Shown: in pieces, positions 1 through 64,000 of the stretch | Layout: every line of letters begins with the position of its first letter | Numbering within the stretch: the stretch's first letter is position 1 | Sequence record: OK254197.1 | Source: Escherichia phage PNJ1902 | DNA: 64,000 bases | Reading direction: 5' to 3' (one strand) | Notes under the pieces: generated by a model | Told to the model about the DNA's origin: nothing | Seen by the model: only the letters and a program-made list of their open reading frames with translations | The model's database searches: none | Translations under genes and position numbers: made by a program

Positions 1-197
1 TTGACCCAACTAATTGAGACAACATTGATATTCTACCTCTAATAGGATAGAGCTTGTATGGTAATTCTTTCCGTTTCTCAAATAGAATAAGTCTACGTTG
101 AGAAAACGTGCCAGGCAACTTCCTGTTATCTAGCACATATTTATTATACCTTGTTGTAATTACGGAATAATCACCTTCTTGCTCAATTGATACAAAC

Positions 198-218
198 GCC
201 CGTAAAGCATATACGGGC
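198..218 (-). terminator. Hairpin downstream of DNA polymerase gene (possible intrinsic terminator)
   Basis: GCCCGTA...TACGGGC 7-bp stem immediately 3' of the minus-strand pol stop; weak T-run. Confidence 0.3.
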
Positions 219-227
219 AATTTGAAA

Positions 228-2795
228 TCAAGCACCGAGAATCCTTCTCACGTTATCCAAATCTTTACATACAGCAATAAACTTATCATCCTTGTATTTG
301 CTATGATCTGGATGCTCTTTATCCATTGCAGCTAGTTTCTTATACTCGAACTCTGCATCAAGTAATACACCCTTGACATAACGAGTATATTCATCATCAT
401 CAATACAAGCGATTGATGGGTGCTGTTTCTTCATCTTACCACAAGAGTAGTCACGAGAACCTCCAGCTTCAGAATCTGAATCAATACCAATCGGACAGCC
501 AGGAATACTGATACCACGGTCTTTCTGAATATTACGAATCAGGATTTCATTGTATTGATCAATCAAGTCTTCACGAACAATAGCAACCACGGAGTCGTGA
601 ACCAGCATAACAATCTTCATCTCTTGTTCTAGGCCAAGAGAAATGATCTCATTATCTGCGTCTACAGCACCTAAAAGGAGACTATCAGAAGAAGCAGACT
701 GAATGATTGCGTTAAATCCAGAACGAATTTCTTCACCCTGAACACCACGGTCTTCGGAATGAATATTATGCAGACGACGCTTACGACCAAAGTGGCTATA
801 GATAAATCCATGATTCTTGATCTGATCGTGGCACTTATCAATCCAACGCTTAAGCTGTGGGAACTGACCGAAGTAAGTTTCAATGTACTCTTTAGCATCT
901 GCAACAGTACACTCTACAAACGGTTCGCCTGTCTTAGCAGCCTGCTCCAGAAGAGCTTCGTTAACAGAATGAGCTACTTTAGCTGGGCCAGAACCATATA
1001 GAATACCAAAGGTGATTGCTTTAGCTGCTTGACGCAGAGCTGGGAATAACTTTTTAACATCACGAGGCTCGCATTGGAGTTTAAATACCATGTGTGCGAT
1101 GTTAGAGTGGAAGTCAGGGTATTTATCAGGTTCATTTCTCATGTTGATAAATACTTGTTGCATATTTCTATCACCAGATAGAACAGCAGCATAATAAACT
1201 TCCGCAGTTGTTAAGTCCCATGCGATTACACGATACCCAGGAGGAGCTACTACACAACCCTTGATAATAGATTCATCACGAGGTAACTGTTGCAGGTTCA
1301 GTTTACCAGAAGAACTCAGACGACCAGAAGTAGTCATATGTTCGTGGAAACCAGTACGAATGCAACCATCAGCATCAATACTCAGAAGAATTTTCTCAAC
1401 GTAAGTAGAGATCAGCTTAGTCAGCTTACGAATCTCTAGTAGAGTCTTAGCAATTGGATGCTGCGTAGACAATTCGTTCAGAGCTTCTGCATCTGTAGAG
1501 TCTGCTCCAGTATCCGTCAATTTACCTGTTGGAGTTAAGCCAACATAGTCAAACAGAAGAACACGGAGTTGTTTAACAGAGTTTGGGTTAAACGCTTCGT
1601 TCTGATCCTTCTCTAGCTGAACGACTTCTGGATAAGTATACAGCTTCTCACGAGCTTTATTCAGATTATGGGTTAACTGGTACTGAGCTTCTTTTAAACG
1701 ATCAATAGAAATAGGTACACCACGATCCTCAACACGCTGGAGAAATACGCAACCAGGCATTAGAACATCATAATACAGACTGCAAAGTTTTTCATTCTTC
1801 TCAATTTTTGGTAAGAAGAAGTTGTGCAAACGTATAGTGGCATCGGTATCTTTTGCAGCGTAAGGCCACATAATATCAAACGGAATTAAATCATAGGTGA
1901 AATCTTCTTTCTTGATTTTATGTGTTTTGCAGTAATCATCCTTGAACTTATCTAGTTCAAAGTCATAGTCACCCATATCGGTATACTTCATTGCTAAAGA
2001 TTTCAAGCCATGAGTACCACGACGCTCATCTAGAACATAATGCTGCAACATGGTATCATGGAGCCTACGTTCTTTATGTGCTTTATCAAAAGTAAGTCCC
2101 AGATGGTACTTATAAAAGTGCATATCAAACTTCAAGTTGTGAAAAACAATAATGTGGTTTTCACTATCCAGAATTTTCTGGAGATAATATACTGCAACCT
2201 CTGTGAGACAATCAGAATCGATATATACACCCTGATACTCTTGGTGAGACATAGAAACACCAAGCAGATAACCATCTCGACAGTATAGTGCTGAGGTTTC
2301 GGAGTCGAATGCGACAGGTCCGATAACCATATTATACACCATCTTGATATATTCTTCCGCCTCATCGGGGTCAGTAATAGGACGGTAATCACCAGCTTTT
2401 GCAATCTTCTCACGACCATTGATAATATCGTGGATACTCTCTACTGTTGCATCAAAAACTGGTTTCATTTCAGGCTTAAAGTGTAACTGGGCTGGGCTGA
2501 TACTCGCAATCCAGTTAGCATATCCATTATACTCTACACGTTTACCAGTATAGTCACCGATACCTTTCTTACCTGCAAAATATAGGAAAGGTTCAGCACC
2601 TACTAGTATAACAAAATCATAATCATTCGGATCAAATGGGTTTTCTGGTGTTCCAATAGTAATATGTTTTTTAAGCAAACGACCAGATAACTTCTCGTTA
2701 CACATATGGAATACATCAACTTCCTCGCCATATAGCTGGAAATGTTTATCGTAACGAGTGTTATTTAGAGCTTTATCAACTACTGCGATTTTCAA
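228..2795 (-). CDS. DNA polymerase, family A (Pol I-like) with 3'-5' exonuclease domain
   Basis: 855 aa; position after primase/helicase as in T5; C-terminal palm region with conserved Pol A-type residues (…RRxAKxxxFGxxYG…, HDS/E motif). Confidence 0.85.
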   Translation of the reverse strand: MKIAVVDKALNNTRYDKHFQLYGEEVDVFHMCNEKLSGRLLKKHITIGTPENPFDPNDYDFVILVGAEPFLYFAGKKGIGDYTGKRVEYNGYANWIASISPAQLHFKPEMKPVFDATVESIHDIINGREKIAKAGDYRPITDPDEAEEYIKMVYNMVIGPVAFDSETSALYCRDGYLLGVSMSHQEYQGVYIDSDCLTEVAVYYLQKILDSENHIIVFHNLKFDMHFYKYHLGLTFDKAHKERRLHDTMLQHYVLDERRGTHGLKSLAMKYTDMGDYDFELDKFKDDYCKTHKIKKEDFTYDLIPFDIMWPYAAKDTDATIRLHNFFLPKIEKNEKLCSLYYDVLMPGCVFLQRVEDRGVPISIDRLKEAQYQLTHNLNKAREKLYTYPEVVQLEKDQNEAFNPNSVKQLRVLLFDYVGLTPTGKLTDTGADSTDAEALNELSTQHPIAKTLLEIRKLTKLISTYVEKILLSIDADGCIRTGFHEHMTTSGRLSSSGKLNLQQLPRDESIIKGCVVAPPGYRVIAWDLTTAEVYYAAVLSGDRNMQQVFINMRNEPDKYPDFHSNIAHMVFKLQCEPRDVKKLFPALRQAAKAITFGILYGSGPAKVAHSVNEALLEQAAKTGEPFVECTVADAKEYIETYFGQFPQLKRWIDKCHDQIKNHGFIYSHFGRKRRLHNIHSEDRGVQGEEIRSGFNAIIQSASSDSLLLGAVDADNEIISLGLEQEMKIVMLVHDSVVAIVREDLIDQYNEILIRNIQKDRGISIPGCPIGIDSDSEAGGSRDYSCGKMKKQHPSIACIDDDEYTRYVKGVLLDAEFEYKKLAAMDKEHPDHSKYKDDKFIAVCKDLDNVRRILGA

Positions 2796-2855
2796 ATTTA
2801 ATCTCCTCTTGGTAAGTAAGTATAACTTCAGTGTTTCTTCTCTAACTTACCAATA

Positions 2856-2886
2856 TATTATACCAAATCTTTAAGCGATTCAGCAA
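2856..2886 (-). promoter_or_regulatory. Putative sigma70 promoter for the polymerase gene
   Basis: RC gives TTGCTG-19 nt-TATAAT; lies in 3' end of primase ORF. Confidence 0.35.
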
Positions 2887-3748
2887 CTAAAATTTCAATA
2901 CGTTTTGCTAACATATCAATTTCATCTTTGTTTAAATCACCTGGATCTTTGCCTTCAGGCAGGAGAAAGTTAGCAACTACAGGTGTTAAACGCGTTTTTG
3001 TACGAATTAGCTTGGCCAACGCTTGTGCAGCTTTATTACCAGAAGCATCATTATCTAGTAAGATAACAACAACTTTTACACCAGCAATAATATAAGGACT
3101 GAACTTATCTGCAATGTTATCTGAAGTGAACTGATGTGTACCAAAGCAGCAAGAAGCATAGTCTATACCATTATCCTCTAGGTTCAGCATATCAAAGATA
3201 CCTTCAACTAGAATAAGAACTGGAGTATTATATCGTACAGGGAAAATCGGTGGTGAAACTTGTTTTGGTTTTACTAAGTATTTAGGAGGGGCAGAACTGT
3301 TTATAGAACGACCCAAAAATAGGATATTGCGTCCAACAGCATCTGTGATTGGGAATACAATTCTGCCTTCCCAGTCTGCTTGGTGTTGGAAAGCAAAATA
3401 TTTCTTCAAGGTCTTAGAACTTATACCTCGGAAATCACCTTCGAAAAGGTAAGCAGATTCAGGAATTGCAAGATTTGTAGATCCATTCCTAATCTCTGAA
3501 ATCTTTTTACGTACCTGCGATAGTCTTGGGGACTGTCGGTACTGAGTCTCATTAAAATAATGGTAAATGCTCGGTATACCTTTACCGAAGCCACAACTCA
3601 AGCAGTGCATAATACCTGTTTCAGGATCAATACGCAAACTTGGGTGTTTATCGTCATGATCTGGATTGAGACAACAGATGAGGATGTCCCCACCTGTGTC
3701 TTTATATTCAATGCCTTTCAGATCAAGTAGTTCTGTTATTCTACTCAT
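2858..3748 (-). CDS. DNA primase (zinc-finger + Toprim)
   Basis: 296 aa; CHC2-type Zn motif (HCLSCGFGKG), Toprim E...DxD (EGIFD ... DNDASG). Confidence 0.7.
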   Translation of the reverse strand: MSRITELLDLKGIEYKDTGGDILICCLNPDHDDKHPSLRIDPETGIMHCLSCGFGKGIPSIYHYFNETQYRQSPRLSQVRKKISEIRNGSTNLAIPESAYLFEGDFRGISSKTLKKYFAFQHQADWEGRIVFPITDAVGRNILFLGRSINSSAPPKYLVKPKQVSPPIFPVRYNTPVLILVEGIFDMLNLEDNGIDYASCCFGTHQFTSDNIADKFSPYIIAGVKVVVILLDNDASGNKAAQALAKLIRTKTRLTPVVANFLLPEGKDPGDLNKDEIDMLAKRIEILVAESLKDLV

Positions 3749-5268
3749 ATATCGCTGGCCTGTTCACCTGTTGAATTTTCAGTTTTGTCTTTCTTAGCAC
3801 GTTTAGGTTGAGCTGGCTTATCCTTCTCAATAGGGATAACGAACTCAGCTTCCATTTGAGATATATCTTCCATTGCTAGGTTGGTAGTGTTATCCATTCG
3901 CAGAGTTTCCCAGTTCATTTTAGGCATAAACTTCACGCTATCAGAAGAACGAGTCTTAACGAAGTCAAACATAATAGCACCTTGACCATTATCAGCTTTT
4001 GCAGCATTAAGATTAGCAGCCATGTCAGCGGAATCAAGAATCCCCTTTGACATACGTGTTCTACCGTCTTGATCGATCTGGTAAGGAGCTACACCAGCCA
4101 CGTTATGTTTCTGGCAGATAGATTTGAAAGACGAGCTAACAACCATCTGTTCTTTCCAGTCATACATATCAATGGTTTTAGAGTCTGGAAGTCGGGTTTG
4201 GTTAATATAGTCCAGTAAAGCTACTGTAACTTTATCTCCATATCTAGCAACTAATTTATTTAGTTCTACGTCAACTGTTGTAATAGACAGCTCAGGGTCA
4301 TAAACAATAATCATAGGAGTATGTAGTTCATATCCCTCTATTAGCTTACTCTCCATATCGTAGAAATCGCTCATCTTAGCCATTGTGTACTGTTTAACGA
4401 AGCTATCGAAAAGCTCTTCACCTCCATTAAACATTCTAGCTCTAGTTCTGGCCAATCTCAACAGAGCTGCACCTTCTAGAGTATTATTACGCATTGCTAA
4501 TGCTGATACACCAGCTAACATGGCTAGATTACGTCTAAATACTTCATGTTCTTTCATCTCAATTGAGAAGTATGGAGCAATATCTCCATTCAAATATTGC
4601 TGAACCTGTATGTTTGAACAGATAATGGATTTACCAGTACCACGCCAACCACCAAGCAGTAACGTTTCTGTGCGAGCTAAACCAATTTGAGCGTCGAACT
4701 CATTACAAATACCAAGAGCGATTAAGTTCAGTTTGGTATCTTCTTCTCTCTGGAAAATACGCATGTTATCTGCGTTGAATACTTTTCCAGTATTCGTTAC
4801 TTTCTCTTCTAATTTTAAGTGAAGGGAGGCAACTCGGTTGAGAATTTCTCCCTGATCCAGCATTGTTAAATCTTGAAGCACGTCTGTTTCTAGAAGCTTC
4901 AGGAATAAATCCTGCGTATATTCGGCTTCTAGGACTTCAAGTGCCTGTTCCATGCTCACTTCTGGAATTTGAGTGTTAGCTAAGACGACTAGAGCTTGAG
5001 AAAGGCGGGCGTTCCTATTAGCTTCAAGCATAAGTGCGTCAATGGACGGCATTGTGTTATATTTTTTATAATAATTCTGGACGGCTTGGTAAATTGAGGA
5101 GAAAGCGTCATTAAAATGATCTTTATGCAGTTTTGAGAATGTTTCCAATGCTATTTGCTTCTGTTCGGAAGCTAGAAGCATCTTCAACACTACAGCTTGC
5201 ACGTTAAACAAGGTCATTCTCCTTTGCACGCTTTCGTGCCTTCTAAATGCAAAAAGGGGAAGGAGCAT
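3745..5268 (-). CDS. DnaB-like replicative helicase
   Basis: 507 aa; Walker A GGWRGTGKS; overlaps primase by 4 nt; RBS GGAGG upstream. Confidence 0.65.
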   Translation of the reverse strand: MLLPLFAFRRHESVQRRMTLFNVQAVVLKMLLASEQKQIALETFSKLHKDHFNDAFSSIYQAVQNYYKKYNTMPSIDALMLEANRNARLSQALVVLANTQIPEVSMEQALEVLEAEYTQDLFLKLLETDVLQDLTMLDQGEILNRVASLHLKLEEKVTNTGKVFNADNMRIFQREEDTKLNLIALGICNEFDAQIGLARTETLLLGGWRGTGKSIICSNIQVQQYLNGDIAPYFSIEMKEHEVFRRNLAMLAGVSALAMRNNTLEGAALLRLARTRARMFNGGEELFDSFVKQYTMAKMSDFYDMESKLIEGYELHTPMIIVYDPELSITTVDVELNKLVARYGDKVTVALLDYINQTRLPDSKTIDMYDWKEQMVVSSSFKSICQKHNVAGVAPYQIDQDGRTRMSKGILDSADMAANLNAAKADNGQGAIMFDFVKTRSSDSVKFMPKMNWETLRMDNTTNLAMEDISQMEAEFVIPIEKDKPAQPKRAKKDKTENSTGEQASDI

Positions 5269-5299
5269 AGCCCCCTCCCCTTAGGTTTAATTTACCAGA

Positions 5300-6067
5300 T
5301 TATTCAGCAGCCGCAGCTTTTGCATCCAGTTTAGCACGCTTAGCGGCACCATCATAGTCCTTAGCAACCAGACCACGACGAGACAGCATAGATTTAACAC
5401 CGCGCTCAGACTTACCAGTTTTCTCAGCGATCTCAGCAACAGTCATGTTAACCAGATCCAGACCTTCTAACAGATCTTCACGAGTTTTAGCACTTGAAGT
5501 TTCCTGTACCGGCATAGCAGCGATACGACCTTCACGAAGCAGGCTCAGAGCTTTACCACGGATCTGCTTGATATTACGACCGAAGTGAGCAGCGATAGCT
5601 TCAATAGTAGCACCAGCAACAACCTGATTAACAAAATCAGTTTCTTCATCCGGAGTAAAGGAACGAACAGCGGCAGCTTTTTCGGTTGGCTTAACAGAAG
5701 CGGTCATTTCCAGACTCAGGATCTTACCCTGTACCTGTTTAGCACCGAACTGACCACCAGCTACAGCAGCAGCGATTTCAGCATAGGTATACTGACCAGC
5801 ATGAGCGTTCAGGAAATCAACCAGTTCAGCTTCCTGCTCAGGAGTCCACGGGGATTTCTGTACTTCGTTAGCTTTTTGTACTTCAAAACCTTCTTTACGC
5901 AGTTTAGAGCCAACAGAGCGAGCAGTAACATCTTTGCCAGTTTCAGCAGCCAGTTCAGCAGCGATAGCAGCTACTTGTTCTTGAGAGATTACAGCAACAC
6001 CCAGAGCAGTGGCTTTTGCTTTCAGAGACTCAGTTACACCTTCTACGTTCCAGTTCAGTTTAGACAT
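5300..6067 (-). CDS. Ala/Lys-rich DNA-binding protein (T5 D5-like)
   Basis: 255 aa, repetitive Ala-rich composition; position between ligase and helicase as in T5. Confidence 0.4.
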   Translation of the reverse strand: MSKLNWNVEGVTESLKAKATALGVAVISQEQVAAIAAELAAETGKDVTARSVGSKLRKEGFEVQKANEVQKSPWTPEQEAELVDFLNAHAGQYTYAEIAAAVAGGQFGAKQVQGKILSLEMTASVKPTEKAAAVRSFTPDEETDFVNQVVAGATIEAIAAHFGRNIKQIRGKALSLLREGRIAAMPVQETSSAKTREDLLEGLDLVNMTVAEIAEKTGKSERGVKSMLSRRGLVAKDYDGAAKRAKLDAKAAAAE

Positions 6068-6842
6068 TATTATTTTTCTCCAATAGTTCTTTAATCGACA
6101 GGATTTCTATCCCATTCGTTTCGGCTTTCTTATAAGATGAGGAAGAACGTTTTGATTCATCCTCACAGATTAGGTATTTGACGTCTTTAGTAACGGATTT
6201 CTTAACCGTATACCCTAGACTTTCTAAATAGTTTGTTGCATCCGTTCTATTTGCAAAATCTTGCAAAGATCCGGTAATACATACCGCGATTCCTTTTGGC
6301 TGGGCAACTAATTCATCTGTAATGATGATATTAGCTTTTGCACCTCTGATACCTGTTGAGAATTTCCACGGTAGTTCGATAACATCCTTGCCTTGTGGGG
6401 AATTTAGCCAGGCTTTATAGTTTTCTCCAGCCTTACCGTCAGCCTTCACATCGTGGAAGCTAGTGCAATTTTGGGATAATTTCTTTGCTGCAACCTCTCC
6501 AATTAGAGGGATTCCTAAAGAACCGAGAACTGAACCAAAGTCAATGTCTCCGCGAACTTTAGTATTTAATTCGCTAATTAACTTAGCGGCAACCTTGCTA
6601 CCCACGGCTCTAACCAAATCTTCTTCGGTTAGGTAAAATAGTTCTGAAATCTTCGTCAGCTCCAGCTTCTCAATAGTTTTTGGGCCAAAGCCCTTTAACT
6701 TCATTTTTGAACAGAAGTTCTCAATTAACTTACTTGATTGCGCTGGACAGTTGGACTTATTCCGACAGAATAATTGTCCGTTGACAAGATCTAGCTTAGA
6801 ACCACAAGAGGGACATTGTGTTGGAATTTCGATTTTCATCAA
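6060..6842 (-). CDS. NAD-dependent DNA ligase, C-terminal part (Zn finger, HhH, BRCT-like)
   Basis: 260 aa; CPSCGSKL...C Zn ribbon, HhH-like GFGPKTIEKL. Confidence 0.8.
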   Translation of the reverse strand: MMKIEIPTQCPSCGSKLDLVNGQLFCRNKSNCPAQSSKLIENFCSKMKLKGFGPKTIEKLELTKISELFYLTEEDLVRAVGSKVAAKLISELNTKVRGDIDFGSVLGSLGIPLIGEVAAKKLSQNCTSFHDVKADGKAGENYKAWLNSPQGKDVIELPWKFSTGIRGAKANIIITDELVAQPKGIAVCITGSLQDFANRTDATNYLESLGYTVKKSVTKDVKYLICEDESKRSSSSYKKAETNGIEILSIKELLEKNNNV

Positions 6843-6869
6843 ATTTCTTCCTTATCAATTTATATAAAT

Positions 6870-6898
6870 ATTATAGCAAGTATTTAAGCATTTAGCAA
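6870..6898 (-). promoter_or_regulatory. sigma70 promoter (T5 early type) for ligase C-part gene
   Basis: RC: TTGCTA-17-TATAAT followed by ATAAATTGA leader. Confidence 0.7.
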
Positions 6899-7041
6899 CT
6901 ACAATTTTAACTAACTTTGCTTACCCTCGCCATAACTTTCTATCCCTCAACTGAATGATAATAGTATATACCTAAGCGGCGAAAATGTCAATAACCACTT
7001 TATAATTCCGATATGGTAGATGGGTAGCAAAGGGTTATGTA

Positions 7042-8013
7042 TTAATCGTATACTCGCTCTACGATGCACGGGATTACACCACCAGCACGAATTACTCGAA
7101 TCTGGCAACCGATCTCTAGATCGAGAGAGTTAATATAATCAACGTTATTAAGAGTCGCTTTAACAATTGTAGCATCATCAATAATTACCGGTTCGAAATA
7201 ACCAACTGGAGTTACTTTACCAGAAGCCCCTACCTGCCATTCAACTTTAGTAAGAGTTGTAATCTCGCCTTCTTCATCCTCTTTAATAGCGAATGCTCCA
7301 CGAGGAAATTTATTAGTCCAGCCTTCACGGAAGAATTTGTTGTTGTCATTAATACGAACAACTTTACCATCCGTCGGAATCCATTTAAAGAAGGAACGCA
7401 CATTAACAACTGTTAAGAAGTCCTCATTCTCTAGCCAGAGCATATCTTTTAAATACGATTCTGTAATACCTACAGATTCAGCAGAACACTGGATACCGTA
7501 TGCAACGAAGATTAGACCACCTTCTCCGATACGTTGTACGAAATCATCACTATCTTTGAGGTTAATAGCACCAGAGGCAAAGTTACGTTTATTTTCTACT
7601 TCTTTTGTAATTAGAACTTCACCAGTGATTTGAGTAGGTACTTTTTGGGAAATCTTTTTAGGGATGTTCAGCAATCTTACGTTGCTTGTGACATCATTCC
7701 CTAGAATGCCATTACCACGAGTTAGTGCTTGAACAAATTCGCCATTAATATATAACAGAGAAATCGCACAACCATCTAACTTATCAGTTTCTACCTGACC
7801 TAATGGATTAAACGGAGGTTTATCTCCACGATTATAATAAACTTTCTGTAAAGAATACATACGATACAGATGTGGAATATCTCCCTTAGGCCCAATCTCT
7901 TCTTCTAACGGAAATCTTTTAATCAGACGATCATATTCTTCGTCAGAGATTAAAGACATGCCTTGATAATATGCTTCTTGACAGCGTTTAATAAATTCTT
8001 TTACATTAGTCAT
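7042..8013 (-). CDS. NAD-dependent DNA ligase, N-terminal part (adenylation + OB fold)
   Basis: 323 aa; adenylation motif KLDG (…TDKLDGCAISLLY…). Confidence 0.8.
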   Translation of the reverse strand: MTNVKEFIKRCQEAYYQGMSLISDEEYDRLIKRFPLEEEIGPKGDIPHLYRMYSLQKVYYNRGDKPPFNPLGQVETDKLDGCAISLLYINGEFVQALTRGNGILGNDVTSNVRLLNIPKKISQKVPTQITGEVLITKEVENKRNFASGAINLKDSDDFVQRIGEGGLIFVAYGIQCSAESVGITESYLKDMLWLENEDFLTVVNVRSFFKWIPTDGKVVRINDNNKFFREGWTNKFPRGAFAIKEDEEGEITTLTKVEWQVGASGKVTPVGYFEPVIIDDATIVKATLNNVDYINSLDLEIGCQIRVIRAGGVIPCIVERVYD

Positions 8014-8044
8014 TTATTTATATCTCTCATCAATTTATATAAAT

Positions 8045-8073
8045 ATTATATAATAAAACTGAGTTGAAAGCAA
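8045..8073 (-). promoter_or_regulatory. sigma70 promoter for ligase N-part gene
   Basis: RC: TTGCTT-17-TATAAT, conserved leader ATAAATTGATGAGAG. Confidence 0.7.
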
Positions 8074-8083
8074 ATACATTTAT

Positions 8084-8116
8084 AAAGAAAAAGCCAAGAA
8101 CTAGGCATTCTTGGCT
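8084..8116 (-). terminator. Intrinsic terminator (minus strand)
   Basis: GCCAAGAA...TTCTTGGC hairpin followed on minus strand by T-run. Confidence 0.55.
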
Positions 8117-8409
8117 TTGAGTTCTTCAGCTCGTTTCTGTACTTCATGTAAAACCTCAGATTCACTAAGAATCTGTGTAAACGCATAGAAAAGCTGTGAT
8201 GTTGTTTCTAGGGTGTAAGGAAAAGAGAAGCCAGATTTCGTTGGAAACCATTCATCATTAATATCAAGAAGCCAGTAACGAATACCCATGTATAGATTCC
8301 CACGAAATTCAGATACTGTTAATCTTACTTGTTCTCCCTCCTTCTCCCAGAGTATGATGGACTGGTCATCAACGTGTCCTTCATAGTTTTGATTTACCTG
8401 TTCGCTCAT
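8101..8409 (-). CDS. Hypothetical protein
   Basis: 102 aa ORF in minus-strand operon. Confidence 0.5.
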   Translation of the reverse strand: MSEQVNQNYEGHVDDQSIILWEKEGEQVRLTVSEFRGNLYMGIRYWLLDINDEWFPTKSGFSFPYTLETTSQLFYAFTQILSESEVLHEVQKRAEELKAKNA

Positions 8410-8459
8410 TTACATATCCCAAATACACAAAAAGCCCCATATAGGGGCTAATTGGTTTC

Positions 8460-8756
8460 TTATCGGCCTACTGGAGAAGCACGATCTAACTCTGATTGGA
8501 GGCTAGTCACACGACGGACTTTCTCGACAGGAATAAAACGGAAGCTATCATTAGTACGAGAGAAGACAAGGATCTCATCATCTTTCGCTTTACGAATACG
8601 TTCACGTTTAATACGCTCAGCCAGATATTTATCTTGGGCTGGATCAAATTCCATCGTACCCTGAAGGTACGTGGTTCCTTTCTGACGAAGTTTCTCGTAA
8701 TGAAGATAAAACTCACCAAATTTTTCACATTGTGCGATAATTTCAGCTTTGGTCAT
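8460..8756 (-). CDS. Hypothetical protein
   Basis: 98 aa ORF. Confidence 0.5.
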   Translation of the reverse strand: MTKAEIIAQCEKFGEFYLHYEKLRQKGTTYLQGTMEFDPAQDKYLAERIKRERIRKAKDDEILVFSRTNDSFRFIPVEKVRRVTSLQSELDRASPVGR

Positions 8757-8792
8757 AACTGTGTTCCTTTTGTTGGTGGATTTATCTAAAAA

Positions 8793-9203
8793 TTACTTAG
8801 TGATAGCTCGGATTGCTTCTGCCAGATGAGCGGCTGCTTTACCGGTCAGTTTGTCGATAATTGCATCATCCAGAAAATCTGGTGCTAGGCCAGCATCAGA
8901 GAATGCTGAACGAAGATCGGCATGAGCTTGGGCTTTGGAAGTACGAGAACCACCAGAAGCTTTTTCTCCAGTAGATGCGCTAGATTTAGAAGCAGAGCCA
9001 GCAGCTTTCTTGATATACAAACCTGCTTTAGTCAGCTTCATACGAAAACCGTTCGGAGTTACACCATTTTCCTGGGCAATTTCGCTAACAATTTCCATGC
9101 TAACACCCGGACGTTCATCCTCTGGGAATTGCTCCATACGAGCAACGTATTCGGAAGACATTTTTTCGAACAGTTCATCAGTCCACTGAGTTGGAGTAGT
9201 CAT
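8793..9203 (-). CDS. Hypothetical protein
   Basis: 136 aa ORF preceded by promoter at 9261-9289. Confidence 0.55.
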   Translation of the reverse strand: MTTPTQWTDELFEKMSSEYVARMEQFPEDERPGVSMEIVSEIAQENGVTPNGFRMKLTKAGLYIKKAAGSASKSSASTGEKASGGSRTSKAQAHADLRSAFSDAGLAPDFLDDAIIDKLTGKAAAHLAEAIRAITK

Positions 9204-9260
9204 ATTTTATATTTCCTTAATTAAGAATTAAACAGAATAGTTCTTTCAAACTATGAGAAT

Positions 9261-9289
9261 ATTATATCAAGAATTATAGGATTAAGCAA
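9261..9289 (-). promoter_or_regulatory. sigma70 promoter
   Basis: RC: TTGCTT-17-TATAAT. Confidence 0.65.
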
Positions 9290-9309
9290 CTGAAATTTTT
9301 CGGTAACTG

Positions 9310-9564
9310 CTACACATCTAGCTCAACAATCTCCCAATCATCCGCTAGAGCTTCTTCTAGAGTAAGGTTTACTTGACGGATAAGTGGGGATTCCATACCG
9401 TTCTCCCACACATGTTCAGTCACTGTACCCTGCTCTACGTTAAATTCTAAAACCACTGTAAAGTGTTTATTATTTTCCCAGCAATCTCGCTGGAGATATT
9501 TTACGTCCCCAGCTTTCAGCAAATCTGTTAGCTTACTCACGGCGTTTTCCTTTTTCTTTATCAA
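9310..9564 (-). CDS. Hypothetical protein
   Basis: 84 aa ORF. Confidence 0.45.
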   Translation of the reverse strand: MIKKKENAVSKLTDLLKAGDVKYLQRDCWENNKHFTVVLEFNVEQGTVTEHVWENGMESPLIRQVNLTLEEALADDWEIVELDV

Positions 9565-10237
9565 ATTTCAAGGCAGCCTTAACAGCTTCATTAATTAATG
9601 AAATTACTTCTTCACGAGTCCACTTGTACCCTAGAGATTTTACGTCAACCCCTAATTTTTCCAGATGTTTAACAGAAGCCAGCTCGTAATTCATATAATG
9701 GACGTTCTGTTGTTTGCCTTCTGATAGAAGCCATACACGATAGCAACCAACAGGATTATCCATTGCTTTTTTGATTTCACCAATACACTGGTATCCAGGA
9801 ACCCAAACAAGCTCACCAACTGCAAATTCTTCTGCTACAGCATCATCAGGAATAATTGGAGGATTCAATGGATCTACAATATCGTTCAAACGAAGTAGAG
9901 CACCATATCGTTCCAGAACAGATTTAACCATTGCTACAGAGCGGTAATTACGATCGGCAATTTCTTCGAAAGAATCACCAGATAAATACTGCTCAATAAC
10001 GTTAGCTAACTCAATGCCTTCAATGAGTGTGCCACGTTTCTTTTTCTTCATTTCGGCAACTTGAATCTGGCGGTCTTGCCATTCTTCAATCATCCTTTCC
10101 ATAGTTGGATTGGATGATACGCCGAGCATTTCACATGCTGCTTTCTTAGTACCACCGTTCTCCAGATGCTCTATAACCTTTTTAAAGACTTCATCCGGGA
10201 TTTCATGGATATGTTTCTTTCTACGAGAACCAGCCAT
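9533..10237 (-). CDS. HTH-containing hypothetical protein
   Basis: 234 aa; N-terminal helix-turn-helix-like segment; first gene after PN25-type promoter. Confidence 0.55.
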   Translation of the reverse strand: MAGSRRKKHIHEIPDEVFKKVIEHLENGGTKKAACEMLGVSSNPTMERMIEEWQDRQIQVAEMKKKKRGTLIEGIELANVIEQYLSGDSFEEIADRNYRSVAMVKSVLERYGALLRLNDIVDPLNPPIIPDDAVAEEFAVGELVWVPGYQCIGEIKKAMDNPVGCYRVWLLSEGKQQNVHYMNYELASVKHLEKLGVDVKSLGYKWTREEVISLINEAVKAALKFDKEKGKRRE

Positions 10238-10268
10238 ATTTAAACTCCTCTCTCAAATTTATGAATCT

Positions 10269-10297
10269 ATTATACAGAAAAATTTTCCTGAAAGCAA
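10269..10297 (-). promoter_or_regulatory. T5 PN25-type early promoter
   Basis: RC of 10243-10305 reads AAAATTTATTTGCTTTCAGGAAAATTTTTCTGTATAATAGATTCATAAATTTGAGAGAGGAG, matching the published T5 PN25 promoter/leader as I recall it. Confidence 0.85.
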
Positions 10298-10305
10298 ATA
10301 AATTT

Positions 10306-10548
10306 TTACGATTCCTTGAGCAAAGAAGCAAGTTCAGCATAGACTTTATCTAACTCAAAGCCGATGCGAAGAGACACGTTTGTTTTCCGTTGTTTAAGTA
10401 ACCACTCGGATATGTTAGGGATGCCAGCTAATCTATGTGGTACCACCCTACATAGCTTCTCCGAAGTGTCGTAAACAGGAACTTTACGCTCTTTTACTGG
10501 GAACTTCCTTGTTTCCCATTTTTTATTCTTCACTGTCATTTCTAGCAC
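10306..10548 (-). CDS. Hypothetical protein
   Basis: 80 aa ORF between PN25 region and helicase gene. Confidence 0.35.
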   Translation of the reverse strand: MLEMTVKNKKWETRKFPVKERKVPVYDTSEKLCRVVPHRLAGIPNISEWLLKQRKTNVSLRIGFELDKVYAELASLLKES

Positions 10549-13312
10549 CTAGCTCTGCCATTGCTTCATCATGCATATGTTTCTCCTCATCAGTCATAAA
10601 CTTATATGGGATTGGCATACACTCGATTTTACAATAGGTTCTGTACCAGTCTACAATATTCTCCGTGTTCATATCCTTACCAATACCCATCATACCAAGA
10701 TACATTCTCGCATATTTTGGGTTAGCACTCTGACCTGTTTTAAGGAAGAAATCTTTCTTCTTACCTTTCAGAGCTTCTATGAATGGTTTGATAGTGACAT
10801 TTGAACACTTCTTAATATCTTCCCAGAACATCTCGTGCATTTTATGGAAGAATGCCGCTCGATCATTCGGTTTATCTTTGATATATTGTTCAACGTGCTC
10901 AACTGTTACATCTTTAATAGACTCAAGATGATAGTAGCGAACAAGAAGTAGTTTAGCCTCATACGCATCTGCATGGCGTGGAGCACAATAATCAGGAGTT
11001 GAATACAAAATGGCTTTGATTCGCTCTTCCGTATACTCTTTTCCTGCACCTTCGATAGTTCCCCAGCTTTCACTGAAAATATCAATAGTTGCACCCTGAT
11101 CAAGCAAGTAATAACGTAAGGTACTAGTATAGTTTCTAGATTCCAGCTCTCTACGACGTGCGTATAATTGCTGTGCTAACTCCAGCCAACCTTCATCAAT
11201 GTTATATTGTTCAGAACCTGCGGAGAATCCACTCGTAGATTTATCAATAAAATAATAAATGTTCTGAGCGCCACGGTCGCGCCTGATTGCTTGGAAACGC
11301 ATGTTTGGCGCTTGGTTACTGGTTCTAGTAATAACGAATACGTTATCAAAGTAGTTGAAGTCAACGCCACTCGTTACGGATGGACTACATAATAAGCAAT
11401 CAATTTGTTGATCAATTAGCTCATTAGTTGTGTAATCCAGAATACGTCGAATATCTACATCAGACGTAGAATTTGAGTGGATTTCCTTAACTAGGGCACC
11501 TGTATTACGACGTAATGCCATACCCTTCTCATTCAGTTCATCCGGCCCACAGTCAGATACTAGGATAGATTTCTCACCCATCTCTAGAGAAGTCTGAAGT
11601 GCAACCCAAATACTGGATTCATCCGGGAACTCATAAGCATGAGCTTTTGACAGCATCTTACGGTGATGGTTGTAAAATGCAACCGGTTTATCAAAATCAA
11701 TTAGAGAACCGTAGGCTTCAATCGTCTCAGCACTAATATCACCATCAGATAAGATTACAGTTTTAGCTGTCATGAGGATGTCACGTAGAACTTGAATACA
11801 TTCGCGACGTTGTTTAACAACGGGGGCGAATAATAGATCATTCATTACAGCGTCACATTCATCAATAAAAATGGTGTCTATTTGACCAATAAAACTCTTG
11901 AACTTATGCAAAGAGTGAATAGTTGTGGACATACGGTCAATAGCGCCACGCTTAAAATTAAGCATATCTACAGACTTATCATATTGTCCTGCACTAAATT
12001 TCTTAGCATTTGAAGATACCAGCGCTCTAGTATTTGTAACTGCTAAAAAGTTGCCAGGAAGAACACCTGCGTCCAGCCATTTAGTTACTGCCGTAGTTTT
12101 ACCAGTACCAAGACTTGCCTTAACAAATGTTATATGGCCTTTTGGGGGCACAATGTTAATCTTCAGGTATGGAACTTCTGGTGGAGAATCCACTTCTAAT
12201 TTCTTGAGTGGAACACCTTTCAGATTTAATGGAATCTCACGTTTAGAATTATTAACAAACGCTTTGAGAGCCTGCTTGCGACCGTTATTAAAGTAATCTT
12301 GAATATTACGACTATTATCTTTAGTTGCAATATATTCAGATAAAGCGGGTTTAATCTCACGTTCTAGCCATGCGAAATCAACACCATCCTCTAATGCTCT
12401 ATGGTATAGTTTGGGGATAATACGCAAGTACACCCCATCCTCAGCTTCTTCCAATTCGCTGATGGTTTCTTCTACTTTATCAGACGCGATCTTTTTGCCT
12501 TTAATTTGGTCAAGTAAGGAATAGAATTCCTCTTTAAACTCTCCTCTAGTTGTTTCATAATCAACCAGATTATTGGGCAAATTTACCTTCGAACCTTTAA
12601 CATACACCAGACGTGGCTTACTCTCCGCTTTAAACGGATCTACAATACCATCGCTAAATAAAGGGTCGGCAAAATAGTGAAGCTGGACAGATGAATAATA
12701 AGCTAAGTCGGCAATGTCAAAACCGAATTTTTGCTTACTACTATCGTTGATGGATGTAAATAAGAACTTTAGCTGACCCTGAGTTACCTTGACGTTAGAT
12801 TCTAGCATTAAGTGCATTCGGATACCTGGTTTTAGGCCAGCCGAAGATGATGCATGAGCAATAAACCCTGCATCAAGAGGAAACATGTCCTCACTAATAC
12901 TATTCAACATCTTAATAATGTGGCGGGCCATGCCTACAAGATTAAACTTGTCGTACCCACCGGTATCTAGGATACCATCCACGTCCATAGCAATAATATT
13001 GCTGGGGTTGGATACATTAAAGTTACCTTTCTTACGCCGCACGTTATTTTTAGGTGCAAGACATCGACCTCGTACCGCAACGATATGAGGATCAGACGTT
13101 AAACGTCTCATAAGTGGTAACATTTCGGCAAGGCTTTGCGGGTCATGCTCTTCTATTACATCAAATTTGAAGGGCATAGAGGCTGGTTTACCTTCTGGAT
13201 GCTCTTTCGAGAATCGCTTGGCAAAGGTATAATCCTCCGCTTTGATTTCTCGCCAAATACCTGTTGCTAAATCACGAGAAAATCCGGCGTGACCTTGAAG
13301 AATAGAAAACAC
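10523..13312 (-). CDS. Large SF2-type helicase / putative replication-origin-binding protein
   Basis: 929 aa; Walker A GTGKTT, Walker B-like IFIDECD. Confidence 0.6.
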   Translation of the reverse strand: MFSILQGHAGFSRDLATGIWREIKAEDYTFAKRFSKEHPEGKPASMPFKFDVIEEHDPQSLAEMLPLMRRLTSDPHIVAVRGRCLAPKNNVRRKKGNFNVSNPSNIIAMDVDGILDTGGYDKFNLVGMARHIIKMLNSISEDMFPLDAGFIAHASSSAGLKPGIRMHLMLESNVKVTQGQLKFLFTSINDSSKQKFGFDIADLAYYSSVQLHYFADPLFSDGIVDPFKAESKPRLVYVKGSKVNLPNNLVDYETTRGEFKEEFYSLLDQIKGKKIASDKVEETISELEEAEDGVYLRIIPKLYHRALEDGVDFAWLEREIKPALSEYIATKDNSRNIQDYFNNGRKQALKAFVNNSKREIPLNLKGVPLKKLEVDSPPEVPYLKINIVPPKGHITFVKASLGTGKTTAVTKWLDAGVLPGNFLAVTNTRALVSSNAKKFSAGQYDKSVDMLNFKRGAIDRMSTTIHSLHKFKSFIGQIDTIFIDECDAVMNDLLFAPVVKQRRECIQVLRDILMTAKTVILSDGDISAETIEAYGSLIDFDKPVAFYNHHRKMLSKAHAYEFPDESSIWVALQTSLEMGEKSILVSDCGPDELNEKGMALRRNTGALVKEIHSNSTSDVDIRRILDYTTNELIDQQIDCLLCSPSVTSGVDFNYFDNVFVITRTSNQAPNMRFQAIRRDRGAQNIYYFIDKSTSGFSAGSEQYNIDEGWLELAQQLYARRRELESRNYTSTLRYYLLDQGATIDIFSESWGTIEGAGKEYTEERIKAILYSTPDYCAPRHADAYEAKLLLVRYYHLESIKDVTVEHVEQYIKDKPNDRAAFFHKMHEMFWEDIKKCSNVTIKPFIEALKGKKKDFFLKTGQSANPKYARMYLGMMGIGKDMNTENIVDWYRTYCKIECMPIPYKFMTDEEKHMHDEAMAELGARNDSEE

Positions 13313-13810
13313 AACAATACTCCTGTGTTGGTTAATCGAAAATCTTTTCTTTAGGACTATTCAGAAAGAATAGAACAACTATTACTACTGTTTACGTAAA
13401 CATCAATTATCATCAAGCAATATGAATAAGTTATCATATCTCAGTGCTGTGCTCTCTTCGCTCATATACAGAATAGAACCTAGGTCATTGGCCGCTAAGC
13501 CGATTCTATTTGTCCTCACTATCCTATTGGTAGGTGACTACTGTACGTGCCGCCATTCGCTGCTCTTTTCGTTCGCACCCCCATATAAAGCTCTGCCTAT
13601 ATAACGAGCTAAATATGCACGGTTTGGATTTACCTTTCCGAATTCAGGGTACACAGATCACTTAATTGAAGATTAACTAATGCAATATAAACACTAGTAA
13701 TAGTTAAAACAACCCTTAATGGGGCAGCCTAACTGTTCCGTATCGCGGATTGTAAACAAGAAAAATTAGCAAAATCAATTTTTACTAATGTCTCTCAATT
13801 CAATATAAAT

Positions 13811-13839
13811 ATTATATCAAGATTTTGGGCATCCGGCAA
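13811..13839 (-). promoter_or_regulatory. sigma70 promoter
   Basis: RC: TTGCCG-17-TATAAT; fires toward helicase gene across ~480 nt ORF-poor leader. Confidence 0.55.
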
Positions 13840-13933
13840 GTAAAATTTTCCGGATGGTGCTATCAGTGTCTTTGAGCATAGAGAAAACCGAGCCAAAATG
13901 ACTCGGTAATCAGAGTTCAGCTAATAAAAATCA

Positions 13934-14323
13934 TTAGTCATTTAATCCCGGAACATAGATCCCAACACGGCTTAACTGTTCTTTAGCTTCTGCGAGAATA
14001 TCTGGAGTGTACTCCCAAATATCATCTTCCACCTGTAAAAGATGGGGCGAACAACCGTCACCAGGCACACGACATATGGCCAAACCACGTGGATGGAATA
14101 TAGAGAAGTTTAGGGCAACAATTAAACCCATAGCGGACAATTCATTCCAGTCCATCTCCCACTCCCTGGCATATCCAGATAGGAAAACGCCAATGCATGG
14201 ATCATCTATTTGCTGCTCAGGAAAAGTGAAGGAGGCTTGTCTTACCCCCAACCAACGTTGTAGCAGCTTCTCCGCACGTTTCACCAAACTAGGGTCAATC
14301 TGACGCCAATATACTTGTTCCAT
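13934..14323 (-). CDS. Hypothetical protein (paralog of 14333-14761)
   Basis: 129 aa; shares PCIG ... MGLxxALN(F/Y) ... (Y/M)(V/I)PGL motifs with neighbour. Confidence 0.55.
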   Translation of the reverse strand: MEQVYWRQIDPSLVKRAEKLLQRWLGVRQASFTFPEQQIDDPCIGVFLSGYAREWEMDWNELSAMGLIVALNFSIFHPRGLAICRVPGDGCSPHLLQVEDDIWEYTPDILAEAKEQLSRVGIYVPGLND

Positions 14324-14332
14324 TCTGCCTCC

Positions 14333-14761
14333 TTAAGCAGTTAAACCTGGGATCATATACCCGAAACGGCGAAGTTTCTGAATCCCCTCATTTACTTCTT
14401 CCGGTGAGTAAGACCAACCATAACGTTCATTAACCTGAAAACCAGGAGATTCACTAGTTTTATAGTTAACAACGAGGCGATGCTTAACAGGCATAAACAG
14501 CTTATAATTTAACGCAAAAACTAAGCCCATTTCGTCTAACTCTTTCCAGCCGACAATCTCTTCAAGACCCTCCTCTACCTGAACAATTAAACCAATACAG
14601 GGAGCCTCATCAATATCATCTTTAAAAGCAAAGGAGATTTCGTTATTCTCACACCATATTTTCAAGGAATTAATAGCCTCATTATACAGGCTAGAGGGGA
14701 GAGTACGCCAAAAGTTAACTAAAATTGGGTTAACTTCTTTAGAGAAGACATTATTGAACAT
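14333..14761 (-). CDS. Hypothetical protein (paralog of 13934-14323)
   Basis: 142 aa; same motif set as neighbour. Confidence 0.55.
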   Translation of the reverse strand: MFNNVFSKEVNPILVNFWRTLPSSLYNEAINSLKIWCENNEISFAFKDDIDEAPCIGLIVQVEEGLEEIVGWKELDEMGLVFALNYKLFMPVKHRLVVNYKTSESPGFQVNERYGWSYSPEEVNEGIQKLRRFGYMIPGLTA

Positions 14762-14763
14762 AT

Positions 14764-15270
14764 TTACACCTTAAATTGTTGTAAGGATTTACACATTTCA
14801 AGATCTGGGCTAAATTCTAGCATATAGCTAACAGCTTTTAAATCTTGAAGATTTATCCCAGTCCTACCGTTGACTATAACCGTTGGATACTGATACATCA
14901 TAGCACCCGCATCATCAAGCACACACCAATGTTTGAGCTTATGATTTTCAACAAAGCGAAGAACAGAATTACCCCTAGATAATCCACCCCCAGTAAAATC
15001 CGTTGTACCAAGAAAACGATCGATAAGACCTAATCTGGTCATAATCTGAACGTTCTCCATTTCATTTCTGACAGAAAACCAAGATGATACTCCAACAATC
15101 ATTATCGGAGAAGGACGAATAAAGTCCTGAAAAGCCTTGAGAAGCGGTTTGAAAACCCAATCACTTCCAAAGAAAATCTTTTCATCATCAGGTGCATGAT
15201 GGTGGGAGATGCTCGAATTGAGCACCCCATCAATATCTAGAAAAATAATTGGAGTATTACTTATTTCCAT
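14764..15270 (-). CDS. HAD-superfamily phosphatase-like protein
   Basis: 168 aa; N-terminal FLDIDGVL (DxDG motif I) and VLDDAG (motif IV-like). Confidence 0.5.
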   Translation of the reverse strand: MEISNTPIIFLDIDGVLNSSISHHHAPDDEKIFFGSDWVFKPLLKAFQDFIRPSPIMIVGVSSWFSVRNEMENVQIMTRLGLIDRFLGTTDFTGGGLSRGNSVLRFVENHKLKHWCVLDDAGAMMYQYPTVIVNGRTGINLQDLKAVSYMLEFSPDLEMCKSLQQFKV

Positions 15271-15466
15271 TTTTGTTCCTTTCTAAGAACGTATCATACT
15301 CAACCGTATCAACATATATAACACCATAGTCATCGGATTTATAGTCCATTTCCCACAGCTCACAGCGATAGCACCAACTACCATCCGCCCACACAAATAT
15401 ATCATCGGGATGTGTATACACAGGTTTAACTATGGACATATCTGTTTCCCTTGCTTCTCGACACAT
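15257..15466 (-). CDS. Hypothetical protein
   Basis: 69 aa ORF. Confidence 0.4.
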   Translation of the reverse strand: MCREARETDMSIVKPVYTHPDDIFVWADGSWCYRCELWEMDYKSDDYGVIYVDTVEYDTFLERNKNGNK

Positions 15467-16262
15467 AAGGTCTACCCTCTAAATGAGCTTCTACACGAGC
15501 AATAAAATTAGGGTCACTAAAAGCATCTACCGCACCTTTACTCCAGTAGGGGATACCACGTTCTTCTAGCTGGTACATCTCACTACGAGTCATACCTTGA
15601 TAGCCCGGTTCCGCCGCTAGGGCACTATCATAGTAGTTAACAACCATAAGTTTCGCAGCAGTCAAATTAAGAACAGGAAATAATTCCCAGTAGAAGTTAA
15701 TTACTTGGTTAGAGCAACCAACCACAATGATCATATCTTGACTGGTAATACCATCAAAAACATTATACATTTCTGCGTATGCAGGAGCATGCTCCCCAAA
15801 GAAGATTACATTAGGTTTAACCCATTTATAATCATCTGGGTCAATAGAATTGTATCCTACATCAATAATCCGTTTATTGCTACTATTGTAGCTATCAGCT
15901 ACAACAACCTCTTTTAAATATCCGTGAATGTGCAGAATGTCACTATGTGGAACGCCAGCACGCTCAATAAGGTCATCAACGTTGGTAGTCAAGTTTACTA
16001 CTTGACCTGGATATTGTTTATACCATTCACCAATACGCAAATGCGCAAGATTGGGTTCAACAGTTTTTAGCTCTTCACGACGCTTGTTGTAAAACATATG
16101 GGTTTTATGGTAAAAATTACCACGAAAGGCATGAATATTACATACTTCTTCTAGGTCATAATCATCCCACAGTGCTTTACCACTAGCAGTATCAGTACGA
16201 AAAGCTCGTACACCACTTTCAACACTCAAACCTGCACCGCTAATAATAATTAATCTACGCAT
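15426..16262 (-). CDS. Sir2 (sirtuin)-family protein, apparently lacking Zn-binding cysteines
   Basis: 278 aa; GAGLSVESGVRAFR (sirtuin GAGISxxSGIPxFR), TNVDDL, catalytic-type HG; no CxxC pairs. Confidence 0.6.
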   Translation of the reverse strand: MRRLIIISGAGLSVESGVRAFRTDTASGKALWDDYDLEEVCNIHAFRGNFYHKTHMFYNKRREELKTVEPNLAHLRIGEWYKQYPGQVVNLTTNVDDLIERAGVPHSDILHIHGYLKEVVVADSYNSSNKRIIDVGYNSIDPDDYKWVKPNVIFFGEHAPAYAEMYNVFDGITSQDMIIVVGCSNQVINFYWELFPVLNLTAAKLMVVNYYDSALAAEPGYQGMTRSEMYQLEERGIPYWSKGAVDAFSDPNFIARVEAHLEGRPYVSRSKGNRYVHS

Positions 16263-16476
16263 TTTTCACCTGTTCTCTGAAGTTTTGCCCAATACTGTCT
16301 AATAGCTCAGCTAATTCTTTATTGCCTTTCTCCATGAAGGTATTGGCAATAACTTCTAGCATAGTAGCGCAGGATTCAACACCATCCTTATAGCCAGTCT
16401 CCCAGTGCTGCATTAATGCGTTTTCCAAAGCGGAGTTTAAACCCTTATCTGGCAGCATCAGCTTCGAGAATGCCAT
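16255..16476 (-). CDS. Hypothetical protein
   Basis: 73 aa ORF. Confidence 0.4.
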   Translation of the reverse strand: MAFSKLMLPDKGLNSALENALMQHWETGYKDGVESCATMLEVIANTFMEKGNKELAELLDSIGQNFREQVKNA

Positions 16477-16648
16477 AAAGTTTCTCCTCTAGTTCCATAA
16501 CACGATTTTCATAAGAGGCACGCAACTTTTCAATTGCCAGCGCACGCACTGTAACCTCATTAGAATTAATAGCTAACTGGGCCAGGTCTTCTGTTTCCAT
16601 ACGTCCGTTGTAAATTAAGCGATATTTAAGATGTTTTACGTTTTTCAT
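16445..16648 (-). CDS. Hypothetical protein
   Basis: 67 aa ORF. Confidence 0.4.
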   Translation of the reverse strand: MKNVKHLKYRLIYNGRMETEDLAQLAINSNEVTVRALAIEKLRASYENRVMELEEKLYGILEADAAR

Positions 16649-16657
16649 TCTTGTTCC

Positions 16658-16939
16658 TTAGTTCTGTACTGTAAACTCATTCTTATCACAGTGAGCATAA
16701 TAATACCCATACATACGATAAATTTTCACAGCCTTAGTAGACCCCTTCGATTCTTCATAATCAATCCAGAGCCACTTGTCTTTACCTACATAATGTACCC
16801 GAAACTTCTTAACTTTCTTATCATTCCATGTTGCAACAACACGACGATAATCAAATCCTCCCAACCAATCTAGAGCCTTACGTTCTTCGCTAGGCTCTCC
16901 AAAATGGGAGACATCTACTTTAGGAAGCAACTCACTCAT
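16658..16939 (-). CDS. Hypothetical protein
   Basis: 93 aa ORF, first gene after promoter 16968-16996. Confidence 0.5.
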   Translation of the reverse strand: MSELLPKVDVSHFGEPSEERKALDWLGGFDYRRVVATWNDKKVKKFRVHYVGKDKWLWIDYEESKGSTKAVKIYRMYGYYYAHCDKNEFTVQN

Positions 16940-16967
16940 AGCTTTCTCCTCTCAAATTTATAAATCT

Positions 16968-16996
16968 ATTATATATAAATTTTTGGCTGAAAGCAA
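16968..16996 (-). promoter_or_regulatory. sigma70 promoter (T5 early type)
   Basis: RC: TTGCTT-17-TATAAT + ATAAATTTGAGAGGAG leader. Confidence 0.7.
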
Positions 16997-17038
16997 ATAA
17001 AATAAAAGCCAGGTCGACTAGCAACCCGGCTGATTAGC

Positions 17039-18913
17039 TTATTTAGCTCGAATATCCTGATGTTTCACCCTGCCCATCACCTCGTGCTGTTTGCCGGGGT
17101 TAAATGGACGAGCACCCGGATTTCCAAGATACCCACAAACTCGACGAGTTACTTCAAGAGTTTCGGGGTCATGATTACCACAGATAGGGCACTTAAATCC
17201 ATCTTCGGATGCTATTGTTTCACCTAAGAATCCACATTTACCACAAGAATCCACTGGGGTATTAATACCGAAATAATGAACCTTACTAGCAGCATAATTA
17301 ATAACCCATTCCAGTGCATCTGGGAATCGTTTCATATCCGGTAGTTCTACATAGGAAATGCACCCACCAGAAGCAATAGGAGTAAAGTTAGATTCATAAT
17401 CAAATTTCACATTGGGAGCAACTTTACGTTCTACATCAAGGTGGTGCGAGTTAGTGTAGTATCCTTTGGACAGAATATCTTCATGCTCTGGGAAATATTC
17501 ACGGTCTAGACGACAAAAACGGTCACATAGGGATTCTGATGGTGTAGCATACAGGCTATAACCTAATTTAGTTTCTTCCTTCTTCTGATCGACTCTATCC
17601 CGCATGTATTGCAATACACGCTGAACAAACTTGATGCAGGTCTCGGACATTGTGTCTACCTCTTTGCCAAACATGAACTGTAGCATTTCATGGCAACCAA
17701 TATACCCTAGAGATACAGAAGCACGGTTATAGAAATGATCGAATACATATTCATCAGGCCCCAAGCGTAACCCAAAGGCTCCTGACATATAGAGGATAGG
17801 TGCAGCTTTAGCTTGAATGTATTTTAAGCGATCAACTCTCCATTCCAACGCTTTTAATGCTGTATCCACACGTAGCTCAAGCAAATCAAAGAATAGATCA
17901 ATATTTCCTTCAGCTTCGATAGCAATTCTAGGCAAGTTTACAGAAACAACACCTAAGTTATTACGACCGGCAGTTTCACCATCTTCTGTAGCAGCTAGGA
18001 ATGAACGGCAGCCCATAGAAACTTTGTAGTCTCCAGTAACCTCTACAACCTTGTCATAGCTGATATAATCTGGATACATACGTTCAGCAGTACATTTCAT
18101 AGCTAACTTCTTGATGTCATAATTAACATCTCCTGGTTTCATATTTACTCCATCACGAAGTACAAATACCAGTTTCGGGAAGATAGCTGTACGTTTATTG
18201 ATACCTAAACCATCCATGCGTACTTTCAGTATTGCTTTCTGTACTAGACGTGCTTCCCAAGAAGTTCCTAGACCAAAACCAAAGGTAATAAATGGACTCT
18301 GACCATTAGAGTTGAACATGGTATTGATTTCATATTCTAAACCCTGACAAGCGTCATAGACTTCTTTTTCAGTCATCTCCGTAGCCATTACGGATGCTTT
18401 GGCTTCATCCTTAGTCCAACGTTTTGCAAACGCATGATTTTTATCATAGGATTTACGTACATAAGGGGCTAATACTTCATCAAGGCGATCTACAGAAGTA
18501 CCACCATACTGATGGGAGCTAACCTGAGTGATAATCTGAGCAGTAATAGCCGCCGCAGTAGTGATAGAGTTTGGAGTGCTAATTTCAGCATTACCAACCT
18601 TCATACCATTCTTCAACATATCTTCCAGAGCTACCAGACAACAGTTAGTCATACCTAATGCAGCATAATCAGCATCATGGAAATGAATATCCCCAATCAT
18701 ATGAGCATTTCGAATCTGAATTGGCATTTCTTCTAGAATCAGATACTTACTCAATTCACCTGCAAGCATATCCCTTTGTGTAGGGAAACGTTCTGAGGGT
18801 TTATTAGCATTATTAAACAGCAGCTCTTCATCTGCTGACCCTTCGATAATCTCTTTGCAGTTTCTAATTAACGCCTGCATTTCTTTATACTTTAATTCTT
18901 CATTGCGATTCAT
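17039..18913 (-). CDS. nrdD: Anaerobic ribonucleoside-triphosphate reductase (class III)
   Basis: 624 aa; C-terminal glycyl-radical motif RVCGYLG and Zn-ribbon CGKCGF...CPICG. Confidence 0.8.
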   Translation of the reverse strand: MNRNEELKYKEMQALIRNCKEIIEGSADEELLFNNANKPSERFPTQRDMLAGELSKYLILEEMPIQIRNAHMIGDIHFHDADYAALGMTNCCLVALEDMLKNGMKVGNAEISTPNSITTAAAITAQIITQVSSHQYGGTSVDRLDEVLAPYVRKSYDKNHAFAKRWTKDEAKASVMATEMTEKEVYDACQGLEYEINTMFNSNGQSPFITFGFGLGTSWEARLVQKAILKVRMDGLGINKRTAIFPKLVFVLRDGVNMKPGDVNYDIKKLAMKCTAERMYPDYISYDKVVEVTGDYKVSMGCRSFLAATEDGETAGRNNLGVVSVNLPRIAIEAEGNIDLFFDLLELRVDTALKALEWRVDRLKYIQAKAAPILYMSGAFGLRLGPDEYVFDHFYNRASVSLGYIGCHEMLQFMFGKEVDTMSETCIKFVQRVLQYMRDRVDQKKEETKLGYSLYATPSESLCDRFCRLDREYFPEHEDILSKGYYTNSHHLDVERKVAPNVKFDYESNFTPIASGGCISYVELPDMKRFPDALEWVINYAASKVHYFGINTPVDSCGKCGFLGETIASEDGFKCPICGNHDPETLEVTRRVCGYLGNPGARPFNPGKQHEVMGRVKHQDIRAK

Positions 18914-18942
18914 TATACTCTCCTTCTCTAACTAAGACTACT

Positions 18943-18971
18943 ATTATAACTCATTCGAGGGCGGATGTCAA
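18943..18971 (-). promoter_or_regulatory. Consensus sigma70 promoter for nrdD
   Basis: RC: TTGACA-17-TATAAT. Confidence 0.7.
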
Positions 18972-19022
18972 CAATATTTTACTATAAAGTTCTGTAACAT
19001 GATCTGAGTCAAAAAATTTTAT

Positions 19023-19051
19023 TTGCCAATCTCTATTAAAAATTGTATAAT
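19023..19051 (+). promoter_or_regulatory. sigma70 promoter
   Basis: TTGCCA-17-TATAAT. Confidence 0.55.
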
Positions 19052-19163
19052 CACGCACTCGTGCACGCGATATAAAATGATTATCTAGTATCACACATCT
19101 CACGTTAAAAGCAAGCAAATTTTTTATTTAAATGCAATATCATAGGCTTATTTAAAATTGTAG

Positions 19164-19192
19164 TTGCTTTTTACTGTATATATTGGTATAAT
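19164..19192 (+). promoter_or_regulatory. sigma70 promoter for phoH operon
   Basis: TTGCTT-17-TATAAT. Confidence 0.65.
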
Positions 19193-19256
19193 ATATTTGT
19201 AAGTTGATAAACAAGATCTTTTTGTTGATCCTCTGTTAGCGAAGTACACTATAGGA

Positions 19257-20018
19257 GTGTTATTTATGGGAAAAGCACGTCAAAAAAGAGAGAACCGCAA
19301 TGGTTCAAGAAAGCGTGGCAACAAATATGAGAACAACGTAATTCAGGCTGATTTTTCTAATGATTACGCTAATCCAGTTGCTAAATCCCTAGTAGGTAAA
19401 AACCGCGAGCAAAAATCATATATCAATATGATCAAGAACAACACAGTGACTGTGGGTATCGGTGAGCCGGGTACTGGTAAAACCTTTATTCCGTCCGTTC
19501 TTGCAGCTCAGGAACTCGTAGACATTCACTCAGATATTGAGCAAGTGATCCTCGTACGTCCTAATGAACCTCTAGGTAAGTCTCTTGGTATGCTTCCTGG
19601 TGATCTAGCGGAAAAGCTAGAGCCTTGGTTGGAACCAATAGCTGATGGTATGAAATGGGCCATCGGCGATCATGCATATAAGGGATATGTCGAACGTCAG
19701 AAAATTAAATTTTTGGCTATCGAACATGCTCGTGGCAGAACTTTCAACAACTCCTATGTAATTGTCGATGAAGCTCAGAATATTTCCGTTGAGGCAATGA
19801 TTTGTCTCCTAACTCGTGTAGGACAAGACTGCCGTTTAATTATCTGCGGAGATATAGCTCAGAAAGACATTAAAGGTGACTCAGGTCTAGCACTCCTTAT
19901 GGAAGTCTATGAAAAATACGAAAATGCCCCATTCTCAATGATCGAATTGATTGATAACGTTCGTTCTGCTGAGTCTAAAGCATTCTATGACATTTTTAAA
20001 GACATGGGGAAGGTGTAA
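19257..20018 (+). CDS. phoH: PhoH-like ATPase
   Basis: 253 aa; Walker A GEPGTGKT; Walker B VIVDEAQN. Confidence 0.8.
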   Translation: MLFMGKARQKRENRNGSRKRGNKYENNVIQADFSNDYANPVAKSLVGKNREQKSYINMIKNNTVTVGIGEPGTGKTFIPSVLAAQELVDIHSDIEQVILVRPNEPLGKSLGMLPGDLAEKLEPWLEPIADGMKWAIGDHAYKGYVERQKIKFLAIEHARGRTFNNSYVIVDEAQNISVEAMICLLTRVGQDCRLIICGDIAQKDIKGDSGLALLMEVYEKYENAPFSMIELIDNVRSAESKAFYDIFKDMGKV

Positions 20019-20019
20019 T

Positions 20020-20262
20020 ATGGGAAACGTCGTTCATCTGAGCCGTAAAACTAAAATACATCGTACTTCACTGAGTGCTGCTAATATGATTACACGTAAG
20101 GAAGGGGAAGAAAGTCCTAAGACAACCCTAGCGTGGAAAATTGTAACCTCAAATCCAAATAAACCATTCAATTATAACGAGCTGAGCACCTCCATAGATA
20201 TTCTATTAAAAGAGGCAGCTAGAGCTAAAGTAATTGAACAAGCTAAAAAGCTAGACTGGTAA
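20020..20262 (+). CDS. Hypothetical protein
   Basis: ~80 aa; ATG overlapping phoH stop; table ORF 19951 has a longer, probably spurious N-terminus. Confidence 0.45.
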   Translation: MGNVVHLSRKTKIHRTSLSAANMITRKEGEESPKTTLAWKIVTSNPNKPFNYNELSTSIDILLKEAARAKVIEQAKKLDW

Positions 20263-20268
20263 TATACA

Positions 20269-20301
20269 GGGCCTGGGTATGAAAATACCCGGGCCTTTTC
20301 T
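20269..20301 (+). terminator. Intrinsic terminator
   Basis: GGGCCTGGGTAT...ATACCCGGGCC hairpin + TTTTCT. Confidence 0.65.
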
Positions 20302-20383
20302 ATCAGAAAATTTTATTTGCCTAATGACCGATAATAAAGTAGAATATTCCTTAAATCCTGATAACTATAAAAAGGAAAGCCAA

Positions 20384-22714
20384 ATGAGCCATCGCATTGA
20401 AAAAGTAATTAAACGTGACGGTACTGTAGAAGACTTTGCTCCCGAAAAAATCAATGGTTGGGCAGAGTATGGTTGCAAAACAGTTGATGTAAGTTGGTCA
20501 GCCATTACTATGGCTGCTCAAAAAACTCTGCCTAAAGGGGTTGTAGATTCCGACACTCTGATGGATGCATTAATTAAAGCTGCTGAAAGTCTTATTAAAG
20601 ATAATCCAGCATATGATGTGCCAGCAAAGGAATTACGTCTTGCGCAAATGCGTAAACGCCTTTATGATTCTTTCGAACCACCTTCTCTACGCTTCTTCCA
20701 TGATCACATGGTTAGCGTAGGTGCATGGGAAGACATGAGTGCATGGATTACCGATGAGCAATTTGAAGCTCTGAATCAAGTTATCGACCATGATCGTGAT
20801 CGTCTTTTTACTAGTGGTGGACTGAAACAGTTCTTTGATAAGTATTCCCGTCGTAACATAGCCACTGGTGAAATTTATGAAACTCCGCAGTTTGCCTACA
20901 TGGGTATGGCAATGGCGATGTTATCTCAACCTAACTGGACAATTCTAGATGCAATCGACCTCTACAACGCAATGTCACTCCACAAAATCAACGTTCCTAC
21001 GCCGCCACTGGTTGGTCTGCGCTCTAGTGACCGTGGATTTGCTAGTTGCTGTCTCGTGGATTCCACTGACACGTTGGATTCAATCGACACCGCCGAGCAC
21101 ATCGTCTTCAAAATGGTCGCAGCCAGAGCGGGAATCGGGTATCATCTTGAAAGCCGATCAATTGCTGATCCGGTGCGAAATGGGGCATTCCCGCATTCCG
21201 GAAAACTGCCATATTATCGACACATTGACCGCTCAGTAAAGGCCAATACTCAGCAAACTCGTGGTGGTTCTGCCACAGTGTCTTATCCGTACTTCGACCC
21301 TGAAATCATTCAATTGATGCAGGTTAAGCAACAACGTGCTACAGATGAGAATAAAATCGATAAGATGGATTATTCTCTGAGCTTTAACAATCTTTTGTTA
21401 AAACGTTATCTTAAAAACGAAGATATTACGCTAATGTCATACTTCTATGCTCCAGAAGTTCATGAAGCGTTTTATAGTGATGACGAGGCTAAATTTGAAG
21501 AAATCTACGTGGCAGCGGAGAAACGTGTGGCATCTCTTACAAAGATCGACCACGAAGGAAAAACAGTTCCTGCAGCTCCTAAAGTCTCTGCAAAAGAAAT
21601 CCTAGATACTTGGCTACGTATCCGAATGGAAACAGGACGTATGTATGCTCACCACATTGGGGAATCTAATCGTCACGGTAACTTCCTTGATCCGATCCGT
21701 ATGACAAACCTTTGTGTTGAAATTACTCAGCCTACACGCCCGTTCCATCACATTACAGAGCTGTACAAGACAAAAGAGCAGCTTGATCAAATGAAGCCGG
21801 AGGATATTGGTGAAGTATCTCTGTGTAACTTAGGTGGTGTTGTACTTGGACGCATGGAATCTCTGGCTGAGTGGGAAAAAACTTGCTACATCCTTCTGAA
21901 ATTCGTTGATACAATTATTGAAATTCAGGATTATCCGTTCCCAACTATGGAATATACGGCTAAGAAACGTCGTAATGTTGGTATTGGCCTGATGAACGCA
22001 GCAGGTGCAATGGCAGCAGAAGGTCTGGCTTACGAAGGTATTGAAGCTCGTAACTGGATTCACCGTGAGGCTGAAAAACTGTCTTACTTCCTGCATAAAG
22101 CCTCTGTACGCCTAGCTAAAGAACAGGGTGCATGTGAGTGGTTTGATCGTACTAAACCATCTAAAGGAATCCTGGTAATCGACACGTACAAGAAAACTGT
22201 TGATGAACTGGTATCCGTAGGTCTAGAAATGGATTGGGAGTCTCTGCGTGCAGATATTCTGAAATATGGTATGCGTAACTCTGTTCTGACTGCTCAGATG
22301 CCAGGAGAAAGTTCTTCTGTTCTGTTAGGTGTTACTAACTCTATCGAACCACCTCGTAAGATTGTATCTATCAAGGGTAGTGCAGTAAATAAAGTAATTG
22401 CAATTGCTCCAGGTGCAACCGATTGGGAAACGTTAATGAGCTATAAACTGGCTTATGATGTAGATCGTATCGAGTGGATCAAGTGGGTAGCAACTATGCA
22501 GAAATTCTTCAGTCAGTCTATCAGTACGAATATGTACTATGACTACACCAAGTTTGAGAATGAAATCATTCCTGGCCCAGTAGTAGTTCGTGATTTCATG
22601 ACTGCTGTTAAGTATGGATGGAAAACTTGGTATTATGCTAACTTCAATACCGCAAATGGTGGAGGTGCTGGAGAAGAAGCAGCCGGTTGTGCATCCGGTG
22701 GTTGTACTATTTAA
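20384..22714 (+). CDS. nrdA: Ribonucleoside-diphosphate reductase large subunit (class Ia)
   Basis: ~776 aa from ATG at 20384 (MSHRIEKVIKRDGT ATP-cone start) with RBS AAAGGAAAG; catalytic-site cysteines present. Confidence 0.85.
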   Translation: MSHRIEKVIKRDGTVEDFAPEKINGWAEYGCKTVDVSWSAITMAAQKTLPKGVVDSDTLMDALIKAAESLIKDNPAYDVPAKELRLAQMRKRLYDSFEPPSLRFFHDHMVSVGAWEDMSAWITDEQFEALNQVIDHDRDRLFTSGGLKQFFDKYSRRNIATGEIYETPQFAYMGMAMAMLSQPNWTILDAIDLYNAMSLHKINVPTPPLVGLRSSDRGFASCCLVDSTDTLDSIDTAEHIVFKMVAARAGIGYHLESRSIADPVRNGAFPHSGKLPYYRHIDRSVKANTQQTRGGSATVSYPYFDPEIIQLMQVKQQRATDENKIDKMDYSLSFNNLLLKRYLKNEDITLMSYFYAPEVHEAFYSDDEAKFEEIYVAAEKRVASLTKIDHEGKTVPAAPKVSAKEILDTWLRIRMETGRMYAHHIGESNRHGNFLDPIRMTNLCVEITQPTRPFHHITELYKTKEQLDQMKPEDIGEVSLCNLGGVVLGRMESLAEWEKTCYILLKFVDTIIEIQDYPFPTMEYTAKKRRNVGIGLMNAAGAMAAEGLAYEGIEARNWIHREAEKLSYFLHKASVRLAKEQGACEWFDRTKPSKGILVIDTYKKTVDELVSVGLEMDWESLRADILKYGMRNSVLTAQMPGESSSVLLGVTNSIEPPRKIVSIKGSAVNKVIAIAPGATDWETLMSYKLAYDVDRIEWIKWVATMQKFFSQSISTNMYYDYTKFENEIIPGPVVVRDFMTAVKYGWKTWYYANFNTANGGGAGEEAAGCASGGCTI

Positions 22715-22723
22715 TAAAAACAA

Positions 22724-22750
22724 GGAGATCTTCGGGTCTCCTTTTTCTTT
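22724..22750 (+). terminator. Intrinsic terminator
   Basis: GGAGATCTTCGGGTCTCC hairpin + TTTTTCTTT. Confidence 0.65.
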
Positions 22751-22820
22751 GAAATTTTACTTGCTAATCGCTACCAGATTTGCTATAATATTCCTGAAAT
22801 AGTGAGAAAGAGGAAAATCA

Positions 22821-23966
22821 ATGACTACTTTACTAAACCTGAATTGGGATCATACTAACGCTGACCTTTTCCTGGGAGATTCTCTCGGTATCGCAGATTA
22901 TGTACGTGTAGCACACCCAGAACTAGAACGTCTAGCACTTTTGCAACGCTCTCAATTTTGGACTGAAACTGAAATCAGTCTAGAAGCAGATAAGAAACAA
23001 TGGCCTAATCTCCCACGTGAAATTCAGGAAATTACACTCCTGAACTTAGCATGGCAGACTCAAACTGATTCCTTTATCAGTCGTGCTCCTGAAGCAGCTA
23101 TTATGCCGCTTGTAAGTCGTCCAGAATTGGAAGGTATGCTCAAACAGTGGAGCTATTTTGAAGACCTGCATAGTCGTGCTTATAGCAATATTATTCGTAA
23201 TGTGCTAACTGATCCAGCAGAATTTATTGATTCTGTAACCAAAAACCAAGAAGCATTCGCACGCATCGCTGATTCTGTTGAACTATTCGATGAACTGTAC
23301 CAGTTAGGTCAGTATTTCATCGCAGTACGCGATCATCGTGGTGACAATACATATCCAGAAACTGAGTTCCCTGAAGTTAAACGTGAAACTCAGGCTAAAC
23401 TATTAGACGCTTACTTTGCGATCTACGGTCTGGAAGCAATGCAGTTTTACGCATCCTTTGCATGTACCTTTGCATTAGCAGAAAACGATATTCTGCAAGG
23501 TATTGCTAAAAATCTGCAATTAATCGCTAAAGATGAAGCTCTGCACACTCAGATGTCCAAAGCAATCATCCAGATTATGTTTCAACAATTTGACAAAGAT
23601 CTGGTAGAGGAAGCAGTGGCTAAAGCACCAGCACAGCTCCTGAAAACTCTGAAAACTGAAATTGAATGGGGTCATTTCATTTTCAAAGGTCGTAGTCTGA
23701 TTGGCTTGAATGCAGAACTTCTAGAAGAATATCTGTACTTTGTGGGGCGTAATGCATTTATGCACATCGGTGTAGAATGGCCAAGTAACCTGCCGGTAAT
23801 CACCAAGAACCCTATTCCATGGATCATGAACTGGTTGGATACCACTTCTTTACAGCCTGCTCCACAAGAAATCCAGATTGGTGCAGCATATCGTGTAGGT
23901 CAGGTAACTGAGACCTCTACTGATACTCTGAAAGATCTGGGCAATGAATTTGGAGATTTCTTATGA
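22821..23966 (+). CDS. nrdB: Ribonucleoside-diphosphate reductase small subunit
   Basis: 381 aa; di-iron ligand pattern and position after nrdA. Confidence 0.8.
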   Translation: MTTLLNLNWDHTNADLFLGDSLGIADYVRVAHPELERLALLQRSQFWTETEISLEADKKQWPNLPREIQEITLLNLAWQTQTDSFISRAPEAAIMPLVSRPELEGMLKQWSYFEDLHSRAYSNIIRNVLTDPAEFIDSVTKNQEAFARIADSVELFDELYQLGQYFIAVRDHRGDNTYPETEFPEVKRETQAKLLDAYFAIYGLEAMQFYASFACTFALAENDILQGIAKNLQLIAKDEALHTQMSKAIIQIMFQQFDKDLVEEAVAKAPAQLLKTLKTEIEWGHFIFKGRSLIGLNAELLEEYLYFVGRNAFMHIGVEWPSNLPVITKNPIPWIMNWLDTTSLQPAPQEIQIGAAYRVGQVTETSTDTLKDLGNEFGDFL

Positions 23967-24496
23967 TAACGGCATTATATGCAGTTGGGCCGAATGGGGA
24001 GTTCGGCCTCCGAGGTAAACTCCCCTGGGGTTCCTTCAAAGAAGAACTAGATGCTTTCTACTCTCAACTGGACGTGTTGAACCCAGATAACATCATCATT
24101 GGTGCGGGCACTTATTTAGCACTTCCAGAAGTTGTTCGGCAACGTATGATTGGAGAATCTGACCTCTTTATTCGTGCGGATCGTCCTCTGCCTGATGATA
24201 TTAAACATGGTATTTACACTCCAATTTCTAAGATTGGGGATACATTACCTACATTCTTAAAAGATCAACAGACAGTGGTTTTAGGTGGCGCAACATTATT
24301 GTACGAAATGTATATTCATGGACATATTGAAAGTGCTTTTGTATCCACAATCTTTAGTAATCAAAAACTAGAGGCAGATGTACATCTGGATAATACGATT
24401 CTAGATTACAACTATGAATCTACTCGTTTAGTTTACGCAACTGGCGCAAACAGTGATAACAGCCTGCGATTTGTACAGGAATTGGTTACTTATTAA
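23963..24496 (+). CDS. Dihydrofolate reductase
   Basis: 177 aa; overlaps nrdB stop; sits between nrdB and thymidylate synthase. Confidence 0.65.
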
Positions 24497-25350
24497 TGGA
24501 TCAGTATATCGAAGTTGGAAAACGTATTCTATCAGAGGGTCAGTGGGTAACGAATCCTAGAACAGGGGTTCGTTGCCTAACTATTATTGACGCAGATTTT
24601 ACTTTTAACGTAGGTGCAGGTGAATTCCCCCTTATTACTACCCGTAAGGCGTTTGCAAAACAAGCAATAATGGAAATGATTGGGTATCTACGTGGATATG
24701 ACTCAGCAGCACAATTCCGCGCTATTGGTGTTAACACATGGAATGCTAATGCAAATGAAAACTTAGCTTGGCTAGACAATCCATACCGTAAAGGTGAGGA
24801 TGATATGGGGCGAGTCTATGGTGTTCAAGGACGTCAGTGGACTAATTCCGATGGTCTTATGTTTGACCAACTAGCCAAGATTTATCATAATCTGAAGAAG
24901 GGCATTGATGATCGTGGGGAAATTCTAACATTCTGGAATCCGGGAGAGTTCTCAAAGGGTTGCTTACGTCCATGTATGCACACTCATCAGTTCTCTATTT
25001 TGGGAGATACATTATACCTGAACTCTTTCCAGAGATCTAATGACTTCCTGTTAGGCCAAGTATTTAACATGGTTCAGTGCTATACGCTTCTAGCATTAAT
25101 GGCACAGATTACAGGCCTTAAACCAGGAATTGCACGCCAGAAGATTATCAATCTTCATATCTATGAGGATCAGTATAATGTTTTGATGGAGCATAAGCAA
25201 TTCGATCGTGAACCTTTTGCACATCCTACTCTAGAAATCAATCCAAATATCCGAACTCTGGAGGATGTATTGACCTGGGTAAGTAAGGATGATTTTACTG
25301 TCCGTGGTTACGAACACCACCCTGCTATTGCATATCCATTCACTGTGTAA
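24496..25350 (+). CDS. Thymidylate synthase
   Basis: 284 aa; active-site region CLRPCMHT... Confidence 0.75.
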
Positions 25351-25356
25351 TTTAAA

Positions 25357-25380
25357 TAGCCCTTCGGGGCTATTATATTT
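25357..25380 (+). terminator. Intrinsic terminator
   Basis: TAGCCCTTCGGGGCTA hairpin + T-rich tail. Confidence 0.55.
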
Positions 25381-25443
25381 AAATTTCATTTGCTTATTTA
25401 GTGAAATTTAAATATAATATATTTTATAAATTGGAGGCATATA

Positions 25444-25725
25444 ATGATCTCAGCCAAAGAAGCTCAAGAACTTGCAGGATTAACAGAAGTACCTGCATTT
25501 CTAAAGTTTATAGAAGAAAAGATCGTAGAAGCTGCTAAGTCTGGAAATACAGAAGTAATTATTCGAGATAATCCTTACGCTAGGTGGCTATATAATCCTA
25601 GAGAAATGCCAGGAGCAGCTAAATCGGTACTAAAAACCTTATCGGATAAGGGGTATCATATCTCTCAATACTACCGAGAAGCTGCCTTTGTAGACATGGG
25701 TCTTAAAATTAGTTGGGAGGTATAA
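25444..25725 (+). CDS. Hypothetical protein
   Basis: 93 aa ORF. Confidence 0.5.
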   Translation: MISAKEAQELAGLTEVPAFLKFIEEKIVEAAKSGNTEVIIRDNPYARWLYNPREMPGAAKSVLKTLSDKGYHISQYYREAAFVDMGLKISWEV

Positions 25726-26201
25726 TGTCGGTTTTCCACATTTACACAGATGGTGCTTGTAAGTCTAACCCAGGTCCAGGTGCTTGGGGTTTTATTGTCT
25801 ATAATGATAACGACGATCGTTTAGGTTCTAAATCTGGTTATAATCCTAAAACTACAAATAATGAGATGGAACTCACAGCTATTGTAGAGGCTTTACGTTG
25901 GTCTGTTAAAAAAGATAATAGACCAATTGCTATCTATACTGACTCTGCTTATTGCAAAAATGGCATGGAAAGTTGGATGTTTTCTTGGCAAAGGAAAGGC
26001 TGGAAGAAAGCAGATGGTGAAGCTCCTCTTAATCTAGAACTTTGGCAGGAAGCATTTAAATTAACACAGCAGTATATCAACTTTCATAATACTAACCCTA
26101 CCTTTATTAAGGTTAAAGGACACTCTGGTATTAGTGGTAATGAAGCTGTAGATGCATTGTGTAATACAGTTATTACTGAAGCTGAAATGGCTGAGATGTA
26201 A
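25725..26201 (+). CDS. Ribonuclease H
   Basis: ~158 aa from ATG 25725 (RBS GGGAGG); MSVFHIYTDGACKSNPGPGAWG... RNase HI N-terminus. Confidence 0.75.
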   Translation: MSVFHIYTDGACKSNPGPGAWGFIVYNDNDDRLGSKSGYNPKTTNNEMELTAIVEALRWSVKKDNRPIAIYTDSAYCKNGMESWMFSWQRKGWKKADGEAPLNLELWQEAFKLTQQYINFHNTNPTFIKVKGHSGISGNEAVDALCNTVITEAEMAEM

Positions 26202-26221
26202 TAAATAAATTAAAAATTCAC

Positions 26222-26250
26222 TTGCTTAAAGCCCTCTAATTTAGTATAAT
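26222..26250 (+). promoter_or_regulatory. sigma70 promoter (T5 early type)
   Basis: TTGCTT-17-TATAAT preceded by AAAAATTCA. Confidence 0.65.
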
Positions 26251-26277
26251 ATTCGTATTGAAAGTGAGGAGGGCTTT

Positions 26278-26562
26278 ATGCGGATTTATAACTCAAATTC
26301 ATTAGGATTTAAGCCATTGAGAAAACGTGCACAATCACCTCGTCAAATAAGAAAGGCTAATATTGGTGAGCCAGAAACACGTCTTCCACCTCCTCCAGAG
26401 CAACGTTTAGTTTATCTGGACGAAGAGTTAGCTGAACGCGAAAGAAAAGCTCAAGAAGAGATTGAGCGTAAGAAAATGTGTACTGCTCCAGCCTACTCCA
26501 AAGGAGCTTATCAGTATATCTATACAGCCGAGGAGGCTAAAGATGCGGGGCGTAAAAAATGA
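26278..26562 (+). CDS. Hypothetical protein
   Basis: 94 aa ORF. Confidence 0.5.
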   Translation: MRIYNSNSLGFKPLRKRAQSPRQIRKANIGEPETRLPPPPEQRLVYLDEELAERERKAQEEIERKKMCTAPAYSKGAYQYIYTAEEAKDAGRKK

Positions 26563-27008
26563 AGATTACCGAATTTAAAGGTACTTATAGTTTCTTATCT
26601 AACTTTTATTTATCACCAATTACTTTCGAATACCTAAACGAGATATGGCATGCTGATACTGTAGAACATGCTTTTCAGGCTATGAAATCCGACCAAAAAG
26701 ATGATGTAGCTCATGTACTGCGCTCCCTAAATGCAGGAGTTGCCAAACGTAGAGGACGTAAATTAACTCTACGCTCTGACTGGGATAAGGTAAAAGATGA
26801 TGTAATGCTAGAGCTTTTACGGTTAAAGTTTGCAATCCCTGATTTGAGAGACAAACTGTTAGCAACAAAAAATGCAACTTTGATCGAAGGAAATACCTGG
26901 GGAGATACATATTGGGGTGTTTGCCGAGGCATCGGGGATAATACTCTAGGTGTTCTTTTGATGCAGGTAAGGTCTGAAATTAAAAGAAGCTTACAGTTAA
27001 TAAATTAA
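26559..27008 (+). CDS. NADAR/YbiA-like domain protein
   Basis: 149 aa; LSNFY...HAFQAMK motifs typical of the YbiA/NADAR family. Confidence 0.5.
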   Translation: MKITEFKGTYSFLSNFYLSPITFEYLNEIWHADTVEHAFQAMKSDQKDDVAHVLRSLNAGVAKRRGRKLTLRSDWDKVKDDVMLELLRLKFAIPDLRDKLLATKNATLIEGNTWGDTYWGVCRGIGDNTLGVLLMQVRSEIKRSLQLIN

Positions 27009-27016
27009 AAATTCAT

Positions 27017-27045
27017 TTGCTAAATGCTTCAAATTCTCGTATAAT
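27017..27045 (+). promoter_or_regulatory. sigma70 promoter (T5 early type)
   Basis: TTGCTA-17-TATAAT. Confidence 0.7.
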
Positions 27046-27083
27046 ATACTTCATAAATTGATAAACAAAAAGGAAAACAAATA

Positions 27084-27599
27084 ATGGCTAAGCAGAAAAA
27101 CGCAAAAACTCAAGCAGCTCCGGCAGTTAAAACTTTCCCGCAGACCGAGGCTAATCGCAAAGCTCGCCTGGAACGTCACCTGCGTAAGCATCCTACCGAT
27201 ACCCAGGCTGCGCAAGCACTGAATAATCCGGCTCCGATTCGTCAGAAGCCTAAAGCTAAAAATGCCACCCGTAAATCCTACAAAATGGTTATGTATGTAG
27301 AAAATTACGGCCACAAATCTGTCCCAGTTTCCCTGAGCTTTAACGCTGGGGCTGAATTGTTCTCTCGTAATGGTATGTCTATGAAAGACTATGAGAAGGC
27401 AGTTAACCAGAAGCGTAAACCAACAGCAGATGTATTGCGCGATACTCGTGGACAGTTTGGTTCTGTTAAGCCAAATATCTTTGGCGTAGAGTATAGTAAA
27501 GATAATGTTCGTGCTCTGTGTTACGGTGTAGGCATTAAGTTCACGGGTGATTCTGCTTGTAAATCTGCTAAACCAGCTCGTAAGCGTAAAGCGAAGTAA
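27084..27599 (+). CDS. Basic hypothetical protein
   Basis: 171 aa, Lys/Arg-rich termini. Confidence 0.55.
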   Translation: MAKQKNAKTQAAPAVKTFPQTEANRKARLERHLRKHPTDTQAAQALNNPAPIRQKPKAKNATRKSYKMVMYVENYGHKSVPVSLSFNAGAELFSRNGMSMKDYEKAVNQKRKPTADVLRDTRGQFGSVKPNIFGVEYSKDNVRALCYGVGIKFTGDSACKSAKPARKRKAK

Positions 27600-27609
27600 T
27601 AGATAAATA

Positions 27610-27623
27610 GGGGCGAAAGCCCC
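27610..27623 (+). terminator. GC hairpin (weak terminator candidate)
   Basis: GGGGCGAAAGCCCC, no clear T-run. Confidence 0.3.
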
Positions 27624-27663
27624 TACAATCGATTAATTCTCTAACTAATCAAGGATATTTTTT

Positions 27664-27879
27664 ATGTTCTCTAAGAAACCACGTTCTGTTACTGAAATTG
27701 TTGCTTCCTTTACCACTATCACTGATGAGCTTCAAGCTCGTATTGAGGCTGATCAAAAAATCGCAGCTGATATTCAGAAACAGCAGGAAGAACTCGCTTT
27801 AAAGTTGGCTGAAACTAACAAGAGTGAAAAATCTGCCCAAACTATTATGGAAAATATCCTTAAACTGCTGGGCAAGTGA
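27664..27879 (+). CDS. Hypothetical protein
   Basis: 71 aa ORF. Confidence 0.45.
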   Translation: MFSKKPRSVTEIVASFTTITDELQARIEADQKIAADIQKQQEELALKLAETNKSEKSAQTIMENILKLLGK

Positions 27880-27887
27880 TTTAAATC

Positions 27888-27908
27888 AGGGGGCAAAAGC
27901 CCCTCTTA
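27888..27908 (+). terminator. Hairpin terminator candidate
   Basis: AGGGGGCAAAAGCCCCT + CTTATTT. Confidence 0.4.
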
Positions 27909-27920
27909 TTTGGAGAAACT

Positions 27921-28142
27921 ATGCGTAATTTTGTAGCAAAGAATGATTTTAACCGTGCTAGCACCCATAAGTCAGCTAGGGATTATACACGACTTTCTAG
28001 TCATGAGGTAATGGATTTAGCAGTGGATGAGTTAGACTTAGATGACCCCTATATGGAAGAGAACTGGGATGTCAGTGAGGATATGCTTCCTGGTTTTAAA
28101 GACCCCAAGAAGTGGGAGTCTATTAAAGAGACAGCTCTTTAA
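27921..28142 (+). CDS. Hypothetical protein
   Basis: 73 aa ORF. Confidence 0.45.
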   Translation: MRNFVAKNDFNRASTHKSARDYTRLSSHEVMDLAVDELDLDDPYMEENWDVSEDMLPGFKDPKKWESIKETAL

Positions 28143-28170
28143 TAGTTTTCTACACAATAAAGGATAAGTT

Positions 28171-28872
28171 ATGAAAGTAAAACCATTTGGTATGCTAGAT
28201 ATTGAATCTCTAGGAACTCCAGGAGATTGTGGTACTACTCATATCGCAATGCCTTCTTTCGCTTTTGTGGCTATGCATGGAATTGATAAAGACCCTGATC
28301 TAGTATTTGTTACTTTGGATGTGCAAGATCAACTTAATTCTGGTGCCAAAGTTACAGCATCTACTCTAGCATTCTGGATGGATCAAGCTAAAAATAGTCC
28401 GTCTGCTATCCACATTATGGAAGCTATGAAGGAACGTAATCCAAAACTGATTGCCTTCCAAAATGGTAAACATCATTGCACTAATAAATTAGGCTCAAAC
28501 TATGCTGCCTTCTCTATGGCTCAAAATATTATGGAGTTGGCTCTAGGCGAAAATGCTTTGTATTATGGCAATGGCCCAGAGTTTGATATGACTATCTACT
28601 CTGCAAATACGTTCCATGCTGGAACCAATGAAGAGGTAGTTCCGTGGAAATTCTGGAATTTGGGCAATGTTCGATCTCTTCGTAATCTCTGGATGCAAGC
28701 TGGATACAGTTATAAAGCTCTAGAGACCGAAGGTATTAGCTGGGCAATAGCTAAAATGGAGAAGATGGACACTATTCGTTATGGGATCTATCCGGTTAAG
28801 CACGACCCAGCATTCGATGCCTTAGTTGAGAGCTATTGTGTTGCAGCTATGATCGAAAAAATGAAAATTTGA
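28171..28872 (+). CDS. Putative DEDDh-type 3'-5' exonuclease
   Basis: 233 aa; Exo I-like LDIES and Exo III-like HDPAFDAL motifs. Confidence 0.45.
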   Translation: MKVKPFGMLDIESLGTPGDCGTTHIAMPSFAFVAMHGIDKDPDLVFVTLDVQDQLNSGAKVTASTLAFWMDQAKNSPSAIHIMEAMKERNPKLIAFQNGKHHCTNKLGSNYAAFSMAQNIMELALGENALYYGNGPEFDMTIYSANTFHAGTNEEVVPWKFWNLGNVRSLRNLWMQAGYSYKALETEGISWAIAKMEKMDTIRYGIYPVKHDPAFDALVESYCVAAMIEKMKI

Positions 28873-28873
28873 T

Positions 28874-28902
28874 TTGCTTCCGGCTCCAAAATTCTGTATA
28901 AT
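28874..28902 (+). promoter_or_regulatory. sigma70 promoter (T5 early type)
   Basis: TTGCTT-17-TATAAT. Confidence 0.65.
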
Positions 28903-28942
28903 ATATTCATAAATTTGAGAAAACAATAAAAGGAAAACAAAT

Positions 28943-29125
28943 ATGCCAGTATCTAAAAATGTTCGTAAAAATGGTAAGAAAGCTACTCGTGATCTGGGTA
29001 TCCGTCGTATGGCTGAACGTCAATCAGGTATCCAGAAAATCTTTAATCTACTAAATCGTGCTAATCCTAAAATTGATAACAGTAACGATACTGTTCTGCG
29101 CACTCTGCTGGCAATTGGTCTGTAA
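28943..29125 (+). CDS. Hypothetical protein
   Basis: 60 aa ORF. Confidence 0.4.
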   Translation: MPVSKNVRKNGKKATRDLGIRRMAERQSGIQKIFNLLNRANPKIDNSNDTVLRTLLAIGL

Positions 29126-29178
29126 TAGACCAAATTTAAACAAATTCAAATCTCAAACTTCATATAAGGAAGCAAATA

Positions 29179-29817
29179 ATGACTACTCGTATTTCTAAAA
29201 CTCGTGCTCTGGCAACTATCAAATCTCTGGAAGCTAAAATCCGTAAAGCTACTGAACAGCAGCTTCTGATCGCTGTTGGTGAAGGTAAGGATAAAAACCA
29301 GGTTGTAGTTGGCGCTGCAATCGAAGTAGCCGATCTGTCTACTCGTATTAAGACTGATTTCCAGTCTCTGCTGGATATGATGTCTAAGCGTGATAGTATC
29401 AAATCTGCTCTGATTAAGAGCAATGCAGAAACAATCGTTGAGATTGGTTCTCGTAAGATGACTGTTGCGGAAGCAATTGAAGCTAAGCGTTCTATGGAGC
29501 TTAAAGCTCAGCTGCTGGCTAACATGCGTAAGCAGTTCCATGCCGCTACGGTTAAGTTTAATACGCAGAAAGCACAGTTTGACGCTAAATATGAGCGTTT
29601 GCAGGATAGCATGGCTACCCGCGATAAGAAAACTTCCGAAGATGAAGTTAAAATGCAGCTCAACCTGCTGGAACTCAAGAATACTCCATTCTTGATTGAT
29701 CCGCTGGAACTGGAGAAGCTGATTAAGCAGCATGACGAGGAATACCAGGACTTTGCAACAAATGTTGACTTTGTTCTGTCCGAGTCTAACGCCTCTACCT
29801 TCATTGAAGTAGAGTAA
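29179..29817 (+). CDS. Coiled-coil hypothetical protein
   Basis: 212 aa; overlapping reverse-strand ORFs judged spurious. Confidence 0.55.
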   Translation: MTTRISKTRALATIKSLEAKIRKATEQQLLIAVGEGKDKNQVVVGAAIEVADLSTRIKTDFQSLLDMMSKRDSIKSALIKSNAETIVEIGSRKMTVAEAIEAKRSMELKAQLLANMRKQFHAATVKFNTQKAQFDAKYERLQDSMATRDKKTSEDEVKMQLNLLELKNTPFLIDPLELEKLIKQHDEEYQDFATNVDFVLSESNASTFIEVE

Positions 29818-30200
29818 TAATTTAAAAGCTAGTAAATCGGTAGACGAAAGCCTAAGCATCTTACCTCGCAGCAGCGGTTGAAATACGAGGTTAAATAAGA
29901 CCGCTGACCATACTATAAAGTATAATCTATTGGAGATTATGTTTATTACACCAGCCTTTTAAGCTGACACGTAAGAACAAAGCGTCGTTGATATTACCGA
30001 CACAACTTCAAAGATCAACATTTAAGTATGAAAGCTGAAAAGTTTAAAGAACTCAAACTTCTAAACTTCTAAAGCTAAAAGATGCAAAGTATTCGTTGAT
30101 GATTCAAACCCTAGATCAAAGGTACATGGCTCATAAGATATGGCCTGTGGCGCCTCTAGGCTGTTTATCGGTTTACTAGTTTCACAATTTAAAAATGTAT

Positions 30201-30229
30201 TTGCTAATCTACTAAATTATATGTATAAT
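30201..30229 (+). promoter_or_regulatory. sigma70 promoter (T5 early type)
   Basis: TTGCTA-17-TATAAT. Confidence 0.65.
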
Positions 30230-30259
30230 ATATTTTTAAATTGATGAAACGAGGCTATT

Positions 30260-30577
30260 ATGACTTTTCATATTTTGATTGATGATGTGCGTAATCTTCA
30301 CGGAATGGACATTATCATTCGAACCCCAGAAGCCGCTGTAGAGTTTCTGAATAAAACTGATACCACAGGCCATTTTGTTTATATGGATAATGACTTGGCT
30401 GTAGATGGTATGGAAGGTTATCAAATTCTTCGTTTACTCTTAGAATTTGGGCAGAGACCAAAGAAAGTGGTACTAGTAACCTCGAACCCAGTAGCTAAGC
30501 AAAATATGCGTAATGATTTGCTTGACTTAGGGTATAAAGAAAATCCCAATCGTGTTGAATATGATTGGCAGGAGTAA
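30260..30577 (+). CDS. Stand-alone receiver (CheY-like) domain protein
   Basis: 105 aa; DD near N-terminus, central Asp, VVLVTS and downstream Lys consistent with receiver fold. Confidence 0.4.
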   Translation: MTFHILIDDVRNLHGMDIIIRTPEAAVEFLNKTDTTGHFVYMDNDLAVDGMEGYQILRLLLEFGQRPKKVVLVTSNPVAKQNMRNDLLDLGYKENPNRVEYDWQE

Positions 30578-30582
30578 AAAGA

Positions 30583-31032
30583 ATGAAGGCAGCTTTGCTT
30601 TTAGTAGCTGCCCTTACCTTCAGCTTTAGTAGTCAGGCATCGCACGATGCAAAAGAAATAGATTGCATTGCTAAAAATATCTATTTCGAGAGTCGTGGTG
30701 AGGGCATAAAGGGAATGACGGCGATTGCACATGTTACTAAAAACCGTGTAAACTCCGGTAAATTCCCAGATTCCTACTGTAAAGTAGTATATCAGTCTAA
30801 CCAGTTCTCTTGGGTATCTAAGAGACCAAAAGTTGATAAAACCGATGAGGCTTGGCAAACAGCCAAGAATTTAGCTAGAGTGATATACTACGTTGATTTA
30901 CCACAAGATCCTACACATGGAGCACTATACTTCCATAGTGGTAAAGATAAACCTTATTGGACAAAGAAGTTTAAGAAAACAACTAAGATTAAGGGACATA
31001 CGTTTTATAAACCTGTTGTCACTAAAACTTAA
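30583..31032 (+). CDS. Secreted SleB-like cell-wall hydrolase
   Basis: ~149 aa from ATG 30583; signal peptide then NIYFESRGEG...AHV..NR motif. Confidence 0.6.
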   Translation: MKAALLLVAALTFSFSSQASHDAKEIDCIAKNIYFESRGEGIKGMTAIAHVTKNRVNSGKFPDSYCKVVYQSNQFSWVSKRPKVDKTDEAWQTAKNLARVIYYVDLPQDPTHGALYFHSGKDKPYWTKKFKKTTKIKGHTFYKPVVTKT

Positions 31033-31040
31033 AAATTTAC

Positions 31041-31069
31041 TTGCTTAAATACTTAAATTTCTGTATAAT
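31041..31069 (+). promoter_or_regulatory. sigma70 promoter (T5 early type)
   Basis: TTGCTT-17-TATAAT. Confidence 0.65.
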
Positions 31070-31100
31070 ACTTCCATAAACTAATGAGAGGAAGCGAAAT

Positions 31101-31271
31101 ATGAAATCAGTTGTAATTATTGGTGTTAACACTCGCGGTATTCGTACTACGAAAACTGTTAAAACATCTAACGTGGCTGAAATTACTACTAACCCTAAAA
31201 AGTTTGATTTCGCCAAAGTCTCGGCAGTTATGACAGAACAATCTTTTAACCAAGCGTTAGGAATGAAATAA
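31101..31271 (+). CDS. Small hypothetical protein
   Basis: 56 aa ORF with RBS GAGGAAG, below 60-aa table cutoff. Confidence 0.4.
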   Translation: MKSVVIIGVNTRGIRTTKTVKTSNVAEITTNPKKFDFAKVSAVMTEQSFNQALGMK

Positions 31272-31714
31272 TGGAAGAGAATATTTTAGATGTTTTGCGT
31301 AGAGCTTTGCAGGATTCTAAGTTTAATGGTTCTGATAAAGAAGTCGCTAAAAGCTACCAGACCATAATCGGGGATCTTCAGCGTATTGATAAAGATTTCA
31401 TCACTTCTGAACAATTTGTGTCTTATCTCAAAGCTCAACTAAAAAGCATTAACCAGATGAAAGCTAAACTTCATGGTCAAGATCTTGATAGTTATAGCTT
31501 GCAGTCTGCTCAGTATGAGTACATTCTAAATAAATGGTTGCAGGAGTATCTGCCTCCTCAGTTATCTGATACTGAGATTCGTAAATACTTTGCAGAATTA
31601 GTTAAGCTAAACCCTGGAATTACAAAGGGTATGCTGATGAAAGCGATTAAGGAAGAATTTCCTGGGCGTTATGATGGCGGTACTGCTGCTCAGATTGCTG
31701 GCGAATTTAATTAA
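31271..31714 (+). CDS. GatB/YqeY-domain protein
   Basis: 147 aa; C-terminal ...MLMKAIKEEFPGRYDGGTAAQIAGEF typical of YqeY family. Confidence 0.5.
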   Translation: MEENILDVLRRALQDSKFNGSDKEVAKSYQTIIGDLQRIDKDFITSEQFVSYLKAQLKSINQMKAKLHGQDLDSYSLQSAQYEYILNKWLQEYLPPQLSDTEIRKYFAELVKLNPGITKGMLMKAIKEEFPGRYDGGTAAQIAGEFN

Positions 31715-31722
31715 AAATTTAT

Positions 31723-31751
31723 TTGCTAAATGCCTTTAAATTCTGTATAAT
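31723..31751 (+). promoter_or_regulatory. sigma70 promoter (T5 early type)
   Basis: TTGCTA-17-TATAAT; fires into ~800-bp ORF-free segment. Confidence 0.7.
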
Positions 31752-31973
31752 ATATTCATAAATTAGGGAACAGCGAGCCGATTACGCTGAGTGCAGAATC
31801 CCAACCGGAGCGCATTGAATAGAGTCGGTGGGTTAGTTGTAAAACTAGTACACAGGGGGCGGCAATCCCGGTTAGTGGCTAGAACGTGTAAAATGAGGCG
31901 TCTGAAACCTCTCCCCTAAACTCTTCTCTAATTTATAAATAGTGGGGTGTGGAAATCACTTATGTAGTAACAC

Positions 31974-32047
31974 TGCCGTCCTAGTATAATTGGTATTATC
32001 AAGCCGTAACTGGTGGAAGATGTAGGTTCGAATCCTACGGTCGGTAA
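31974..32047 (+). ncRNA. tRNA-like element (degenerate)
   Basis: GTAGGTTCGAATCCTAC T-arm and 6/7 bp acceptor pairing, tRNA-sized, but no clean D or anticodon arm. Confidence 0.25.
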
Positions 32048-32548
32048 GAACTGGATAACTGGTGCTTTTAATGTAAAAGCTTCCGAGGTTAGTTGCGCAC
32101 TGCCTAAACCACGCGGTAGTTGGTTCCAGACTAGCCAACCAGTCTGCTGAATAGTTTTATTACGATTTAACTATGTCCAGACTAAAGAAGAACTTTAGAA
32201 GGTATTCTAGGATAGTGAAGTTCTTTCTCCATATCGGAGTAGTTTTTCAAGCTATCCACAAAGTGGGAAATGCTGACATGAGAGATGTCACTAATGGTGC
32301 ACAATAGCACAGGTAATTCGCGATAATTCCTGTTGAGTAGCAGCAAAAGGCGGGAAGTCATGACCCCAAGCCTAACCGAGTCCTCAATATACCGCAGGAC
32401 ATAACCACTAAGTCACCCTGACTTAAACTGGAAAATAATAGACGTTACCGTATTTTGTCTTGAAATACTTAATGAGTGAGACTTATGACTCTCCCGGTAT
32501 CGTCTGTATTTTTAAGAGTTTTTACGAGAGTTCTTAAAAATACTTAAA

Positions 32549-32623
32549 CGGGGTGTAGTCTAAGGGAGAGGCAGGAGTCTTCTAAATTCCTTTATGCAGG
32601 TTCGAATCCTGTCACCTCGGCCA
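32549..32623 (+). tRNA. tRNA-Arg (anticodon UCU), tentative
   Basis: Hand fold: acceptor CGGGGTG/CACCTCG, anticodon stem GGAGT/ATTCC loop CTTCTAA, T-arm GCAGG-TTCGAAT-CCTGT, encoded CCA. Confidence 0.45.
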
Positions 32624-32657
32624 ATTTTATTAACTGTAACTAAAACAAAGGAAATAT

Positions 32658-33605
32658 ATGTTTGCTACTAAAAACACTAAAGAACTGACTTATGAGCAAA
32701 AATTAATGCGTAATATCAAACGTTGGGGTATTGGGGCTGCAGTTGGTTTGGTAGGTTTAGTTCTGGCTCTTAACTCTTACACTGTTGTTCAAGACGGTAC
32801 TGTTAAAACCCAGACTTTCCTGGGTAAAGTTGACCCTAGCCCAGTATTACCCGGCTTTCATATTGTAAATCCTTTTGCTTCTTTCGATACTTTTAGTACT
32901 AAAGATATTGCTCTAAAATTAGATAAACTTCAGGTTCCTAGTCAGGATAAGTTTAAATCCACTGTTGACCTGACTGTTATGTTGCAGTTTGATGGTTCTA
33001 AGGCACCGATTAACCGTATTAATGCAGGTACTCAGGATCAAGCATTAGACAAATATGTAACTGAAAAATTACTGTCTACTATTCGTGAGTTTGGTAAGTC
33101 TGTACCTAAAGCACAAGATTTATTTGATGCTAAAATTCAGGCTCAATTGCAAACCGCAATTCAACAGGAAGTTGAAGAGTATGCACGCCCATATGGTTAC
33201 ACAGTTAAGCAGGTGTTTCTTCAGGATATTACTTTGCCACCGGTAATCATGGAACAGGTACAGAATACCAAAGTTCGTGAAGAGCAAGTTAACGCTGCGA
33301 AAGCTGAACTTGCCCGCGTTGAACAGGAAGCACAGCAAAAAGTTAAACAAGCAGAAGCAGATCGTGAAGCTCGCAACAACCAAGCTATTGCTAATGAACG
33401 TGACGCAGATGCTAAACTGTACGCAGCTAAGAAAGAAGCTGAAGCTAACGCCGCACTGCAACGTACCATTACTCCTGAGATGATTCGTTGGAAACAACTG
33501 GAAGTTGAAATGATTCGTGCTCAGAAGTATCAAGGTGGTGTACCTCAGACTGTAGTTGGCACTGGCTATGATGGTCAAATGATTATGGATATGCGTAACA
33601 AGTAA
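32658..33605 (+). CDS. SPFH/band-7 (prohibitin-like) membrane protein
   Basis: 315 aa; N-terminal TM helix, SPFH-like core, C-terminal Ala/Gln/Glu coiled coil. Confidence 0.55.
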   Translation: MFATKNTKELTYEQKLMRNIKRWGIGAAVGLVGLVLALNSYTVVQDGTVKTQTFLGKVDPSPVLPGFHIVNPFASFDTFSTKDIALKLDKLQVPSQDKFKSTVDLTVMLQFDGSKAPINRINAGTQDQALDKYVTEKLLSTIREFGKSVPKAQDLFDAKIQAQLQTAIQQEVEEYARPYGYTVKQVFLQDITLPPVIMEQVQNTKVREEQVNAAKAELARVEQEAQQKVKQAEADREARNNQAIANERDADAKLYAAKKEAEANAALQRTITPEMIRWKQLEVEMIRAQKYQGGVPQTVVGTGYDGQMIMDMRNK

Positions 33606-33630
33606 TAGTTACACGTAATCTTCGAACTAA

Positions 33631-33662
33631 GCCCGCGTTTTCTCCGAGAGCGCGGGCTTTTC
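33631..33662 (+). terminator. Intrinsic terminator
   Basis: GCCCGCG...CGCGGGC hairpin + TTTT. Confidence 0.7.
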
Positions 33663-33683
33663 TGTATTTAAGGCAAAAGAAAA

Positions 33684-33712
33684 AGCCCCTAAGTCTTTCG
33701 ACTAGGGGCTTT
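33684..33712. terminator. Bidirectional hairpin terminator candidate
   Basis: AGCCCCTAAG...CTAGGGGCT flanked by A-run upstream and T downstream; lies between convergent genes. Confidence 0.5.
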
Positions 33713-33929
33713 ACTGTTTGGTTCTTTAGAACCATATACTCTTGTTACAGCAACCACCCATACGGGAGGCCAATCTTGACTGAAAATCTACTCTAGGGGG
33801 CAGGATAAGAGTAGGCTTAAAGGCAAACGGATTGAACGCCGGTATTTGCGTAAACATTGCTGGAGAGCAACAACGTGCTACAGGCATTGGGCAGCACGAA
33901 ACAGATTTTCTGCAACACATAATTCCTCC

Positions 33930-34346
33930 TTAGGAGTTATTACCACCATTTTGAGCTTTTGCAACTTGGCTTTGGCAGAAGCTATTAAACTTACCCATAA
34001 GTGATACAAGCTGCTTCCCATCCTCTGTCTTTGCGAAGTCTTCGAAAAGGGCTAGTACTGCCTGTCCTTCCGCAGAAACCTGCGGTTGTTGGGTTTGTTG
34101 CTGAACTTGCTGCTGCGGCATCTGTTGCTGCATTTGTTGGGGCATTTGCGACTGCCCGCTCATTTGCTGCATCATTTGCATAGGACTCACACTTCCAGGG
34201 TTTTGCTGGAGTTGTTGCTGCATCTGTTGCGCTTCTGCTAAACGCTGTTGCAATTGTTGTAAGTAGGGGTTATCCAGACCCGGAATGGGCTGCTGGGAGC
34301 CCATACTTTGATTAAGTCCGTTATTTACAAAACCATATTTACTCAT
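33930..34346 (-). CDS. Gln-rich low-complexity protein
   Basis: 138 aa; long Q/M-rich repeats. Confidence 0.45.
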   Translation of the reverse strand: MSKYGFVNNGLNQSMGSQQPIPGLDNPYLQQLQQRLAEAQQMQQQLQQNPGSVSPMQMMQQMSGQSQMPQQMQQQMPQQQVQQQTQQPQVSAEGQAVLALFEDFAKTEDGKQLVSLMGKFNSFCQSQVAKAQNGGNNS

Positions 34347-34367
34347 AATGGGCTCCTCCCCTTAATA

Positions 34368-35354
34368 TTAAGCCGGCAGTTTAGCCTGCAGACCAGCCAG
34401 AGTCTGAGTGATAGCACCAAGACTTAAAGCGATTTGATTAATTACCTGACCGTTAGCACCACTACCCGCAGCGATTGCTTCACGTAGGCGACATGCGTCT
34501 AACTCGTCCTGGATACGTGCAGTAGTTACACCAGCGATCGCAGTCTGAAGTTCACAGCAACATTCAGCGATCTGACGTTCCAGAGAGTTCTGGTTAGCAC
34601 ACATCTGAGCCTGAACAGCGGCAAACTGGTTATTAGTTTGTAAAGTCTGCTGGAAAGCGATCTGTGCAGAATCAAACTTATCTTGTGCACGAGCTATCTG
34701 GTTAGCTGCGAAAGATTGATCAATCTGGCGAGAAAGATCGAACTGACCCTGAATAACGTTGCGAGTTTCCTGGCAGATCTGATTAGACAGATTAGCACCT
34801 GTACCATAGATCGTAGTTAGTACAGACTGAGTATCACGGCTCTGGTTTTGGGATGTCTGGCTAAAACCATTGTTAACTGCGCTTAAAACAGCCCCAGTAC
34901 CCTGGTTAGCTTCTGTACGAGTAGTGTTAATAGCTGCTAGAATACTAGCGGTATCTTGATTCTGAAGTACTGCATCAACTGCGCTACCATCACCAACTAC
35001 ACCACGTCCACCGAATCCACCGAAACCACCGAATCCGCCTGTTAATAGAGCACCGATTAGGATAGCTCCGAATAGTCCCATACCTTCACCACCGAAAGCA
35101 CCTGCGTTTGCTGGGTAACCACCTAGTAGGCCAGGGAAGCCACTAGTGAATACGTTTACTGGTTCTTGCATTTTATGTTTTCCATGTTTATGACAATGTT
35201 CATCATCGTCATCTTCTTCATCATCATGTTCACGATGTTTTTCTTCGTAGGCTCTGACCTTCTCCCACTTTTTCTTATCTGATTCCTCGTGACGGTGCAG
35301 TTCTGCTGCAACGCTAGCGACGGTCTCAGGACTCTTAGCTACTTCTTCTGTCAT
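34368..35354 (-). CDS. Gly-rich membrane-associated hypothetical protein
   Basis: 328 aa; acidic/His-rich N-terminus, GGFGGFGGFGG glycine-zipper segment, Q/A-rich coiled region. Confidence 0.5.
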   Translation of the reverse strand: MTEEVAKSPETVASVAAELHRHEESDKKKWEKVRAYEEKHREHDDEEDDDDEHCHKHGKHKMQEPVNVFTSGFPGLLGGYPANAGAFGGEGMGLFGAILIGALLTGGFGGFGGFGGRGVVGDGSAVDAVLQNQDTASILAAINTTRTEANQGTGAVLSAVNNGFSQTSQNQSRDTQSVLTTIYGTGANLSNQICQETRNVIQGQFDLSRQIDQSFAANQIARAQDKFDSAQIAFQQTLQTNNQFAAVQAQMCANQNSLERQIAECCCELQTAIAGVTTARIQDELDACRLREAIAAGSGANGQVINQIALSLGAITQTLAGLQAKLPA

Positions 35355-35419
35355 TTTTTAACACCTCCTAGTATATAGAAAATGTGTGTCTCTTTGATCA
35401 CTCATCCATAACATATACT

Positions 35420-35447
35420 TTACACTACCCCAACAAAAATGTCAAGG
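35420..35447 (-). promoter_or_regulatory. Putative sigma70 promoter
   Basis: RC: TTGACA-17-TAAAGT. Confidence 0.35.
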
Positions 35448-35561
35448 GGTCTTTAAAAATTGCCCCCGGATTTTTAGTGGGGTCACAAATTTTGGTCCTC
35501 ACCACTTATCTGCTACCCTTAAGTGCCCTATGATTTTCCTCTAAAAAGTTAAAAATTTTGA

Positions 35562-35590
35562 TTGCTTGAATGCTAAATTCTCTGTATAAT
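35562..35590 (+). promoter_or_regulatory. sigma70 promoter (T5 early type)
   Basis: TTGCTT-17-TATAAT + ATAAATTTGAGAGAGG leader. Confidence 0.7.
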
Positions 35591-35620
35591 ATATCTATAA
35601 ATTTGAGAGAGGAATAAGAT

Positions 35621-36139
35621 ATGAATGTTGATGAGCTAACACAGCACCTCTTATCTAGAGGATTTGATACAGATAAATATCATTGCTGGTTAAGCCCGGA
35701 AGGGTGGCTAACAGTCCCATTGTATGACTTCTCTGGGATGTTGCGGGGCTATCAGACGTATAATCCTTCTGCTCCAAAAGGGCATGGTAAGTGCCCCTTT
35801 GAGGCTAAATATTTTACCTACTCCACTACACAGTGTGTATGGGGACTAGAAACTCTCAATGGAGATGAAAAAGTAGTATTGATTGCTGAATCTGTATTTA
35901 AGGCAGTTGCATTACATAATGCTGGTTATCCAGCCCTAGCAATGTTGGGTTCTACCCCAGGAAAAGCGTTATTAAAGCAACTGAAATTACTACCTTTTAA
36001 ATTGGTAGCTGTCGGGGATAATGATCCTGCGGGTGAAAAATTTGCTAGAAAATTGAACGGCTTTGTTTCTCCTGTAGATGTGGATGAGATGTCTACCGAA
36101 AACTTGAAAAATTTTCTTGCTATGAAGCTAAATTTCTAA
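35621..36139 (+). CDS. Toprim-domain protein
   Basis: 172 aa; conserved Glu (LIAES) and DxD (GDNDPAG). Confidence 0.5.
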   Translation: MNVDELTQHLLSRGFDTDKYHCWLSPEGWLTVPLYDFSGMLRGYQTYNPSAPKGHGKCPFEAKYFTYSTTQCVWGLETLNGDEKVVLIAESVFKAVALHNAGYPALAMLGSTPGKALLKQLKLLPFKLVAVGDNDPAGEKFARKLNGFVSPVDVDEMSTENLKNFLAMKLNF

Positions 36140-36160
36140 TATAATATATCTTATAAATTC

Positions 36161-36249
36161 GGAAGAATAGCATAACGGTATTGCAGCAGATTGCTAATCT
36201 GTCGGTTTGAAATATAGCCTTGTGGGTTCGATTCCCACTTCTTCCGCCA
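36161..36249 (+). tRNA. tRNA-Ser (anticodon GCU), class II
   Basis: Hand fold: acceptor GGAAGAA/TTCTTCC, loop TTGCTAA, long variable arm, T-arm GTGGG-TTCGATT-CCCAC, CCA encoded. Confidence 0.55.
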
Positions 36250-36255
36250 GATTTT

Positions 36256-36333
36256 GGTTCTCAAGCTCATATGGTATGAGCACCCGGCTCATAACCGGAA
36301 GGTACGTAGGTTCGAATCCTCGGGGAGCCACCA
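36256..36333 (+). tRNA. tRNA with CAU anticodon (Met/Ile2), tentative
   Basis: Acceptor GGTTCTC/GGGAGCC (2 GU), loop CTCATAA, TTCGAAT T-loop with weak 3-bp T-stem. Confidence 0.45.
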
Positions 36334-36351
36334 ATTAAATAGAGGTCACAA

Positions 36352-36540
36352 ATGGATCTATATATAGTTTATGTTGTGTTTATTCAAGATAGAGAATACC
36401 CGGATGAATATAAAAAAGGATATAGGCTAGCCAGAGCTACCTCTGAAGCCCAAGCTATGGATAAAGTGGCAGATTATATGATTACGGTAGAAAACGTACA
36501 CTATATAGACTACCTCGAAGCCTCAAAAGTAATTGACTAA
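36352..36540 (+). CDS. Hypothetical protein
   Basis: 62 aa ORF. Confidence 0.45.
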   Translation: MDLYIVYVVFIQDREYPDEYKKGYRLARATSEAQAMDKVADYMITVENVHYIDYLEASKVID

Positions 36541-36549
36541 GGAGACTAT

Positions 36550-36735
36550 ATGTCCAAGTTTCAAGAACTCAAGCAAGAGCTAGAAGAATGTGCCTGCCCT
36601 GAGTGTAGGGGAATTGGTGAAAGTTCTGATGCAGAAGCAGGAGATACTTTTTGCAATATCTGGGTTTGCCCAAATTGCAGTGGTACAGGTATTAATCCTA
36701 ACTGTGGTATTTCCCTAGATATTGAACGAGGATAA
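36550..36735 (+). CDS. Cys-rich small protein
   Basis: 61 aa; CxxC...CxxC pattern. Confidence 0.45.
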   Translation: MSKFQELKQELEECACPECRGIGESSDAEAGDTFCNIWVCPNCSGTGINPNCGISLDIERG

Positions 36736-36836
36736 TACCTATGAAACTAAAAGATTATTATATTGGTTGGTTTGTGGGACTAGTAGTAGGATTTTCACTA
36801 GGCTATAATATGTATCAACTAATAAACTGATTACAC

Positions 36837-36913
36837 GGGGGTGTAATCGAATTGGCATAGGTACTGGACTTAAAATTCAGGTTTTGTGGGTTCGAATCCC
36901 ACCACCCCTACCA
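36837..36913 (+). tRNA. tRNA with apparent UAA anticodon but class I (short variable arm) architecture
   Basis: Acceptor GGGGGTG/CACCCCT, anticodon stem CTGGA/TTCAG loop CTTAAAA, 5-nt variable loop, T-arm GTGGG-TTCGAAT-CCCAC, CCA encoded. Confidence 0.45.
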
Positions 36914-37088
36914 AATTAAGGAAATAAGATGTATAGACATCCACCTCCGCCAACACGTCGTTCTAGGGAAGTTATCCTCATGGAATTGACTAAAAACTTC
37001 AAGGCAACTCTTGAAGACAGAGATCTAGGCACGGATGAAGACATTGATTTTATTTGTAGACTATTAAAGATGAAACTGGAGAAAAAAC

Positions 37089-37295
37089 ATGGCTAATCCT
37101 GAAATTACAGCACAACGTTTCATGCTTAAAGGCATGATTGCTGAGGCAGGTATAACTCAAGAGGTTGCAGATTTTCATAAGCAATTTCTTGACATTATAA
37201 CTCTAGCTAAAGAGACTGGAGAAAAAGAGCATGGAGCGGCAATTATGGCTATATCTCTTATTAGTCTAGACTTGGCTGAAGAATCTGGAATTTAG
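37089..37295 (+). CDS. Hypothetical protein
   Basis: 68 aa ORF. Confidence 0.45.
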   Translation: MANPEITAQRFMLKGMIAEAGITQEVADFHKQFLDIITLAKETGEKEHGAAIMAISLISLDLAEESGI

Positions 37296-37325
37296 CTCCT
37301 CCAAACAGAATTTTTAAAAATGTAC

Positions 37326-37355
37326 TTGCCTTTTGCTTTAAATTTCTGATATAAT
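37326..37355 (+). promoter_or_regulatory. sigma70 promoter
   Basis: TTGCCT-18-TATAAT. Confidence 0.6.
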
Positions 37356-37385
37356 AGTTATATAAATTGATGAAGGAGTTAATGA

Positions 37386-37661
37386 ATGCAAAATCGTGTT
37401 ATAGCAGCTGGTATTGAAAGTGCAATCTGTAAATCCTGGGAAGGCTGGGAAGGTGAGATTGAATGGCTTTATTTCTACGATGTAGAACTTCTGCCGGAAA
37501 TTAAAGCTAAATGTATTGAAGCTGGCATGGCTCCAGATGCAAAAGCTGATATTGATATTTCAATGTCTGAACTTAAAGGTCGTGTAATTACTGTTAGTGA
37601 TGAGGGCGAAGAAGTTTTCGAACTTCCGTTCTCCTTAACTGTCGCTCCTAAGTTCGACTAA
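37386..37661 (+). CDS. Hypothetical protein
   Basis: 91 aa ORF with RBS AAGGAG. Confidence 0.5.
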   Translation: MQNRVIAAGIESAICKSWEGWEGEIEWLYFYDVELLPEIKAKCIEAGMAPDAKADIDISMSELKGRVITVSDEGEEVFELPFSLTVAPKFD

Positions 37662-37692
37662 CTAATACAGCACTGAGCAAGTTCTTTAAAAT

Positions 37693-37726
37693 TTGACTTG
37701 CTCAGTGCCTTAAAACTTGGTATAAT
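37693..37726 (+). promoter_or_regulatory. sigma70 promoter driving tRNA cluster
   Basis: TTGACT/TTGCTC-17-TATAAT. Confidence 0.65.
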
Positions 37727-37793
37727 AGTTATCTAATTTGGAAACATATTTAAAAGTGTTTAAATTAGAATTTTTTTGAATACTTCTAAATAT

Positions 37794-37881
37794 GGGGAAA
37801 TATTCTGTAAGTGGTAGCAGAGCTGACTGTAAATCAGTTGTCATTGCGACTCGGGTGGTTCGACTCCATCTTTCCCCACCA
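37794..37881 (+). tRNA. tRNA-Tyr (anticodon GUA), class II
   Basis: Acceptor GGGGAAA/TTTCCCC, loop CTGTAAA, ~15-nt variable arm, T-loop TTCGACT, CCA. Confidence 0.6.
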
Positions 37882-37887
37882 ATTTAA

Positions 37888-37964
37888 GTCCTGTTAGACA
37901 AACTGGTAAAGTCACTACCCTTTCAAGGTAGGATTTGCGGGTTCGATCCCCGCACAGGACGCCA
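37888..37964 (+). tRNA. tRNA-Glu (anticodon UUC)
   Basis: Acceptor GTCCTGT/ACAGGAC, anticodon stem CTACC/GGTAG loop CTTTCAA, T-arm GCGGG-TTCGATC-CCCGC, CCA. Confidence 0.65.
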
Positions 37965-37972
37965 ATTCCTGC

Positions 37973-38049
37973 ATTCCTAGAGTGTTACTGGACAGCATGT
38001 CGGTCTCCAAAACCGTACGGTCTAGGTTCGAGTCCTAGTAGGTTTGCCA
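37973..38049 (+). tRNA. tRNA-Trp (anticodon CCA), acceptor stem with two U-U mismatches
   Basis: Anticodon arm CGGTCTCCAAAACCG as in E. coli tRNA-Trp; T-arm CTAGG-TTCGAGT-CCTAG; acceptor ATTCCTA/TAGGTTT. Confidence 0.5.
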
Positions 38050-38055
38050 AAATTT

Positions 38056-38130
38056 GCACCTTTAGCTGAGATGGATTAGCGCTTGCCTGAAGAGCTTGAG
38101 AGGTTCGTTCGATACGAACAGGGTGCACCA
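38056..38130 (+). tRNA. tRNA-Phe (anticodon GAA), tentative
   Basis: Acceptor GCACCTT/AGGGTGC, loop CTGAAGA at canonical position, anticodon stem with two U-U mismatches, T-arm GTTCG-TTCGATA-CGAAC. Confidence 0.45.
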
Positions 38131-38147
38131 ATTTGAAGGAGCTGCTT

Positions 38148-38420
38148 ATGCATCCTGAAAACTTCTTTATTTACTGCGCGGATAAGTCGCTGAAACGTAG
38201 AATTAACAAAGTCTATCATTATCGTGCTAGTCAACAGCCTTATGTATACGCTTTTGACGGTGATCACATTCCATTAGAACAATTATCTTGTGATTACATG
38301 ATATTGAAGAACTTTGACGAGACAAAGATCTCAAGCGTTCACAATCGACAGAATCCATTAACGTGGAAATATAAGAAGAAAAAGAAAGGCATCAAATTCT
38401 TAAAAAATGTAGTTGCTTAG
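38148..38420 (+). CDS. Hypothetical protein
   Basis: ~90 aa from ATG 38148 with RBS AAGGAG (table start 38133 is TTG). Confidence 0.5.
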   Translation: MHPENFFIYCADKSLKRRINKVYHYRASQQPYVYAFDGDHIPLEQLSCDYMILKNFDETKISSVHNRQNPLTWKYKKKKKGIKFLKNVVA

Positions 38421-38441
38421 TTTCCAAAAGTTCTGTATAAT
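38413..38441 (+). promoter_or_regulatory. sigma70 promoter
   Basis: TTGCTT-17-TATAAT. Confidence 0.65.
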
Positions 38442-38489
38442 AATTACATAAATTGAACTGGAGAAGCAACATGATAGAATAAGATAAAT

Positions 38490-38565
38490 CGACCGTTGGC
38501 TGAATGGCTTAGGCGAAGGATTGCAAATCCTTTTTATGTGAGTTCAAATCTCATGCGGTCGTCCA
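38490..38565 (+). tRNA. tRNA-Cys (anticodon GCA)
   Basis: Acceptor CGACCGT/GCGGTCG, anticodon stem AAGGA/TCCTT loop TTGCAAA, T-loop TTCAAAT, CCA. Confidence 0.6.
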
Positions 38566-38717
38566 ATTTGCTGAAAGAATTGTTTTAACAATTCAGGCAC
38601 GCGTAGGAACACTGTCTCCGTAATTGAAAGATGAGGCACGGTTTGGAGAGGTATGCCGCTACACGCTACGGTGCTAACTCCGTCTAGGTGAAAATCCTAG
38701 TCAGCAATATAAATTTA

Positions 38718-38800
38718 GGGTCGTTAGCCAAGCGGTTTGGCGGTGGACTGTTAATCCATGTCGAAAGACAACGTAGGTTCGAATCCTACACGGCCCGCCA
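38718..38800 (+). tRNA. tRNA with class II architecture (13-nt variable arm, G73) but apparent GUU anticodon
   Basis: Acceptor GGGTCGT/ACGGCCC, 3-bp D stem, anticodon stem GTGGA/TCCAT loop CTGTTAA, variable hairpin GTC-GAAA-GAC, T-arm GTAGG-TTCGAAT-CCTAC. Confidence 0.4.
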
Positions 38801-38902
38801 AATTCTGTGTAGAGTTAAGTAAACCGGTAGCCAACCAGCTATCATTGCTGACATCGAATTCAGCCACAGATACCATTTTCATTAATAACTGAGGAAACAA
38901 GC

Positions 38903-39088
38903 ATGTCCAAGAATGTAATTGCGCAGCTAGAAGTTCATCGTGATAGCACTATCAACAATATTGAAGTTGAGAAGAAATACATCGAAGAACTTAAACATGA
39001 TATACTAGTAAGTCTTAATCGTCTTAATGTACGAAAAGAGTTTCTTAAGGAACTTAATGCAGCTATTGAAAAACTCAAAGCTGAGTAA
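38903..39088 (+). CDS. Hypothetical protein
   Basis: 61 aa ORF with RBS GAGGAAACAAGC. Confidence 0.45.
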   Translation: MSKNVIAQLEVHRDSTINNIEVEKKYIEELKHDILVSLNRLNVRKEFLKELNAAIEKLKAE

Positions 39089-39097
39089 ATGAATTAT

Positions 39098-39174
39098 GCG
39101 ACAGGGGCTGGCTTGGTAATGGTACTCCCCTGTCACGGGAGAGAATGTGGGTTCGAATCCCATCGGTCGCGCCA
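39098..39174 (+). tRNA. tRNA-Asp (anticodon GUC)
   Basis: Anticodon stem CTCCC/GGGAG loop CTGTCAC, T-arm GTGGG-TTCGAAT-CCCAT, CCA. Confidence 0.6.
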
Positions 39175-39200
39175 AATTAAACTAGCACGAGAAATATGCT

Positions 39201-39548
39201 ATGATTAATGCTAAAGAAGAGTTGTTACTTGCCCTAAAGAATACTAATTCTGAAGTTAAGTGTATTAAGATAGAATTCGGTTATTATGGAGACAAAGAAG
39301 TTTGGGTATTGCCCGTAGGTTATACAGAAAAAGATATTGAAGATTTTCTAAATAATCTAGACTTTAAATATGACTCGGGTTTCGGTGGACAATTGCTTTA
39401 TGGTAACGTATGGTTTACTGATGGAACTTGGTTAGAACGTGGTGAATATGATGGTTCTGAATGGTGGGAGTATAAGACTACACCAGCAATCCCTGAGGAA
39501 TGCCGAACAATTAATGGTGAAGTAGATAATACTTTACGGTTAAACTAA
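39201..39548 (+). CDS. Hypothetical protein
   Basis: 115 aa ORF. Confidence 0.55.
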   Translation: MINAKEELLLALKNTNSEVKCIKIEFGYYGDKEVWVLPVGYTEKDIEDFLNNLDFKYDSGFGGQLLYGNVWFTDGTWLERGEYDGSEWWEYKTTPAIPEECRTINGEVDNTLRLN

Positions 39549-39553
39549 TAAAA

Positions 39554-39660
39554 TTTCAGTGCAGAACACGGAGCTAGCAATTCGGAAGTGCTGACTCATG
39601 ATAAGCTGCCTATGTACTTGCGAAGCGGTCGTGTCCAAGACTCGGACTCTTGCACTGAAA
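39554..39660 (+). ncRNA. Hairpin-closed structured element (candidate small RNA)
   Basis: 10-bp terminal inverted repeat TTTCAGTGCA/TGCACTGAAA enclosing ~87 nt, no ORF. Confidence 0.3.
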
Positions 39661-39670
39661 ACAATCAAAC

Positions 39671-39791
39671 ATTCTAGCGTGGTTGATGGGGAAACCAGCT
39701 TGGCTAGGGCAGAAGCTCGTTCGATTCGAGTGAAAGAATGGTTCTCGTAAGTCCGCACAAGTGATAACAGGTTCGAGTCCTGTCTAGAATG
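39671..39791 (+). ncRNA. tRNA-like cloverleaf with ~48-nt insertion in the anticodon loop
   Basis: Perfect 7-bp acceptor ATTCTAG/CTAGAAT, D stem TGGT/ACCA, anticodon stem GCTTG/CAAGT enclosing 55 nt, T-arm ACAGG-TTCGAGT-CCTGT. Confidence 0.4.
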
Positions 39792-39806
39792 ACACTATAA
39801 AGTTTA

Positions 39807-39920
39807 CTTATTATGTAGGTTCCGATAGATCGGCGGGTCTATTCTGGCATTTAAGAGAGGTCTCGCAAACTTCTTTGTCAGCCGTGGGGTTGGTAGCCTC
39901 CAGGTGGCCTACACAATAAG
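39807..39920 (+). ncRNA. Hairpin-closed structured element (candidate small RNA)
   Basis: 13-bp inverted repeat CTTATTATGTAGG/CCTACACAATAAG (12/13 match) enclosing ~88 nt with internal CCGATAGATCGG hairpin. Confidence 0.3.
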
Positions 39921-39940
39921 TAAATTTATTAAAAATTCAT

Positions 39941-39969
39941 TTGCTATTCTGCTTAATTCTCTGTATAAT
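39941..39969 (+). promoter_or_regulatory. sigma70 promoter (T5 early type)
   Basis: TTGCTA-17-TATAAT. Confidence 0.7.
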
Positions 39970-40001
39970 ATATTTTATAAAGTGAAGAGAAGGAAAGCAA
40001 A

Positions 40002-40160
40002 ATGAAACACAAGATAGCTCAAGTTTTTATGGCATTATGGTGTATGCCAGTAGCTATAACAGCATTTAATCTAGATACTTTTACTATAGAAGAAAAATGT
40101 ATCGGGTTAGTTAGCGGCTTTAGTATGCTGGGCTTATCCTTGTTGTGGTTGAAGAAATAA
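40002..40160 (+). CDS. Small hydrophobic protein
   Basis: 52 aa ORF with RBS AGGAAAG, hydrophobic core; below table cutoff. Confidence 0.4.
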   Translation: MKHKIAQVFMALWCMPVAITAFNLDTFTIEEKCIGLVSGFSMLGLSLLWLKK

Positions 40161-40164
40161 TATT

Positions 40165-40242
40165 CTCCGTGTAGCTCAGTTTGGCCAGAGCGTTTCGTTT
40201 GGGGCGATAGGGTCGGGGGTTCAAATCCTCCCACGGAGACCA
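40165..40242 (+). tRNA. tRNA-Pro (anticodon UGG)
   Basis: Acceptor CTCCGTG/CACGGAG, D arm GCTC...GAGC, loop TTTGGGG, T-loop TTCAAAT, CCA. Confidence 0.55.
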
Positions 40243-40248
40243 AACAAT

Positions 40249-40326
40249 TGCGGGTTAGATCTCTGGTAGAGATCGCTAGTCTCATAAGCTAGAAAGAGGT
40301 AGGTTCGATTCCTGCACCCGCTTCCA
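40249..40326 (+). tRNA. tRNA with CAU anticodon and unpaired 1:72 (initiator-like), tentative
   Basis: Acceptor TGCGGGT/ACCCGCT with U1-U72 mismatch, D stem GATC/GATC, anticodon stem CTAGT/GCTAG loop CTCATAA, CCA. Confidence 0.5.
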
Positions 40327-40346
40327 TTTTAATAGAGGATTTCGAA

Positions 40347-40514
40347 ATGAAAGTATTTCGATTAGTAGTAAGTGACAAACGTTTAGGTAAGAATACATCA
40401 AAATCCTTAATCGCTCATTACGGTAAAAATTGGGATGAAGTAATGGCAGAGTTTAATACTAATCACCCTTACTTGAAAGTTCACTCTATTAAAGAAGTAT
40501 ACAATGGTTACTAA
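40347..40514 (+). CDS. Small hypothetical protein
   Basis: 55 aa ORF with RBS GAGGA; below table cutoff. Confidence 0.35.
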   Translation: MKVFRLVVSDKRLGKNTSKSLIAHYGKNWDEVMAEFNTNHPYLKVHSIKEVYNGY

Positions 40515-40515
40515 T

Positions 40516-40594
40516 AGATCGCTAGCTCAATAGGTTTAGTAGCATCCGACTTTTAATCGGAAGGTTCTGGGTTCGAGTCCCAGGCGATCTACCA
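40516..40594 (+). tRNA. tRNA-Lys (anticodon UUU)
   Basis: Acceptor AGATCGC/GCGATCT, anticodon stem TCCGA/TCGGA loop CTTTTAA, T-arm CTGGG-TTCGAGT-CCCAG, CCA. Confidence 0.6.
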
Positions 40595-40612
40595 ATTTCA
40601 AGAAAAACGCAG

Positions 40613-40641
40613 TTGCTTGATGCTTAATTTCTTGTTATAAT
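40613..40641 (+). promoter_or_regulatory. sigma70 promoter
   Basis: TTGCTT-17-TATAAT; followed by ~230 nt ORF-free transcribed spacer. Confidence 0.65.
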
Positions 40642-40879
40642 ATTTATATAAATTGATGAGGAGAGATCCTCATCATAGTTCACTAAGGTATTAGCTCGAC
40701 CTAGGACTGGCTGCCAAAAAGCACGATCCCTTCTACTTGGGAGAAGTTCTAGATTAGTCCACTAGATTCAGCGGCAACTGAATAGTGTATCGGGTTTGCG
40801 AGATGACGCAGTTCCTTCCGCTCGAAGCGAAGGTGCTGTAGTTACGCCGAGCTAATAGCCTTAGTAAACTAAAGATTTT

Positions 40880-40954
40880 GGGCGGTTAGTTTATCTGGGA
40901 AAATACCTGACTTGCACTCAGGAGTGAGGAGTTCGACTCTCCTACTGTCCACCA
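40880..40954 (+). tRNA. tRNA-Ala (anticodon UGC)
   Basis: Anticodon stem CCTGA/TCAGG loop CTTGCAC, T-arm AGGAG-TTCGACT-CTCCT, CCA. Confidence 0.6.
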
Positions 40955-40972
40955 AATTAAAGGGTATGTAGT

Positions 40973-41473
40973 ATGAAGGTAGCTAAAAATGGGAGAAAAG
41001 ATAACTTAAATGAGTTAGAAATATTCCTCCACAATAACAAACTAGACGTAACCGCTAGTAATTACATGCAAATAGCTCTATGGTATAATGGGTATATAGT
41101 TAGGAAGGCCAATCCTAGTAAGGATAAGAAGTCAAATACATACCAAAAGAGACTAGAGCATAGCTATCAAAGATCCCTAAGAGTAGTACAGCTTTATTGT
41201 TATATCAATAATATAAATAATAAGCTGGGATATATTTATATAATATCTAATCCAGCTTTTCCAGGCTGGTTTAAAGTAGGAGCAGCCAAAGATGCTGAGA
41301 CTAGATTAAATACCTATCAAACATACTCCCCTTTTCGGGACTATGTATTAGAGTATTATAAACTAGTAGATAATTATGAACTCAAAGAAAAAGAAATCCT
41401 AAGTTCTTTTTCATCTAGAAATAATGAGTGGGTTCATGCTCCACTTGAAGAAATAATTGCTTGCGTGGCGTAA
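40973..41473 (+). CDS. T5orf172-domain (GIY-YIG-like) protein
   Basis: 166 aa; GYIYIISNP...KVGAA...RLNTYQT motif; 3' end overlaps tRNA-Leu start by ~15 nt. Confidence 0.55.
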   Translation: MKVAKNGRKDNLNELEIFLHNNKLDVTASNYMQIALWYNGYIVRKANPSKDKKSNTYQKRLEHSYQRSLRVVQLYCYINNINNKLGYIYIISNPAFPGWFKVGAAKDAETRLNTYQTYSPFRDYVLEYYKLVDNYELKEKEILSSFSSRNNEWVHAPLEEIIACVA

Positions 41474-41541
41474 TTGGTAGACGCGCGATCCTTAGGAGTT
41501 CGTGTTAATTCGTGTGGGTTCGAGTCCCTCCGCAAGCACCA
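41459..41541 (+). tRNA. tRNA-Leu (anticodon UAG), class II
   Basis: Perfect acceptor GCTTGCG/CGCAAGC, Leu-type D arm, loop CTTAGGA, long variable arm, A73, CCA. Confidence 0.55.
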
Positions 41542-41653
41542 AATTTGATGGTCAGAGTAAATTAAACCTACTATCTCGGTTGAGCTGTTTTAATGGGTTC
41601 GAATCCCAGCGAGGCGTAACTGCCTGGTGTGATAGGGGCATCATCTTATTATT

Positions 41654-41744
41654 GGAAGAGCAAATCGAATTGGCGACGAAAACCGCTTGGAAAGTGGCTG
41701 ACTGGTAAAACGGCTTGAGAGTTCAAATCTCTCCTCTTCCGCCA
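41654..41744 (+). tRNA. tRNA-Ser (anticodon GGA), class II
   Basis: Acceptor GGAAGAG/CTCTTCC, loop TTGGAAA, ~18-nt variable arm, T-arm GAGAG-TTCAAAT-CTCTC, G73, CCA. Confidence 0.5.
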
Positions 41745-41757
41745 AACAATTTATATG

Positions 41758-41851
41758 GTAGGTCAATCCAACGGCTGGCGCTGGACTCCGACTTGAAATC
41801 GGTTGATCGTAGTGATACGGTGTAAGGGTTCGATCCCCTTACCTACCTCCA
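41758..41851 (+). tRNA. tRNA-Ser (anticodon UGA), class II
   Basis: Perfect acceptor GGTAGGT/ACCTACC, loop CTTGAAA, long variable arm, T-loop TTCGATC, CCA. Confidence 0.5.
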
Positions 41852-41856
41852 AATCT

Positions 41857-41988
41857 TGAAGTATGCCGGAATTGGTAGACGGGGCTGCCTAAAAGGTTTA
41901 TAGAGAACATCCACTCTCTACAACATACCTCATAAAGCGGCTGAGATAAATGGTCTATCTCGTGAAGGTTCAAGTCCTTCTGCTTCTT
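41857..41988 (+). ncRNA. Class II tRNA-like cloverleaf with ~41-nt insertion in the anticodon loop
   Basis: Acceptor TGAAGTA/TGCTTCT (6/7, U1-U72), U8-G9, Leu-type D arm, anticodon stem GCTGC/GCGGC enclosing 48 nt, variable hairpin GAGATA...TATCTC, T-arm GAAGG-TTCAAGT-CCTTC; no encoded CCA. Confidence 0.4.
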
Positions 41989-42102
41989 GATACATCTATG
42001 GCTCAAAGTGTAACGGTGCTATTTGATGCTCTTAGTAAGACTTCCCCGACATGCGTTCGGGAGTAAGCTGCTAAGGCTAGGGTAGAAGAGTTTCGGAGAG
42101 CC

Positions 42103-42222
42103 GCCACAATTGAAAATTCGTACTCGTCTTGAGCTGCGTGCAATAGGAGATAACTTGATTAGTATTCTAGAACATGCTAATTGAGGAAGGTTTCGCTAAC
42201 CCTGCGAGTTTTCAATTGTGGC
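42103..42222 (+). ncRNA. Hairpin-closed structured element abutting tRNA-His
   Basis: 14-bp perfect inverted repeat GCCACAATTGAAAA/TTTTCAATTGTGGC enclosing ~92 nt; right arm overlaps tRNA-His 5' end. Confidence 0.3.
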
Positions 42223-42294
42223 TATATCATAATTGGTTAATGATCCTGATTGTGAATCAGGCCTATGTGGATTCGAATTCCACTAGCCACCCCA
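42218..42294 (+). tRNA. tRNA-His (anticodon GUG)
   Basis: Perfect acceptor GTGGCTA/TAGCCAC, anticodon stem CCTGA/TCAGG loop TTGTGAA, T-arm GTGGA-TTCGAAT-TCCAC, C73, CCA. Confidence 0.6.
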
Positions 42295-42319
42295 AATTAA
42301 CTTAAATAGGAAATAAAAT

Positions 42320-42514
42320 ATGGCTGATTTCTGCAAACAATGCTCCATTGATATGTGGGGCAGAGATACTGGTGATCTTTCTGGTTTGATTACAGAAGCT
42401 GAAGTTAAAGAAGGCTACGGTGCTGTTGTGATTTGCGAGGGATGCGGAGTTATTCGAGTAGATCATGAAGGCAAACGTTTGGAAGAATCTGAGCCAACAA
42501 CAATTTTTCCGTAG
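42320..42514 (+). CDS. Cys-rich small protein
   Basis: 64 aa; CxxC...CxxC; RBS GGAAATAAAATATG. Confidence 0.5.
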   Translation: MADFCKQCSIDMWGRDTGDLSGLITEAEVKEGYGAVVICEGCGVIRVDHEGKRLEESEPTTIFP

Positions 42515-42526
42515 AATAAAAATTAT

Positions 42527-42602
42527 TGGGATGTAGATCAATTGGCAGATCGTCGGCCTCTGACTCCGAAGGTTCCACGTTCGATCCGTGGCATCCCAGC
42601 CA
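42527..42602 (+). tRNA. tRNA-Gln (anticodon CUG)
   Basis: Perfect acceptor TGGGATG/CATCCCA, D stem GATC/GATC, loop CTCTGAC, T-arm CCACG-TTCGATC-CGTGG, CCA. Confidence 0.6.
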
Positions 42603-42608
42603 AATAAT

Positions 42609-42684
42609 TGGAGAGTAGTGTAACGGTTAGCACAACGGCCTTTGACTCCGTTAATGGTAGGTTCGATTCCTCCTTCTCCAGCCA
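42609..42684 (+). tRNA. tRNA-Gln (anticodon UUG)
   Basis: Acceptor TGGAGAG/TTCTCCA, anticodon stem ACGGC/TCCGT loop CTTTGAC, T-loop TTCGATT, CCA. Confidence 0.55.
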
Positions 42685-42692
42685 AACAATAA

Positions 42693-42768
42693 GCGGTTAA
42701 GCACACGGGTTGTGCCGCAGGCCTTCCAAGCCTCGCTGAGTAGGGTTCGATTCCCTCTAGCCGCTCCA
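42693..42768 (+). tRNA. tRNA-Gly (anticodon UCC)
   Basis: Anticodon arm GGCCTTCCAAGCC as in E. coli tRNA-Gly(UCC), 3' end GCTCCA. Confidence 0.6.
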
Positions 42769-42784
42769 ACTTTAAGGAAACGTT

Positions 42785-43039
42785 ATGCACGTTTTTGAAT
42801 TTCGTAATAAAAGTACCGATAAACGAGTTATTGTTATTGGGGAAACATACCGAGCATACGAACAAACTGACGGCTCTGTTATCCTGAATGATGAGAAAGG
42901 AGGTTTTAGCTTTTATCCAGAAGAACCTTATGAAGAGTTTCGAAAACAATTTAACCTAGACTGGAGAAAGCATTTAAACACTGTTGCTTCATCTGTAATA
43001 CTGCCAACTACCAGTACTGAGTCCTCTAATGGCCGATAA
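42785..43039 (+). CDS. Hypothetical protein
   Basis: 84 aa ORF with RBS AAGGAAACG. Confidence 0.5.
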   Translation: MHVFEFRNKSTDKRVIVIGETYRAYEQTDGSVILNDEKGGFSFYPEEPYEEFRKQFNLDWRKHLNTVASSVILPTTSTESSNGR

Positions 43040-43193
43040 CCTAAAAGTAAAGATCGATAAACAAAAGAAACGTGTAGAAGTAGAGATTGGTGAAGAACGT
43101 GTAGCCTTCACCTTTGAATTTCTACAACAAATGGCAATGACAGTTATGACTGACAAGTCTCCTATTATTGAAAAAGAAATCCCGTTGGAATAA
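43029..43193 (+). CDS. Small hypothetical protein
   Basis: 54 aa ORF overlapping previous stop; below table cutoff. Confidence 0.35.
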   Translation: MADNLKVKIDKQKKRVEVEIGEERVAFTFEFLQQMAMTVMTDKSPIIEKEIPLE

Positions 43194-43201
43194 CGGGTTC
43201 T

Positions 43202-43288
43202 GCTGGGTTGGCAGAATGGTTGAATGCACCTGATTTGTAATCAGGAGGAGTAATCCCGTTGCAGGTTCGAATCCTGTGCCCAGCACCA
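43202..43288 (+). tRNA. tRNA with class II architecture (15-nt variable arm, A73) but apparent UGU anticodon
   Basis: Acceptor GCTGGGT/GCCCAGC, 3-bp D stem with 11-nt loop, anticodon stem CCTGA/TCAGG loop TTTGTAA, T-arm GCAGG-TTCGAAT-CCTGT, CCA. Confidence 0.4.
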
Positions 43289-43302
43289 ATTTAAGGATTA
43301 GT

Positions 43303-43470
43303 ATGTTTAAACTCCTAGTAGTTATCTGGTATAGCCAATCAAACAGAGCTAATACCTCTCACGTTATAGACTTTAATACTAAAAATGAAGCTGAAGAAGC
43401 ATATGCTAATTTAATACAACGTAATAAAGAATCTCGTAGTATAGTTTATGAAGTGACTAAACTTTATTAA
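43303..43470 (+). CDS. Hypothetical protein
   Basis: 55 aa from ATG 43303 with RBS AAGGA. Confidence 0.4.
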   Translation: MFKLLVVIWYSQSNRANTSHVIDFNTKNEAEEAYANLIQRNKESRSIVYEVTKLY

Positions 43471-43478
43471 AAATTCAT

Positions 43479-43507
43479 TTGCCTTCTCTCTTATTTCTTG
43501 TTATAAT
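43479..43507 (+). promoter_or_regulatory. sigma70 promoter (T5 early type)
   Basis: TTGCCT-17-TATAAT + ATAAATTAATGAGAGG leader. Confidence 0.65.
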
Positions 43508-43537
43508 ATTTATATAAATTAATGAGAGGGAAACCAA

Positions 43538-43831
43538 ATGAAACGTTATCTTTCTGTTATGTTCCAAACTGGTGGTCAACGCTATACTTATGAATTTCCT
43601 AGCTCTTGGAAGATCAAAGAAGGTGATCAAGTAGTAGTGTTAACACCGCGCGAGGGTTTCAAGGTAGTAACGGTTAAGCAAGTATTTCCAAAAGATCGTG
43701 AACCAGCTAAAGGCATTCGCTATAAGATGATTCATGGTGTAGTTCGTCAAGTACCACGAGCGGAAGTCGAAATCAAAGTAGATAAAGATGGTAAACTTAA
43801 ATATACCTCTTGCTTAGACGAGTTGCTATAA
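43538..43831 (+). CDS. Hypothetical protein
   Basis: 97 aa ORF. Confidence 0.55.
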   Translation: MKRYLSVMFQTGGQRYTYEFPSSWKIKEGDQVVVLTPREGFKVVTVKQVFPKDREPAKGIRYKMIHGVVRQVPRAEVEIKVDKDGKLKYTSCLDELL

Positions 43832-44037
43832 TGAGAATTACTTTCACAGAAAAGATTATGGGTAATGGTGTTATGATCATTACCGCATGGGATGGTAATC
43901 AGTGGTGTAGTGTTTCAGGTATTAAGCCTGAAGAACAAACACTAGAAAATATCTCAAAGATTAAGCGAAGAATGGCAGAACGTGCACGACTTCCAGGTGC
44001 GCCTAGAAATGGTAAACGTTCTGCAATTAAATATTAA
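43831..44037 (+). CDS. Hypothetical protein
   Basis: 68 aa from ATG 43831 (TAATG overlap). Confidence 0.45.
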   Translation: MRITFTEKIMGNGVMIITAWDGNQWCSVSGIKPEEQTLENISKIKRRMAERARLPGAPRNGKRSAIKY

Positions 44038-44038
44038 T

Positions 44039-44115
44039 GCTTCGGTAGCTTAGCGATCTAAAGCACTCGGCTGATAACCGAGAGATCGGGGGTTTAAATC
44101 CCTCCCGGAGTACCA
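44039..44115 (+). tRNA. tRNA-Ile (anticodon GAU)
   Basis: Acceptor GCTTCGG/CCGGAGT, anticodon stem CTCGG/CCGAG loop CTGATAA, unusual T-loop TTTAAAT, CCA. Confidence 0.55.
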
Positions 44116-44211
44116 AATTTAGGAATTAAGACTATGCGTCCAGGAAAGTTTAAAAAAGCTAATTGGTCTAAAGAGTATAAAGAATACTTACTTAGTCTAG
44201 TAAAACATAAC

Positions 44212-44287
44212 AGTTAGTTGGCAGAGTGGTTATGCACCTCCTTCATACGGAGCGACTACAGTGGTTCAAATCCACTACTAACTACCA
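44212..44287 (+). tRNA. tRNA with CAU anticodon (Met or Ile2)
   Basis: Perfect acceptor AGTTAGT/ACTAACT, loop TTCATAC, T-arm AGTGG-TTCAAAT-CCACT, CCA. Confidence 0.55.
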
Positions 44288-44324
44288 TTAAAATAGCTAG
44301 AGATAGCTAAATTTAGGAGCAGCT

Positions 44325-44519
44325 ATGTTAACAATTAAAATAATGTCAGCCAAGAATGGTGAACATATCCATACGGGCAAAAGCGTAAGCTTTAATCCTA
44401 GAAATAAGAGATTGGCTATAGTTGGAGTAGATCAAGCCATCTTTTTAAAAGAAGATGAAGTAGCATACGTCATGAACCAAACTGGTAAGACAGTTTCCGT
44501 ATACTATGGAAAAGTATAA
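44325..44519 (+). CDS. Hypothetical protein
   Basis: 64 aa ORF with RBS AGGAGC. Confidence 0.5.
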   Translation: MLTIKIMSAKNGEHIHTGKSVSFNPRNKRLAIVGVDQAIFLKEDEVAYVMNQTGKTVSVYYGKV

Positions 44520-44561
44520 AGAATAAAGAGCTGAGCCAAATTCTAACATCGGGGAGATCTA

Positions 44562-44930
44562 ATGAAAGCATATCAAAATCTTAAATCTGGCGTAATTAAC
44601 CTTGTTCATGAAAATCAGATTATTCAGCTATACTCCGACAATGGTGAACTTAAACAGAAAGTTCTAGTTGAAGATCTAGAAGGTATCACACCACAATTCG
44701 ATCCCGAAGCCTTCCGTGAAGTCAAAGTGGAAGTCGCCCCTCAAATCGAAGGTGGTCAGCACCTAAATGTCAATGTGTTAAGCCGTGATCAGCTTTTGGA
44801 TGCGCAGAAACATCCTGAAAAATATCCTCAGTTGACCATCCGTGTTTCCGGGTACGCTGTACGTTTTAATGCACTGACTCGTGAACAGCAGAACGACGTT
44901 ATTAGTCGTACATTTACTCAGGCGATGTAA
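44562..44930 (+). CDS. Hypothetical protein
   Basis: 122 aa ORF with RBS GGGGAG. Confidence 0.55.
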
Positions 44931-45011
44931 TGGGGTTTGGATACGATTTCTACCAGCTACGCAAGGTAGTCGAGCAAACTCCATTTATCTCCCAAGTTTT
45001 AGGAGAAATGT

Positions 45012-45317
45012 GTGGATCGAGCATTAAGACGCCATCACCGGCAACGTGTGAAGAACAACCGCAAGAAGTATTGGACAGTCTTTCCACATGAAGAAAGCCC
45101 TAAGCGGTTAGGTATTGTCACTACTACTCCTTGCATCTGTTCTTGTTGGATGTGTGGGAACCCTCGCAAATACTATAAGAATAGTAAAGCAGGCATGAAA
45201 ACCTCGGAGATCCGGAAAATGGAAGCGATGATTGCTGACATCACCTATACTGGTGGTATTTCAAATGATGAATTTGATGGCTTCGTGGCGTTCGAAGATG
45301 AACGCCCCGATCTGTAA
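45012..45317 (+). CDS. Cys-containing hypothetical protein
   Basis: 101 aa; probable GTG start 6 nt after AGGAG. Confidence 0.5.
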   Translation: MDRALRRHHRQRVKNNRKKYWTVFPHEESPKRLGIVTTTPCICSCWMCGNPRKYYKNSKAGMKTSEIRKMEAMIADITYTGGISNDEFDGFVAFEDERPDL

Positions 45318-45326
45318 TTAATAACA

Positions 45327-45362
45327 AACCCCAGCTATTGAATAAGTAGTCTGGGGTTTTTC
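45327..45362 (+). terminator. Intrinsic terminator
   Basis: AACCCCAG...CTGGGGTT hairpin + TTTTCT. Confidence 0.65.
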
Positions 45363-45438
45363 TGTATAAAGGTACATAATATATGTATAATAAAATTCAT
45401 CCACATTAGGTTAATTTAAAAGACTTAATGGAGGTAAT

Positions 45439-45786
45439 ATGAGCCGTACTTACCGTAAACAATCTGGTGATCAGTGGTGGAAGTCTAAAGAACAATTCTC
45501 TCAAGAATATTCTTTCCTCAAAGAAAATGGCTACTGGATTCGTGTTATTTATGCCAAATCTTGGGATGACATCAAGAAAGAAATGAAGGAAGCAACCATT
45601 CGTAATGAGAAAAAGGATGGTTATAACTGGAATTCTATTAGTAAGAATGTTAAGTGGCATTCTAATAAAATGGTTCGTCAAGGGAATCGTCAAGAACTCC
45701 ACCGCGTGATGAAAGATCCAGAAAATTATGACTATAATCGCGATCATGACATGCGTAAGCGTGGATTATGGTGGTGCTATGACTAA
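45439..45786 (+). CDS. Hypothetical protein
   Basis: 115 aa ORF with RBS GGAGGT. Confidence 0.55.
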   Translation: MSRTYRKQSGDQWWKSKEQFSQEYSFLKENGYWIRVIYAKSWDDIKKEMKEATIRNEKKDGYNWNSISKNVKWHSNKMVRQGNRQELHRVMKDPENYDYNRDHDMRKRGLWWCYD

Positions 45787-45803
45787 ATTCTGAAATAATT
45801 CAT

Positions 45804-45832
45804 TTGCTAAACCTCTCTTTTCTTGCTATAAT
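45804..45832 (+). promoter_or_regulatory. sigma70 promoter (T5 early type)
   Basis: TTGCTA-17-TATAAT. Confidence 0.7.
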
Positions 45833-45862
45833 ATGTTTATAAATTGATGAGAGAGGTTTGAA

Positions 45863-46144
45863 ATGAAAACTCGTCTAGACTGTGCTGTTCATGTTCTTGA
45901 ACATGATGTTGCAGGAACCTGTATGTCTTACCACGAAGCAGGTCGTTTAATTAAAGAACGTGTGGCAGATGTGTGCGGATTGAAGATTACTGCTGAGGAA
46001 GCTGATGATCTTTTAGGCCAAGCACTGGAGAAAACCGAAATGTTTCTCTGCGATTCTTGTTCTTGGTGGTGTGAAGCTCACGAACGTTCTTTCAACGATT
46101 ATGATGTATGTCGTGACTGTAGTGGGGAGGATGAAGATGAATAA
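45863..46144 (+). CDS. Cys-rich (Zn-binding-like) small protein
   Basis: 93 aa; CDSCSWWC ... CRDC. Confidence 0.5.
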   Translation: MKTRLDCAVHVLEHDVAGTCMSYHEAGRLIKERVADVCGLKITAEEADDLLGQALEKTEMFLCDSCSWWCEAHERSFNDYDVCRDCSGEDEDE

Positions 46145-46436
46145 GTTTATTATTGCACTGGTGATCTCCGCAGTTAGTTTAGGTTCTCTAGCGTCTACCA
46201 AAGTTTCTATGAAAAATGGCAGTGTTAAAGTCCAACAGAACGGCATTATTACCGAGTATGGTAAAGTTCGTGATGTTAAGGAACGTAATGGTAAAGTAGA
46301 AATCTATACTAATAAAAACTTCTCTACTCCAGCCGTTACTATTAGCAAACGCGGTGAAATAACCACTCAACGTACTAATAGCTCCAGTTCTTTTACTTGT
46401 CGTTATGATTGCGACTTTGAAGGTGAAGATGAATAA
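46137..46436 (+). CDS. Secreted/lipoprotein-like small protein
   Basis: ~99 aa from ATG 46137; N-terminal signal peptide. Confidence 0.5.
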   Translation: MNKFIIALVISAVSLGSLASTKVSMKNGSVKVQQNGIITEYGKVRDVKERNGKVEIYTNKNFSTPAVTISKRGEITTQRTNSSSSFTCRYDCDFEGEDE

Positions 46437-46824
46437 TTTAGACCCTAGAATTAAATTTGCAATTACAGAAATCCAAGATCAAATTGATGAGGATTTCACT
46501 GTTTGGTCAAGGTCTGGTAATGGAGAATATTGCCAGCTTTATAGTATGAAAATGGGTATCTCAATTGAGCTTAATATCAACTCTGAAGGTAGAGTAGAAG
46601 CCCGACCCATGTTCAGTGTTCCAGGCTTCTCTGGATTTGTTGCAGGTATAAAATTGTGTCTACCAAATAACCATCTTCATCGAGTTATTTGTCAGCTAGA
46701 GACTATTAAGCATTTCTTACCAGAAGGTAACATTAATGACTACTACCATGAAGTTGTAGCAGCTCATATGATGAAAGAAACTAAACGTAGGAGAGAAGAA
46801 CGTGAAAAGACTAAACATCAATAG
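46429..46824 (+). CDS. Hypothetical protein
   Basis: 131 aa from ATG 46429 overlapping previous stop. Confidence 0.5.
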   Translation: MNNLDPRIKFAITEIQDQIDEDFTVWSRSGNGEYCQLYSMKMGISIELNINSEGRVEARPMFSVPGFSGFVAGIKLCLPNNHLHRVICQLETIKHFLPEGNINDYYHEVVAAHMMKETKRRREEREKTKHQ

Positions 46825-47098
46825 CACGGTGCAGATTCCAGCAACTAAGGATGTTTTAACATTCCTACGTAGTGAGAATACCCAGTTTTGGCATGACTAT
46901 ATTCAGGAAAATAAAAATAATCCAGATGTAGTTGCCTTTGCCAAAAAACGTATCGAAGAATATAAAGATCCAGAGATTAAAGATGGGATGATTACTATGC
47001 AATTGTGGGTAGCCATGAATACGTTTGGACCCACTATGAGTCTAGGAGTTACTCCACTGTTTACTAATATTCTAATTAATGAAAAGGATCTGAAATGA
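46802..47098 (+). CDS. Hypothetical protein
   Basis: 98 aa ORF (possible GTG start). Confidence 0.45.
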   Translation: MKRLNINSTVQIPATKDVLTFLRSENTQFWHDYIQENKNNPDVVAFAKKRIEEYKDPEIKDGMITMQLWVAMNTFGPTMSLGVTPLFTNILINEKDLK

Positions 47099-47379
47099 TT
47101 ATCTCTCCATTTGCTCTTTGGTTCGTCATTGGATCTATAGTAGCTATTTACAGCTTGGTTGATGATCTGTATATTTCTAAGAATAAAGATGTAATATTAT
47201 ACGTTATACATAAAACTCGACCGTTAGATCTGTCTCCTCTTGATGATAAAACATTACTCAGATGTGCTAGATCTATGATATTTATTGTGGATATTCTTCT
47301 AGGCCCAACATCTGTGTTTTTCTTTTATAGAAAAACTCGTAATATGAAAAAATTTAAAGCTGAAATGCAGAATACCTAA
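47095..47379 (+). CDS. Small membrane protein
   Basis: 94 aa with two hydrophobic segments. Confidence 0.5.
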   Translation: MIISPFALWFVIGSIVAIYSLVDDLYISKNKDVILYVIHKTRPLDLSPLDDKTLLRCARSMIFIVDILLGPTSVFFFYRKTRNMKKFKAEMQNT

Positions 47380-47489
47380 AGAACTCGCGTAGGACCGAGT
47401 TGCGTCACCTGCAACTGTTACGGATAAGGGAGTCGTGCCCCTTAGTGCGGTAAGTGGTGAGGTGGCTGCTAGCCCTAACTGGAGATAAT

Positions 47490-47834
47490 ATGACTATATT
47501 ACTAATTCTTGTTACAACCTGGTTTTTAATCAGTGCTGGATATGCGATAGCTATTATTAGACATTTGGATGAATATTCTGCTGAATGGTTTGTTAAGTAT
47601 CTACGTATTGATGATCAAGAACAGAAGTTTAAAGATGAAAAGCAGAAAAAAGCAGTAAATAATATGACAGCCAAAGAATACTTGTTCTACATGCGTATTG
47701 TAGGGTTCTTTGGACTATTAGTTGCTGGCCCAATTGGTTCCACCATTGCTCCATATAAGGAAACAGTTGCTGACATCAAATTGTGGAGAAATGCAGGGGT
47801 ACTGCACAAAGCTAGAAAAACTAATATTACATAA
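47490..47834 (+). CDS. Membrane protein
   Basis: ~114 aa from ATG 47490 (RBS GGAGATAAT); hydrophobic helices. Confidence 0.5.
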   Translation: MTILLILVTTWFLISAGYAIAIIRHLDEYSAEWFVKYLRIDDQEQKFKDEKQKKAVNNMTAKEYLFYMRIVGFFGLLVAGPIGSTIAPYKETVADIKLWRNAGVLHKARKTNIT

Positions 47835-47877
47835 GATTGACACTAAGTCAACTTACTAGCAAAAGCAAATAATGACA

Positions 47878-47915
47878 AAGCCCAGCCTGCACTTTTGCGA
47901 CTGGGCTATTTTTAT
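47878..47915 (+). terminator. Intrinsic terminator
   Basis: AGCCCAGC...GACTGGGCT hairpin + ATTTTTAT. Confidence 0.65.
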
Positions 47916-47928
47916 AATAAAATTTTAG

Positions 47929-47957
47929 TTGCTTAGATGCCCAAACTTTTGTATAAT
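47929..47957 (+). promoter_or_regulatory. sigma70 promoter (T5 early type)
   Basis: TTGCTT-17-TATAAT. Confidence 0.7.
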
Positions 47958-47988
47958 ATGTTTATAGATTGAGGCAAGAGGATTAAAT

Positions 47989-48687
47989 ATGAGGATTATT
48001 TCTAAGTTCGCCGATGTGTATGATTTGCAGAACAGTTTGTTCGACCCAGATCGTGTGTGGGAACGTAAAACTGAGGAGTTACTGGTTAAAGTAACTGATG
48101 ATGCAGAAAAGAACATTGTGCATACTCGCCAGGTATTTCGTGATGGTTCGCTATCTTTCCATGGTGATTTCGAATATTTTGTAAACCCACTATTTGTTGC
48201 AGGTGAAGTTTACTGGTTACACGAGCTGTACTGCTGGCATCCAGCATTTAGCTTCAAAACGTTTAATCTCGACACTATGTTCGATAAAATGGAAGAGATG
48301 GGATTGCATGCTCGCTCTTACTTAATGGATAAGAGTCGTGGAGATGTTCGTGAAACAATGCGTGATTTGCTCGCTGAAGCAAAACCTAAAGCAGAACGTA
48401 TCTTATCCGAACTGCGTGTACCGATTGCATATGTGAAAGGTATTAAAAAGAACGATAACGATGATGTTCGTAACTTCGTGATTCAGACTAACATTCGTTT
48501 CCATCAGTCAGGTATTCCGTGGCAGGAAATTGAAAGTAACTTATACCGTTTACACCAAGTTCTCGAACAGTATATCTTCGGTGTACTAGGAACTGGTGAG
48601 CCTGATATGATTAAAGTATCAGATAAAGACAGGTTAGCAGCGCATGGATTTGATACAAAAACTTCTTTCAGGAATATGGCACGGTAA
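47989..48687 (+). CDS. Hypothetical protein
   Basis: 232 aa ORF with RBS AAGAGGA. Confidence 0.6.
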   Translation: MRIISKFADVYDLQNSLFDPDRVWERKTEELLVKVTDDAEKNIVHTRQVFRDGSLSFHGDFEYFVNPLFVAGEVYWLHELYCWHPAFSFKTFNLDTMFDKMEEMGLHARSYLMDKSRGDVRETMRDLLAEAKPKAERILSELRVPIAYVKGIKKNDNDDVRNFVIQTNIRFHQSGIPWQEIESNLYRLHQVLEQYIFGVLGTGEPDMIKVSDKDRLAAHGFDTKTSFRNMAR

Positions 48688-49093
48688 GTGGTATATCCTG
48701 GGAGCAGGTCTAGCGATAGGCATCGGGTTCGGTGCTTATCACTTAGTAGATAGAGTGGAGACTTTAGCGGGAGATCTTGCAGTAGCTACTAAAAAGATCT
48801 CTTCTCTAGAGACTTCCCTTAATAAGGTGAAAGCTGAAAGCGAACTTCGTGAGACTAGAATGAATCAGTATTTCACAATGAATAATATTTCGCAAGCAGA
48901 TCTAGACAAAAAGATTAAGCAGCTAGATAAAGCTCTTAGTCGTCAAGATGTTATCGCTGCAAAGCCTGGATTGGTAACATTAATTGCTAAAAAGCAGAAT
49001 AAAGAGTTCGAGGAAAGATTAGCATGTTTAACTGGAAACTTGGAGTACTGCTCGCAGCCACAATCACAATCACAGGCTGTGCAGAAGAAATAA
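48644..49093 (+). CDS. Membrane-anchored coiled-coil protein
   Basis: 149 aa; N-terminal TM helix. Confidence 0.45.
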   Translation: MDLIQKLLSGIWHGKWYILGAGLAIGIGFGAYHLVDRVETLAGDLAVATKKISSLETSLNKVKAESELRETRMNQYFTMNNISQADLDKKIKQLDKALSRQDVIAAKPGLVTLIAKKQNKEFEERLACLTGNLEYCSQPQSQSQAVQKK

Positions 49094-49377
49094 AACCAGA
49101 GCCATCTCATGAGTTAAAGCAAGCTCATGTAGACTGGCCTAAAGGACTTCAACCTTGTAGCTTTGACTTTAAGTTTGAAAAGAAATTAGCTACAAATGGA
49201 GAAGATGGCGTAGTAGTTGTTATACCATACAAAGATTGGAATGCAAAAGCAAAATGTGAGGAAGCAGTTTACTCTTACATTTCACGACTGACTGGTATGG
49301 TCTGCTTCTATCGTCAAGATTTACAAGAAAAACGTTGCTTAGTTTACTATCCACCCATTACAAATAGGAAAGATTAA
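49024..49377 (+). CDS. Putative lipoprotein
   Basis: 117 aa; signal peptide with lipobox ITGC. Confidence 0.5.
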   Translation: MFNWKLGVLLAATITITGCAEEIKPEPSHELKQAHVDWPKGLQPCSFDFKFEKKLATNGEDGVVVVIPYKDWNAKAKCEEAVYSYISRLTGMVCFYRQDLQEKRCLVYYPPITNRKD

Positions 49378-50129
49378 TGTCAGTATTAGTCGGTTTACAT
49401 GGTGAAGCTGGTTCGGGAAAAGATACCGTTGCAAAATTAATTATCGATTGGTGTAATGACACATATCCAACGTGTTTATCACGTCGTTACAGTTTTGCTA
49501 AGCCCGTTTATGAACTTGCATCTGTAATCCTCGGTGTAACTCCAGAGTTTCTAGGAGAGCGCAAGGGAAAAGAGATTGACCAATGGTTTACGGTCACACA
49601 ATCTCAATTGGAGCGAGCCAGAGATGTGTGGTTTAAGTACGGTATCGATAAGTTTGAAGATTTCTCGTACGTTTGGCCTATTTTTGAGGAAAAATATCTT
49701 AATCCTCAACAACTTATCTCAGAGAGTAAAGAAGACGGACTTTATAGTTTATTTATTTCTCCGAGAAAAATGTTACAGCTCGTAGGGACAGAGCTAGGAA
49801 GGCAGCTGGTGCATGAACGCATTTGGCTCATAATTCTGGAGCAATCCATCGCTAAAGACGACCCAGATGTCGCCGTAATAACAGATGTTAGATTCCCCAA
49901 TGAAGGAGAGTTACTCAGAGAAACAAACCATTTAGATATGGATTCTTTGATAGTAAATGTAGTGCCCGCTGAGCAGAAGTTCACTATTAAATCAGATCAT
50001 CCATCTGAAAGTGGTATTCCTGCAAAATATATTACTCACGAATTAGTTAATAAATTCGATGGTATCAATAACCTTAAACTAGAAGTTTATAACTTCTGTG
50101 ACTTAGAGCTAGAACCACTAGTTGGATAA
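49377..50129 (+). CDS. Deoxynucleoside monophosphate kinase-like P-loop protein
   Basis: 250 aa; Walker A GEAGSGKDT at N-terminus. Confidence 0.55.
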   Translation: MSVLVGLHGEAGSGKDTVAKLIIDWCNDTYPTCLSRRYSFAKPVYELASVILGVTPEFLGERKGKEIDQWFTVTQSQLERARDVWFKYGIDKFEDFSYVWPIFEEKYLNPQQLISESKEDGLYSLFISPRKMLQLVGTELGRQLVHERIWLIILEQSIAKDDPDVAVITDVRFPNEGELLRETNHLDMDSLIVNVVPAEQKFTIKSDHPSESGIPAKYITHELVNKFDGINNLKLEVYNFCDLELEPLVG

Positions 50130-50141
50130 TCAAGGATCGCT

Positions 50142-50741
50142 ATGACTAATAAAAAAGAAGAAAAGACTAACCTGTTTCACTCCATTCGCCAATCTAATGA
50201 GTATACCTTTTTCTTTGATGAAGAATTAGGCCCGCCGGATGAATACCGTGATTTATCAATGGTACTTATGCAGGCACATGAGGACGACGAAATTAATCTG
50301 ATGATTAATGGCCCGGGTGGTTATGTTGATACTGCTGCACAGTTATCTAACTTAATTGCTAATTGCCGTGGAACAGTTATAGGACATCTGGTTGGTCCTA
50401 GTGCTTCTGCTTACTGCACAATTTTCCTATCCTGTCATGGATGGGTAGTACATCCACATGCTACGCTAATGGGACACACGTTCTCTGGCGGATTCTGTGA
50501 GAAGGGTCAAGAAATCAAGAAAGCCTATGAATCTTACAACAAGTTCGTAGAAGATATGATGTTAGATGTCTACTATCCGTTCTTCTCAATAGACGAAATC
50601 GACGAGATGGTAAAAGACAACAAAAATATCTATCTAGATAGCAAAGAAATCCATAAGCGTATTGAAATCTTGGCAAAATATCGATCTGAGCAATATAATA
50701 AAGCCCAGTTACCTCAACCAGAAGAGCATAACGAAGGGTAA
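50142..50741 (+). CDS. ClpP-like serine protease
   Basis: 199 aa; INGPGGYV (ClpP INSPGG-like), downstream Ser and His. Confidence 0.55.
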   Translation: MTNKKEEKTNLFHSIRQSNEYTFFFDEELGPPDEYRDLSMVLMQAHEDDEINLMINGPGGYVDTAAQLSNLIANCRGTVIGHLVGPSASAYCTIFLSCHGWVVHPHATLMGHTFSGGFCEKGQEIKKAYESYNKFVEDMMLDVYYPFFSIDEIDEMVKDNKNIYLDSKEIHKRIEILAKYRSEQYNKAQLPQPEEHNEG

Positions 50742-50750
50742 GTAATTTTA

Positions 50751-50784
50751 AGCCAGGGTTTAACGACCCTGGCTTTTCTTTTAT
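50751..50784 (+). terminator. Intrinsic terminator
   Basis: AGCCAGGG...CCCTGGCT hairpin + TTTTCTTTT. Confidence 0.7.
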
Positions 50785-50897
50785 CTAAAATTCTTCTTGA
50801 CAACGACAAAATTTTATGCTCCAGAAGTGATCTTTAAAAACACATTGTAATTTTCCTCCAAAATTAGTATAATGGTACTGGTTAGAGGAGGTTACAA

Positions 50898-51554
50898 TTG
50901 GAAAAGTTCTTACAATTATTAACGGTACTGCTCCAAGAAGCGAAAGATCCAGCATCGCTTCTTAAACGTCTGCTAACTATCTTAGTTGCTGTCATTATTT
51001 TCTTATTTGTTAGTAATACTAGTGAGGTGATGTCATTCTTAAAGACTTTCTCCACGTCTGCGGTTCTACAGGATGTTCAAACTCAAAGGATAGATAACTT
51101 TCCTAATGTAGCTAGAGAAAAGAGCATGGTACTCTTTTCTCAAACGGGTGCGGATGCTGTTTTTGTCGTCAAGTATAAACCCGATGCCATTAATGATTAT
51201 TCTAACATTATTGCATGGGAAAGCAATGCGCAATTAGATAGGGCTGACTTGGCCGATAAAGCGGTAAATAAAACGTCTGAGCTATATAGACGTCACTTGG
51301 AAGGCTTTAACTACGCATCGGATTTAAGTGTAAAAGTAAATAAATACATGGGGTTAAATATACCTGCGTTTAAGAACGTTACTTTTAATTACATATACAC
51401 TTGTCCGTATTTCAATCTAAACAATATCTATGCTGGATATATTGGTATTGCTTGGAAAGATAATCCTGTAGATGCAGCCGATTCTGAGAAATTTAACGAG
51501 TATTTAACAAAGCTCTGTTCCCCACAACAGAGATCTTTAGGTAGATCAATATGA
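50898..51554 (+). CDS. Putative holin
   Basis: 218 aa; N-terminal TM segment; immediately upstream of and overlapping endolysin gene. Confidence 0.55.
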   Translation: MEKFLQLLTVLLQEAKDPASLLKRLLTILVAVIIFLFVSNTSEVMSFLKTFSTSAVLQDVQTQRIDNFPNVAREKSMVLFSQTGADAVFVVKYKPDAINDYSNIIAWESNAQLDRADLADKAVNKTSELYRRHLEGFNYASDLSVKVNKYMGLNIPAFKNVTFNYIYTCPYFNLNNIYAGYIGIAWKDNPVDAADSEKFNEYLTKLCSPQQRSLGRSI

Positions 51555-51964
51555 GTTTTAAATTTGGTAAAAATAGCGAAAAACAATTAGCTACCGTTAA
51601 GCCAGAGCTACAAAAAGTAGCTCGTAGAGCTTTAGAATTATCTCCGTATGATTTCACGATCGTACAGGGTATTCGTACAGTAGCACAAAGTGCCCAGAAT
51701 ATCGCTAATGGTACTTCATTTTTAAAAGATCCTAGTAAAAGCAAGCATATTACTGGGGATGCACTTGATTTTGCTCCATACATTAATGGCAAAATTGATT
51801 GGAATGATTTAGAAGCATTTTGGGCAGTTAAAAAGGCTTTTGAACAAGCTGGTAAAGAACTAGGCATTAAACTTCGCTTTGGTGCTGATTGGAATGCTTC
51901 GGGAGATTATCATGATGAAATAAAACGTGGTACCTATGATGGCGGTCATGTCGAACTAGTTTAA
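51551..51964 (+). CDS. Endolysin, L-alanyl-D-glutamate peptidase (M15 family)
   Basis: 137 aa; Zn-ligand pattern H-x6-D (HITGDALD) and C-terminal GGH. Confidence 0.75.
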   Translation: MSFKFGKNSEKQLATVKPELQKVARRALELSPYDFTIVQGIRTVAQSAQNIANGTSFLKDPSKSKHITGDALDFAPYINGKIDWNDLEAFWAVKKAFEQAGKELGIKLRFGADWNASGDYHDEIKRGTYDGGHVELV

Positions 51965-51975
51965 TTAATAACTTA

Positions 51976-51998
51976 GGCGGGAATATTCCCGCCTTTTT
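51976..51998 (+). terminator. Intrinsic terminator
   Basis: GGCGGGAATATTCCCGCC + TTTTT. Confidence 0.75.
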
Positions 51999-52041
51999 AG
52001 GCAAAGGGGGCTTTAATAATTTTTGAAGATAGGAGAAAGCC

Positions 52042-52458
52042 ATGTTTGCAGAACTATTCACTATGATGCTGCTAGGTATCTGGAAAATAAGTCTAGTAGT
52101 ATTCGTTTTAATGATAGTCTTTACTATCCTTGCATTAACTACCCGAAATAGCTTATTAATAAAGGTTATTCACGGACTAGAGTATATAATTATGGGTTCA
52201 TTCGGCGTTTGTAAATGCAATTGCCATAGAGATACGAAATATTGTTGGTTATGGATGGAACTAGAGAATCCTATATCCATAGCTTTGGCTGTTTCATTCG
52301 GCATGATTCTTATGGCCCTTACTCTAGCATTAATACCTTTGATGTTAGCTGGGGGAGTTACAGCGTATTTCACCCTTTTCTCCCCGATACTTATGTACTC
52401 AATTTACCCAATAACTATGTATCTAGTTAGGAAAAGATTTATACATACAGTAGATTAA
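52042..52458 (+). CDS. Multi-pass membrane protein
   Basis: 138 aa; several hydrophobic helices. Confidence 0.5.
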   Translation: MFAELFTMMLLGIWKISLVVFVLMIVFTILALTTRNSLLIKVIHGLEYIIMGSFGVCKCNCHRDTKYCWLWMELENPISIALAVSFGMILMALTLALIPLMLAGGVTAYFTLFSPILMYSIYPITMYLVRKRFIHTVD

Positions 52459-52471
52459 GATAAAAAAGTAG

Positions 52472-52500
52472 TTGACTTTTAGCCCTAGTTATTATATAAT
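52472..52500 (+). promoter_or_regulatory. sigma70 promoter
   Basis: TTGACT-17-TATAAT. Confidence 0.7.
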
Positions 52501-52533
52501 ATATACATAAATTAGTTAAGAGAGGTATATATT

Positions 52534-52965
52534 ATGTCTGATCGTTTCTATACTCAAATGGCGGAACATTTTCGTATACCACATTACGAGCTAAACATTG
52601 CACTCCGTGATCATGACTCTCCTGAGTACAAAAAGCTCGAAAAGAAAGCGGAAAAATCTATTGATACAAAGGTAGGTGCATCTATGTCTAAGGGCAAAAA
52701 GTTAACTCGTCTTGATCTTAATAAAATTTTAACTGAACTTTTGGGTACTGATATTGAAGGTGCTAAATTACCGCTTCTTGTACTAGAGACTATGATTAAA
52801 AAGGTCAAAAATAAAGAGTATAAAAAGGTAGAAGTCCCAGAAGGCAGATTGAAGGCTCCTTATCAGGAAGCATTAACCGAGTGTTTGGGTGTAAATCTTG
52901 ATCTAAGCACCGCAACCGTAAAAACTATGAAAAACTTCTTAGAGGCCATTAATAACTATGAGTAA
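52534..52965 (+). CDS. Hypothetical protein
   Basis: 143 aa ORF with RBS AGAGAGG. Confidence 0.55.
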   Translation: MSDRFYTQMAEHFRIPHYELNIALRDHDSPEYKKLEKKAEKSIDTKVGASMSKGKKLTRLDLNKILTELLGTDIEGAKLPLLVLETMIKKVKNKEYKKVEVPEGRLKAPYQEALTECLGVNLDLSTATVKTMKNFLEAINNYE

Positions 52966-53248
52966 ATTAGTATATCTATTGAAAGGTTCCACTTGCAATC
53001 CTTGCAAAATGTTTGAGCCAGTATTTGATAAAGTAGTCAATGACTATAATTTGGAAATCCATAAAGAGACTGATAATACAGAATTAATGCAGAAATTTGG
53101 TGTGCGCCAAGTTCCTGTAGTAGTTCTGGCAGATCGCTTACCTAATGGTCGAGTAGAAGCTAATCATATTCTGATTGGACGTCAGCTTCGTAAAGAAACT
53201 ATGCACGAAGCTATTAAAAATTTCCTGGATGATAATCCAGAGGACTAA
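52958..53248 (+). CDS. Thioredoxin/glutaredoxin-like protein
   Basis: 96 aa; CNPC redox motif near N-terminus. Confidence 0.5.
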   Translation: MSKLVYLLKGSTCNPCKMFEPVFDKVVNDYNLEIHKETDNTELMQKFGVRQVPVVVLADRLPNGRVEANHILIGRQLRKETMHEAIKNFLDDNPED

Positions 53249-53255
53249 TAAACAA

Positions 53256-53286
53256 AGCCTGATCTTAGCTGATCAGGCTTTTATTT
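53256..53286 (+). terminator. Intrinsic terminator
   Basis: AGCCTGATC...GATCAGGCT hairpin + TTTATTTT. Confidence 0.65.
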
Positions 53287-53289
53287 TAC

Positions 53290-53318
53290 TTGCTTTTTGC
53301 TAAAAATTTTGGTATAAT
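53290..53318 (+). promoter_or_regulatory. sigma70 promoter
   Basis: TTGCTT-17-TATAAT. Confidence 0.6.
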
Positions 53319-53345
53319 AATTATATAAATTGATTGGAGGATTAA

Positions 53346-53591
53346 ATGTTAGCGGAACAAGCAAAACGTTTAGCCAGGATAAATAGAGCTACACTCCTTA
53401 AGAGCAGAAAGAAACCATATAAATACGTTAAAAAGAGAATAGTTTCTTCTGTGGAGATTGGGGGTTCTTTTGTACAGTTTAATCGTGATGAAATTAGTTA
53501 TGAAGCTATAAAAGCCCTATATAAAGAGGGTTATAATCTCCAACTATCTAATGATTATGGCACAACTATTTTAACTGTTATTTGGGAATAA
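53346..53591 (+). CDS. Hypothetical protein
   Basis: 81 aa ORF with RBS GGAGGA. Confidence 0.5.
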   Translation: MLAEQAKRLARINRATLLKSRKKPYKYVKKRIVSSVEIGGSFVQFNRDEISYEAIKALYKEGYNLQLSNDYGTTILTVIWE

Positions 53592-54457
53592 TTATGAAAA
53601 AAGAATTTAATGTACATAAAACTCTAGTAGTGCCGGATGACGCCAACTTGTTTTTCGTTGGTGATATTCATGGATGCAACGATTTACTAGAAGATGCGTT
53701 GAAATTAGCTGGGTATAATAGCAAAAAAGATTATGTAGTATGTGTTGGTGACTTAATTGACCGAGGCACACAAAACTTACAAGTTTTAGCCAAATTCCTG
53801 TATAATCCACGTTTTATTAGTGTCCGTGGTAATCATGACCAATTTATGATTGTAGGAGATTGGGCTAATTGGATGTATAATGGTGGTATGTGGGCCATGA
53901 ATGAACTAGATGCAGACACCATTAAAAATATTGCCGAAGATATGGCTGAAAAAATGCCAGTATTCCTAACTGTTAGACATCGTGGTAAGAAATTTGGTGT
54001 TGTTCACGGTGGTGTACCTTTTACATACAAAGAATGTGGTAATGAAGTAGAAACCCCAGTATGGGATAATCTTATTGCACAAGTAGAAGCAGCTAAGGAA
54101 GACCCACATGACCATCCTGGATACCATATTGAACCATATTTATGGGATCGAGATGTAATCCAAGAAATAGGCTTCTACTTGTCCAAAAATAGTGAGGAAC
54201 ACCCGTATTTCCAGCGTTATGCAGGATTTAAAGAAAAATACATGGTAGAAGTGCCAGAAGTTAAAGGTGTAGATTTCGTGTTTCACGGACATACTGGAGT
54301 TCCTTACCCACTTCTTTATAAGAACCGTGTTTATCTTGATACTGGCGGTGTTTTCAACGGGCAGTTGACGGTTGCGCAAGTTAACGATGAAACTGGCAAA
54401 ATCACCACATTTACCACACTCCGGGAAGATAGCTGTGGTGTACAGAGGGTTCTTTAA
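53582..54457 (+). CDS. Ser/Thr protein phosphatase (calcineurin-like metallophosphoesterase)
   Basis: 291 aa; GDIHG, GDLIDRG, GNHD motifs. Confidence 0.75.
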   Translation: MGIIMKKEFNVHKTLVVPDDANLFFVGDIHGCNDLLEDALKLAGYNSKKDYVVCVGDLIDRGTQNLQVLAKFLYNPRFISVRGNHDQFMIVGDWANWMYNGGMWAMNELDADTIKNIAEDMAEKMPVFLTVRHRGKKFGVVHGGVPFTYKECGNEVETPVWDNLIAQVEAAKEDPHDHPGYHIEPYLWDRDVIQEIGFYLSKNSEEHPYFQRYAGFKEKYMVEVPEVKGVDFVFHGHTGVPYPLLYKNRVYLDTGGVFNGQLTVAQVNDETGKITTFTTLREDSCGVQRVL

Positions 54458-54978
54458 TGAAAGTTTGTTTTTGGAGTGATCTCCACTTGGGGCATGCAAA
54501 TATTACTAAATTCAGACCAATCTTCTCTACTATGGAAGAGCATGACGAATTTATTATGGATACTATTACATCCGTGAAAGATAAGCGTACAGTATTCTAT
54601 ATTTTAGGAGACGCATTTGTATCTAGAAATGGTTTGGAAAAGTTCGAAAAACTCTTTGGCAATGTTAGAACTACGTTAGTTTTGGGAAACCACGACTTAG
54701 AACGAGAAGGATTATCTTTCAAAGACTTAATAGGGGTTGTAGATAACGTACAATCACTAGTTAAGTATAAAAACTTCTGGCTTTCCCATGCTCCAATACA
54801 CCATGGGGAGCTGAGGGGTAAGAAGAACTTACATGGGCATACTCACTTTGAGCTAATGGGGGATCCTCGTTATATTAACGTTTGTGTCGAGTATGCAAAA
54901 TCACCAGTACGTCTGGAAGACATCATGAGTGGTAAGTATACCTCACATGATAAAACTAGCTGGATGTTAAATGTCTAA
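54457..54978 (+). CDS. Calcineurin-like metallophosphoesterase
   Basis: 173 aa; GDAFVSRNG, GNHD, HGHTH motifs. Confidence 0.6.
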   Translation: MKVCFWSDLHLGHANITKFRPIFSTMEEHDEFIMDTITSVKDKRTVFYILGDAFVSRNGLEKFEKLFGNVRTTLVLGNHDLEREGLSFKDLIGVVDNVQSLVKYKNFWLSHAPIHHGELRGKKNLHGHTHFELMGDPRYINVCVEYAKSPVRLEDIMSGKYTSHDKTSWMLNV

Positions 54979-55086
54979 GTATATAGCTGAGGCTATTATT
55001 AAACGAATCATACAAGCGATAGCAATACTTATAATCATTTGTATTGCTATTGGTACAGGATTAGGCATTTTAATTAAAAGTTTTAT

Positions 55087-55115
55087 TTGCTAAAATGCTT
55101 AAGTTTCTGTATAAT
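55087..55115 (+). promoter_or_regulatory. sigma70 promoter (T5 early type)
   Basis: TTGCTA-17-TATAAT. Confidence 0.7.
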
Positions 55116-55145
55116 TACTTTATAAATTGATGAGAAGGAATCAAA

Positions 55146-55577
55146 ATGAACAAAGTTGATAAAGCTCTAGTTTTCGCAGCAGCAGATAAGTTTGAACAAG
55201 TTAAGGCAACTTTCCGAACCTTGTTCCAGTCTTACGTTCAGGATAAGTCTAATCCTATCTCTGAACGTTTGATGGTCTGGGAATGTCATGCTTGCAATGC
55301 CCTATTAATTGCGGATTATCGTAGCGATATAGATAAAGATCTGTGCGAAATTCTTATCGCTGAGGAGGCAGAACGTTATCAGTTAATCTCTTTCCAAGAT
55401 TTGGCGGAGCATATCATTCCTGATGATCTTTGGGATAAATACTATGGGGATCCTGAAGATGAAGGAATGACTCCAGAAGCCTGTATTGAGCTAATCTGCA
55501 AAAATCATCCTGAAATTGCAGAGAAATTTGAAAAAGTTTTTGCTTCTGAGTTCTCCGGCGTTGTTAACGATTGGTAA
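55146..55577 (+). CDS. Hypothetical protein
   Basis: 143 aa ORF with RBS GAAGGAA. Confidence 0.55.
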   Translation: MNKVDKALVFAAADKFEQVKATFRTLFQSYVQDKSNPISERLMVWECHACNALLIADYRSDIDKDLCEILIAEEAERYQLISFQDLAEHIIPDDLWDKYYGDPEDEGMTPEACIELICKNHPEIAEKFEKVFASEFSGVVNDW

Positions 55578-55594
55578 GTAATTAAAAAATTCAG

Positions 55595-55623
55595 TTGCTT
55601 TAAGCCTTAAAATTCTGTATAAT
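55595..55623 (+). promoter_or_regulatory. sigma70 promoter (T5 early type)
   Basis: TTGCTT-17-TATAAT. Confidence 0.7.
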
Positions 55624-55655
55624 AAGTTCATAAATTAATGAGAGAGGAAATTCTA

Positions 55656-55907
55656 ATGGAAAACATGACTAAAAACGAAATGGCTAACGTTCTGGCAATT
55701 CTCCTCGACATGCAGGGTTTTGAGGGTCAGCTCATGAAGATGTCTATTCCGGCAATGAAAAAGATGTATGATTCTCTAAATAAGAATGCTATGGCATTCA
55801 ACCTCGCAAAACAGGAAGCACGTTTTGCGAAAGAACATCAGGCTACTGCTGAACGCCGTGCAGCATCTTTTGAGCGTGAAGTTAAGCAACTGAAAGGTAA
55901 GAAATAA
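55656..55907 (+). CDS. Hypothetical protein
   Basis: 83 aa from ATG 55656. Confidence 0.5.
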   Translation: MENMTKNEMANVLAILLDMQGFEGQLMKMSIPAMKKMYDSLNKNAMAFNLAKQEARFAKEHQATAERRAASFEREVKQLKGKK

Positions 55908-56070
55908 TGGAAAGAGTATCAATCTCAATACTGTCATTCCTTATAGGAATACTAATATATAATATAGTTGCTCTTAATGTACACTTAACTGAGGTAGACA
56001 AATCTCTCCATGAGTTAAATGTAGAAATGTGTAAATTAGTCCCGGATAACGAAAAATGTAGGGGTACTTA

Positions 56071-56352
56071 ATGTTAATTGAAATTCTTATTGGATTGCTA
56101 GTGCTTATGACACTAGTAGCTATAGGTGGGATTATTGGTATTGTAAGCATACGAAAAAATATGGAGAGTATGCTTATTACTAATAGTGGACTTCATTGCC
56201 GCTTAATAGAACAAGAACAAGATATTGAACTAGCGCAAAGACGCTCAGATATTCTAAAAGAAAAACTAAACAATATTGAAGCAATAGCTGGGAATACAAA
56301 ATTACCTAATAAAGTAATGCGTGCACAGATAATTACGGAGATTAAAAAATGA
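56071..56352 (+). CDS. Small membrane protein
   Basis: 93 aa; N-terminal TM helix. Confidence 0.45.
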   Translation: MLIEILIGLLVLMTLVAIGGIIGIVSIRKNMESMLITNSGLHCRLIEQEQDIELAQRRSDILKEKLNNIEAIAGNTKLPNKVMRAQIITEIKK

Positions 56353-56594
56353 TGATGTTTATTCTAGCGTTTTATCTAATTGTGGTTGGTGTACTGGTTA
56401 CTAAGTATCACACATGGGCACCAAAGAATGTTGTTAAGGTAGCTTTATTTGTTATTCCAGTTCCACTTATTATCTTTTCTATGCTACTGGTAATGTTAGT
56501 TGGTAAAGTAACAAAAACCGATATTAAACGAATTGCGGATGAATTGCAACAGTCTTGTGATATGGTAGAGGACATTCTTAAAGATGAAGCTTAA
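56349..56594 (+). CDS. Small membrane protein
   Basis: 81 aa; two hydrophobic segments. Confidence 0.45.
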   Translation: MMMFILAFYLIVVGVLVTKYHTWAPKNVVKVALFVIPVPLIIFSMLLVMLVGKVTKTDIKRIADELQQSCDMVEDILKDEA

Positions 56595-56910
56595 TTTTAA
56601 TGAATTAAATACCTTACATGAGATATTACAGTTTGTGAATAATAATATTAGTATTCCAGATAATACATTAGAAGTTCTCATGTTAATCGAGAAAAAGGTA
56701 GGGATTGAAATTGAGGACTCTTGGAAACCACTTTCTGTATTAACACCTCTTAATATGAAAGTGATAGTTAAAAATATCGATACTGGTGAAGAATGTAAGA
56801 TGATTCGTAAAGAGCTAGCTGATAGTTATTCACCAAAGTCTGTAGTAATGTATCATGATGACACACCTAAGGTTCTACAGACAGCTAATTACGTATGGCG
56901 TCTCCCATGA
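56584..56910 (+). CDS. Hypothetical protein
   Basis: 108 aa ORF. Confidence 0.5.
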   Translation: MKLNFNELNTLHEILQFVNNNISIPDNTLEVLMLIEKKVGIEIEDSWKPLSVLTPLNMKVIVKNIDTGEECKMIRKELADSYSPKSVVMYHDDTPKVLQTANYVWRLP

Positions 56911-57009
56911 TTGATTTAGTACCAATTACTGCGGGGCTATTAGCACTATTAGTGCTTGCAGTTTTTATTATAGTGGAGCAGGCCAAAGTAATAAGGAGAC
57001 TTAAAAACA

Positions 57010-57210
57010 ATGATAAAACGTCTTGTTTATCAGGCACCAAAGATTGTAACTGAGTATTTTGTATTACTGCCTCAGATTGTATTTCTAACAGCATTATTTA
57101 ATATACTTTTTCGACATCTAGGAATAACAGAAAATATCTTCTACACTTCTGGACTACTTCCTTTTATGTACGAAGGCATCATCGTGGCAATTAACGGAGT
57201 TCGTAAATGA
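57010..57210 (+). CDS. Small membrane protein
   Basis: 66 aa ORF. Confidence 0.4.
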   Translation: MIKRLVYQAPKIVTEYFVLLPQIVFLTALFNILFRHLGITENIFYTSGLLPFMYEGIIVAINGVRK

Positions 57211-57668
57211 CAGCACTACAACAACTACAGAATTACTGGTTTGATAACCAATTTAACGATCTCTTCATCCAGTTGTTTGTCGAAACGAACGGACGCTTCA
57301 ACTACCGATTCTTTAATAAGTTTCACGAAACAAAATTCTCGCATACAGAAATTAATACAGCGATCCAAGACCTAACTGGTTCTAAAGTAGTTCAATATCG
57401 TGAAGTAGACTTTACACCAGATTGTTTTGGGTTTGAATTGTTTAAGAAAGCATATAAATTTGGTAAGTTTGAGGATGCTCGTCAATGGGTTCATGATTTC
57501 TGGTACAACACTGATATTGTTCCTAGTCGTGTACTGATTCTTAACTGGATTGCTAAACAACATCCGCCTAAAGCTCAATCGTCCTTCTTACCAACTGACA
57601 CAGGAAACCTCTACCATGACAGAAAAGAAAAATCCATTGCTGGAGCAGATGAAGGAATGGGAGAGTAA
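57207..57668 (+). CDS. Hypothetical protein
   Basis: 153 aa ORF. Confidence 0.55.
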   Translation: MTALQQLQNYWFDNQFNDLFIQLFVETNGRFNYRFFNKFHETKFSHTEINTAIQDLTGSKVVQYREVDFTPDCFGFELFKKAYKFGKFEDARQWVHDFWYNTDIVPSRVLILNWIAKQHPPKAQSSFLPTDTGNLYHDRKEKSIAGADEGMGE

Positions 57669-57987
57669 TATTGAATCTGGTCTAGTAGACGGAGAAGATA
57701 TTGTTAACTCCATGTTAGAAGTAACAATAGATAATATTGATCCTATTTTGGCCAGTGAAACTTCAGATCTTATAGGACTTTCTATTGCATTTGATTCTTT
57801 GGGTCGGTTAGCCTTAGATGACGAAGAGATAACTAAAGAAGATCTTGCGAAGGCCATGGATATGGCTATTGTAGCTTACATTAGTAAACGCACTGATGAA
57901 CTCGGCAAACAGATCAAAAAGCGTGATACAACATTAAATCTTATGGAAACGGCCACTATTTTAAGAAGTGGTAAACAACTTCATTAA
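57616..57987 (+). CDS. Hypothetical protein
   Basis: ~123 aa from ATG 57616. Confidence 0.45.
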   Translation: MTEKKNPLLEQMKEWESNIESGLVDGEDIVNSMLEVTIDNIDPILASETSDLIGLSIAFDSLGRLALDDEEITKEDLAKAMDMAIVAYISKRTDELGKQIKKRDTTLNLMETATILRSGKQLH

Positions 57988-57994
57988 TTCTAGA

Positions 57995-58026
57995 GGCCAG
58001 GACTTAATTGTTCTGGCCTTTTGTGT
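57995..58026 (+). terminator. Intrinsic terminator
   Basis: GGCCAG...CTGGCC hairpin + TTTTGTGTTT. Confidence 0.6.
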
Positions 58027-58041
58027 TTCAAGGAACTTCAG

Positions 58042-58245
58042 ATGCAAGTATATGTACTTACTAGAGATATAAATGAGTATAATCAGGATGGTGAATATTT
58101 TGTAAAGGTATTCGCTGAAAAGCCAAGTAAACAACAATTATTAGATGCTGGAGTACCAGAAGACCAGGCTAAGTGTATACTACAAGATAAAGAATTTACT
58201 GGTGATGCTTACGAATGTTTCTACCTTAGCTGTGAGAATATCTAA
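58042..58245 (+). CDS. Hypothetical protein
   Basis: 67 aa from ATG 58042. Confidence 0.45.
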   Translation: MQVYVLTRDINEYNQDGEYFVKVFAEKPSKQQLLDAGVPEDQAKCILQDKEFTGDAYECFYLSCENI

Positions 58246-58246
58246 T

Positions 58247-58693
58247 ATGAGAGAAAAAGTAAATGAATTACTAATCGAGGAAGCTAACAACTTTCCAATA
58301 AACAGGTTTATCAAATCGGATGGATCTATTAATAGAACTAAGATTAAGCAGCTACATCCTGACTTTCAACAAGAAGCACTAAACCTTATATTTATCAAGA
58401 AAGCTATTGCAGTTCATGGAGCTTTCTTTGGATATGAGCGTGTAAATTACAAAACAATGCAACAGCAAGTCGAGATCTATTGTCCAGATCATGATGGTTA
58501 TTACTGGCAAACTGCTAGATCTCATTTAGAAGGGCATGGTTGTCGACTGTGTGCACACAAGGTTGTGCAGCGTGTCACAGATTATGGAACCTATACCGTA
58601 CCAGCATGTTATCATAAATTTGTAGTTGACGATAATCATATAGTTTGGTATAATAAGTTTTCAAAGTTAAGAATGGAGATAAATAGTGAGTAG
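58247..58693 (+). CDS. Hypothetical protein, paralog of N-terminal half of 60714-61442
   Basis: ~148 aa; shared stretch KQLHPDFQQEALNLIFI...GYERVNYKT...QTARSHLEGHGC. Confidence 0.55.
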   Translation: MREKVNELLIEEANNFPINRFIKSDGSINRTKIKQLHPDFQQEALNLIFIKKAIAVHGAFFGYERVNYKTMQQQVEIYCPDHDGYYWQTARSHLEGHGCRLCAHKVVQRVTDYGTYTVPACYHKFVVDDNHIVWYNKFSKLRMEINSE

Positions 58694-58976
58694 CTATATT
58701 ATATGGTCAAATCCATTAGCAGCACTTAGTAACAAACTATTTAAAACAACATGGGGCTATAATGAAATAGACTTAAGCAGTCGCCCCATACCAAATACAT
58801 GCTCTCTAGTCCCAGATCTGTATAAAGTAGTAATAAATAACGTAGAATATTTGGTTGACGAATTTGACAGAAGGTATATACTAGAGTGCATTTATGATAA
58901 CAATACATCAATGAATGAACTAATAGATCATGCCCAAATGTGTGATAAAAGCTGGATGTTAATATGGAAATCATAG
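58686..58976 (+). CDS. Hypothetical protein
   Basis: 96 aa ORF. Confidence 0.45.
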   Translation: MSSYIIWSNPLAALSNKLFKTTWGYNEIDLSSRPIPNTCSLVPDLYKVVINNVEYLVDEFDRRYILECIYDNNTSMNELIDHAQMCDKSWMLIWKS

Positions 58977-59197
58977 CAATTATTTTAGTAGTTATGTTAT
59001 TCATCGTAGTACTTGTATCTTTTGCTATTATGCGTAGAGCTAGAGAACTAGCAGAAGATCTAATAAAATTACGTGGTGAGGTAGCGGGTCTAAAACTACA
59101 ACGTGAAGCTCTCAAGCTATTCGTAGCTCAAGGTAGTGTAGAGCATACAGCAGAAGACTTCATCATATATCTCAAACGTTACATGGGAGTTAAATAA
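58964..59197 (+). CDS. Small membrane protein
   Basis: 77 aa; N-terminal TM helix. Confidence 0.45.
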   Translation: MEIIAIILVVMLFIVVLVSFAIMRRARELAEDLIKLRGEVAGLKLQREALKLFVAQGSVEHTAEDFIIYLKRYMGVK

Positions 59198-59382
59198 TGG
59201 AAACTCTTTTTCTTTTAATGCTCGTAGGTTCTCTGTTACTAATACTAGCACTTCTACTAATCTGCAACATTCTTAACAACAAGAATCTAGAATTAAAGTG
59301 TGAGAACCAAATCCTTAATCGTGAACTTAAACAATATAACATCGCAGCCCATAAACTATTAGACAAACTGGAGAATAAATAA
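59197..59382 (+). CDS. Small membrane protein
   Basis: 61 aa; hydrophobic N-terminus. Confidence 0.4.
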   Translation: METLFLLMLVGSLLLILALLLICNILNNKNLELKCENQILNRELKQYNIAAHKLLDKLENK

Positions 59383-59996
59383 TGTTTACACAACAACCTA
59401 TTCAAGTAGTACCAGACCATGAACTGAACACATGGGATTATAGCTTTAAAGATTTAATTGCTACTGTACAATTCAAATCTATGAAGCTAACATTTGCACA
59501 CAATGACCTTAGAGCCTGTAAAGATCTTGAAAGTAAGCTCGAAGATGCTCGTAAGATTTTTGGCAAGGCTCGCATCCCAGCTGATAATCTAATTAACGCA
59601 TTAATCGATGCAGGGTACAAACTTGTGAAGACTGAGGTGAACCGCCCTAGTACTCCAGTGACTATTAGAGATCCGTGGCAGTCAGGGACAATCTCAATGC
59701 TGAATAACTCCGATAAAAGATTAATGTCGGATTTGCACAATGTTCCTTGTGGGGGTGTGGTAAGTAGTACGCAGTCATATAAGTTTGCGGAAGATTACGG
59801 CCCTTCTGTACAGTTGAAACATACTCAAGAAGCTTTTGAATCTGATATGCAAAGCGTAGCACCTGCGGATGCTGGAGTTTCTAGGAGTTCTGTTTGTACT
59901 ATTCATTTTAATAATCCTAGTAAACATGGAAGTTTAGAGGATGCTATTATGGAGGCGTTGGGAGCTGCTCTTAATGAAGATAAGAGAGGTAATTAA
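59382..59996 (+). CDS. Hypothetical protein
   Basis: 204 aa ORF. Confidence 0.55.
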   Translation: MFTQQPIQVVPDHELNTWDYSFKDLIATVQFKSMKLTFAHNDLRACKDLESKLEDARKIFGKARIPADNLINALIDAGYKLVKTEVNRPSTPVTIRDPWQSGTISMLNNSDKRLMSDLHNVPCGGVVSSTQSYKFAEDYGPSVQLKHTQEAFESDMQSVAPADAGVSRSSVCTIHFNNPSKHGSLEDAIMEALGAALNEDKRGN

Positions 59997-60721
59997 TGAG
60001 TATAAAAAAGAATTTAGCAGAGATTATTAAGTTAGCTAGAGCTTGTAATGGGAAATATGTTTCTCAGCTTAATGAACTAGAGGCACATGCAGTAGCATTT
60101 TGTGCAGAGTTTTATCCTGCATACCTTAATGCTAGTGGACAGCCCAAATATAATAAAGATGCAGGAGAAGTTACGTTAGCTCCTTCATATATTAGCTTGC
60201 GTCGTCTAATCCAAACTGTTGATCCTACTATTAAAGGATTCTCAGCAGATTCATTCCACGTCTTTGCAGATAAAGAACTCCCGTATTTTAAAGAAGGAAA
60301 TGCAAAGTCATGTTTAGAATGTTATCCAAATATTCTGATGATTCCTCAAAAGCAATGTAAATACGATCATCTTCCTAGACTTACAAAGAAAGTAGAACCA
60401 CCTTATTCTTCTCTATCTGAATTAAAGCTAGGAATTGTATCTACACTTGCGCAGGTTCATCTAAGTATAGTTGACGACTCAACAACATCTAATCCTATTC
60501 TAGATGCTGCACACTTTGAAATTTTACGTGATCCTGAACAAGCTAGAAAAGTTGCAAAGTCTGTTAAGTTTGATATATCAACAATTCTTGACACTAAACA
60601 AGAAACTAGACCTAGAGGAAGTGTAGATTATTCTGCACTAAATTCCGAGTCATCTTATTTAGCAACATTCCTTTTCATGGCGTCAAAAGGGGTTATTCTA
60701 AAGGTTAATAAAGATGGATGA
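59996..60721 (+). CDS. Hypothetical protein
   Basis: 241 aa ORF. Confidence 0.55.
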   Translation: MSIKKNLAEIIKLARACNGKYVSQLNELEAHAVAFCAEFYPAYLNASGQPKYNKDAGEVTLAPSYISLRRLIQTVDPTIKGFSADSFHVFADKELPYFKEGNAKSCLECYPNILMIPQKQCKYDHLPRLTKKVEPPYSSLSELKLGIVSTLAQVHLSIVDDSTTSNPILDAAHFEILRDPEQARKVAKSVKFDISTILDTKQETRPRGSVDYSALNSESSYLATFLFMASKGVILKVNKDG

Positions 60722-61442
60722 TTTACGTGCTGAAATTAATAAAAAGCTACGCGAGGAAGCCAGGAGGTTTCCTCTTAAAAACTTTTTGAAGTCAAATGGC
60801 TCTACTAATATAACGAAGATTAGGCAACTTCACCCTGACTTCCAACAAGAGGCCTTAAACCTTATCTTTATTAGGAAAGCTTTAAAAGTCCAGAAAGAAG
60901 AGTATGGGTATGAAAGAGTTAATTATAAGACAGCCAATCAGTTAGTAGAGATATGGTGCTATAAACACAAAGGATACTTTATGCAAACTGCTAGATCTCA
61001 CCTAGATGGGCACGGTTGTTTACAATGTGCTAGAGAAAGCAACCTCAATACACCTATCGAGAAACCGGAAGTAGAAGAAGATGTTCAGTTCCCCACATAT
61101 CTCTATATCTTCTCTAATAAAGATCAGTCTAGGAAGAAATTAAAGACAAAGATTGGGGTTTCTAGAGAGCCACATCAAAGGTTTAAGAATCTAGAGTATG
61201 ATAAATTACGTGTGCCGGGTTTTGAAGATATGGAAGTATTTGGTATCTACCAATATAAGAAAGGATCGAAAGAACTCGCTTACAAAATAGAACACCAAGC
61301 ACATAAATTTTTCGAGAATAAATTTGCTAATCATTATAAATTCGATGGAGCAAAAGAGATATTCAACATTAAAGCTGTAGAGGCAGAAGAATATCTATTA
61401 AGTCAAGGTTGCATAAAAATTTACCCAACTCCAAACTCATGA
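60714..61442 (+). CDS. Two-domain protein: N-terminal domain paralogous to 58247-58693 plus C-terminal T5orf172 (GIY-YIG-like) domain
   Basis: 242 aa; C-terminal YLYIFSN...KIGVSREP...RFKNL motif. Confidence 0.55.
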   Translation: MDDLRAEINKKLREEARRFPLKNFLKSNGSTNITKIRQLHPDFQQEALNLIFIRKALKVQKEEYGYERVNYKTANQLVEIWCYKHKGYFMQTARSHLDGHGCLQCARESNLNTPIEKPEVEEDVQFPTYLYIFSNKDQSRKKLKTKIGVSREPHQRFKNLEYDKLRVPGFEDMEVFGIYQYKKGSKELAYKIEHQAHKFFENKFANHYKFDGAKEIFNIKAVEAEEYLLSQGCIKIYPTPNS

Positions 61443-61469
61443 CAAAAATTTAAAAGTAACGAAATTTGC

Positions 61470-61499
61470 TTGACATTCGTGAGAATAATGTGTTATAAT
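61470..61499 (+). promoter_or_regulatory. Consensus sigma70 promoter firing into the repeat locus
   Basis: TTGACA-18-TATAAT, no ORF downstream. Confidence 0.55.
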
Positions 61500-61851
61500 A
61501 ATCTCATAGATTAAAAACATCAACTTGTTTTTACCTCTAGGCCGTAGATTTACATCATTCCTCGTAGGAAAACACTTGATGACGGTTCTGCTCGCAGGTT
61601 CTCGTCAATTGTTCTTCCACACCGAGACTTAGGAGGATGTATCAAATCGCACGCGCCTAGAGGGGCTAACTCTCATGAAATGGGGGTATATTTACTTTTA
61701 AATAACTAAAAATATTTAAAGGCAATATCTGTGTTCAAGATGATACACCGGTTGCCTCTCATCTGCTAGGATGGCACAACACTTTCTCCTAGACTCCTAA
61801 GTTTCTAGGAATAGTTGAACACTACCTCTAGCGTTTACACTAAACTTTAAA

Positions 61852-62587
61852 TCGGATTTGCACATGTTCTAGGGCAGTTTTTCACCTACTATAAATATCC
61901 TAGGCCGGTTTTCCTATACAGGGCGGTTATGGGGAGGGCGGTTATTTCTAGACAACATTTTTTGAAAACACATTTCTGGATTTTACTGTCGGATTTGCAC
62001 ATTGTGTTTCTAGAAATTTATGGTCGGATTTGCACAATTGCCTAAGTTTTTAGGAACATATAATCTCCTGAAAATGGCAGCATTATTTCGGGCCGAAGGC
62101 CCATGTTTGCCTGAGTTTTTGGAGCCACAGAAATTTTCACTTGTCAAACTATTTTGCCCCATTTTGCTAATAAAATTTTACTTTATCTCCTCTAATCTCA
62201 AATTAACCTAAATCTTCTCAACTCTTCCCCAAAATCCCCGCAAATCGGGTGCCCCGCACCAAACATGCGCCCCTCCAGTTTCTCCTCTTATTTTCTCTCG
62301 CTCTCTCATCTTCTCCCCAAACCCACACAATCACACACCCTCCAATCGAAGTCACAAAAATCTTGTCGGATTCGCACATCTTAATCCTAGAAAAACCATG
62401 TCGGATTTGCACATACCCCACAGGATTCGAACGCAGTTCGTGATTGCTGGAGTTTTTGGGAAAATTCATTGTCGGATTTGCACACTATAAAAATTTTTCG
62501 GGTCGGATTTGCACACTACCAAAAATTGTCGGATTCGCACATACACGCCCGCACGTAACACCCGTGGAGCAATGTCGGATTTGCACA
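61852..62587 (+). repeat. Array of 9 direct repeats GTCGGATT(T/C)GCACA
   Basis: Copies at 61852, 61988, 62023, 62365, 62400, 62471, 62502, 62528, 62574, all same orientation. Confidence 0.8.
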
Positions 62588-62616
62588 AAAGCGCAGGGCA
62601 ATTGCCCTGCGCTAAA

Positions 62617-62830
62617 ATACGAATGATAATAAGAATCATTCTCATTTAAAAAGCGGAATGAGAATGATAATAATTCGCATTTAGAAAGTGAAATGATAAT
62701 CATTATCATTTAAAAAGCGGAATGATTCTCATTTAAGAAGTGAAACGATTCTCATTTAAGAAGTGAAACGATTCTCATTTAGAAAGTGAAATGCAAATGA
62801 TAATGATTCTCATTTAAGAATGGAAGTGAG
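62617..62830 (+). repeat. Tandem ~22-bp repeats (GATTCTCATTTAAGAAGTGAAAC-like)
   Basis: At least 8 imperfect copies; two identical adjacent units around 62727-62772. Confidence 0.7.
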
Positions 62831-62847
62831 AAACACTATTATTTAAG

Positions 62848-62929
62848 TTATCCACAGACTTATCAACAGCACGATTTGACTTGACAAAATTCTAGCCGTT
62901 TTGAAGCGTTATCAACAGACTTATCCACA
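62848..62929 (+). promoter_or_regulatory. Cluster of four DnaA-box-like 9-mers
   Basis: TTATCCACA at 62848 and 62921; TTATCAACA at 62860 and 62909; same orientation. Confidence 0.55.
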
Positions 62930-63150
62930 GCTTATCCTACTGTATAAATATACAGTATTCCTACGCAGCGAATAATTCTAATATACCGCTAAAACGCTCT
63001 CAAACGCATTCTAACGCGTTTAATTTTGTTGGGGATACTAAAACAAGGGCAAAATTGGAGGAGGCTTGAAAATTAGTTAGCCCGCTAACGATCACACAAG
63101 GCGACACGTAACACCCTAACCATTAGCAGGCTAACCATCGCGGGCGCGGT

Positions 63151-63173
63151 CAAATGAGAATGATTCTCATTTG
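63151..63173. repeat. Perfect 23-bp palindrome
   Basis: CAAATGAGAAT-G-ATTCTCATTTG. Confidence 0.7.
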
Positions 63174-63213
63174 AGAATTGGGGGCACTTCCAGATAGTTG
63201 CGCCCCGTGATTA

Positions 63214-63408
63214 TTAGTCGGGTAGTCGATGCGTGATTTTTTCCTCCTCCCCATAGGAATCTACCAAATACTGATAATAACCATCGTGATCATAAATCAC
63301 TTTATCATAATCGCCACGCTCGACCGCTTGTCGGTTTTCCGGCGTATCGGGCACGTAAAAAATATCAACCATTGTACTAGTTTTGGTTACAACAATTTTA
63401 TTGCTCAT
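63214..63408 (-). CDS. Hypothetical protein
   Basis: 64 aa ORF beyond the repeat locus. Confidence 0.4.
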   Translation of the reverse strand: MSNKIVVTKTSTMVDIFYVPDTPENRQAVERGDYDKVIYDHDGYYQYLVDSYGEEEKITHRLPD

Positions 63409-63681
63409 AATAACGCCCTAGTAAATATATTTTTGCCAATAGTGGCGAACGTTATCGCCACCAGCGGAATCATTAGCGGCCTTACTATTACCAACGAAAG
63501 TATATAATCTCATTAGTATTATTTTCCTTGCATTAATTTATATATAACGAACATCCCGCAAAACTGCCCTAATATAGTGCAGACAACAAGGGATAACACA
63601 ATATTGCCGATCATGTTATAAGTAACCATACCAGTAATAAGGGATAGCGCATACCCTAGCAAAGCAATATAAACAGCCATA

Positions 63682-63978
63682 TTATTTACCTATTTTTCGA
63701 AACGCTGTTTCAATACTATCAGCCGTGGATTGAATATATGCGCCTTTCATTATCAGGCGCTCAGTGCATACTTTACGGAAAATATTAATAAAATCATCTT
63801 CATTTTCTGCGATTAATGCCTCACCCATAACCTGAACGTCGCAAGATGCAAAGGTCAAAAATTGAAACGCTAGTTCACGGGCAACGACCGCATTGATTTT
63901 ATAATGCGCCTTTCCCTCGTAAATATTAATAACGCCCTTATATGCTGGCGAAAGCTGGTTTAAATAGTTTGCTAACAA
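63682..63978 (-). CDS. Hypothetical protein
   Basis: 98 aa ORF. Confidence 0.45.
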   Translation of the reverse strand: MLANYLNQLSPAYKGVINIYEGKAHYKINAVVARELAFQFLTFASCDVQVMGEALIAENEDDFINIFRKVCTERLIMKGAYIQSTADSIETAFRKIGK

Positions 63979-64000
63979 TGCCGGGCGGCAGTTAGCAACA

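What the first reader, a model, noticed from the sequence alone, without database searches (positions are those of the whole stretch)
62221..62345. Strongly strand-biased polypyrimidine tract
About 120 nt of almost pure C/T on the plus strand (CTCCTCTTATTTTCTCTCGCTCTCTCATCTTCTCCCC...) sits between copies of the 14-bp repeat. Such tracts can form triplex or H-DNA or act as replication or injection pause sites.
Basis: seen in the sequence. Interest (0 to 1): 0.35.

Follow-up and report, generated by a model that had tools for sequence, protein, structure and literature searches.

The report
G-poor spacer at T5-type repeat end
The flagged "polypyrimidine tract" is part of a roughly 220-bp non-coding stretch, strongly depleted of G on one strand, at the inner end of the long terminal repeat of a T5-like phage (the right physical end of the packaged DNA); it is real and conserved across the phage family, is not a triplex-forming sequence, and its function is untested.

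Summary
The window comes from a T5-like phage (Tequintavirus), reversed relative to the T5 record. The interval 62221-62345 is only 70% C+T, not "almost pure". Three things are real:
- a 49-nt core that is 90% pyrimidine (62270-62318);
- an A/C-rich segment (62315-62345);
- a 217-nt block with 6% G and 36% C (62131-62347).

This block is the strongest compositional outlier in the window and in the rest of a relative's genome.

By homology it starts 9 nt inside the terminal-repeat boundary (62121/62122). That boundary is also the right physical end of virion DNA. The block lies between copies 3 and 4 of the 14-bp DRD repeat, inside T5's annotated "injection stop signal", and 243-460 nt 5' of the conserved major nick (62590/62591).

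Its length (217-219 nt), G depletion and roughly 9.8-bp A/T-tract phasing are conserved in 21 Tequintavirus and Epseptimavirus phages. Comparable G-poor blocks occur in Sugarlandvirus, Novosibvirus and Vibrio Thalassavirus. The pure C/T core is the least conserved part; in Epseptimavirus it is replaced by an extra DRD copy.

No H-DNA mirror repeat, conserved ORF or Rfam family was found.

Best guess (about 0.4): a bent or wrappable DNA spacer of the complex that forms the right genome end. Rivals are a Rho (rut) insulator and a role in transfer pausing. The locus is known; the description of its composition and phasing appears new.

The parts
62121..62122 (.). Inner boundary of the long terminal repeat, which is also the right physical end of mature virion DNA (repeat DNA starts at 62122, 5'-GAGCCACAG...)
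   Evidence: Window 62124-62365 aligns to T5 10217-9974, so T5's annotated LTR end (10219) corresponds to 62122. The PhageTerm repeat end of phage Sw2 and the repeat end of phiR2-01 map 2 nt before the match. Records NBSal005 and BD13 start 2 nt before it. Five IMG/VR contig ends stop exactly here. This is inferred by homology; the window holds only one repeat copy.
62122..62180 (+). Highly conserved terminal sequence GAGCCACAGRAATTTTCACTTGTCAAGCTATTTTGCCCCATTTTGCTAATAAAATTT
   Evidence: Mean column identity is 95% across 21 Tequintavirus and Epseptimavirus phages, the best-conserved part of the region. A homologous AGAGCCACAGGAATTTT is present in Klebsiella phage Sugarland.
62131..62347 (+). 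G-depleted, C-rich, helically phased non-coding block (A56 C79 G13 T69)
   Evidence: It is the top not-G segment of the window and of the relatives' genome parts scanned. In 21 homologs G is 5.5-10%, C is 34-38% and length is 217-219 nt, against 20-24% G in the flanks. AA/TT periodicity of 9.75-9.9 bp has power 2.52, with 0 of 500 shuffles reaching it, and is found in all 26 aligned sequences. As a single strand it is almost unstructured: MFE -12.1 kcal/mol against -46.8 +/- 8.5 for other 217-nt windows.
62248..62260 (.). Small inverted repeat GGTGC-CCC-GCACC, the only G-containing island in the block
   Evidence: The arms stay complementary through double changes: GGCGT..ACGCC in Stitch and GGCG..CGCC in phiR2-01. 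Loop length and sequence vary (CCC, TCC, TAAA, TTC). It is the only local stem of at least 5 bp in the block's predicted fold. Few independent events support it, so the evidence is modest.
62270..62318 (+).
   Evidence: It is the top pyrimidine segment of the window. Columns 62271-62310 are the least conserved part of the region (70.8%). In Epseptimavirus these columns hold an extra DRD copy, CTCGTCGGATTCGCAC. In T5 the homologous run scores only 19, close to the shuffle mean.
62310..62364 (+). Conserved A/C-rich segment CTTCTCCCCAAACCCACACAATCACACACCCTCCAATCGAAGTCACAAAAATCTT, leading into the next DRD copy
   Evidence: Mean column identity is 91.8% across both genera. Interval 62315-62345 is the best A/C segment of the window.
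62023..62036 (+). DRD repeat copy 3, the last copy on the unique-region side (others at 61851 and 61988)
   Evidence: Pattern GTCGGATTTGCACA with up to 2 mismatches gives 11 matches where 0.28 are expected by chance, all on the + strand.
62365..62378 (+). DRD repeat copy 4, the first copy inside the terminal repeat (others at 62400, 62471, 62502, 62528, 62574)
   Evidence: The 328-bp gap between copies 3 and 4 contains the repeat boundary and the whole G-poor block.
62590..62591 (+). Homolog of T5's major single-chain interruption (nick) at 7.9%/99.5% of the genome: ...GTCGGATTTGCACA-AAA^GCGCAGGGCAATTGCCCTGCGC
   Evidence: T5 annotates the nick at 9748/9749 on its minus strand, which is the window's + strand. 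The aligned sequence is at 62587-62612. The same DRD-then-Pu^GCGCAGG arrangement occurs in Sugarland, Stubb and Vibrio phage AG74.
61470..61499 (+). Context: perfect-consensus sigma-70 promoter-like site (TTGACA-18-TATAAT with TG) pointing toward the block
   Evidence: It matches 12 of 12 positions. This is a prediction only. It matters for the rut/Rho rival explanation.

Best explanation
What it is (well supported): the tract is part of a roughly 217-nt non-coding block that forms the innermost end of the ~10-kb direct terminal repeat of a T5-like phage. Because the repeat is terminal, the same sequence is also the last ~225 bp at the right physical end of the packaged DNA. The block sits in the one large gap (328 bp) of the array of same-orientation 14-bp DRD repeats. 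It is 243-460 nt 5' of the conserved major nick, on the strand that is nicked and that carries the 5' end at that terminus. That strand has almost no G.

How it most likely works (inferred): it acts as double-stranded DNA, as a bent or wrappable spacer of fixed length and fixed helical phase. The spacer would belong to the nucleoprotein complex that recognises and cuts the concatemer at 62121/62122 to make the right genome end, which by inference is the end where packaging starts. The DRD arrays on either side would be the protein-binding sites. In the centre of the block, selection acts on length, composition and ~9.8-bp phasing of A/T tracts against C runs, not on exact sequence. The pure C/T run is a lineage-specific filling of that spacer and not itself the functional unit.
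For: Identity and position:
- Best matches are Tequintavirus phages at 93-96%. Mapping to T5 places the block at the LTR end, within the iss feature and near the nick.
- The boundary at 62122 is supported by T5, Sw2 (PhageTerm), phiR2-01, two record starts and five contig ends.

Uniqueness: it is the top compositional outlier in the window, in NBSal005 1-50000 and in T5 1-50000.

Constraint on length and composition rather than sequence:
- Length is 217-219 nt and G is 5.5-10% in 21 phages of two genera, although 120 of 198 columns vary.
- G-poor, C-rich blocks with unalignable sequence lie in the same place and orientation in Sugarland, Stubb and AG74.

Helical phasing:
- AA/TT power is 2.52 at 9.75 bp. 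None of the genome windows sampled at step 40 reached it (largest 2.40), and neither did any of 500 shuffles.
- The signal is present in all 26 aligned sequences (1.74-3.39).
- In Sugarland the C/G-dinucleotide signal is periodic (2.28 at 9.6 bp). In Stubb and AG74 the locally strongest periodic windows fall on their G-poor blocks.
- Base identity at lag 10 is enriched, z 2.3-3.2 in five of the six phages tested.

Architecture: the highly conserved 59-bp terminal sequence and 55-bp A/C-rich segment flank a variable centre, and DRD arrays lie on both sides of the cut.

Inference chain for "packaging start":
- The left repeat enters the cell first (Davison 2020; PMC10644984).
- From general knowledge of tailed phages such as lambda, the last DNA packaged exits first, so the right end would be packaged first.
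- In lambda, the terminase-binding site cosB lies just inside the first-packaged end. That is where this block lies.
- T5's left end has only about 120 nt of non-coding DNA and no DRD copies in the sequence read there.
Against: - No protein is known to bind the DRD repeats or this block, and no experiment addresses T5 end formation in the literature I could reach. The BF23 paper says experimental studies of this region's function are lacking.
- DNA bending or wrapping does not explain why G is avoided on one particular strand, nor why that strand is so unstructured.
- The phasing signal is strong but not unique. At a finer step it ranks second in the window (2.5 at 27821), second in NBSal005 and second in T5.
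- The packaging direction of T5 is inferred, not shown.
- In Vibrio phage AG74 the duplicated region in the assembly starts just after the G-poor block rather than before it. That record's start may be arbitrary.
- Only 26 of about 442 homologous records were aligned.
Confidence: 0.4

Rival explanations
1. Rho-utilisation (rut) site acting as a transcriptional insulator. When transcribed on the window's + strand, the sense of the long early-gene operons and of the consensus promoter at 61470-61499, the block gives a long C-rich, G-poor, unstructured RNA on which host Rho could load. [quoted passage not shown]
For: - Composition is textbook for rut: 36% C and 6% G over 217 nt.
- The RNA is the least structured 217-nt stretch sampled, MFE -12.1 against -46.8 +/- 8.5, with the weakest elsewhere at -25.3.
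- The orientation fits. All early genes from T5.018 onward are read toward the repeat, and T5's annotation lists no terminator between T5.018 and the repeat.
- A 12/12 consensus promoter lies 630 nt upstream and points at the block.
- The orientation relative to the neighbouring early genes is the same in Sugarland and AG74.
Against: - It does not explain the fixed length, the ~9.8-bp A/T phasing, or the strongly conserved flanking sequences.
- A structured ~200-nt segment with a terminator-like hairpin and T run (61669-61687) lies between the promoter and the block. In AG74 the last early gene has its own clear intrinsic terminator. Little transcription may therefore reach the block.
- Orientation is confounded with the genome end and the nicked strand.
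- No transcript data for this region were found.
Confidence: 0.2
2. Part of the two-step DNA-transfer control (injection stop or restart), acting on the phage side. When first-step transfer stalls, the block would lie in the proximal tail or head-tail connector. Its bent, protein-binding or otherwise unusual DNA would contribute to the pause, or be the site where A1/A2 act to restart transfer.
For: - It is homologous to DNA inside T5's annotated iss feature.
- The shear point is about T5 9618 (Davison 2020) and the tail is 160-250 nm long (PMC10644984), which equals 470-735 bp of B-DNA. My arithmetic therefore puts the connector at about T5 10,090-10,350, overlapping the block (T5 9992-10184 to the LTR end at 10219).
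- Davison's model postulates an A1/A2 target to the right of iss, in both repeats.
- The whole architecture, including DnaA boxes, DRE repeats, the nick, DRDs and the G-poor block, is conserved in relatives sampled from several genera and subfamilies.
Against: [quoted passage not shown] The block is about 375-565 bp beyond it and is delivered only in the second step.
- The 7.9% estimate and the tail length are both imprecise.
- No evidence links DNA sequence to retention at the connector.
- The region's role is experimentally untested.
Confidence: 0.12
3. Single-strand intermediate. The + strand from the physical end (62122) to the nick (62590) is a 469-nt piece held only by base pairing. Its G-free, structure-free 5' half would ease displacement or resection of this strand, or loading of a helicase or recombinase on it, during repeat annealing, circularisation or repeat duplication.
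For: - The G-poor strand is the 5'-ended, nicked strand.
- The strand is nearly unstructured.
- The block lies at a similar distance 5' of the conserved nick motif in four genera.
Against: The idea is purely inferential. It does not explain duplex-level helical phasing. From memory and not checked here, nick-less T5 mutants are reported to be viable.
Confidence: 0.1
4. H-DNA or intramolecular triplex, or another non-B structure such as a G-quadruplex or i-motif, formed by the pyrimidine-rich strand.
For: The 49-nt core is 90% pyrimidine. The window has four C4 runs at 62227-62273.
Against: - There is no homopyrimidine mirror repeat with arms longer than 6 nt, and the best mirror repeat of any kind has 8-nt arms.
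- The longest perfect pyrimidine run is 11 nt.
- The core is the least conserved segment and is replaced by a DRD copy in Epseptimavirus.
- The C4 runs have 5-, 12- and 14-nt spacers, and the third and fourth runs are not C4 in T5 (CTCC and CCC).
Confidence: 0.03
5. No specific function: a compositional quirk from mutation bias or a decayed gene.
For: The centre of the block tolerates many substitutions. The rate at which G appears as a minor allele is not clearly lower than in the flanks: 21 per 188 non-G columns, against 32 per 209 and 9 per 105.
Against: - The same bias is kept in genera whose block sequences cannot be aligned.
- Length is constant to +/-1 nt.
- Phasing is conserved.
- The skew, (G-C)/(G+C) = -0.72, is far beyond coding-strand skew of about +/-0.1.
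- C rather than A is enriched, which is not what deamination of an exposed complementary strand would give.
- No reading frame is open in all homologs.
Confidence: 0.1

Closest known systems
Bacteriophage T5 left-terminal-repeat end: "injection stop signal" feature / Repeat Region 3 (AY543070 9140-10149; Heusterspreute 1987; Wang 2005; Davison 2020)
   Same: It is directly homologous: window 62124-62365 matches T5 10217-9974 at 86% identity. It has the same position at the repeat boundary, the same flanking DRD repeats, and the same nick, DRE repeats and DnaA boxes further in.
   Different: The published descriptions I could read list repeats, palindromes and DnaA boxes. They do not mention the G-depleted, phased block in the gap of the DRD array; the words "pyrimidine" and "C-rich" do not occur in Davison 2020. 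In T5 the pure C/T run is shorter, 27 nt with score 19.
Terminase recognition regions next to the initiation cut (lambda cosB with its IHF bend; SPP1 pac with bent DNA and repeated boxes). Recalled from general knowledge, not tested here.
   Same: It is non-coding DNA immediately inside the genome end inferred to be packaged first. It has repeated short motifs and phased A/T tracts, and spacing is conserved.
   Different: No terminase binding is known here. There is no IHF consensus in the block. The strong strand asymmetry is not, to my knowledge, a feature of cosB or pac. The repeat arrays straddle the cut, and the genome ends are 10-kb direct repeats rather than cohesive ends or headful cuts.
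Rho-utilisation (rut) sites of Rho-dependent terminators
   Same: It is a long C-rich, G-poor region that would give unstructured RNA, lying downstream of operons that have no annotated intrinsic terminator.
   Different: Transcription of the block is not shown. rut sites have no need for fixed length, helical phasing or conserved flanking motifs.
H-DNA-forming homopurine-homopyrimidine mirror repeats
   Same: The core is pyrimidine-rich on one strand.
   Different: It lacks the mirror symmetry and the uninterrupted run that define such motifs.

Membership tests
T5-type terminal-repeat end / annotated iss region (Demerecviridae) | Sequence homology to the T5 LTR end | tested here: met
   Identity to T5 9974-10217 is 86.2% over 100% of the query. 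442 phage records match, and 430 of them cover at least 80% of the query.
T5-type terminal-repeat end / annotated iss region (Demerecviridae) | Position at the repeat/unique junction, which is also the physical genome end | tested here: met
   The T5, Sw2 (PhageTerm) and phiR2-01 repeat ends, two record starts and five contig ends all map to window 62122. The second repeat copy is outside the window, so this rests on homology.
T5-type terminal-repeat end / annotated iss region (Demerecviridae) | Same neighbours: DRD array, Pu^GCGC nick, DRE repeats, paired DnaA boxes | tested here: met
   There are nine local DRD copies. The nick motif is at 62590/62591. TTATCCACA and TTATCAACA boxes are at 62840-62940, as described by Davison 2020.
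T5-type terminal-repeat end / annotated iss region (Demerecviridae) | Actually causes the pause of DNA transfer | not testable with these tools
   It needs infection experiments. The literature says the region's role is untested.
H-DNA / intramolecular triplex motif | Homopurine-homopyrimidine tract, essentially uninterrupted (about 15 bp or more) | tested here: not met
   The longest perfect run is 11 nt, and the 49-nt core has 5 purine interruptions.
H-DNA / intramolecular triplex motif | Mirror-repeat symmetry (arms of about 10 nt or more, short spacer) | tested here: not met
   The best mirror repeat has 8-nt arms and is 62% pyrimidine. Within the core the arms are 6 nt.
Rho-dependent terminator (rut site) | C-rich, G-poor stretch of about 80 nt or more in the transcript | tested here: met
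   C is 36% and G is 6% over 217 nt on the + strand.
Rho-dependent terminator (rut site) | Little RNA secondary structure | tested here: met
   MFE is -12.1 kcal/mol against -46.8 +/- 8.5 for 160 other windows.
Rho-dependent terminator (rut site) | Transcribed in that sense, untranslated | tested here: inconclusive
   A consensus promoter lies upstream and there is no conserved ORF. However, a terminator-like hairpin intervenes, and no transcript data were found.
Rho-dependent terminator (rut site) | Termination depends on Rho | not testable with these tools
   It needs bicyclomycin or Rho-depletion transcriptomics.
Terminase recognition site (cos/pac type) | Adjacent to the terminase cut that starts packaging | tested here: inconclusive
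   Adjacency to the right-end cut is met, at 9 nt. That this is the initiating cut is only inferred from the order of DNA entry.
Terminase recognition site (cos/pac type) | Intrinsic bend or phased A/T tracts and repeated binding motifs | tested here: met
   A 9.75-9.9-bp AA/TT periodicity is conserved in 26 sequences. DRD arrays lie on both sides. The periodicity ranks second, not first, at a finer scan step.
Terminase recognition site (cos/pac type) | Bound by the small terminase subunit | not testable with these tools
   It needs EMSA or footprinting.
G-quadruplex / i-motif | Four or more G (or C) runs of at least 3 with short loops, conserved | tested here: not met
   The window's C4 runs have loops of 5, 12 and 14 nt, and the third and fourth runs are not C4 in T5 (CTCC and CCC). 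Sugarland has a better motif, but it is not shared.

The most novel reading that the evidence does not exclude
The G-depleted, ~9.8-bp-phased block is a conserved structural DNA device of Demerecviridae genome ends, in one of two forms. (a) It is the wrap-around spacer on which the terminase or DRD-binding complex assembles to cut the right end and start packaging. (b) It is a phage-side "brake": the DNA segment that sits in the head-tail connector when first-step transfer stalls. In that case the long-sought injection stop would be set partly inside the virion rather than at the cell membrane.
Probability: 0.15. Interest if true: 0.7.

Novelty: already known. Interest (0 to 1): 0.33.

Why it matters
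How T5-like phages pause DNA transfer after 8% of the genome, and how their 10-kb terminal repeats are cut and regenerated, are open questions of long standing. The non-coding region that holds this tract is the accepted candidate for such signals but has not been dissected experimentally (PMC10644984).

This analysis divides the innermost 240 bp into testable parts:
- an invariant 59-bp end sequence;
- a variable centre of fixed length, phased and G-free;
- a small inverted repeat that keeps its pairing through compensatory changes;
- a conserved A/C-rich segment.

The composition and phasing, rather than the sequence, are kept in relatives as distant as Vibrio phages. That gives direct designs for scrambling, strand-inversion and half-turn-insertion mutants.

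It also flags a practical point. Terminal-repeat ends predicted from read pile-ups in at least two relatives coincide with the nick motif and may be misplaced. For the original claim, the result is mostly deflationary: the C/T run itself is not conserved and is not an H-DNA motif.

Tried and rejected
- **Coding potential.** No ORF is conserved. Frame +1 is open in 12 of 21 homologs, which is expected for G-poor DNA because two of the three stop codons contain G. It has stops in the window, T5, Spc35 and phiR2-01. Lengths differ by 1-2 nt, and annotated small ORFs differ in position between records.
- **Rfam.** Nothing falls on the tract. There is only a sub-threshold PrrF-like hit (38 bits against a gathering score of 90) on the repeats at 62584-62720.
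- **IHF.** There is no WATCARNNNNTTR match in the block.
- **Tandem repeat.** TRF finds none in the block. Only a weak lag-10 identity excess is present.
- **G-quadruplex / i-motif.** The C-run pattern is not conserved.
- **Shared cut motif at both genome ends.** T5 has GAGCCACAG at one end and TGTCCACTG at the other, but this is not seen in Sw2 or phiR2-01, so it is likely chance.
- **Matching C-rich 5' strand at the left end.** The skew there is only mild (T5 first 90 nt: G 13%, C 36%; AG74: G 16%, C 24%), and the T5 segment is not homologous in NBSal005.
- **Selection against G from minor-allele counts.** The result was inconclusive.
- **True terminus of Vibrio phage AG74 from other records.** Record starts differ, so this was uninformative.
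- **Formal pair counting for the small hairpin.** I abandoned it because the ungapped alignment misregisters the 5' arm; arms were compared by eye.
- **Literature not held in the library.** Davison 2015 and Zivanovic 2014 could not be read. Heusterspreute 1987 and Wang 2005 were not looked up.
Full report
**1. What the sequence is**

The region 61400-63300 matches 456 phage records. The best matches are Tequintavirus phages of Salmonella and E. coli at 93-95% identity. The window is a T5-like phage genome in the reverse orientation of the T5 reference, AY543070.

Mapping to annotated relatives gives the following layout in window coordinates:
- Early genes end at 61442.
- A ~1.7-kb non-coding region follows.
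- Pre-early genes on the minus strand start at about 63214-63408.

This non-coding region is T5's "Repeat Region 3", described by Davison (bioRxiv 10.1101/866236) as a nest of repeats, palindromes and DnaA boxes. T5's annotated "injection stop signal" (iss) feature lies within it.

**2. Checking the observation**

The quoted string is at 62282-62318. The tract lies between two copies of the 14-bp DRD repeat, at 62023-62036 and 62365-62378.

The interval 62221-62345 is only 69.6% pyrimidine, with 57 C, 30 T, 28 A and 10 G. The longest perfect pyrimidine run is 11 nt, which is unremarkable in a window that has 89 purine or pyrimidine runs of at least 10 nt.

Maximal-segment scans show what is truly unusual:
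- a 49-nt, 90% pyrimidine core at 62270-62318, score 29 (next best 18);
- an A/C-rich segment at 62315-62345;
- above all, a 217-nt G-depleted block at 62131-62347 with A56 C79 G13 T69, score 100 (next best 67).

None of 200 shuffles reaches either the pyrimidine or the not-G score.

That is not the case. In NBSal005 1-50000, which supplies the part of the genome the window lacks, and in T5 1-50000, the top segments are again this same locus. It is strand-specific G depletion over about 217 nt, with a short pyrimidine-dense core.

**3. Where exactly it sits**

Window 62124-62365 aligns to T5 10217-9974. T5's annotated LTR end, 10219, therefore corresponds to window 62122. Independent support for this boundary:
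- the PhageTerm-determined repeat end of Sw2 and the repeat end of phiR2-01 fall 2 nt before the match;
- records NBSal005 and BD13 begin 2 nt before it;
- five IMG/VR contig ends stop exactly there.

Because the repeat is terminal, this boundary is also the right physical end of the mature DNA (T5 121750). The G-poor block thus begins 9 nt inside the repeat. Its G-poor strand is the one that carries the 5' end at that terminus.

It is also the nicked strand. T5's major single-chain interruption at 9748/9749 (minus strand of the record) maps to window + strand 62590/62591, in ...GTCGGATTTGCACA-AAA^GCGCAGGGCAATTGCCCTGCGC.

All nine local DRD copies are on the + strand. Three lie on the unique side and six inside the repeat. 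The single large gap of 328 bp contains the boundary and the whole block.

The estimated first-step-transfer shear point, T5 ~9618, lies on the far side of the nick. The block is therefore delivered only in the second step.

**4. Comparative anatomy**

I aligned 26 sequences, of which 21 are non-redundant phages from Tequintavirus and Epseptimavirus. Findings:
- Block length is 217-219 nt in all 21.
- G is 5.5-10% and C is 34-38%, against 20-24% G in both flanks.

Conservation is uneven:

| Segment | Mean column identity |
|---|---|
| Terminal 59 bp (62122-62180) | 95% |
| 62181-62249 | 84.5% |
| 62271-62310, the C/T core | 70.8% (lowest in the region) |
| 62311-62364, A/C-rich | 91.8% |

In Epseptimavirus the columns of the C/T core hold an extra DRD copy, CTCGTCGGATTCGCAC. 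In T5 the pyrimidine run scores only 19, close to the shuffle mean of 18.

The only G-containing island is a small inverted repeat, GGTGC-CCC-GCACC (62248-62260). Its arms stay complementary through double changes: GGCGT/ACGCC in Stitch and GGCG/CGCC in phiR2-01.

No reading frame is open in all homologs, and no Rfam family matches the tract.

**5. Distant relatives**

I located more distant relatives through the DNA polymerase. All three examined show the same architecture although the block sequence is unalignable:
- Klebsiella phage Sugarland has the end motif AGAGCCACAGG followed by about 120 nt of C runs, for example CCCCCTTTACCCCCATTT...CCCCCTGCCCCCATCATCCCC.
- Proteus phage Stubb has a 440-nt block with 7-12% G.
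- Vibrio phage AG74 has a ~170-nt G-poor stretch between DRD-like copies.

In all three the block is on the same strand as, and 170-480 nt 5' of, a conserved DRD-then-Pu^GCGCAGG nick motif. DRE-like repeats and DnaA boxes follow. The compositional feature is therefore maintained across the genera and subfamilies sampled, while the primary sequence is not.

**6. A second, unexpected property: helical phasing**

The terminal 239 bp (62122-62360) show AA/TT periodicity of 9.75 bp with power 2.52.
- None of the windows sampled at step 40 reach it (largest 2.40), and none of 500 shuffles do.
- At step 20 it ranks second in the window (2.5 at 27821), second in NBSal005 and second in T5. It is therefore above the 99th percentile but not unique.
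- The signal is present in all 26 aligned sequences (1.74-3.39) and is strongest in the more divergent Epseptimavirus.
- In Sugarland it is the C/G-dinucleotide signal that is periodic (power 2.28 at 9.6 bp, about 150 degrees out of phase with A/T).
- In Stubb and AG74 the locally strongest periodic windows coincide with their G-poor blocks.
- Base identity at lag 10 is enriched, z 2.3-3.2 in five of the six phages tested. TRF finds no clean tandem repeat.

This is the signature of DNA that is intrinsically curved or built to wrap on a protein surface.

**7.

H-DNA needs a homopurine-homopyrimidine mirror repeat. The best mirror repeat here has 8-nt arms and mixed composition, and within the core the arms are 6 nt. 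The core is interrupted and is not conserved. A G-quadruplex or i-motif reading fails on loop lengths and conservation. These ideas are effectively excluded by sequence.

**8. What it most likely does**

The position and identity above are shown. Function is inferred.

The combination of features points to a duplex-level spacer in the nucleoprotein complex that makes the right genome end. Those features are:
- position 9 nt from the end-forming cut;
- fixed length and conserved helical phase;
- invariant flanking sequences around a variable centre;
- same-orientation repeat arrays on both sides.

The left repeat enters the cell first. In tailed phages generally, the last DNA packaged exits first (established knowledge, for example lambda). 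The right end should therefore be the first packaged. In lambda, the terminase-binding region cosB sits just inside that end, and the block has the equivalent position. T5's left end has only about 120 nt of non-coding DNA and no DRD copies in the sequence read there, which fits a recognition-rich initiating end and a simple terminating end. I put this at about 0.4.

What this model does not explain is the strand-specific avoidance of G, nor the fact that the + strand is the least structured 217-nt stretch sampled (MFE -12.1 against -46.8 +/- 8.5).

Those two facts are what a Rho-utilisation site looks like. The orientation also fits. All early operons, and a 12/12 consensus promoter at 61470-61499, read toward the block, and T5 annotates no terminator after its last early gene. 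Against this, a structured ~200-nt segment with a terminator-like hairpin intervenes. AG74 has a clear intrinsic terminator after its last early gene. A rut site also needs neither fixed length nor phasing. I put this at about 0.2.

A role in pausing or restarting DNA transfer remains possible, at about 0.12. With the shear point near T5 9618 and a 160-250 nm tail (470-735 bp of B-DNA), my arithmetic puts the block near the head-tail connector during the pause.

A single-strand-intermediate role for the 469-nt end-to-nick piece gets about 0.1. Absence of any function also gets about 0.1. Neutral decay is disfavoured by conservation of the bias in relatives with unalignable sequence, by constant length and by conserved phasing. 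Mutation by deamination would enrich A, not C.

**9. Comparison with what is known, and novelty**

The locus is known. It is homologous to sequence inside T5's annotated LTR end and iss feature, and 442 deposited phage genomes carry it. The papers I could read describe the repeats and DnaA boxes, state that function is untested, and do not mention this block; there is no "pyrimidine" or "C-rich" in Davison 2020. The primary papers, Heusterspreute 1987 and Wang 2005, were not available to me.

I therefore rate the thing itself as already known. What appears new is a modest descriptive layer: G depletion, fixed length and ~9.8-bp phasing, conserved in every Demerecviridae genus I examined. Interest is moderate to low at 0.33. 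The original H-DNA claim fails, but the analysis gives concrete, cheap mutant designs for an old open problem.

**10. Limits**

- The window holds only one repeat copy, so the boundary rests on homology.
- Only 26 of about 442 homologs were aligned.
- True termini of Sugarland, Stubb and AG74 are uncertain.
- The promoter, terminator and structures are predictions.
- The packaging direction of T5 is inferred.

Noticed in passing
window 61470-61720 (+): A perfect-consensus sigma-70 promoter (TTGACA-18-TATAAT with TG, 12/12) lies right after the last early ORF. It is followed by a strongly structured ~200-nt non-coding segment (MFE -66 for 61506-61720, against a mean of -46.8 for 217-nt windows) that ends in a terminator-like hairpin and T run at 61669-61687. 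This is a candidate small RNA. T5 has a promoter-like TTGACA...TATCAT at the homologous spot with no promoter annotated there, and Vibrio phage AG74 has TTGATA-17-TACAAT in the same relative position. There was no Rfam hit.
   Followed up: partly
L030 (Klebsiella phage Sugarland, record 10138) and L031 (Proteus phage Stubb, record 11415): The PhageTerm-predicted terminal-repeat ends annotated in these records fall exactly on the conserved nick motif (A^GCGCAGG and G^GCGCAGG). They do not fall on the homolog of T5's physical end; in Sugarland, AGAGCCACAGG lies about 350 bp further on. Read pile-ups at the nick may have been mistaken for the terminus.
   Followed up: partly
window 62574-62594; L030 ~3157-3135; L031 ~6432-6410; L035 168-192: In Tequintavirus, Sugarlandvirus, Novosibvirus and Vibrio Thalassavirus, the last DRD repeat copy directly abuts the major nick motif (DRD, then 1-3 nt, then Pu^GCGCAGG). 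This suggests the DRD-binding factor and the nicking activity are linked.
   Followed up: no
window 59726-59739 (+) and 25727-25740 (+): A perfect extra copy of the 14-bp DRD repeat lies about 2.1 kb upstream of the main array, and a 2-mismatch copy lies far away at 25727. Both are in the same orientation as the array. The context was not examined.
   Followed up: no
window 62248-62260: A small inverted repeat, GGTGC-CCC-GCACC, lies inside the otherwise G-free block. It keeps its pairing through compensatory double changes in Stitch (GGCGT/ACGCC) and phiR2-01 (GGCG/CGCC). Sugarland has GCTGC-GCC-GCAGC in a similar place.
   Followed up: partly
L031 (Proteus phage Stubb) locus ~6612-6586, reverse strand: Between the G-poor block and the nick lies an inverted pair, CCACCAGC-N11-GCTGGTGG. 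That is the E. coli Chi octamer and its complement, forming an 8-bp hairpin. It is not present in the window or T5, which have GCTGGAG at 62446-62452.
   Followed up: no
window 62584-62720 (-): A sub-threshold Rfam hit to PrrF sRNA (38.2 bits against a gathering score of 90, E = 2e-4) falls on the AT-rich DRE and palindrome repeats next to the nick. It is probably spurious.
   Followed up: no
L034 (T5) 22121-22360; window 49541-49780 and 32641-32880: Other windows with strong ~9.5-9.9-bp AA/TT phasing lie at or near other T5 major nick sites. T5 window 22121-22360 contains the nick at 22336/22337. The two window loci are close to where the T5 nicks at 22336 and 39746 should map. This could be chance, roughly p~0.05 by a crude estimate.
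   Followed up: no
L039 1-60 (Sw2 left end), L036 end (AG74), L034 30-50 (T5): A motif, GAGTCTCATTACCGCCCCC (T5: CTAACCGCCACCCCC), lies 20-50 nt inside the left genome end and is shared by Salmonella and Vibrio phages, although the flanking DNA differs.
   Followed up: no

Follow-up and report, generated by a model that had tools for sequence, protein, structure and literature searches.

An array of Fur-like palindromes in the terminal repeat of the T5-like phage PNJ1902 and its relatives

The non-coding DNA of the T5-like phages carries a tandem array of short palindromes that closely resemble the binding sites of the host ferric uptake regulator, Fur. In the window analysed here, that is, the whole stretch of 64,000 nucleotides from Escherichia phage PNJ1902 (OK254197.1), this array consists of eight units at 62617..62843 (no strand is assigned), as delimited by Tandem Repeats Finder, a repeat finder, a table of the units, and the alignment with T5. 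Judged by its motif and its conservation, the balance tips slightly in favour of an array maintained by selection for the binding of Fur. The repeats themselves are already published, and it is the Fur-box reading that appears to be new. No earlier report of the resemblance of this block to Fur sites was found in the searchable literature, which does not extend to the 1987, 2005, and 2015 papers on the region.

The window belongs to a T5-like phage, with its best matches, at ~95% identity, in the Salmonella phages SP01 and Spc35, and its orientation is opposite to the standard one of T5. The array is located in non-coding DNA between convergent genes, and starts ~495 bp inside the terminal repeat, the inner boundary of which lies at ~62122. 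The wider region is 82.6% identical to T5 positions 9238-9688, over 479 bp, and the array aligns unit for unit with T5 9468-9650, with one unit more in the window (a 29-bp indel). By this alignment, and by the curated T5 record, in which the repeats are named, the array is the T5-family block formed by copies 1-4 of direct repeat C and palindromes E-I, at T5 9468-9637, in Repeat Region 3. The block has the same neighbors in T5 as in the window. One flank carries the DnaA boxes of IRC' and IRD', and the opposite flank contains palindrome J, the 7.9% nick, and direct repeat D. The repeats and palindromes of the T5 Repeat Region 3 are reported to have been described by Heusterspreute in 1987 and by Wang in 2005.

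The injection of T5 DNA pauses after 8% of the genome has entered the cell. Repeat Region 3, in the left terminal repeat, is the presumed signal for this stop, which requires no new protein synthesis (Davison, bioRxiv 10.1101/866236). A comparison of 25 phages describes the repeats, considers their functions “impossible to guess”, and proposes DnaA as the only host factor (bioRxiv 10.1101/866236), while work from 2026 still terms the signal a repeat-rich non-coding region.

The units of the array, counted from the anchor YATTTA, are 30 (the first, truncated, at 62617-62646), 35, 29, 23, 23, 23, 35, and 29 bp long, and successive anchors are spaced at 35, 29, 23, 23, 23, 35, and 29 bp, so that the lengths differ by multiples of 6. 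The original prediction had placed a tandem array here, with an end at 62830 and a period of ~22 bp. The array is present at that place, far from any chance level, and runs 13 bp further, while the period gives way to periods of 23, 29, and 35 bp, both in Tandem Repeats Finder and in the unit table. The repeat finder recovers seven in-register copies, at spacings of 23, 35, 29, 23, 23, and 35 bp. Two identical and adjacent copies had also been described, and these correspond to the 23-mer GATTCTCATTTAAGAAGTGAAAC, which is found in exact form at 62724 and 62747, with five further copies, at 3-6 mismatches, at 62637, 62672, 62701, 62770, and 62805. The 23-mer thus has seven copies in the array, and one apart from it, at 63162. 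For comparison, ~2.9 matches to GATTCTCATTTAAGAAGTGAAAC with up to 7 mismatches are expected in a shuffled sequence of 64 kb.

The symmetry of the array lies elsewhere than had been supposed. The 14-mer GAATGATTCTCATT, taken previously for a palindromic core, agrees with its own reverse complement, in register, at 2 of 14 positions, and the 13-mer AATGATTCTCATT, read directly from the sequence, is self-complementary at 10 of 13. The symmetric element is a 19-bp palindrome with a 9-1-9 arrangement, AATGAnAAT-n-ATTnTCATT, which is entire in the 29- and 35-bp units, and of which each of the three 23-bp units has just one half-site. The final unit extends into the inverted repeat with the DnaA boxes. 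Hypothetical proteins are annotated over the array region in several GenBank records, and this coding reading is unlikely because the units differ through indels of 23, 29, and 35 bp, including the 29-bp gap relative to T5, and because of the curated annotation of T5.

The resemblance to Fur sites was assessed with a matrix that an unseeded Gibbs sampler derived from 14 intergenic regions of E. coli K-12 under the control of Fur. The motif that emerges from these 14 regions is AATGATAATGATTATCAAA. The true E. coli sites have a leave-one-out median of 18.8 bits, and the matrix finds no site of at least 17 bits outside the Fur promoters in 74 kb of E. coli DNA. When the 64 kb are scanned, the best eight positions are seven sites in the array and the position 63153, at 17-28 bits, and in a scan with the consensus GATAATGATAATCATTATC, all six sites with at least 15 of 19 matches in the 64 kb fall inside the array. 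Shuffles of the array that preserve the dinucleotides contain 0.013 sites of at least 17 bits on average, against the 7 observed, and shuffles of the whole window contain 0.5, against 8, which shows that the composition of the array (72% A+T) does not explain the Fur-like sites.

The details of the sites also follow those of the bacterial operators. The GAGAA-type half-site found in the E. coli fhuA, ryhB, fecI, and exbB sites (AATGAGAAT in ryhB), for example, is dominant in the phage sites too. The natural E. coli operators scanned contain 1-4 sites of at least 12 bits, often as doublets offset by 6 bp, with a maximum of 24.4 bits. An offset of 6 bp has been published as the mark of Fur clusters (PMC2189734), and is found in three doublets of the array, at 62622/62628, 62657/62663, and 62790/62796. 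A blastn search of the array against E. coli genomes returned no match, the sites being too short, and the complexity of the sequence too low, for this search to be informative.

In the order of the window, the array opens with a double Fur-like site at 62622..62646, formed by 19-mers offset by 6 bp (22.1 bits at 62622 and 22.2 bits at 62628), followed by a second double site at 62657..62681 (17.6 bits at 62657 and 22.5 bits at 62663), and then by the top site of the window, AATGATAATCATTATCATT, at 62692..62710, with 28.4 bits, which includes TGATAATCATTATCA, the sole perfect 7-1-7 Fur core in the 64 kb. The three 23-bp units, two of them identical, occupy 62711..62779 with weak sites of 9.0, 5.1, and 5.1 bits, each unit having one intact half-site, ATTCTCATT, and a degenerate partner. 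Beyond these units, there is a further double site at 62790..62814 (17.1 bits at 62790 and 26.2 bits at 62796), and a moderate site, AGTGAGAAACACTATTATT, at 62825..62843 (13.8 bits), which lies on the margin of the homologue of the T5 inverted repeat IRC'. No strand is assigned to these sites.

Outside the array, an isolated and perfect 12-1-12 palindrome, TCAAATGAGAAT G ATTCTCATTTGA, is found at 63150..63174 (again with no strand), with a core of 23.9 bits at 63153-63171. This palindrome is additional relative to T5, and sits in an insertion near the place where T5 has palindrome C, which is annotated as a terminator. Counterparts are present in Spc35, Gostya9, and bobsandoy.

The surroundings of the array differ from those of a typical operator. 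The array does not overlap the promoter of any iron-regulated gene, given that the flanking genes converge and there is no downstream gene, and the promoter-like matches that overlap it are only weak (9-10 of 12). On the side away from the DnaA boxes, the array is flanked by a perfect GC-rich palindrome, AGCGCAGGGCAA/TTGCCCTGCGCT, at 62590..62613 on the minus strand, which is followed on that strand by TTTTGTG and looks like a terminator for the direction that is rightward in T5. This palindrome aligns with the region of the T5 palindrome J, and the single-stranded “major nick 1, 7.9%” of T5 maps to 62591-62598.

These elements raise the alternative that the sites are the Fur operator of a small RNA or short transcript of the minus strand (rightward in T5), which would start in the array, or just upstream from it, and end at the hairpin at 62590-62613. 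This appears very unlikely. A promoter-like sequence, TTGATA-17-AATAAT, is found on the minus strand at 62866-62838, with its -10 hexamer under the Fur-like site at 62825..62843, and the Rfam PrrF family (RF00444) aligns to 62584-62720 of the same strand below its threshold (38.2 bits, E = 3e-4), in a match that places the Fur box at the start of the model, with its Fur-box segment aligned to 62692-62716 at a high posterior probability, and the hairpin and U-run at the terminator. The small RNA genes of the PrrF/RyhB type do have a Fur box followed, ~100 nt on, by a hairpin and U-run, as the array does, but the score of 38.2 compares with a gathering threshold of 90, the internal stems are broken, and 12 related loci have no PrrF match at E <=1. 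The hairpin, in turn, is missing in My1 and Sugarland. The small RNA was rejected as a candidate, with the alignment being driven by the Fur box and terminator of the model itself and the match being absent from the 12 relatives. The folding of the RNA was also set aside as evidence of a transcript: the z scores (-7.1 and -4.7) are significant for either strand, and the two strands fold equally, with a diffuse ensemble, as would be expected of any array of palindromes. The first ~35 positions of RF00444 represent the prrF promoter and its Fur box, and wherever a strong Fur box precedes a terminator, this model can give sub-threshold matches, which are a possible source of false small-RNA calls.

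Fur-like clusters are located beside DnaA boxes in T5, Spc35, Gostya9, an Epseptimavirus, the Pectobacterium phage My1, the Klebsiella phage Sugarland, and the Vibrio phage PG07. The motif is retained across the Demerecviridae, and the block is conserved more strongly than the neighboring genes. A survey anchored independently of Fur, on the neighboring direct repeat D, covered 39 T5-like loci from a collection of viral contigs. The conservation among relatives on which the original prediction depended is found in 34 of these 39 loci, which have a cluster at the equivalent place, with 3-7 sites of at least 17 bits within 300 bp, at a distance of 48-316 bp from the anchor. Of the five exceptions, two are truncated at the end of the locus. 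The Proteus phage VTCCBPA139 (Novosibvirus, L017 1400-1530) retains the DnaA-box pairs and has just two moderate sites, of ~14.5 bits, and could be an experimentally informative natural variant with a reduced array.

Over 24 distinct arrays, the sites are for the most part 6 bp apart, as in 64 cases, or 29 bp apart, as in 44, which makes a double site with a 10-bp spacer the basic strong unit. The spacers are alike only among the enterobacterial T5-like phages, and those of the Vibrio phage are GC-rich and bear no relation to the others, with the palindromes retained. As the spacers diverge while the palindromes persist, it is the palindrome, and not the 23-bp repeat, that is under selection. 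The earlier suggestion of a binding array for a dimeric protein is supported by these observations, and can be made specific, given that the cores match the motif of a dimeric repressor, Fur, as closely as the best E. coli operators, and are conserved across differing spacers. When palindromes are called without the Fur matrix, in 11 arrays, their consensus is again AATGATAATCATTATCATT, the same as that of the E. coli sites after symmetrisation (r = 0.89). Most common among the phage sites is AATGAGAATGATTCGCATT, an imperfect palindrome, the halves of which are both acceptable Fur half-sites and would mispair with one another. This favors the selection of the half-sites by a protein over base pairing, and disfavors a hairpin or cruciform as the functional form.

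The phage sites do depart from those of the host at position 6 of the half-site, where G is found in 45% of the phage sites, about as often as T, in comparison with 15% of the E. coli sites. This preference for G, which is absent from the host sites, could reflect a different binder with an overlapping specificity, and the palindromes may, though this is unlikely, bind a dimeric protein encoded by the phage itself, such as the pre-early A2 (with A1) or an early protein. Such a protein would act in the restart of transfer, in the joining of the terminal repeats, or in the organization of the repeat boundary, and the likeness to Fur would be incidental, or would reflect competition with Fur. Both A1 and A2 are needed for the second step of transfer, and are conserved in all T5-like phages, and the position of the array outside the normal context of an operator would suit a binder of this type. 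Against this, neither A2 nor A1 matches any Pfam DNA-binding family, and it would be a considerable coincidence for a phage protein to have a 9-1-9 specificity that matches that of Fur at 22-28 bits.

Clusters of Fur-like sites in unrelated phages also bear on the identity of the binder. Short blast matches led to unrelated myoviruses of ~145-150 kb, in which two Phapecoctavirus records contain 4-5 Fur-like sites in a 1.25-kb gap that is free of genes, one Certrevirus contains 4-5 sites in a gene-free gap, and one Seunavirus has a single perfect Fur-like palindrome (the loci are L021 1501-1606, L022 1480-1585, L024 1200-1314, and L023 1260-1278). The spacers of these clusters are unrelated to those of the T5-like phages. 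The myovirus gaps, which are ~1 kb long and rich in repeats, contain promoter-like sequences and, in some cases, A+T-rich tandem repeats, and a blast search with the Phapecoctavirus cluster finds matches in 355 phage records. The negative controls were 119 other viral loci (~1.07 Mb), picked solely for their paired DnaA boxes, and none of them has more than one site. Paired DnaA boxes were also considered as an anchor for T5-like loci, and proved not to be specific, with just 1 of 120 loci being T5-like.

The presence of clusters in three myovirus genera counts against a binder encoded by the phage, since the homologues of A2 are found only in T5-like genomes, and none from these groups, in a sample spread over 894 matches. 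A Fur carried by the phage was rejected as the binder, given that no Fur homologue is encoded in the T5-like or Phapecoctavirus records. The most parsimonious binder is a host factor that all of these hosts share.

The DnaA boxes flank the array on the side opposite the GC-rich palindrome and its nick, and form two pairs on the plus strand, TTATCCACA-gac-TTATCAACA at 62848..62868, which is homologous to the T5 IRC', and TTATCAACA-gac-TTATCCACA at 62909..62929, which is homologous to IRD'. In Repeat Region 2 of Spc35 and Gostya9 (L001 7782 and L020 3782), a Fur-like site of 17.9 bits, AATGATAGTGGTTCTCACT, is found beside four DnaA boxes, in the distant inverted partner of IRC', so that a Fur-like site plus a DnaA pair constitutes a repeated module. 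A terminator-like hairpin with a T-run is located between the DnaA boxes and the pre-early genes, at 63002-63021 on the plus strand.

The proximity of the array to four DnaA boxes recalls the iterons of the lambda ori and of plasmid origins, which are likewise tandem symmetric sites spaced at ~2-3 helical turns beside DnaA boxes. On this analogy, the array would be a replication origin of the iteron type, with a phage initiator bound to tandem palindromic repeats spaced at 23-35 bp, and the A+T-rich repeats that follow the cluster in the myoviruses would fit such a function. This is nevertheless the most improbable of the explanations considered here. The origins of T5 are mapped near the center of the genome, and its replication genes enter only with the second step (bioRxiv 10.1101/866236). 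Whereas iterons are recognized by a replicon-specific initiator encoded nearby, the repeats of the array match the motif of a host repressor rather than an idiosyncratic one, the flanking open reading frames match no initiator family, and there is no gene of an initiator type next to the array.

The inner boundary of the terminal repeat, at ~62122, is straddled by a second family of repeats, the nine copies of TCGGATTTGCACA(T) that represent the T5 direct repeat D, at 61852..62588 on the plus strand, which is separate from the Fur-like array. These nine TGTCGGATTTGCACA repeats contain ATTTGCACA, which matches the DnaA-box consensus TTWTNCACA at 8 of 9 positions, and may be weak DnaA sites or terminase sites. 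The array itself may be conceived as a signal for packaging or for the processing of the terminal repeat, which would define or duplicate the boundary through the terminase or a recombination system, but this is highly improbable. Host Fur might then be an accessory factor, comparable with IHF, which has this role at the lambda cos. The original suggestion of a recombination or packaging signal is neither strengthened nor dismissed by these findings. In favor of such a signal, the array is ~0.5 kb or less from the repeat boundary in T5, Spc35, and My1, and ~0.1 kb from it in Sugarland, and its right-hand copy would be near the physical end of the genome. Set against this is the fact that the boundary is straddled by the TGTCGGATTTGCACA repeats, and not by the array, and that the myovirus records are permuted differently, and their terminal structure cannot be read from them.

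Other elements are found on the far side of the direct repeats. A perfect sigma-70 promoter, TTGACA-18-TATAAT, preceded by a TG, is located at 61470-61499 on the plus strand, just outside the terminal repeat. This promoter follows the last plus-strand gene, and is directed towards the array across ~1.15 kb of non-coding repeats, and a perfect or 11/12 promoter is placed equivalently in Spc35, Sugarland, My1, and Gostya9 (L001 2972, L016 284, L015 207, and L020 337). The hairpin at 63002-63021 is placed to end transcription from this promoter before its antisense entry into the pre-early genes. The last gene before the non-coding region, at 60714-61442 on the plus strand, encodes a protein of 242 amino acids with a T5orf172/MUG113 domain (Pfam E = 4e-6), and its equivalent in Spc35 is of a different size.

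Returning to Fur as the binder, a mechanism can be proposed in which, on the entry of this stretch of DNA into the cell, iron-loaded Fur dimers would occupy the four strong blocks, with two dimers at each double site. From there, cooperative spreading may carry Fur across the three 23-bp units with weak sites, so that ~220 bp would be coated. With DnaA bound to the neighboring boxes, the result would be a large complex of host proteins and DNA at the boundary of the first-step transfer, which may be a cis-acting part of the stop or hold of injection, or an iron-status checkpoint superimposed on that stop. The pre-early proteins A1 and A2 would later overcome the Fur/DnaA complex.

A function specifically in the injection stop is favored by the fact that the stop requires no new proteins, by the location of the block at the 7.9% point, and by its conservation above that of the neighboring genes, although this part of the proposal is tentative, and considerably more doubtful than the binding of Fur. 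The broader suggestion, in which Fur and DnaA would be the missing trans-acting part of the T5 stop signal, or an iron-status checkpoint, and dense arrays of Fur boxes would be recurrent landing pads in the large non-coding control regions of unrelated virulent phages of the Enterobacterales and Vibrio, is more speculative still.

A number of points weigh against the Fur reading. The placement of the array is unlike that of the usual operators, with convergent flanking genes and only weak promoter-like overlaps, three of the eight units are just half-sites, and the Proteus phage has only two moderate sites. FhuA, the receptor of T5, is expressed most strongly when Fur is inactive, so that a strict dependence on iron-loaded Fur would be odd. 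In addition, a protein bound to DNA that is already in the cell would not obviously stop the entry of more.

If true, the presence of a family-wide array of Fur boxes in the most conspicuous repeat block of the stop region would name a candidate host factor for the injection stop, and would link a phage that uses Fur-regulated iron transporters as receptors to the iron sensor of its host. The clusters of the same motif in unrelated large myoviruses suggest, in turn, that virulent phages use Fur more widely than has been noticed. Should Fur prove not to bind, the precise element that is selected is still defined, as the 19-bp palindrome and not the 23-bp repeat, which would guide the search for a binder encoded by the phage. 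The Fur reading also makes the old question of the injection stop directly testable by simple experiments.

The proposal resembles the DnaA-box model of Davison, which likewise invokes pre-existing host DNA-binding proteins that load on conserved sites at the boundary of the first step, and the Fur-like array abuts the boxes concerned. That model differs in making no mention of Fur, and in assigning the block of direct repeat C and palindromes to no protein. The closest known counterparts of the sites themselves are the enterobacterial Fur operators, such as those of fepB-entC, fhuF, fiu, and fhuA, and the extended aerobactin operator of iucA, which have the same 19-bp 9-1-9 motif, and sites that overlap at an offset of 6 bp, as in the array (PMC2189734). 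The E. coli operators and the array share the half-sites AATGATAAT and AATGAGAAT, and the phage AATGCGAAT resembles the E. coli AATGCAAAT. In contrast with these operators, in which the hexamers form a continuous run, the blocks of the array are split by spacers of 4, 10, or 16 bp, and no promoter of a downstream gene lies beneath them. The array also contains eight sites over ~220 bp, where the natural Fur operators scanned have 1-4 sites. As read from its sequence, then, the array is a putative Fur site cluster of unusual size, found in an unusual setting outside a promoter, and carried by a virulent phage.

What the first reader, a model, noticed from the sequence alone, without database searches (positions are those of the whole stretch)
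62848..62929. Four DnaA-box-like sites in one orientation next to tandem repeats
TTATCCACA (two copies) and TTATCAACA (two copies) match the E. coli DnaA box consensus TTWTNCACA. Together with the adjacent 22-bp tandem repeats (62617-62830) and the 23-bp palindrome (63151-63173), this looks like an origin-like or DnaA-titrating module. It sits inside an early phage region with no ORFs.
Basis: partly seen in the sequence, partly recalled or inferred. Interest (0 to 1): 0.65.

Follow-up and report, generated by a model that had tools for sequence, protein, structure and literature searches.

The report
Phage T5 injection-stop DnaA boxes
These four sites are the already-published cluster of host DnaA-protein binding boxes in the non-coding "injection stop signal" region of a T5-like phage, not a replication origin, and they lie next to what look like undescribed binding sites for two more host regulators, LexA and Fur.

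Summary
Four DnaA-type 9-mers lie on one strand within 82 bp: TTATCCACA at 62848 and 62921, TTATCAACA at 62860 and 62909. No shuffle of 200 reached such a cluster. TTATCAACA does not fit TTWTNCACA; it has one mismatch.

The window is a T5-like phage. The boxes are the IRC'-spacer-IRD' element of T5 "Repeat Region 3", the injection-stop-signal (iss) region, about 750 bp inside the right end of the left terminal repeat. These boxes were reported in 1987. Davison (2020) compared them in 25 phages and proposed that membrane-bound DnaA stops DNA transfer. So the finding is already known, though its function is still untested.

The geometry is two pairs with 3-bp gaps, each pair one perfect and one weak box. 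This matches the "double DnaA box" that DnaA needs in vivo. Origin features are absent: no 13-mers, no IHF site, one GATC, no initiator gene.

New here:
- The adjacent palindrome at 62938-62957 is one mismatch from the LexA box consensus. It is the best-conserved element across three Demerecviridae subfamilies.
- The "tandem repeats" and the 63150-63174 palindrome are Fur-box-like.

The iss region may be a landing pad for three host regulators.

The parts
62848..62856 (+). DnaA box 1, TTATCCACA (perfect high-affinity consensus); the outer box of the first double box
   Evidence: TTATCCACA in 29 of 41 unique modules.
62860..62868 (+). DnaA box 2, TTATCAACA (8/9; A at position 6); the inner, weak box, 3 bp after box 1
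   Evidence: At this position relatives carry TTATTAACA, TTATCAACA or TTATCCACA.
62881..62886 (+). Conserved TTGACA hexamer in the 40-bp spacer between the two double boxes; function unknown
   Evidence: pairwise identity 0.915, against 0.74 for the spacer as a whole. No usable -10 hexamer lies 16-18 nt downstream.
62909..62917 (+). DnaA box 3, TTATCAACA (8/9); the inner, weak box of the second double box
62921..62929 (+). DnaA box 4, TTATCCACA (perfect); the outer box. It starts 73 bp (about 7 helical turns) after box 1.
   Evidence: TTATCCACA in 24 of 41 modules.
62938..62957 (.). LexA (SOS) box-like palindrome TACTGTATAAATATACAGTA, equivalent to T5 'palindrome D'. One mismatch from TACTGTATATATATACAGTA.
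   Evidence: the best match in 60 shuffles had 4-6 mismatches; present in every relative examined, including Pectobacterium and Vibrio phages; the best-conserved element (0.93); the same 20-mer lies at the 5' end of a DinI-domain ORF (in or just before it) beside replication gene A in a P2/186-like contig.
62617..62830 (.). AT-rich (72%) tandem repeats, equivalent to T5 DRC copies and palindromes E-I. They carry Fur-box-like units, including a perfect 7-1-7 box TGATAATCATTATCA at 62694-62708. The estimated shear point of first-step-transfer DNA (T5 9618) maps to about 62640.
   Evidence: five 7-1-7 matches with at most 2 mismatches in 62600-63200, against 0.006 expected; the Rfam PrrF hit is driven by what I read as the Fur box in that model; coordinate mapping.
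63150..63174 (.). Perfect 12-1-12 palindrome TCAAATGAGAAT-G-ATTCTCATTTGA with a Fur 7-1-7-like core (TGAGAATGATTCTCA)
   Evidence: (I17). Similar palindromes occur at the corresponding place in many relatives and in Vibrio phage SJ1. T5 itself has none there.
62590..62613 (-). GC-rich perfect palindrome AGCGCAGGGCAA/TTGCCCTGCGCT (T5 palindrome J). It has a T-run only on the - strand, which makes it the first good intrinsic terminator for pre-early transcripts. It contains the homologue of T5 major nick site 1 (about 62591-62598).
   Evidence: (I16), the sequence, the T5 annotation and the mapping.
61852..62588 (+). Nine DRD repeats TCGGATT(T/C)GCACA, all in the same orientation as the DnaA boxes. 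They straddle the inferred right end of the terminal repeat (about 62122).
   Evidence: D4; terminal-repeat annotation; mapping; the core ATTTGCACA is one mismatch from TTWTNCACA.
61443..63213 (.). The whole non-coding zone between convergent genes, equivalent to T5 Repeat Region 3, the injection-stop-signal (iss) region
   Evidence: the record of phage S114 labels the matched stretch 'similar to DNA injection stop signal on T5st0mutant'.

Best explanation
The four sites are the DnaA-box core of the IRC'-spacer-IRD' element in the injection-stop-signal (iss) region of a T5-like phage (Tequintavirus). This non-coding zone is the last part of the first-step-transfer DNA to enter the cell.

Shown: the sites form two 'double DnaA boxes'. 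Each is one perfect plus one weak 9-mer, 3 bp apart, and all four point the same way.

Inferred: each double box binds a dimer of host DnaA that is already present in the cell, so no phage protein synthesis is needed. Together with an adjacent consensus-strength LexA box and flanking Fur-box-like arrays, the boxes assemble a host-protein/DNA complex on the DNA just inside the membrane at the pause point. That complex takes part in controlling the pause, or the state of the DNA during the pause, between first- and second-step transfer. Davison's version is that membrane-bound DnaA anchors the DNA.

It is not a replication origin.
For: Identity:
- 455 phage records match 61900-63300 at 80-95% identity, and nearly all are T5-like.
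- In SPC35 and T5 the match lies at the right end of the annotated left terminal repeat or first-step-transfer DNA.
- Alignment to AY587007 places the boxes on T5 IRD'/DRB/IRC' (9332-9462) and the palindrome on palindrome D.

Not chance: 0 of 200 shuffles reached the cluster.

Selection:
- Among 30 proximal modules the mean pairwise identity is 0.80-0.89 for the boxes and 0.93 for the LexA-like palindrome. It is 0.74 for the spacer and 0.36-0.57 for the flanks.
- Over 41 unique modules, including the inverted distal copies, the boxes follow TTATN[C/A]ACA. Position 5 is free, and the outer boxes are mostly perfect.
- In Vibrio phages SJ1 and Cody and in Pectobacterium phage My1, the DnaA 9-mers and the CTG(T/G)-N8-ACAG palindrome are among the few elements of the module that survive. 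The other survivors are GCACGATT in the Vibrio phages and a TTGAC core in My1. The surrounding DNA has diverged.

[quoted passage not shown] One box may be imperfect, and one extra base between the boxes abolishes binding (PMC11317965).

Position: the estimated shear point of first-step-transfer DNA (T5 9618) maps to about 62640, 210-290 bp beyond the boxes in the direction of entry.

Published hypothesis: 10.1101/866236.
Against: - No experiment has shown DnaA binding or any function. [quoted passage not shown]
- Half of the boxes carry A at position 6, which is outside the Schaper-Messer consensus.
- A protein bound to DNA that is already inside the cell does not obviously stop DNA being pushed in by capsid pressure (my inference).
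- According to Davison, complete genome injection can be shown in vitro with FhuA proteoliposomes. The stop therefore needs something cellular, but that something need not be DnaA.
- The sequence between and around the boxes (GAC, AGGTTATCC) is also very well conserved within enterobacterial phages. A phage protein reading a longer site would explain that equally well.
- From memory, T5 does not need host dna genes for growth. I could not verify this here.
Confidence: 0.6

Rival explanations
1. Replication origin, either DnaA-dependent and oriC-like or iteron-type. DnaA bound at the boxes would open the adjacent AT-rich tandem repeats and load a helicase.
For: - DnaA boxes lie directly next to a 72% AT tandem-repeat block.
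- From memory, this superficially resembles P1 oriR and pSC101, which combine DnaA boxes with iterons.
- Davison himself calls the arrangement 'reminiscent of oriC'.
Against: - No 13-mer DUE motif within 2 mismatches, no IHF consensus, and one GATC in 1.77 kb against 3.4 per kb in the window.
- The repeat spacing is irregular (23, 29, 35 bp), unlike phased iterons.
- No initiator or Rep gene among the neighbours. The adjacent ORF has a T5orf172 domain (Pfam) and matches endonuclease and homing-endonuclease families in PHROGs.
- The module is duplicated in inverted orientation inside the pre-early region.
- Published EM mapping places T5 origins near the genome centre, and the replication genes arrive only with second-step DNA (10.1101/866236).
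- No similarity to any plasmid.
Confidence: 0.08
2. Transcription roadblock or insulator. DnaA, LexA and Fur bound downstream of the last pre-early gene would stop host RNA polymerase from reading into DNA that has not yet entered, and possibly from pulling it in as in T7. This would back up the only good intrinsic terminator at 62613-62590.
For: - The module lies between the last pre-early ORF (63214-63408, - strand) and the first - strand hairpin with a T-run.
- All boxes share one orientation.
- DnaA/DnaA-box complexes are reported to block transcribing RNA polymerase in an orientation-dependent way (Schaefer & Messer 1988 and 1989, as cited in PMC10950094).
- Using several pre-existing host repressors would give redundancy.
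Against: - I could not read which box orientation is the active one, because the paper is not held.
- The distal inverted copy lies between divergent promoters, where no read-through is expected (T5 annotation).
- There is no evidence that transcription drives T5 DNA entry.
Confidence: 0.12
3. The sites are read by phage proteins, not by host regulators. Candidates are the DNA-binding pre-early protein A2 with A1, or terminase. The resemblance to DnaA, LexA and Fur operators would be coincidental, or the palindromes would be cleavage sites (Davison's suggestion for PalD-PalJ).
For: - In enterobacterial phages the bases between the boxes are as conserved as the boxes themselves.
- A2 is a DNA-binding dimer needed for second-step transfer.
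- The DRD repeats next door have a conserved prefix (TCGG) that no host motif explains.
Against: - Three independent near-consensus matches to three different host operators occur in one 600-bp stretch.
- In Vibrio phages the inter-box bases change while the 9-mers and CTGT-N8-ACAG stay.
- The same Fur-like unit AAATGAnAATCATTnTCATTT recurs as a tandem array in an unrelated myovirus, tuntematon.
- The stop needs no phage protein synthesis.
Confidence: 0.12
4. Ordinary regulatory region. The operators would control one or more promoters inside the non-coding zone. One candidate is a + strand promoter whose -35 lies in the LexA box (TATACA-16-AATAAT, 62949-62976). Others are - strand promoters at 63003->62975 and 62866->62838. 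They would produce a non-coding or antisense RNA that responds to SOS, iron and DnaA status.
For: - There are 15 promoter-like matches in 61300-63500, against 6.5 +/- 2.5 expected.
- A comparable TATACA-17-TATTAT follows the palindrome in Vibrio phage Cody (my reading).
- LexA, Fur and DnaA normally act as repressors that overlap promoters.
Against: - Fur boxes themselves resemble -10 hexamers, which inflates the promoter count.
- The candidate hexamers are weak (9-10 of 12) and are not conserved in Klebsiella or Pectobacterium phages.
- There is no downstream ORF.
- A T5-like phage is recorded with host strain DH5a, which is recA1 from my knowledge. LexA cleavage is therefore not essential.
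Confidence: 0.08

Closest known systems
T5 injection stop signal region: Repeat Region 3, IRD'-spacer-IRC' with DnaA boxes (Heusterspreute 1987; Wang 2005 annotation of AY587007; Davison 2020, 10.1101/866236)
   Same: It is the same element. It has the same place at the right end of the left terminal repeat and the same order of repeats: DRD, palindrome J with the nick site, DRC, IRC', spacer, IRD', palindrome D. The boxes are paired with 3-bp gaps, and the module has no length change relative to T5.
   Different: This phage has two perfect boxes (1 and 4), whereas T5 has one (T5 box 4 is TTATCCCCA). It also has an extra perfect palindrome at 63150-63174 that T5 lacks. The LexA and Fur likeness of the neighbouring palindromes is not mentioned in the texts I could read (0 occurrences).
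'Double DnaA boxes' of the E. coli DnaA regulon: purH, polA, mutH/DARS2, mioC (Stringer, Fitzgerald & Wade 2024, PMC11317965)
   Same: Two 9-mers head-to-tail with a 3-bp gap, one perfect and one imperfect. This is the arrangement shown to be needed for DnaA occupancy in vivo.
   Different: Here two such pairs lie 40 bp apart on a phage genome, downstream of genes rather than at a promoter. Binding has not been shown.
oriC, datA and DARS DnaA-box clusters
   Same: A cluster of high- and low-affinity DnaA boxes in a fixed geometry next to AT-rich DNA.
   Different: There are no DUE 13-mers, no IHF site and no GATC cluster. All boxes point one way. There is no similarity to host DNA.
LexA operator of the tum antirepressor type in P2/186-like prophages
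   Same: The identical 20-mer TACTGTATAAATATACAGTA lies at the 5' end of a DinI-domain ORF (in or just before it) next to replication gene A in an IMG/VR contig.
   Different: In the T5-like phage the box lies at the 3' end of an operon with no gene to repress, next to DnaA boxes, in a strictly virulent phage.
Fur box arrays: aerobactin promoter, PrrF/RyhB-type promoters
   Same: Overlapping GATAAT-type hexamers or 7-1-7 units, including one perfect TGATAATCATTATCA. Rfam PrrF model positions 1-33 look like the promoter -35 and Fur box (my reading of the consensus) and align to 62720-62688 with high posterior probability.
   Different: There are about eight units over 210 bp plus a separate palindrome, with no clear promoter. 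Many units have G or C at the fourth position (TGAGAAT/ATTCTCA).

Membership tests
T5-type injection stop signal region (IRD'-spacer-IRC') | Sequence homology to T5 9332-9462 and the same order of flanking repeats | tested here: met
   The module aligns without indels, and the DRD, palindrome J, DRC and palindrome D equivalents all map.
T5-type injection stop signal region (IRD'-spacer-IRC') | Location in the non-coding zone at the right end of the left terminal repeat, just inside the first-step-transfer shear point | tested here: met
   The terminal-repeat end maps to about 62122 and the shear point to about 62640. The boxes are at 62848-62929.
T5-type injection stop signal region (IRD'-spacer-IRC') | Acts in cis to stop DNA transfer | not testable with these tools
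   This needs infection experiments. As of 2023 it had not been shown even for T5 (PMC10644984).
Double DnaA box (in vivo DnaA binding unit) | Two 9-mers close to TTATCCACA, same orientation, 2 or 3 bp apart | tested here: met
   9/9 + 8/9 and 8/9 + 9/9, each with a 3-bp gap. The criterion comes from PMC11317965.
Double DnaA box (in vivo DnaA binding unit) | DnaA occupancy | not testable with these tools
   ChIP or footprinting is required.
oriC-like DnaA-dependent origin | Cluster of DnaA boxes | tested here: met
oriC-like DnaA-dependent origin | AT-rich DUE with 13-mer repeats (GATCTNTTNTTTT), a GATC cluster and an IHF site | tested here: not met
   No 13-mer within 2 mismatches, no WATCAANNNNTTR and 1 GATC in 1.77 kb. 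An AT-rich repeat block does exist.
oriC-like DnaA-dependent origin | Replication starts here | not testable with these tools
   The literature summary in 10.1101/866236 places T5 origins near the genome centre.
Iteron-type plasmid or phage origin | Phased direct repeats (about 22 bp) bound by a Rep protein encoded nearby | tested here: not met
   Spacing is 23, 35, 29, 23, 23, 35 bp. The neighbours are unknown-function proteins and one with a T5orf172 domain that matches endonuclease families in PHROGs. There is no plasmid similarity.
LexA (SOS) box | Match to TACTGTATATATATACAGTA with CTGT-N8-ACAG intact | tested here: met
   1 mismatch, against 4-6 for the best match in shuffles. The consensus is as used in PMC8072944.
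LexA (SOS) box | Conserved across relatives whose hosts share the gammaproteobacterial LexA motif | tested here: met
   A few phages have CTGG or CTAT in one half-site.
LexA (SOS) box | Overlaps a promoter that it represses | tested here: inconclusive
   Only weak promoter-like matches were found. There is no downstream gene.
Fur box | Match to GATAATGATAATCATTATC (at least 14/19) or to 7-1-7 TGATAATNATTATCA | tested here: met
   One perfect and four matches with at most 2 mismatches to 7-1-7 in 62600-63200 (0.006 expected). Thirteen 19-mer matches (0.06 expected). The units are tandem repeats, so the copies are not independent.
Fur box | Fur-Fe binding or iron-dependent regulation | not testable with these tools
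   Needs a gel shift, a Fur titration assay (FURTA) or ChIP.

The most novel reading that the evidence does not exclude
The 'repeats and palindromes' of the T5 injection-stop region, unexplained since the 1987 sequence, may be a composite landing pad of consensus-strength operators for three pre-existing host regulators:
- two double DnaA boxes;
- a LexA box (T5 palindrome D);
- an array of Fur boxes (T5 DRC repeats, palindromes E-I, and the 63150-63174 palindrome).

The DnaA and LexA parts are conserved across Demerecviridae subfamilies, from E. coli to Vibrio phages. The Fur-like arrays are kept in most of these lineages but not in Vibrio phage Cody.

On this reading, the pause of DNA transfer, or the state of the paused DNA, is set by a host-protein complex that needs no phage gene expression and could sense host growth, DNA-damage and iron status.
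Probability: 0.3. Interest if true: 0.75.

Novelty: already known. Interest (0 to 1): 0.4.

Why it matters
Why T5 DNA transfer stops after 8% of the genome has been an open question for more than fifty years. The DnaA boxes themselves are not news. Three points sharpen the published DnaA hypothesis:
- The boxes have exactly the double-box geometry that DnaA needs in vivo.
- They are conserved as far as Vibrio phages.
- They are accompanied by a near-perfect LexA box and by Fur-like boxes.

The question becomes testable with standard host mutants (dnaA(ts), lexA(Def) or lexA(Ind-), delta-fur) and simple phage site mutants. If host repressors are recruited, it would be an unusual case of a strictly virulent phage wiring genome entry to host regulators.

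Tried and rejected
- Small RNA: Rfam search of 61300-63500 gave only a sub-threshold PrrF hit (38 bits against a gathering score of 90). The alignment shows it comes from what looks like a Fur box at the start of the model plus the terminator hairpin, so I do not count it as evidence of an sRNA. The strong fold of the repeat region (z -7) is expected from palindromic repeats and was not pursued.
- Origin features: 13-mers, IHF consensus, GATC cluster and GC skew were checked. All were absent, or explained by the switch in gene orientation.
- Host or plasmid source of the module: no BLAST match in 5,426 E. coli genomes or in PLSDB.
- Sampling relatives through the neighbouring 242-aa ORF gave only 3 loci, because it appears to be a mobile endonuclease-type gene. 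I used BLAST hits and a palindrome pattern scan instead. The pattern scan is biased towards loci that keep the palindrome, so conservation of the palindrome rests on the BLAST-selected loci.
- A promoter using the conserved TTGACA as -35: no -10 hexamer at 16-18 nt in either copy of the module (reading).
- A LexA-cleavage timer for second-step transfer: rejected as an essential mechanism, because a T5-like phage is recorded with host DH5a, which is recA1 from my knowledge.
- Papers not held: the Davison 2015 review and Schaefer & Messer 1989. I therefore could not verify which DnaA-box orientation is active in transcription blocking, nor rule out an earlier mention of LexA or Fur in subscription papers.

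Full report
**What is there**

The sequence shows TTATCCACA at 62848-62856 and 62921-62929, and TTATCAACA at 62860-62868 and 62909-62917. All four are on the + strand. They form two pairs with a 3-bp gap (GAC) inside each pair and 40 bp between the pairs. A degenerate third unit, TTATCCTAC, follows at 62932.

The exact pattern TTWTNCACA returns only the two TTATCCACA sites. Eight matches in the whole window is what chance gives. No shuffle of 200 produced four same-strand sites within one mismatch of TTATCCACA in 82 bp.

The neighbouring repeats have periods of 23, 29 and 35 bp. The palindrome is a perfect 12-1-12 at 63150-63174.

**Where it is**

The stretch 61900-63300 matches 455 phage records at 80-95% identity, almost all T5-like.

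In Salmonella phage SPC35 the match lies at the right end of the annotated left terminal repeat, described there as comprising the first-step-transfer DNA. The window's + strand is the reverse complement of the usual T5 orientation.

Alignment to T5 (AY587007) maps the features as follows (the coordinates printed are one too high):
- The four boxes map to T5 inverted repeats D' and C' and direct repeat B (9332-9462).
- The next palindrome maps to 'palindrome D'.
- The tandem repeats map to direct repeat C and palindromes E-I.
- The GC palindrome at 62590-62613 maps to palindrome J with major nick site 1.
- The nine TCGGATTTGCACA repeats map to direct repeat D.
- The end of the terminal repeat maps to about 62122.

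The zone 61443-63213 has no annotated gene in T5 and lies between convergent genes. The record of phage S114 labels the matched stretch 'similar to DNA injection stop signal'.

**What is already known**

Davison's preprint (10.1101/866236) makes four relevant points:
- The DnaA boxes in this element were seen in 1987.
- Comparison of 25 T5-like phages shows eight boxes in pairs separated by 3 bp. Four are here and four are in an inverted copy about 3 kb to the left in T5 orientation.
- Davison proposes that membrane-bound DnaA binds them and stops DNA transfer.
- An origin is judged unlikely, because T5 origins map near the genome centre and the replication genes have not yet entered.

A 2023 paper on BF23 says experimental studies of these sites are lacking (PMC10644984). 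The finding as given is therefore already known, and its function is still open.

**Evidence that the boxes are under selection as DnaA sites**

I collected modules from 17 BLAST-selected records and from an IMG/VR pattern scan. The conservation results are:
- In 41 unique modules the four positions follow TTATN[C/A]ACA. Position 5 is free. The outer boxes 1 and 4 are mostly perfect, and the inner boxes 2 and 3 are mostly TTAT(C/T)AACA.
- Mean pairwise identity among 30 proximal modules is 0.80-0.89 for the boxes, 0.74 for the spacer and 0.36-0.57 for the flanks.
- In Vibrio phages SJ1 and Cody, in Pectobacterium phage My1 and in the Klebsiella Sugarlandvirus phages, the surrounding DNA has diverged but the 9-mers remain.
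- A 2024 ChIP-seq and mutagenesis study shows that E. coli DnaA binds in vivo mainly to 'double DnaA boxes' 2 or 3 bp apart, often one perfect and one imperfect. One extra base between the boxes abolishes binding (PMC11317965). That is exactly the geometry here.

**Tests of the origin reading**

- There is no 13-mer DUE motif, no IHF consensus, and only one GATC in 1.77 kb against 3.4 per kb in the window.
- The repeat spacing is irregular.
- The neighbours are proteins of unknown function and one with a T5orf172 domain (Pfam) that matches endonuclease families in PHROGs. None is an initiator.
- There is no similarity to E. coli genomes or to plasmids.
- The turn in cumulative GC skew at about 61-62 kb coincides with the convergent gene switch.

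I rate the origin reading at about 0.08.

**New observations next to the boxes**

First, the palindrome at 62938-62957, TACTGTATAAATATACAGTA:
- It is one mismatch from the LexA box consensus TACTGTATATATATACAGTA (consensus as used in PMC8072944). The best match in 60 shuffles of the window had 4-6 mismatches.
- It is present in every relative examined, always 17 nt after the start of box 4 in enterobacterial phages. It is the best-conserved element of the module, at 0.93.
- Vibrio phages keep CTGT-N8-ACAG. My1 has CTGG in one half-site.
- The identical 20-mer lies at the 5' end of a DinI-domain ORF (in or just before it) beside replication gene A in a P2/186-like contig. That is the classical position of a LexA-controlled antirepressor (the 186 tum analogy is from my knowledge).

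Second, the 'tandem repeats' and the 63150-63174 palindrome are Fur-box-like:
- One perfect 7-1-7 box, TGATAATCATTATCA, lies at 62694. Four more matches with at most two mismatches lie in 62600-63200, against 0.006 expected from local shuffles. Only one further match occurs in the other 63 kb.
- An independent curated model points the same way. The sub-threshold Rfam PrrF hit aligns what I read as the Fur box at the start of that model to 62720-62688 with high posterior probability.
- The same unit, AAATGAnAATCATTnTCATTT, forms a three-copy array in an unrelated myovirus, tuntematon. This favours a host factor over a T5-specific protein.
- Caveat: the copies are tandem repeats and are not independent. 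Vibrio phage Cody lacks them.

Neither LexA nor Fur is mentioned in Davison's text. No held paper combines T5-like phages with LexA or Fur boxes. The older subscription papers could not be read.

**How it most likely works**

Shown:
- The element is the DnaA-box core of the T5 iss region.
- It is conserved far beyond its surroundings.
- It has the in vivo DnaA binding geometry.
- It lies 210-290 bp inside the estimated shear point of first-step-transfer DNA.

Inferred: pre-existing host DnaA, probably with LexA and Fur, assembles on this DNA as it enters, without phage protein synthesis. This complex takes part in the pause or in the state of the paused DNA.

The weak point is physical. Proteins on DNA that is already inside the cell do not obviously stop further entry, so the anchoring model remains a hypothesis.

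Rivals:
- A roadblock for pre-early transcripts upstream of the only good - strand terminator.
- Sites for phage proteins such as A1/A2.
- Ordinary operators of weak internal promoters.
- An origin.

LexA cleavage cannot be essential, because a T5-like phage is recorded with host DH5a, which is recA1 from my knowledge.

**Verdict**

The LexA and Fur reading of the neighbouring elements is the part worth following up. It is cheap to test with purified proteins and standard host mutants.

Noticed in passing
window 62938-62957: Near-perfect LexA/SOS box TACTGTATAAATATACAGTA (T5 'palindrome D') directly after the DnaA boxes. It is the best-conserved element of the module across Tequintavirus, Epseptimavirus, Sugarlandvirus, Myunavirus and Vibrio T5-like phages. 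Its central dinucleotide flips between AA and TT from phage to phage. It is not described as a LexA site in the papers I could read.
   Followed up: yes
window 62617-62830 and 63150-63174: The tandem repeats and the perfect palindrome are Fur-box-like. There is one perfect 7-1-7 box at 62694-62708 and four more with at most 2 mismatches. The Rfam PrrF model aligns here through what looks like its Fur box.
   Followed up: yes
L140 (Escherichia phage tuntematon NC_052660) 1497-1590: An unrelated Phapecoctavirus carries a three-copy tandem array of the same AAATGAnAATCATTnTCATTT unit in an intergenic region. Fur-box-like arrays may therefore be a wider feature of virulent coliphages.
   Followed up: partly
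window 61852-62588: The nine DRD repeats TCGGATT(T/C)GCACA straddle the inferred end of the terminal repeat (about 62122). Their core ATTTGCACA is one mismatch from TTWTNCACA. Together with the four boxes this gives 12 relaxed-consensus 9-mers on the + strand and none on the - strand in 61800-62960, against about 1.5 expected per strand. The repeat is kept in Pectobacterium, Klebsiella and Vibrio relatives. What binds it is unknown.
   Followed up: partly
window 61470-61700: A perfect sigma-70 promoter (TTGACA-18-TATAAT with an upstream TG) lies just after the stop of the 242-aa ORF. It is followed by about 190 nt with no ORF, a strong predicted fold (-64.2 kcal/mol, z -5.8) and a terminator-like hairpin with a T-run at 61669-61697. 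There is no Rfam match. Of 437 matching T5-like records, 113 cover at least 80% of 61443-61800. This is a candidate small RNA.
   Followed up: partly
window 62881-62886 and 62869-62876: The hexamer TTGACA, and GCACGATT just after box 2, stay conserved in the otherwise variable 'spacer'. TTGACA is kept (in places only as TTGAC) in proximal and distal copies of enterobacterial, Klebsiella and Pectobacterium phages, but not in the Vibrio phages. GCACGATT is kept in the proximal copies and in both Vibrio phages. No -10 hexamer lies at promoter distance.
   Followed up: partly
window 62551-62563 and 63104-63116: The motif (A/G)CACGTAACACCC occurs twice, flanking the module. Related copies (CGCACGTAACACA, CATGTAACAC) occur at corresponding places in Vibrio phages SJ1 and Cody. 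It is unexplained.
   Followed up: no
window 62590-62613: A perfect GC-rich palindrome (T5 palindrome J) contains the homologue of T5 major nick site 1 (CCCTGCGC, about 62591-62598). It has a T-run only on the - strand, so it looks like the terminator for pre-early transcripts.
   Followed up: partly
window 61443-63213: GATC occurs once in 1.77 kb, against 3.4 per kb in the window as a whole. Dam/SeqA sites are strongly depleted in the non-coding zone.
   Followed up: no
window 60714-61442: The 242-aa ORF bordering the non-coding zone has a T5orf172 domain (Pfam) and matches endonuclease and homing-endonuclease families in PHROGs. It is present in only a few relatives (3 loci in IMG/VR), so it is probably a mobile insertion.
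   Followed up: partly
window about 19000-20000: The cumulative GC skew has its minimum here, and its maximum at about 61-62 kb. Both points look like switches in gene orientation. The 19-20 kb point maps roughly to the middle of a T5-type genome, where the literature places the replication origins.
   Followed up: no
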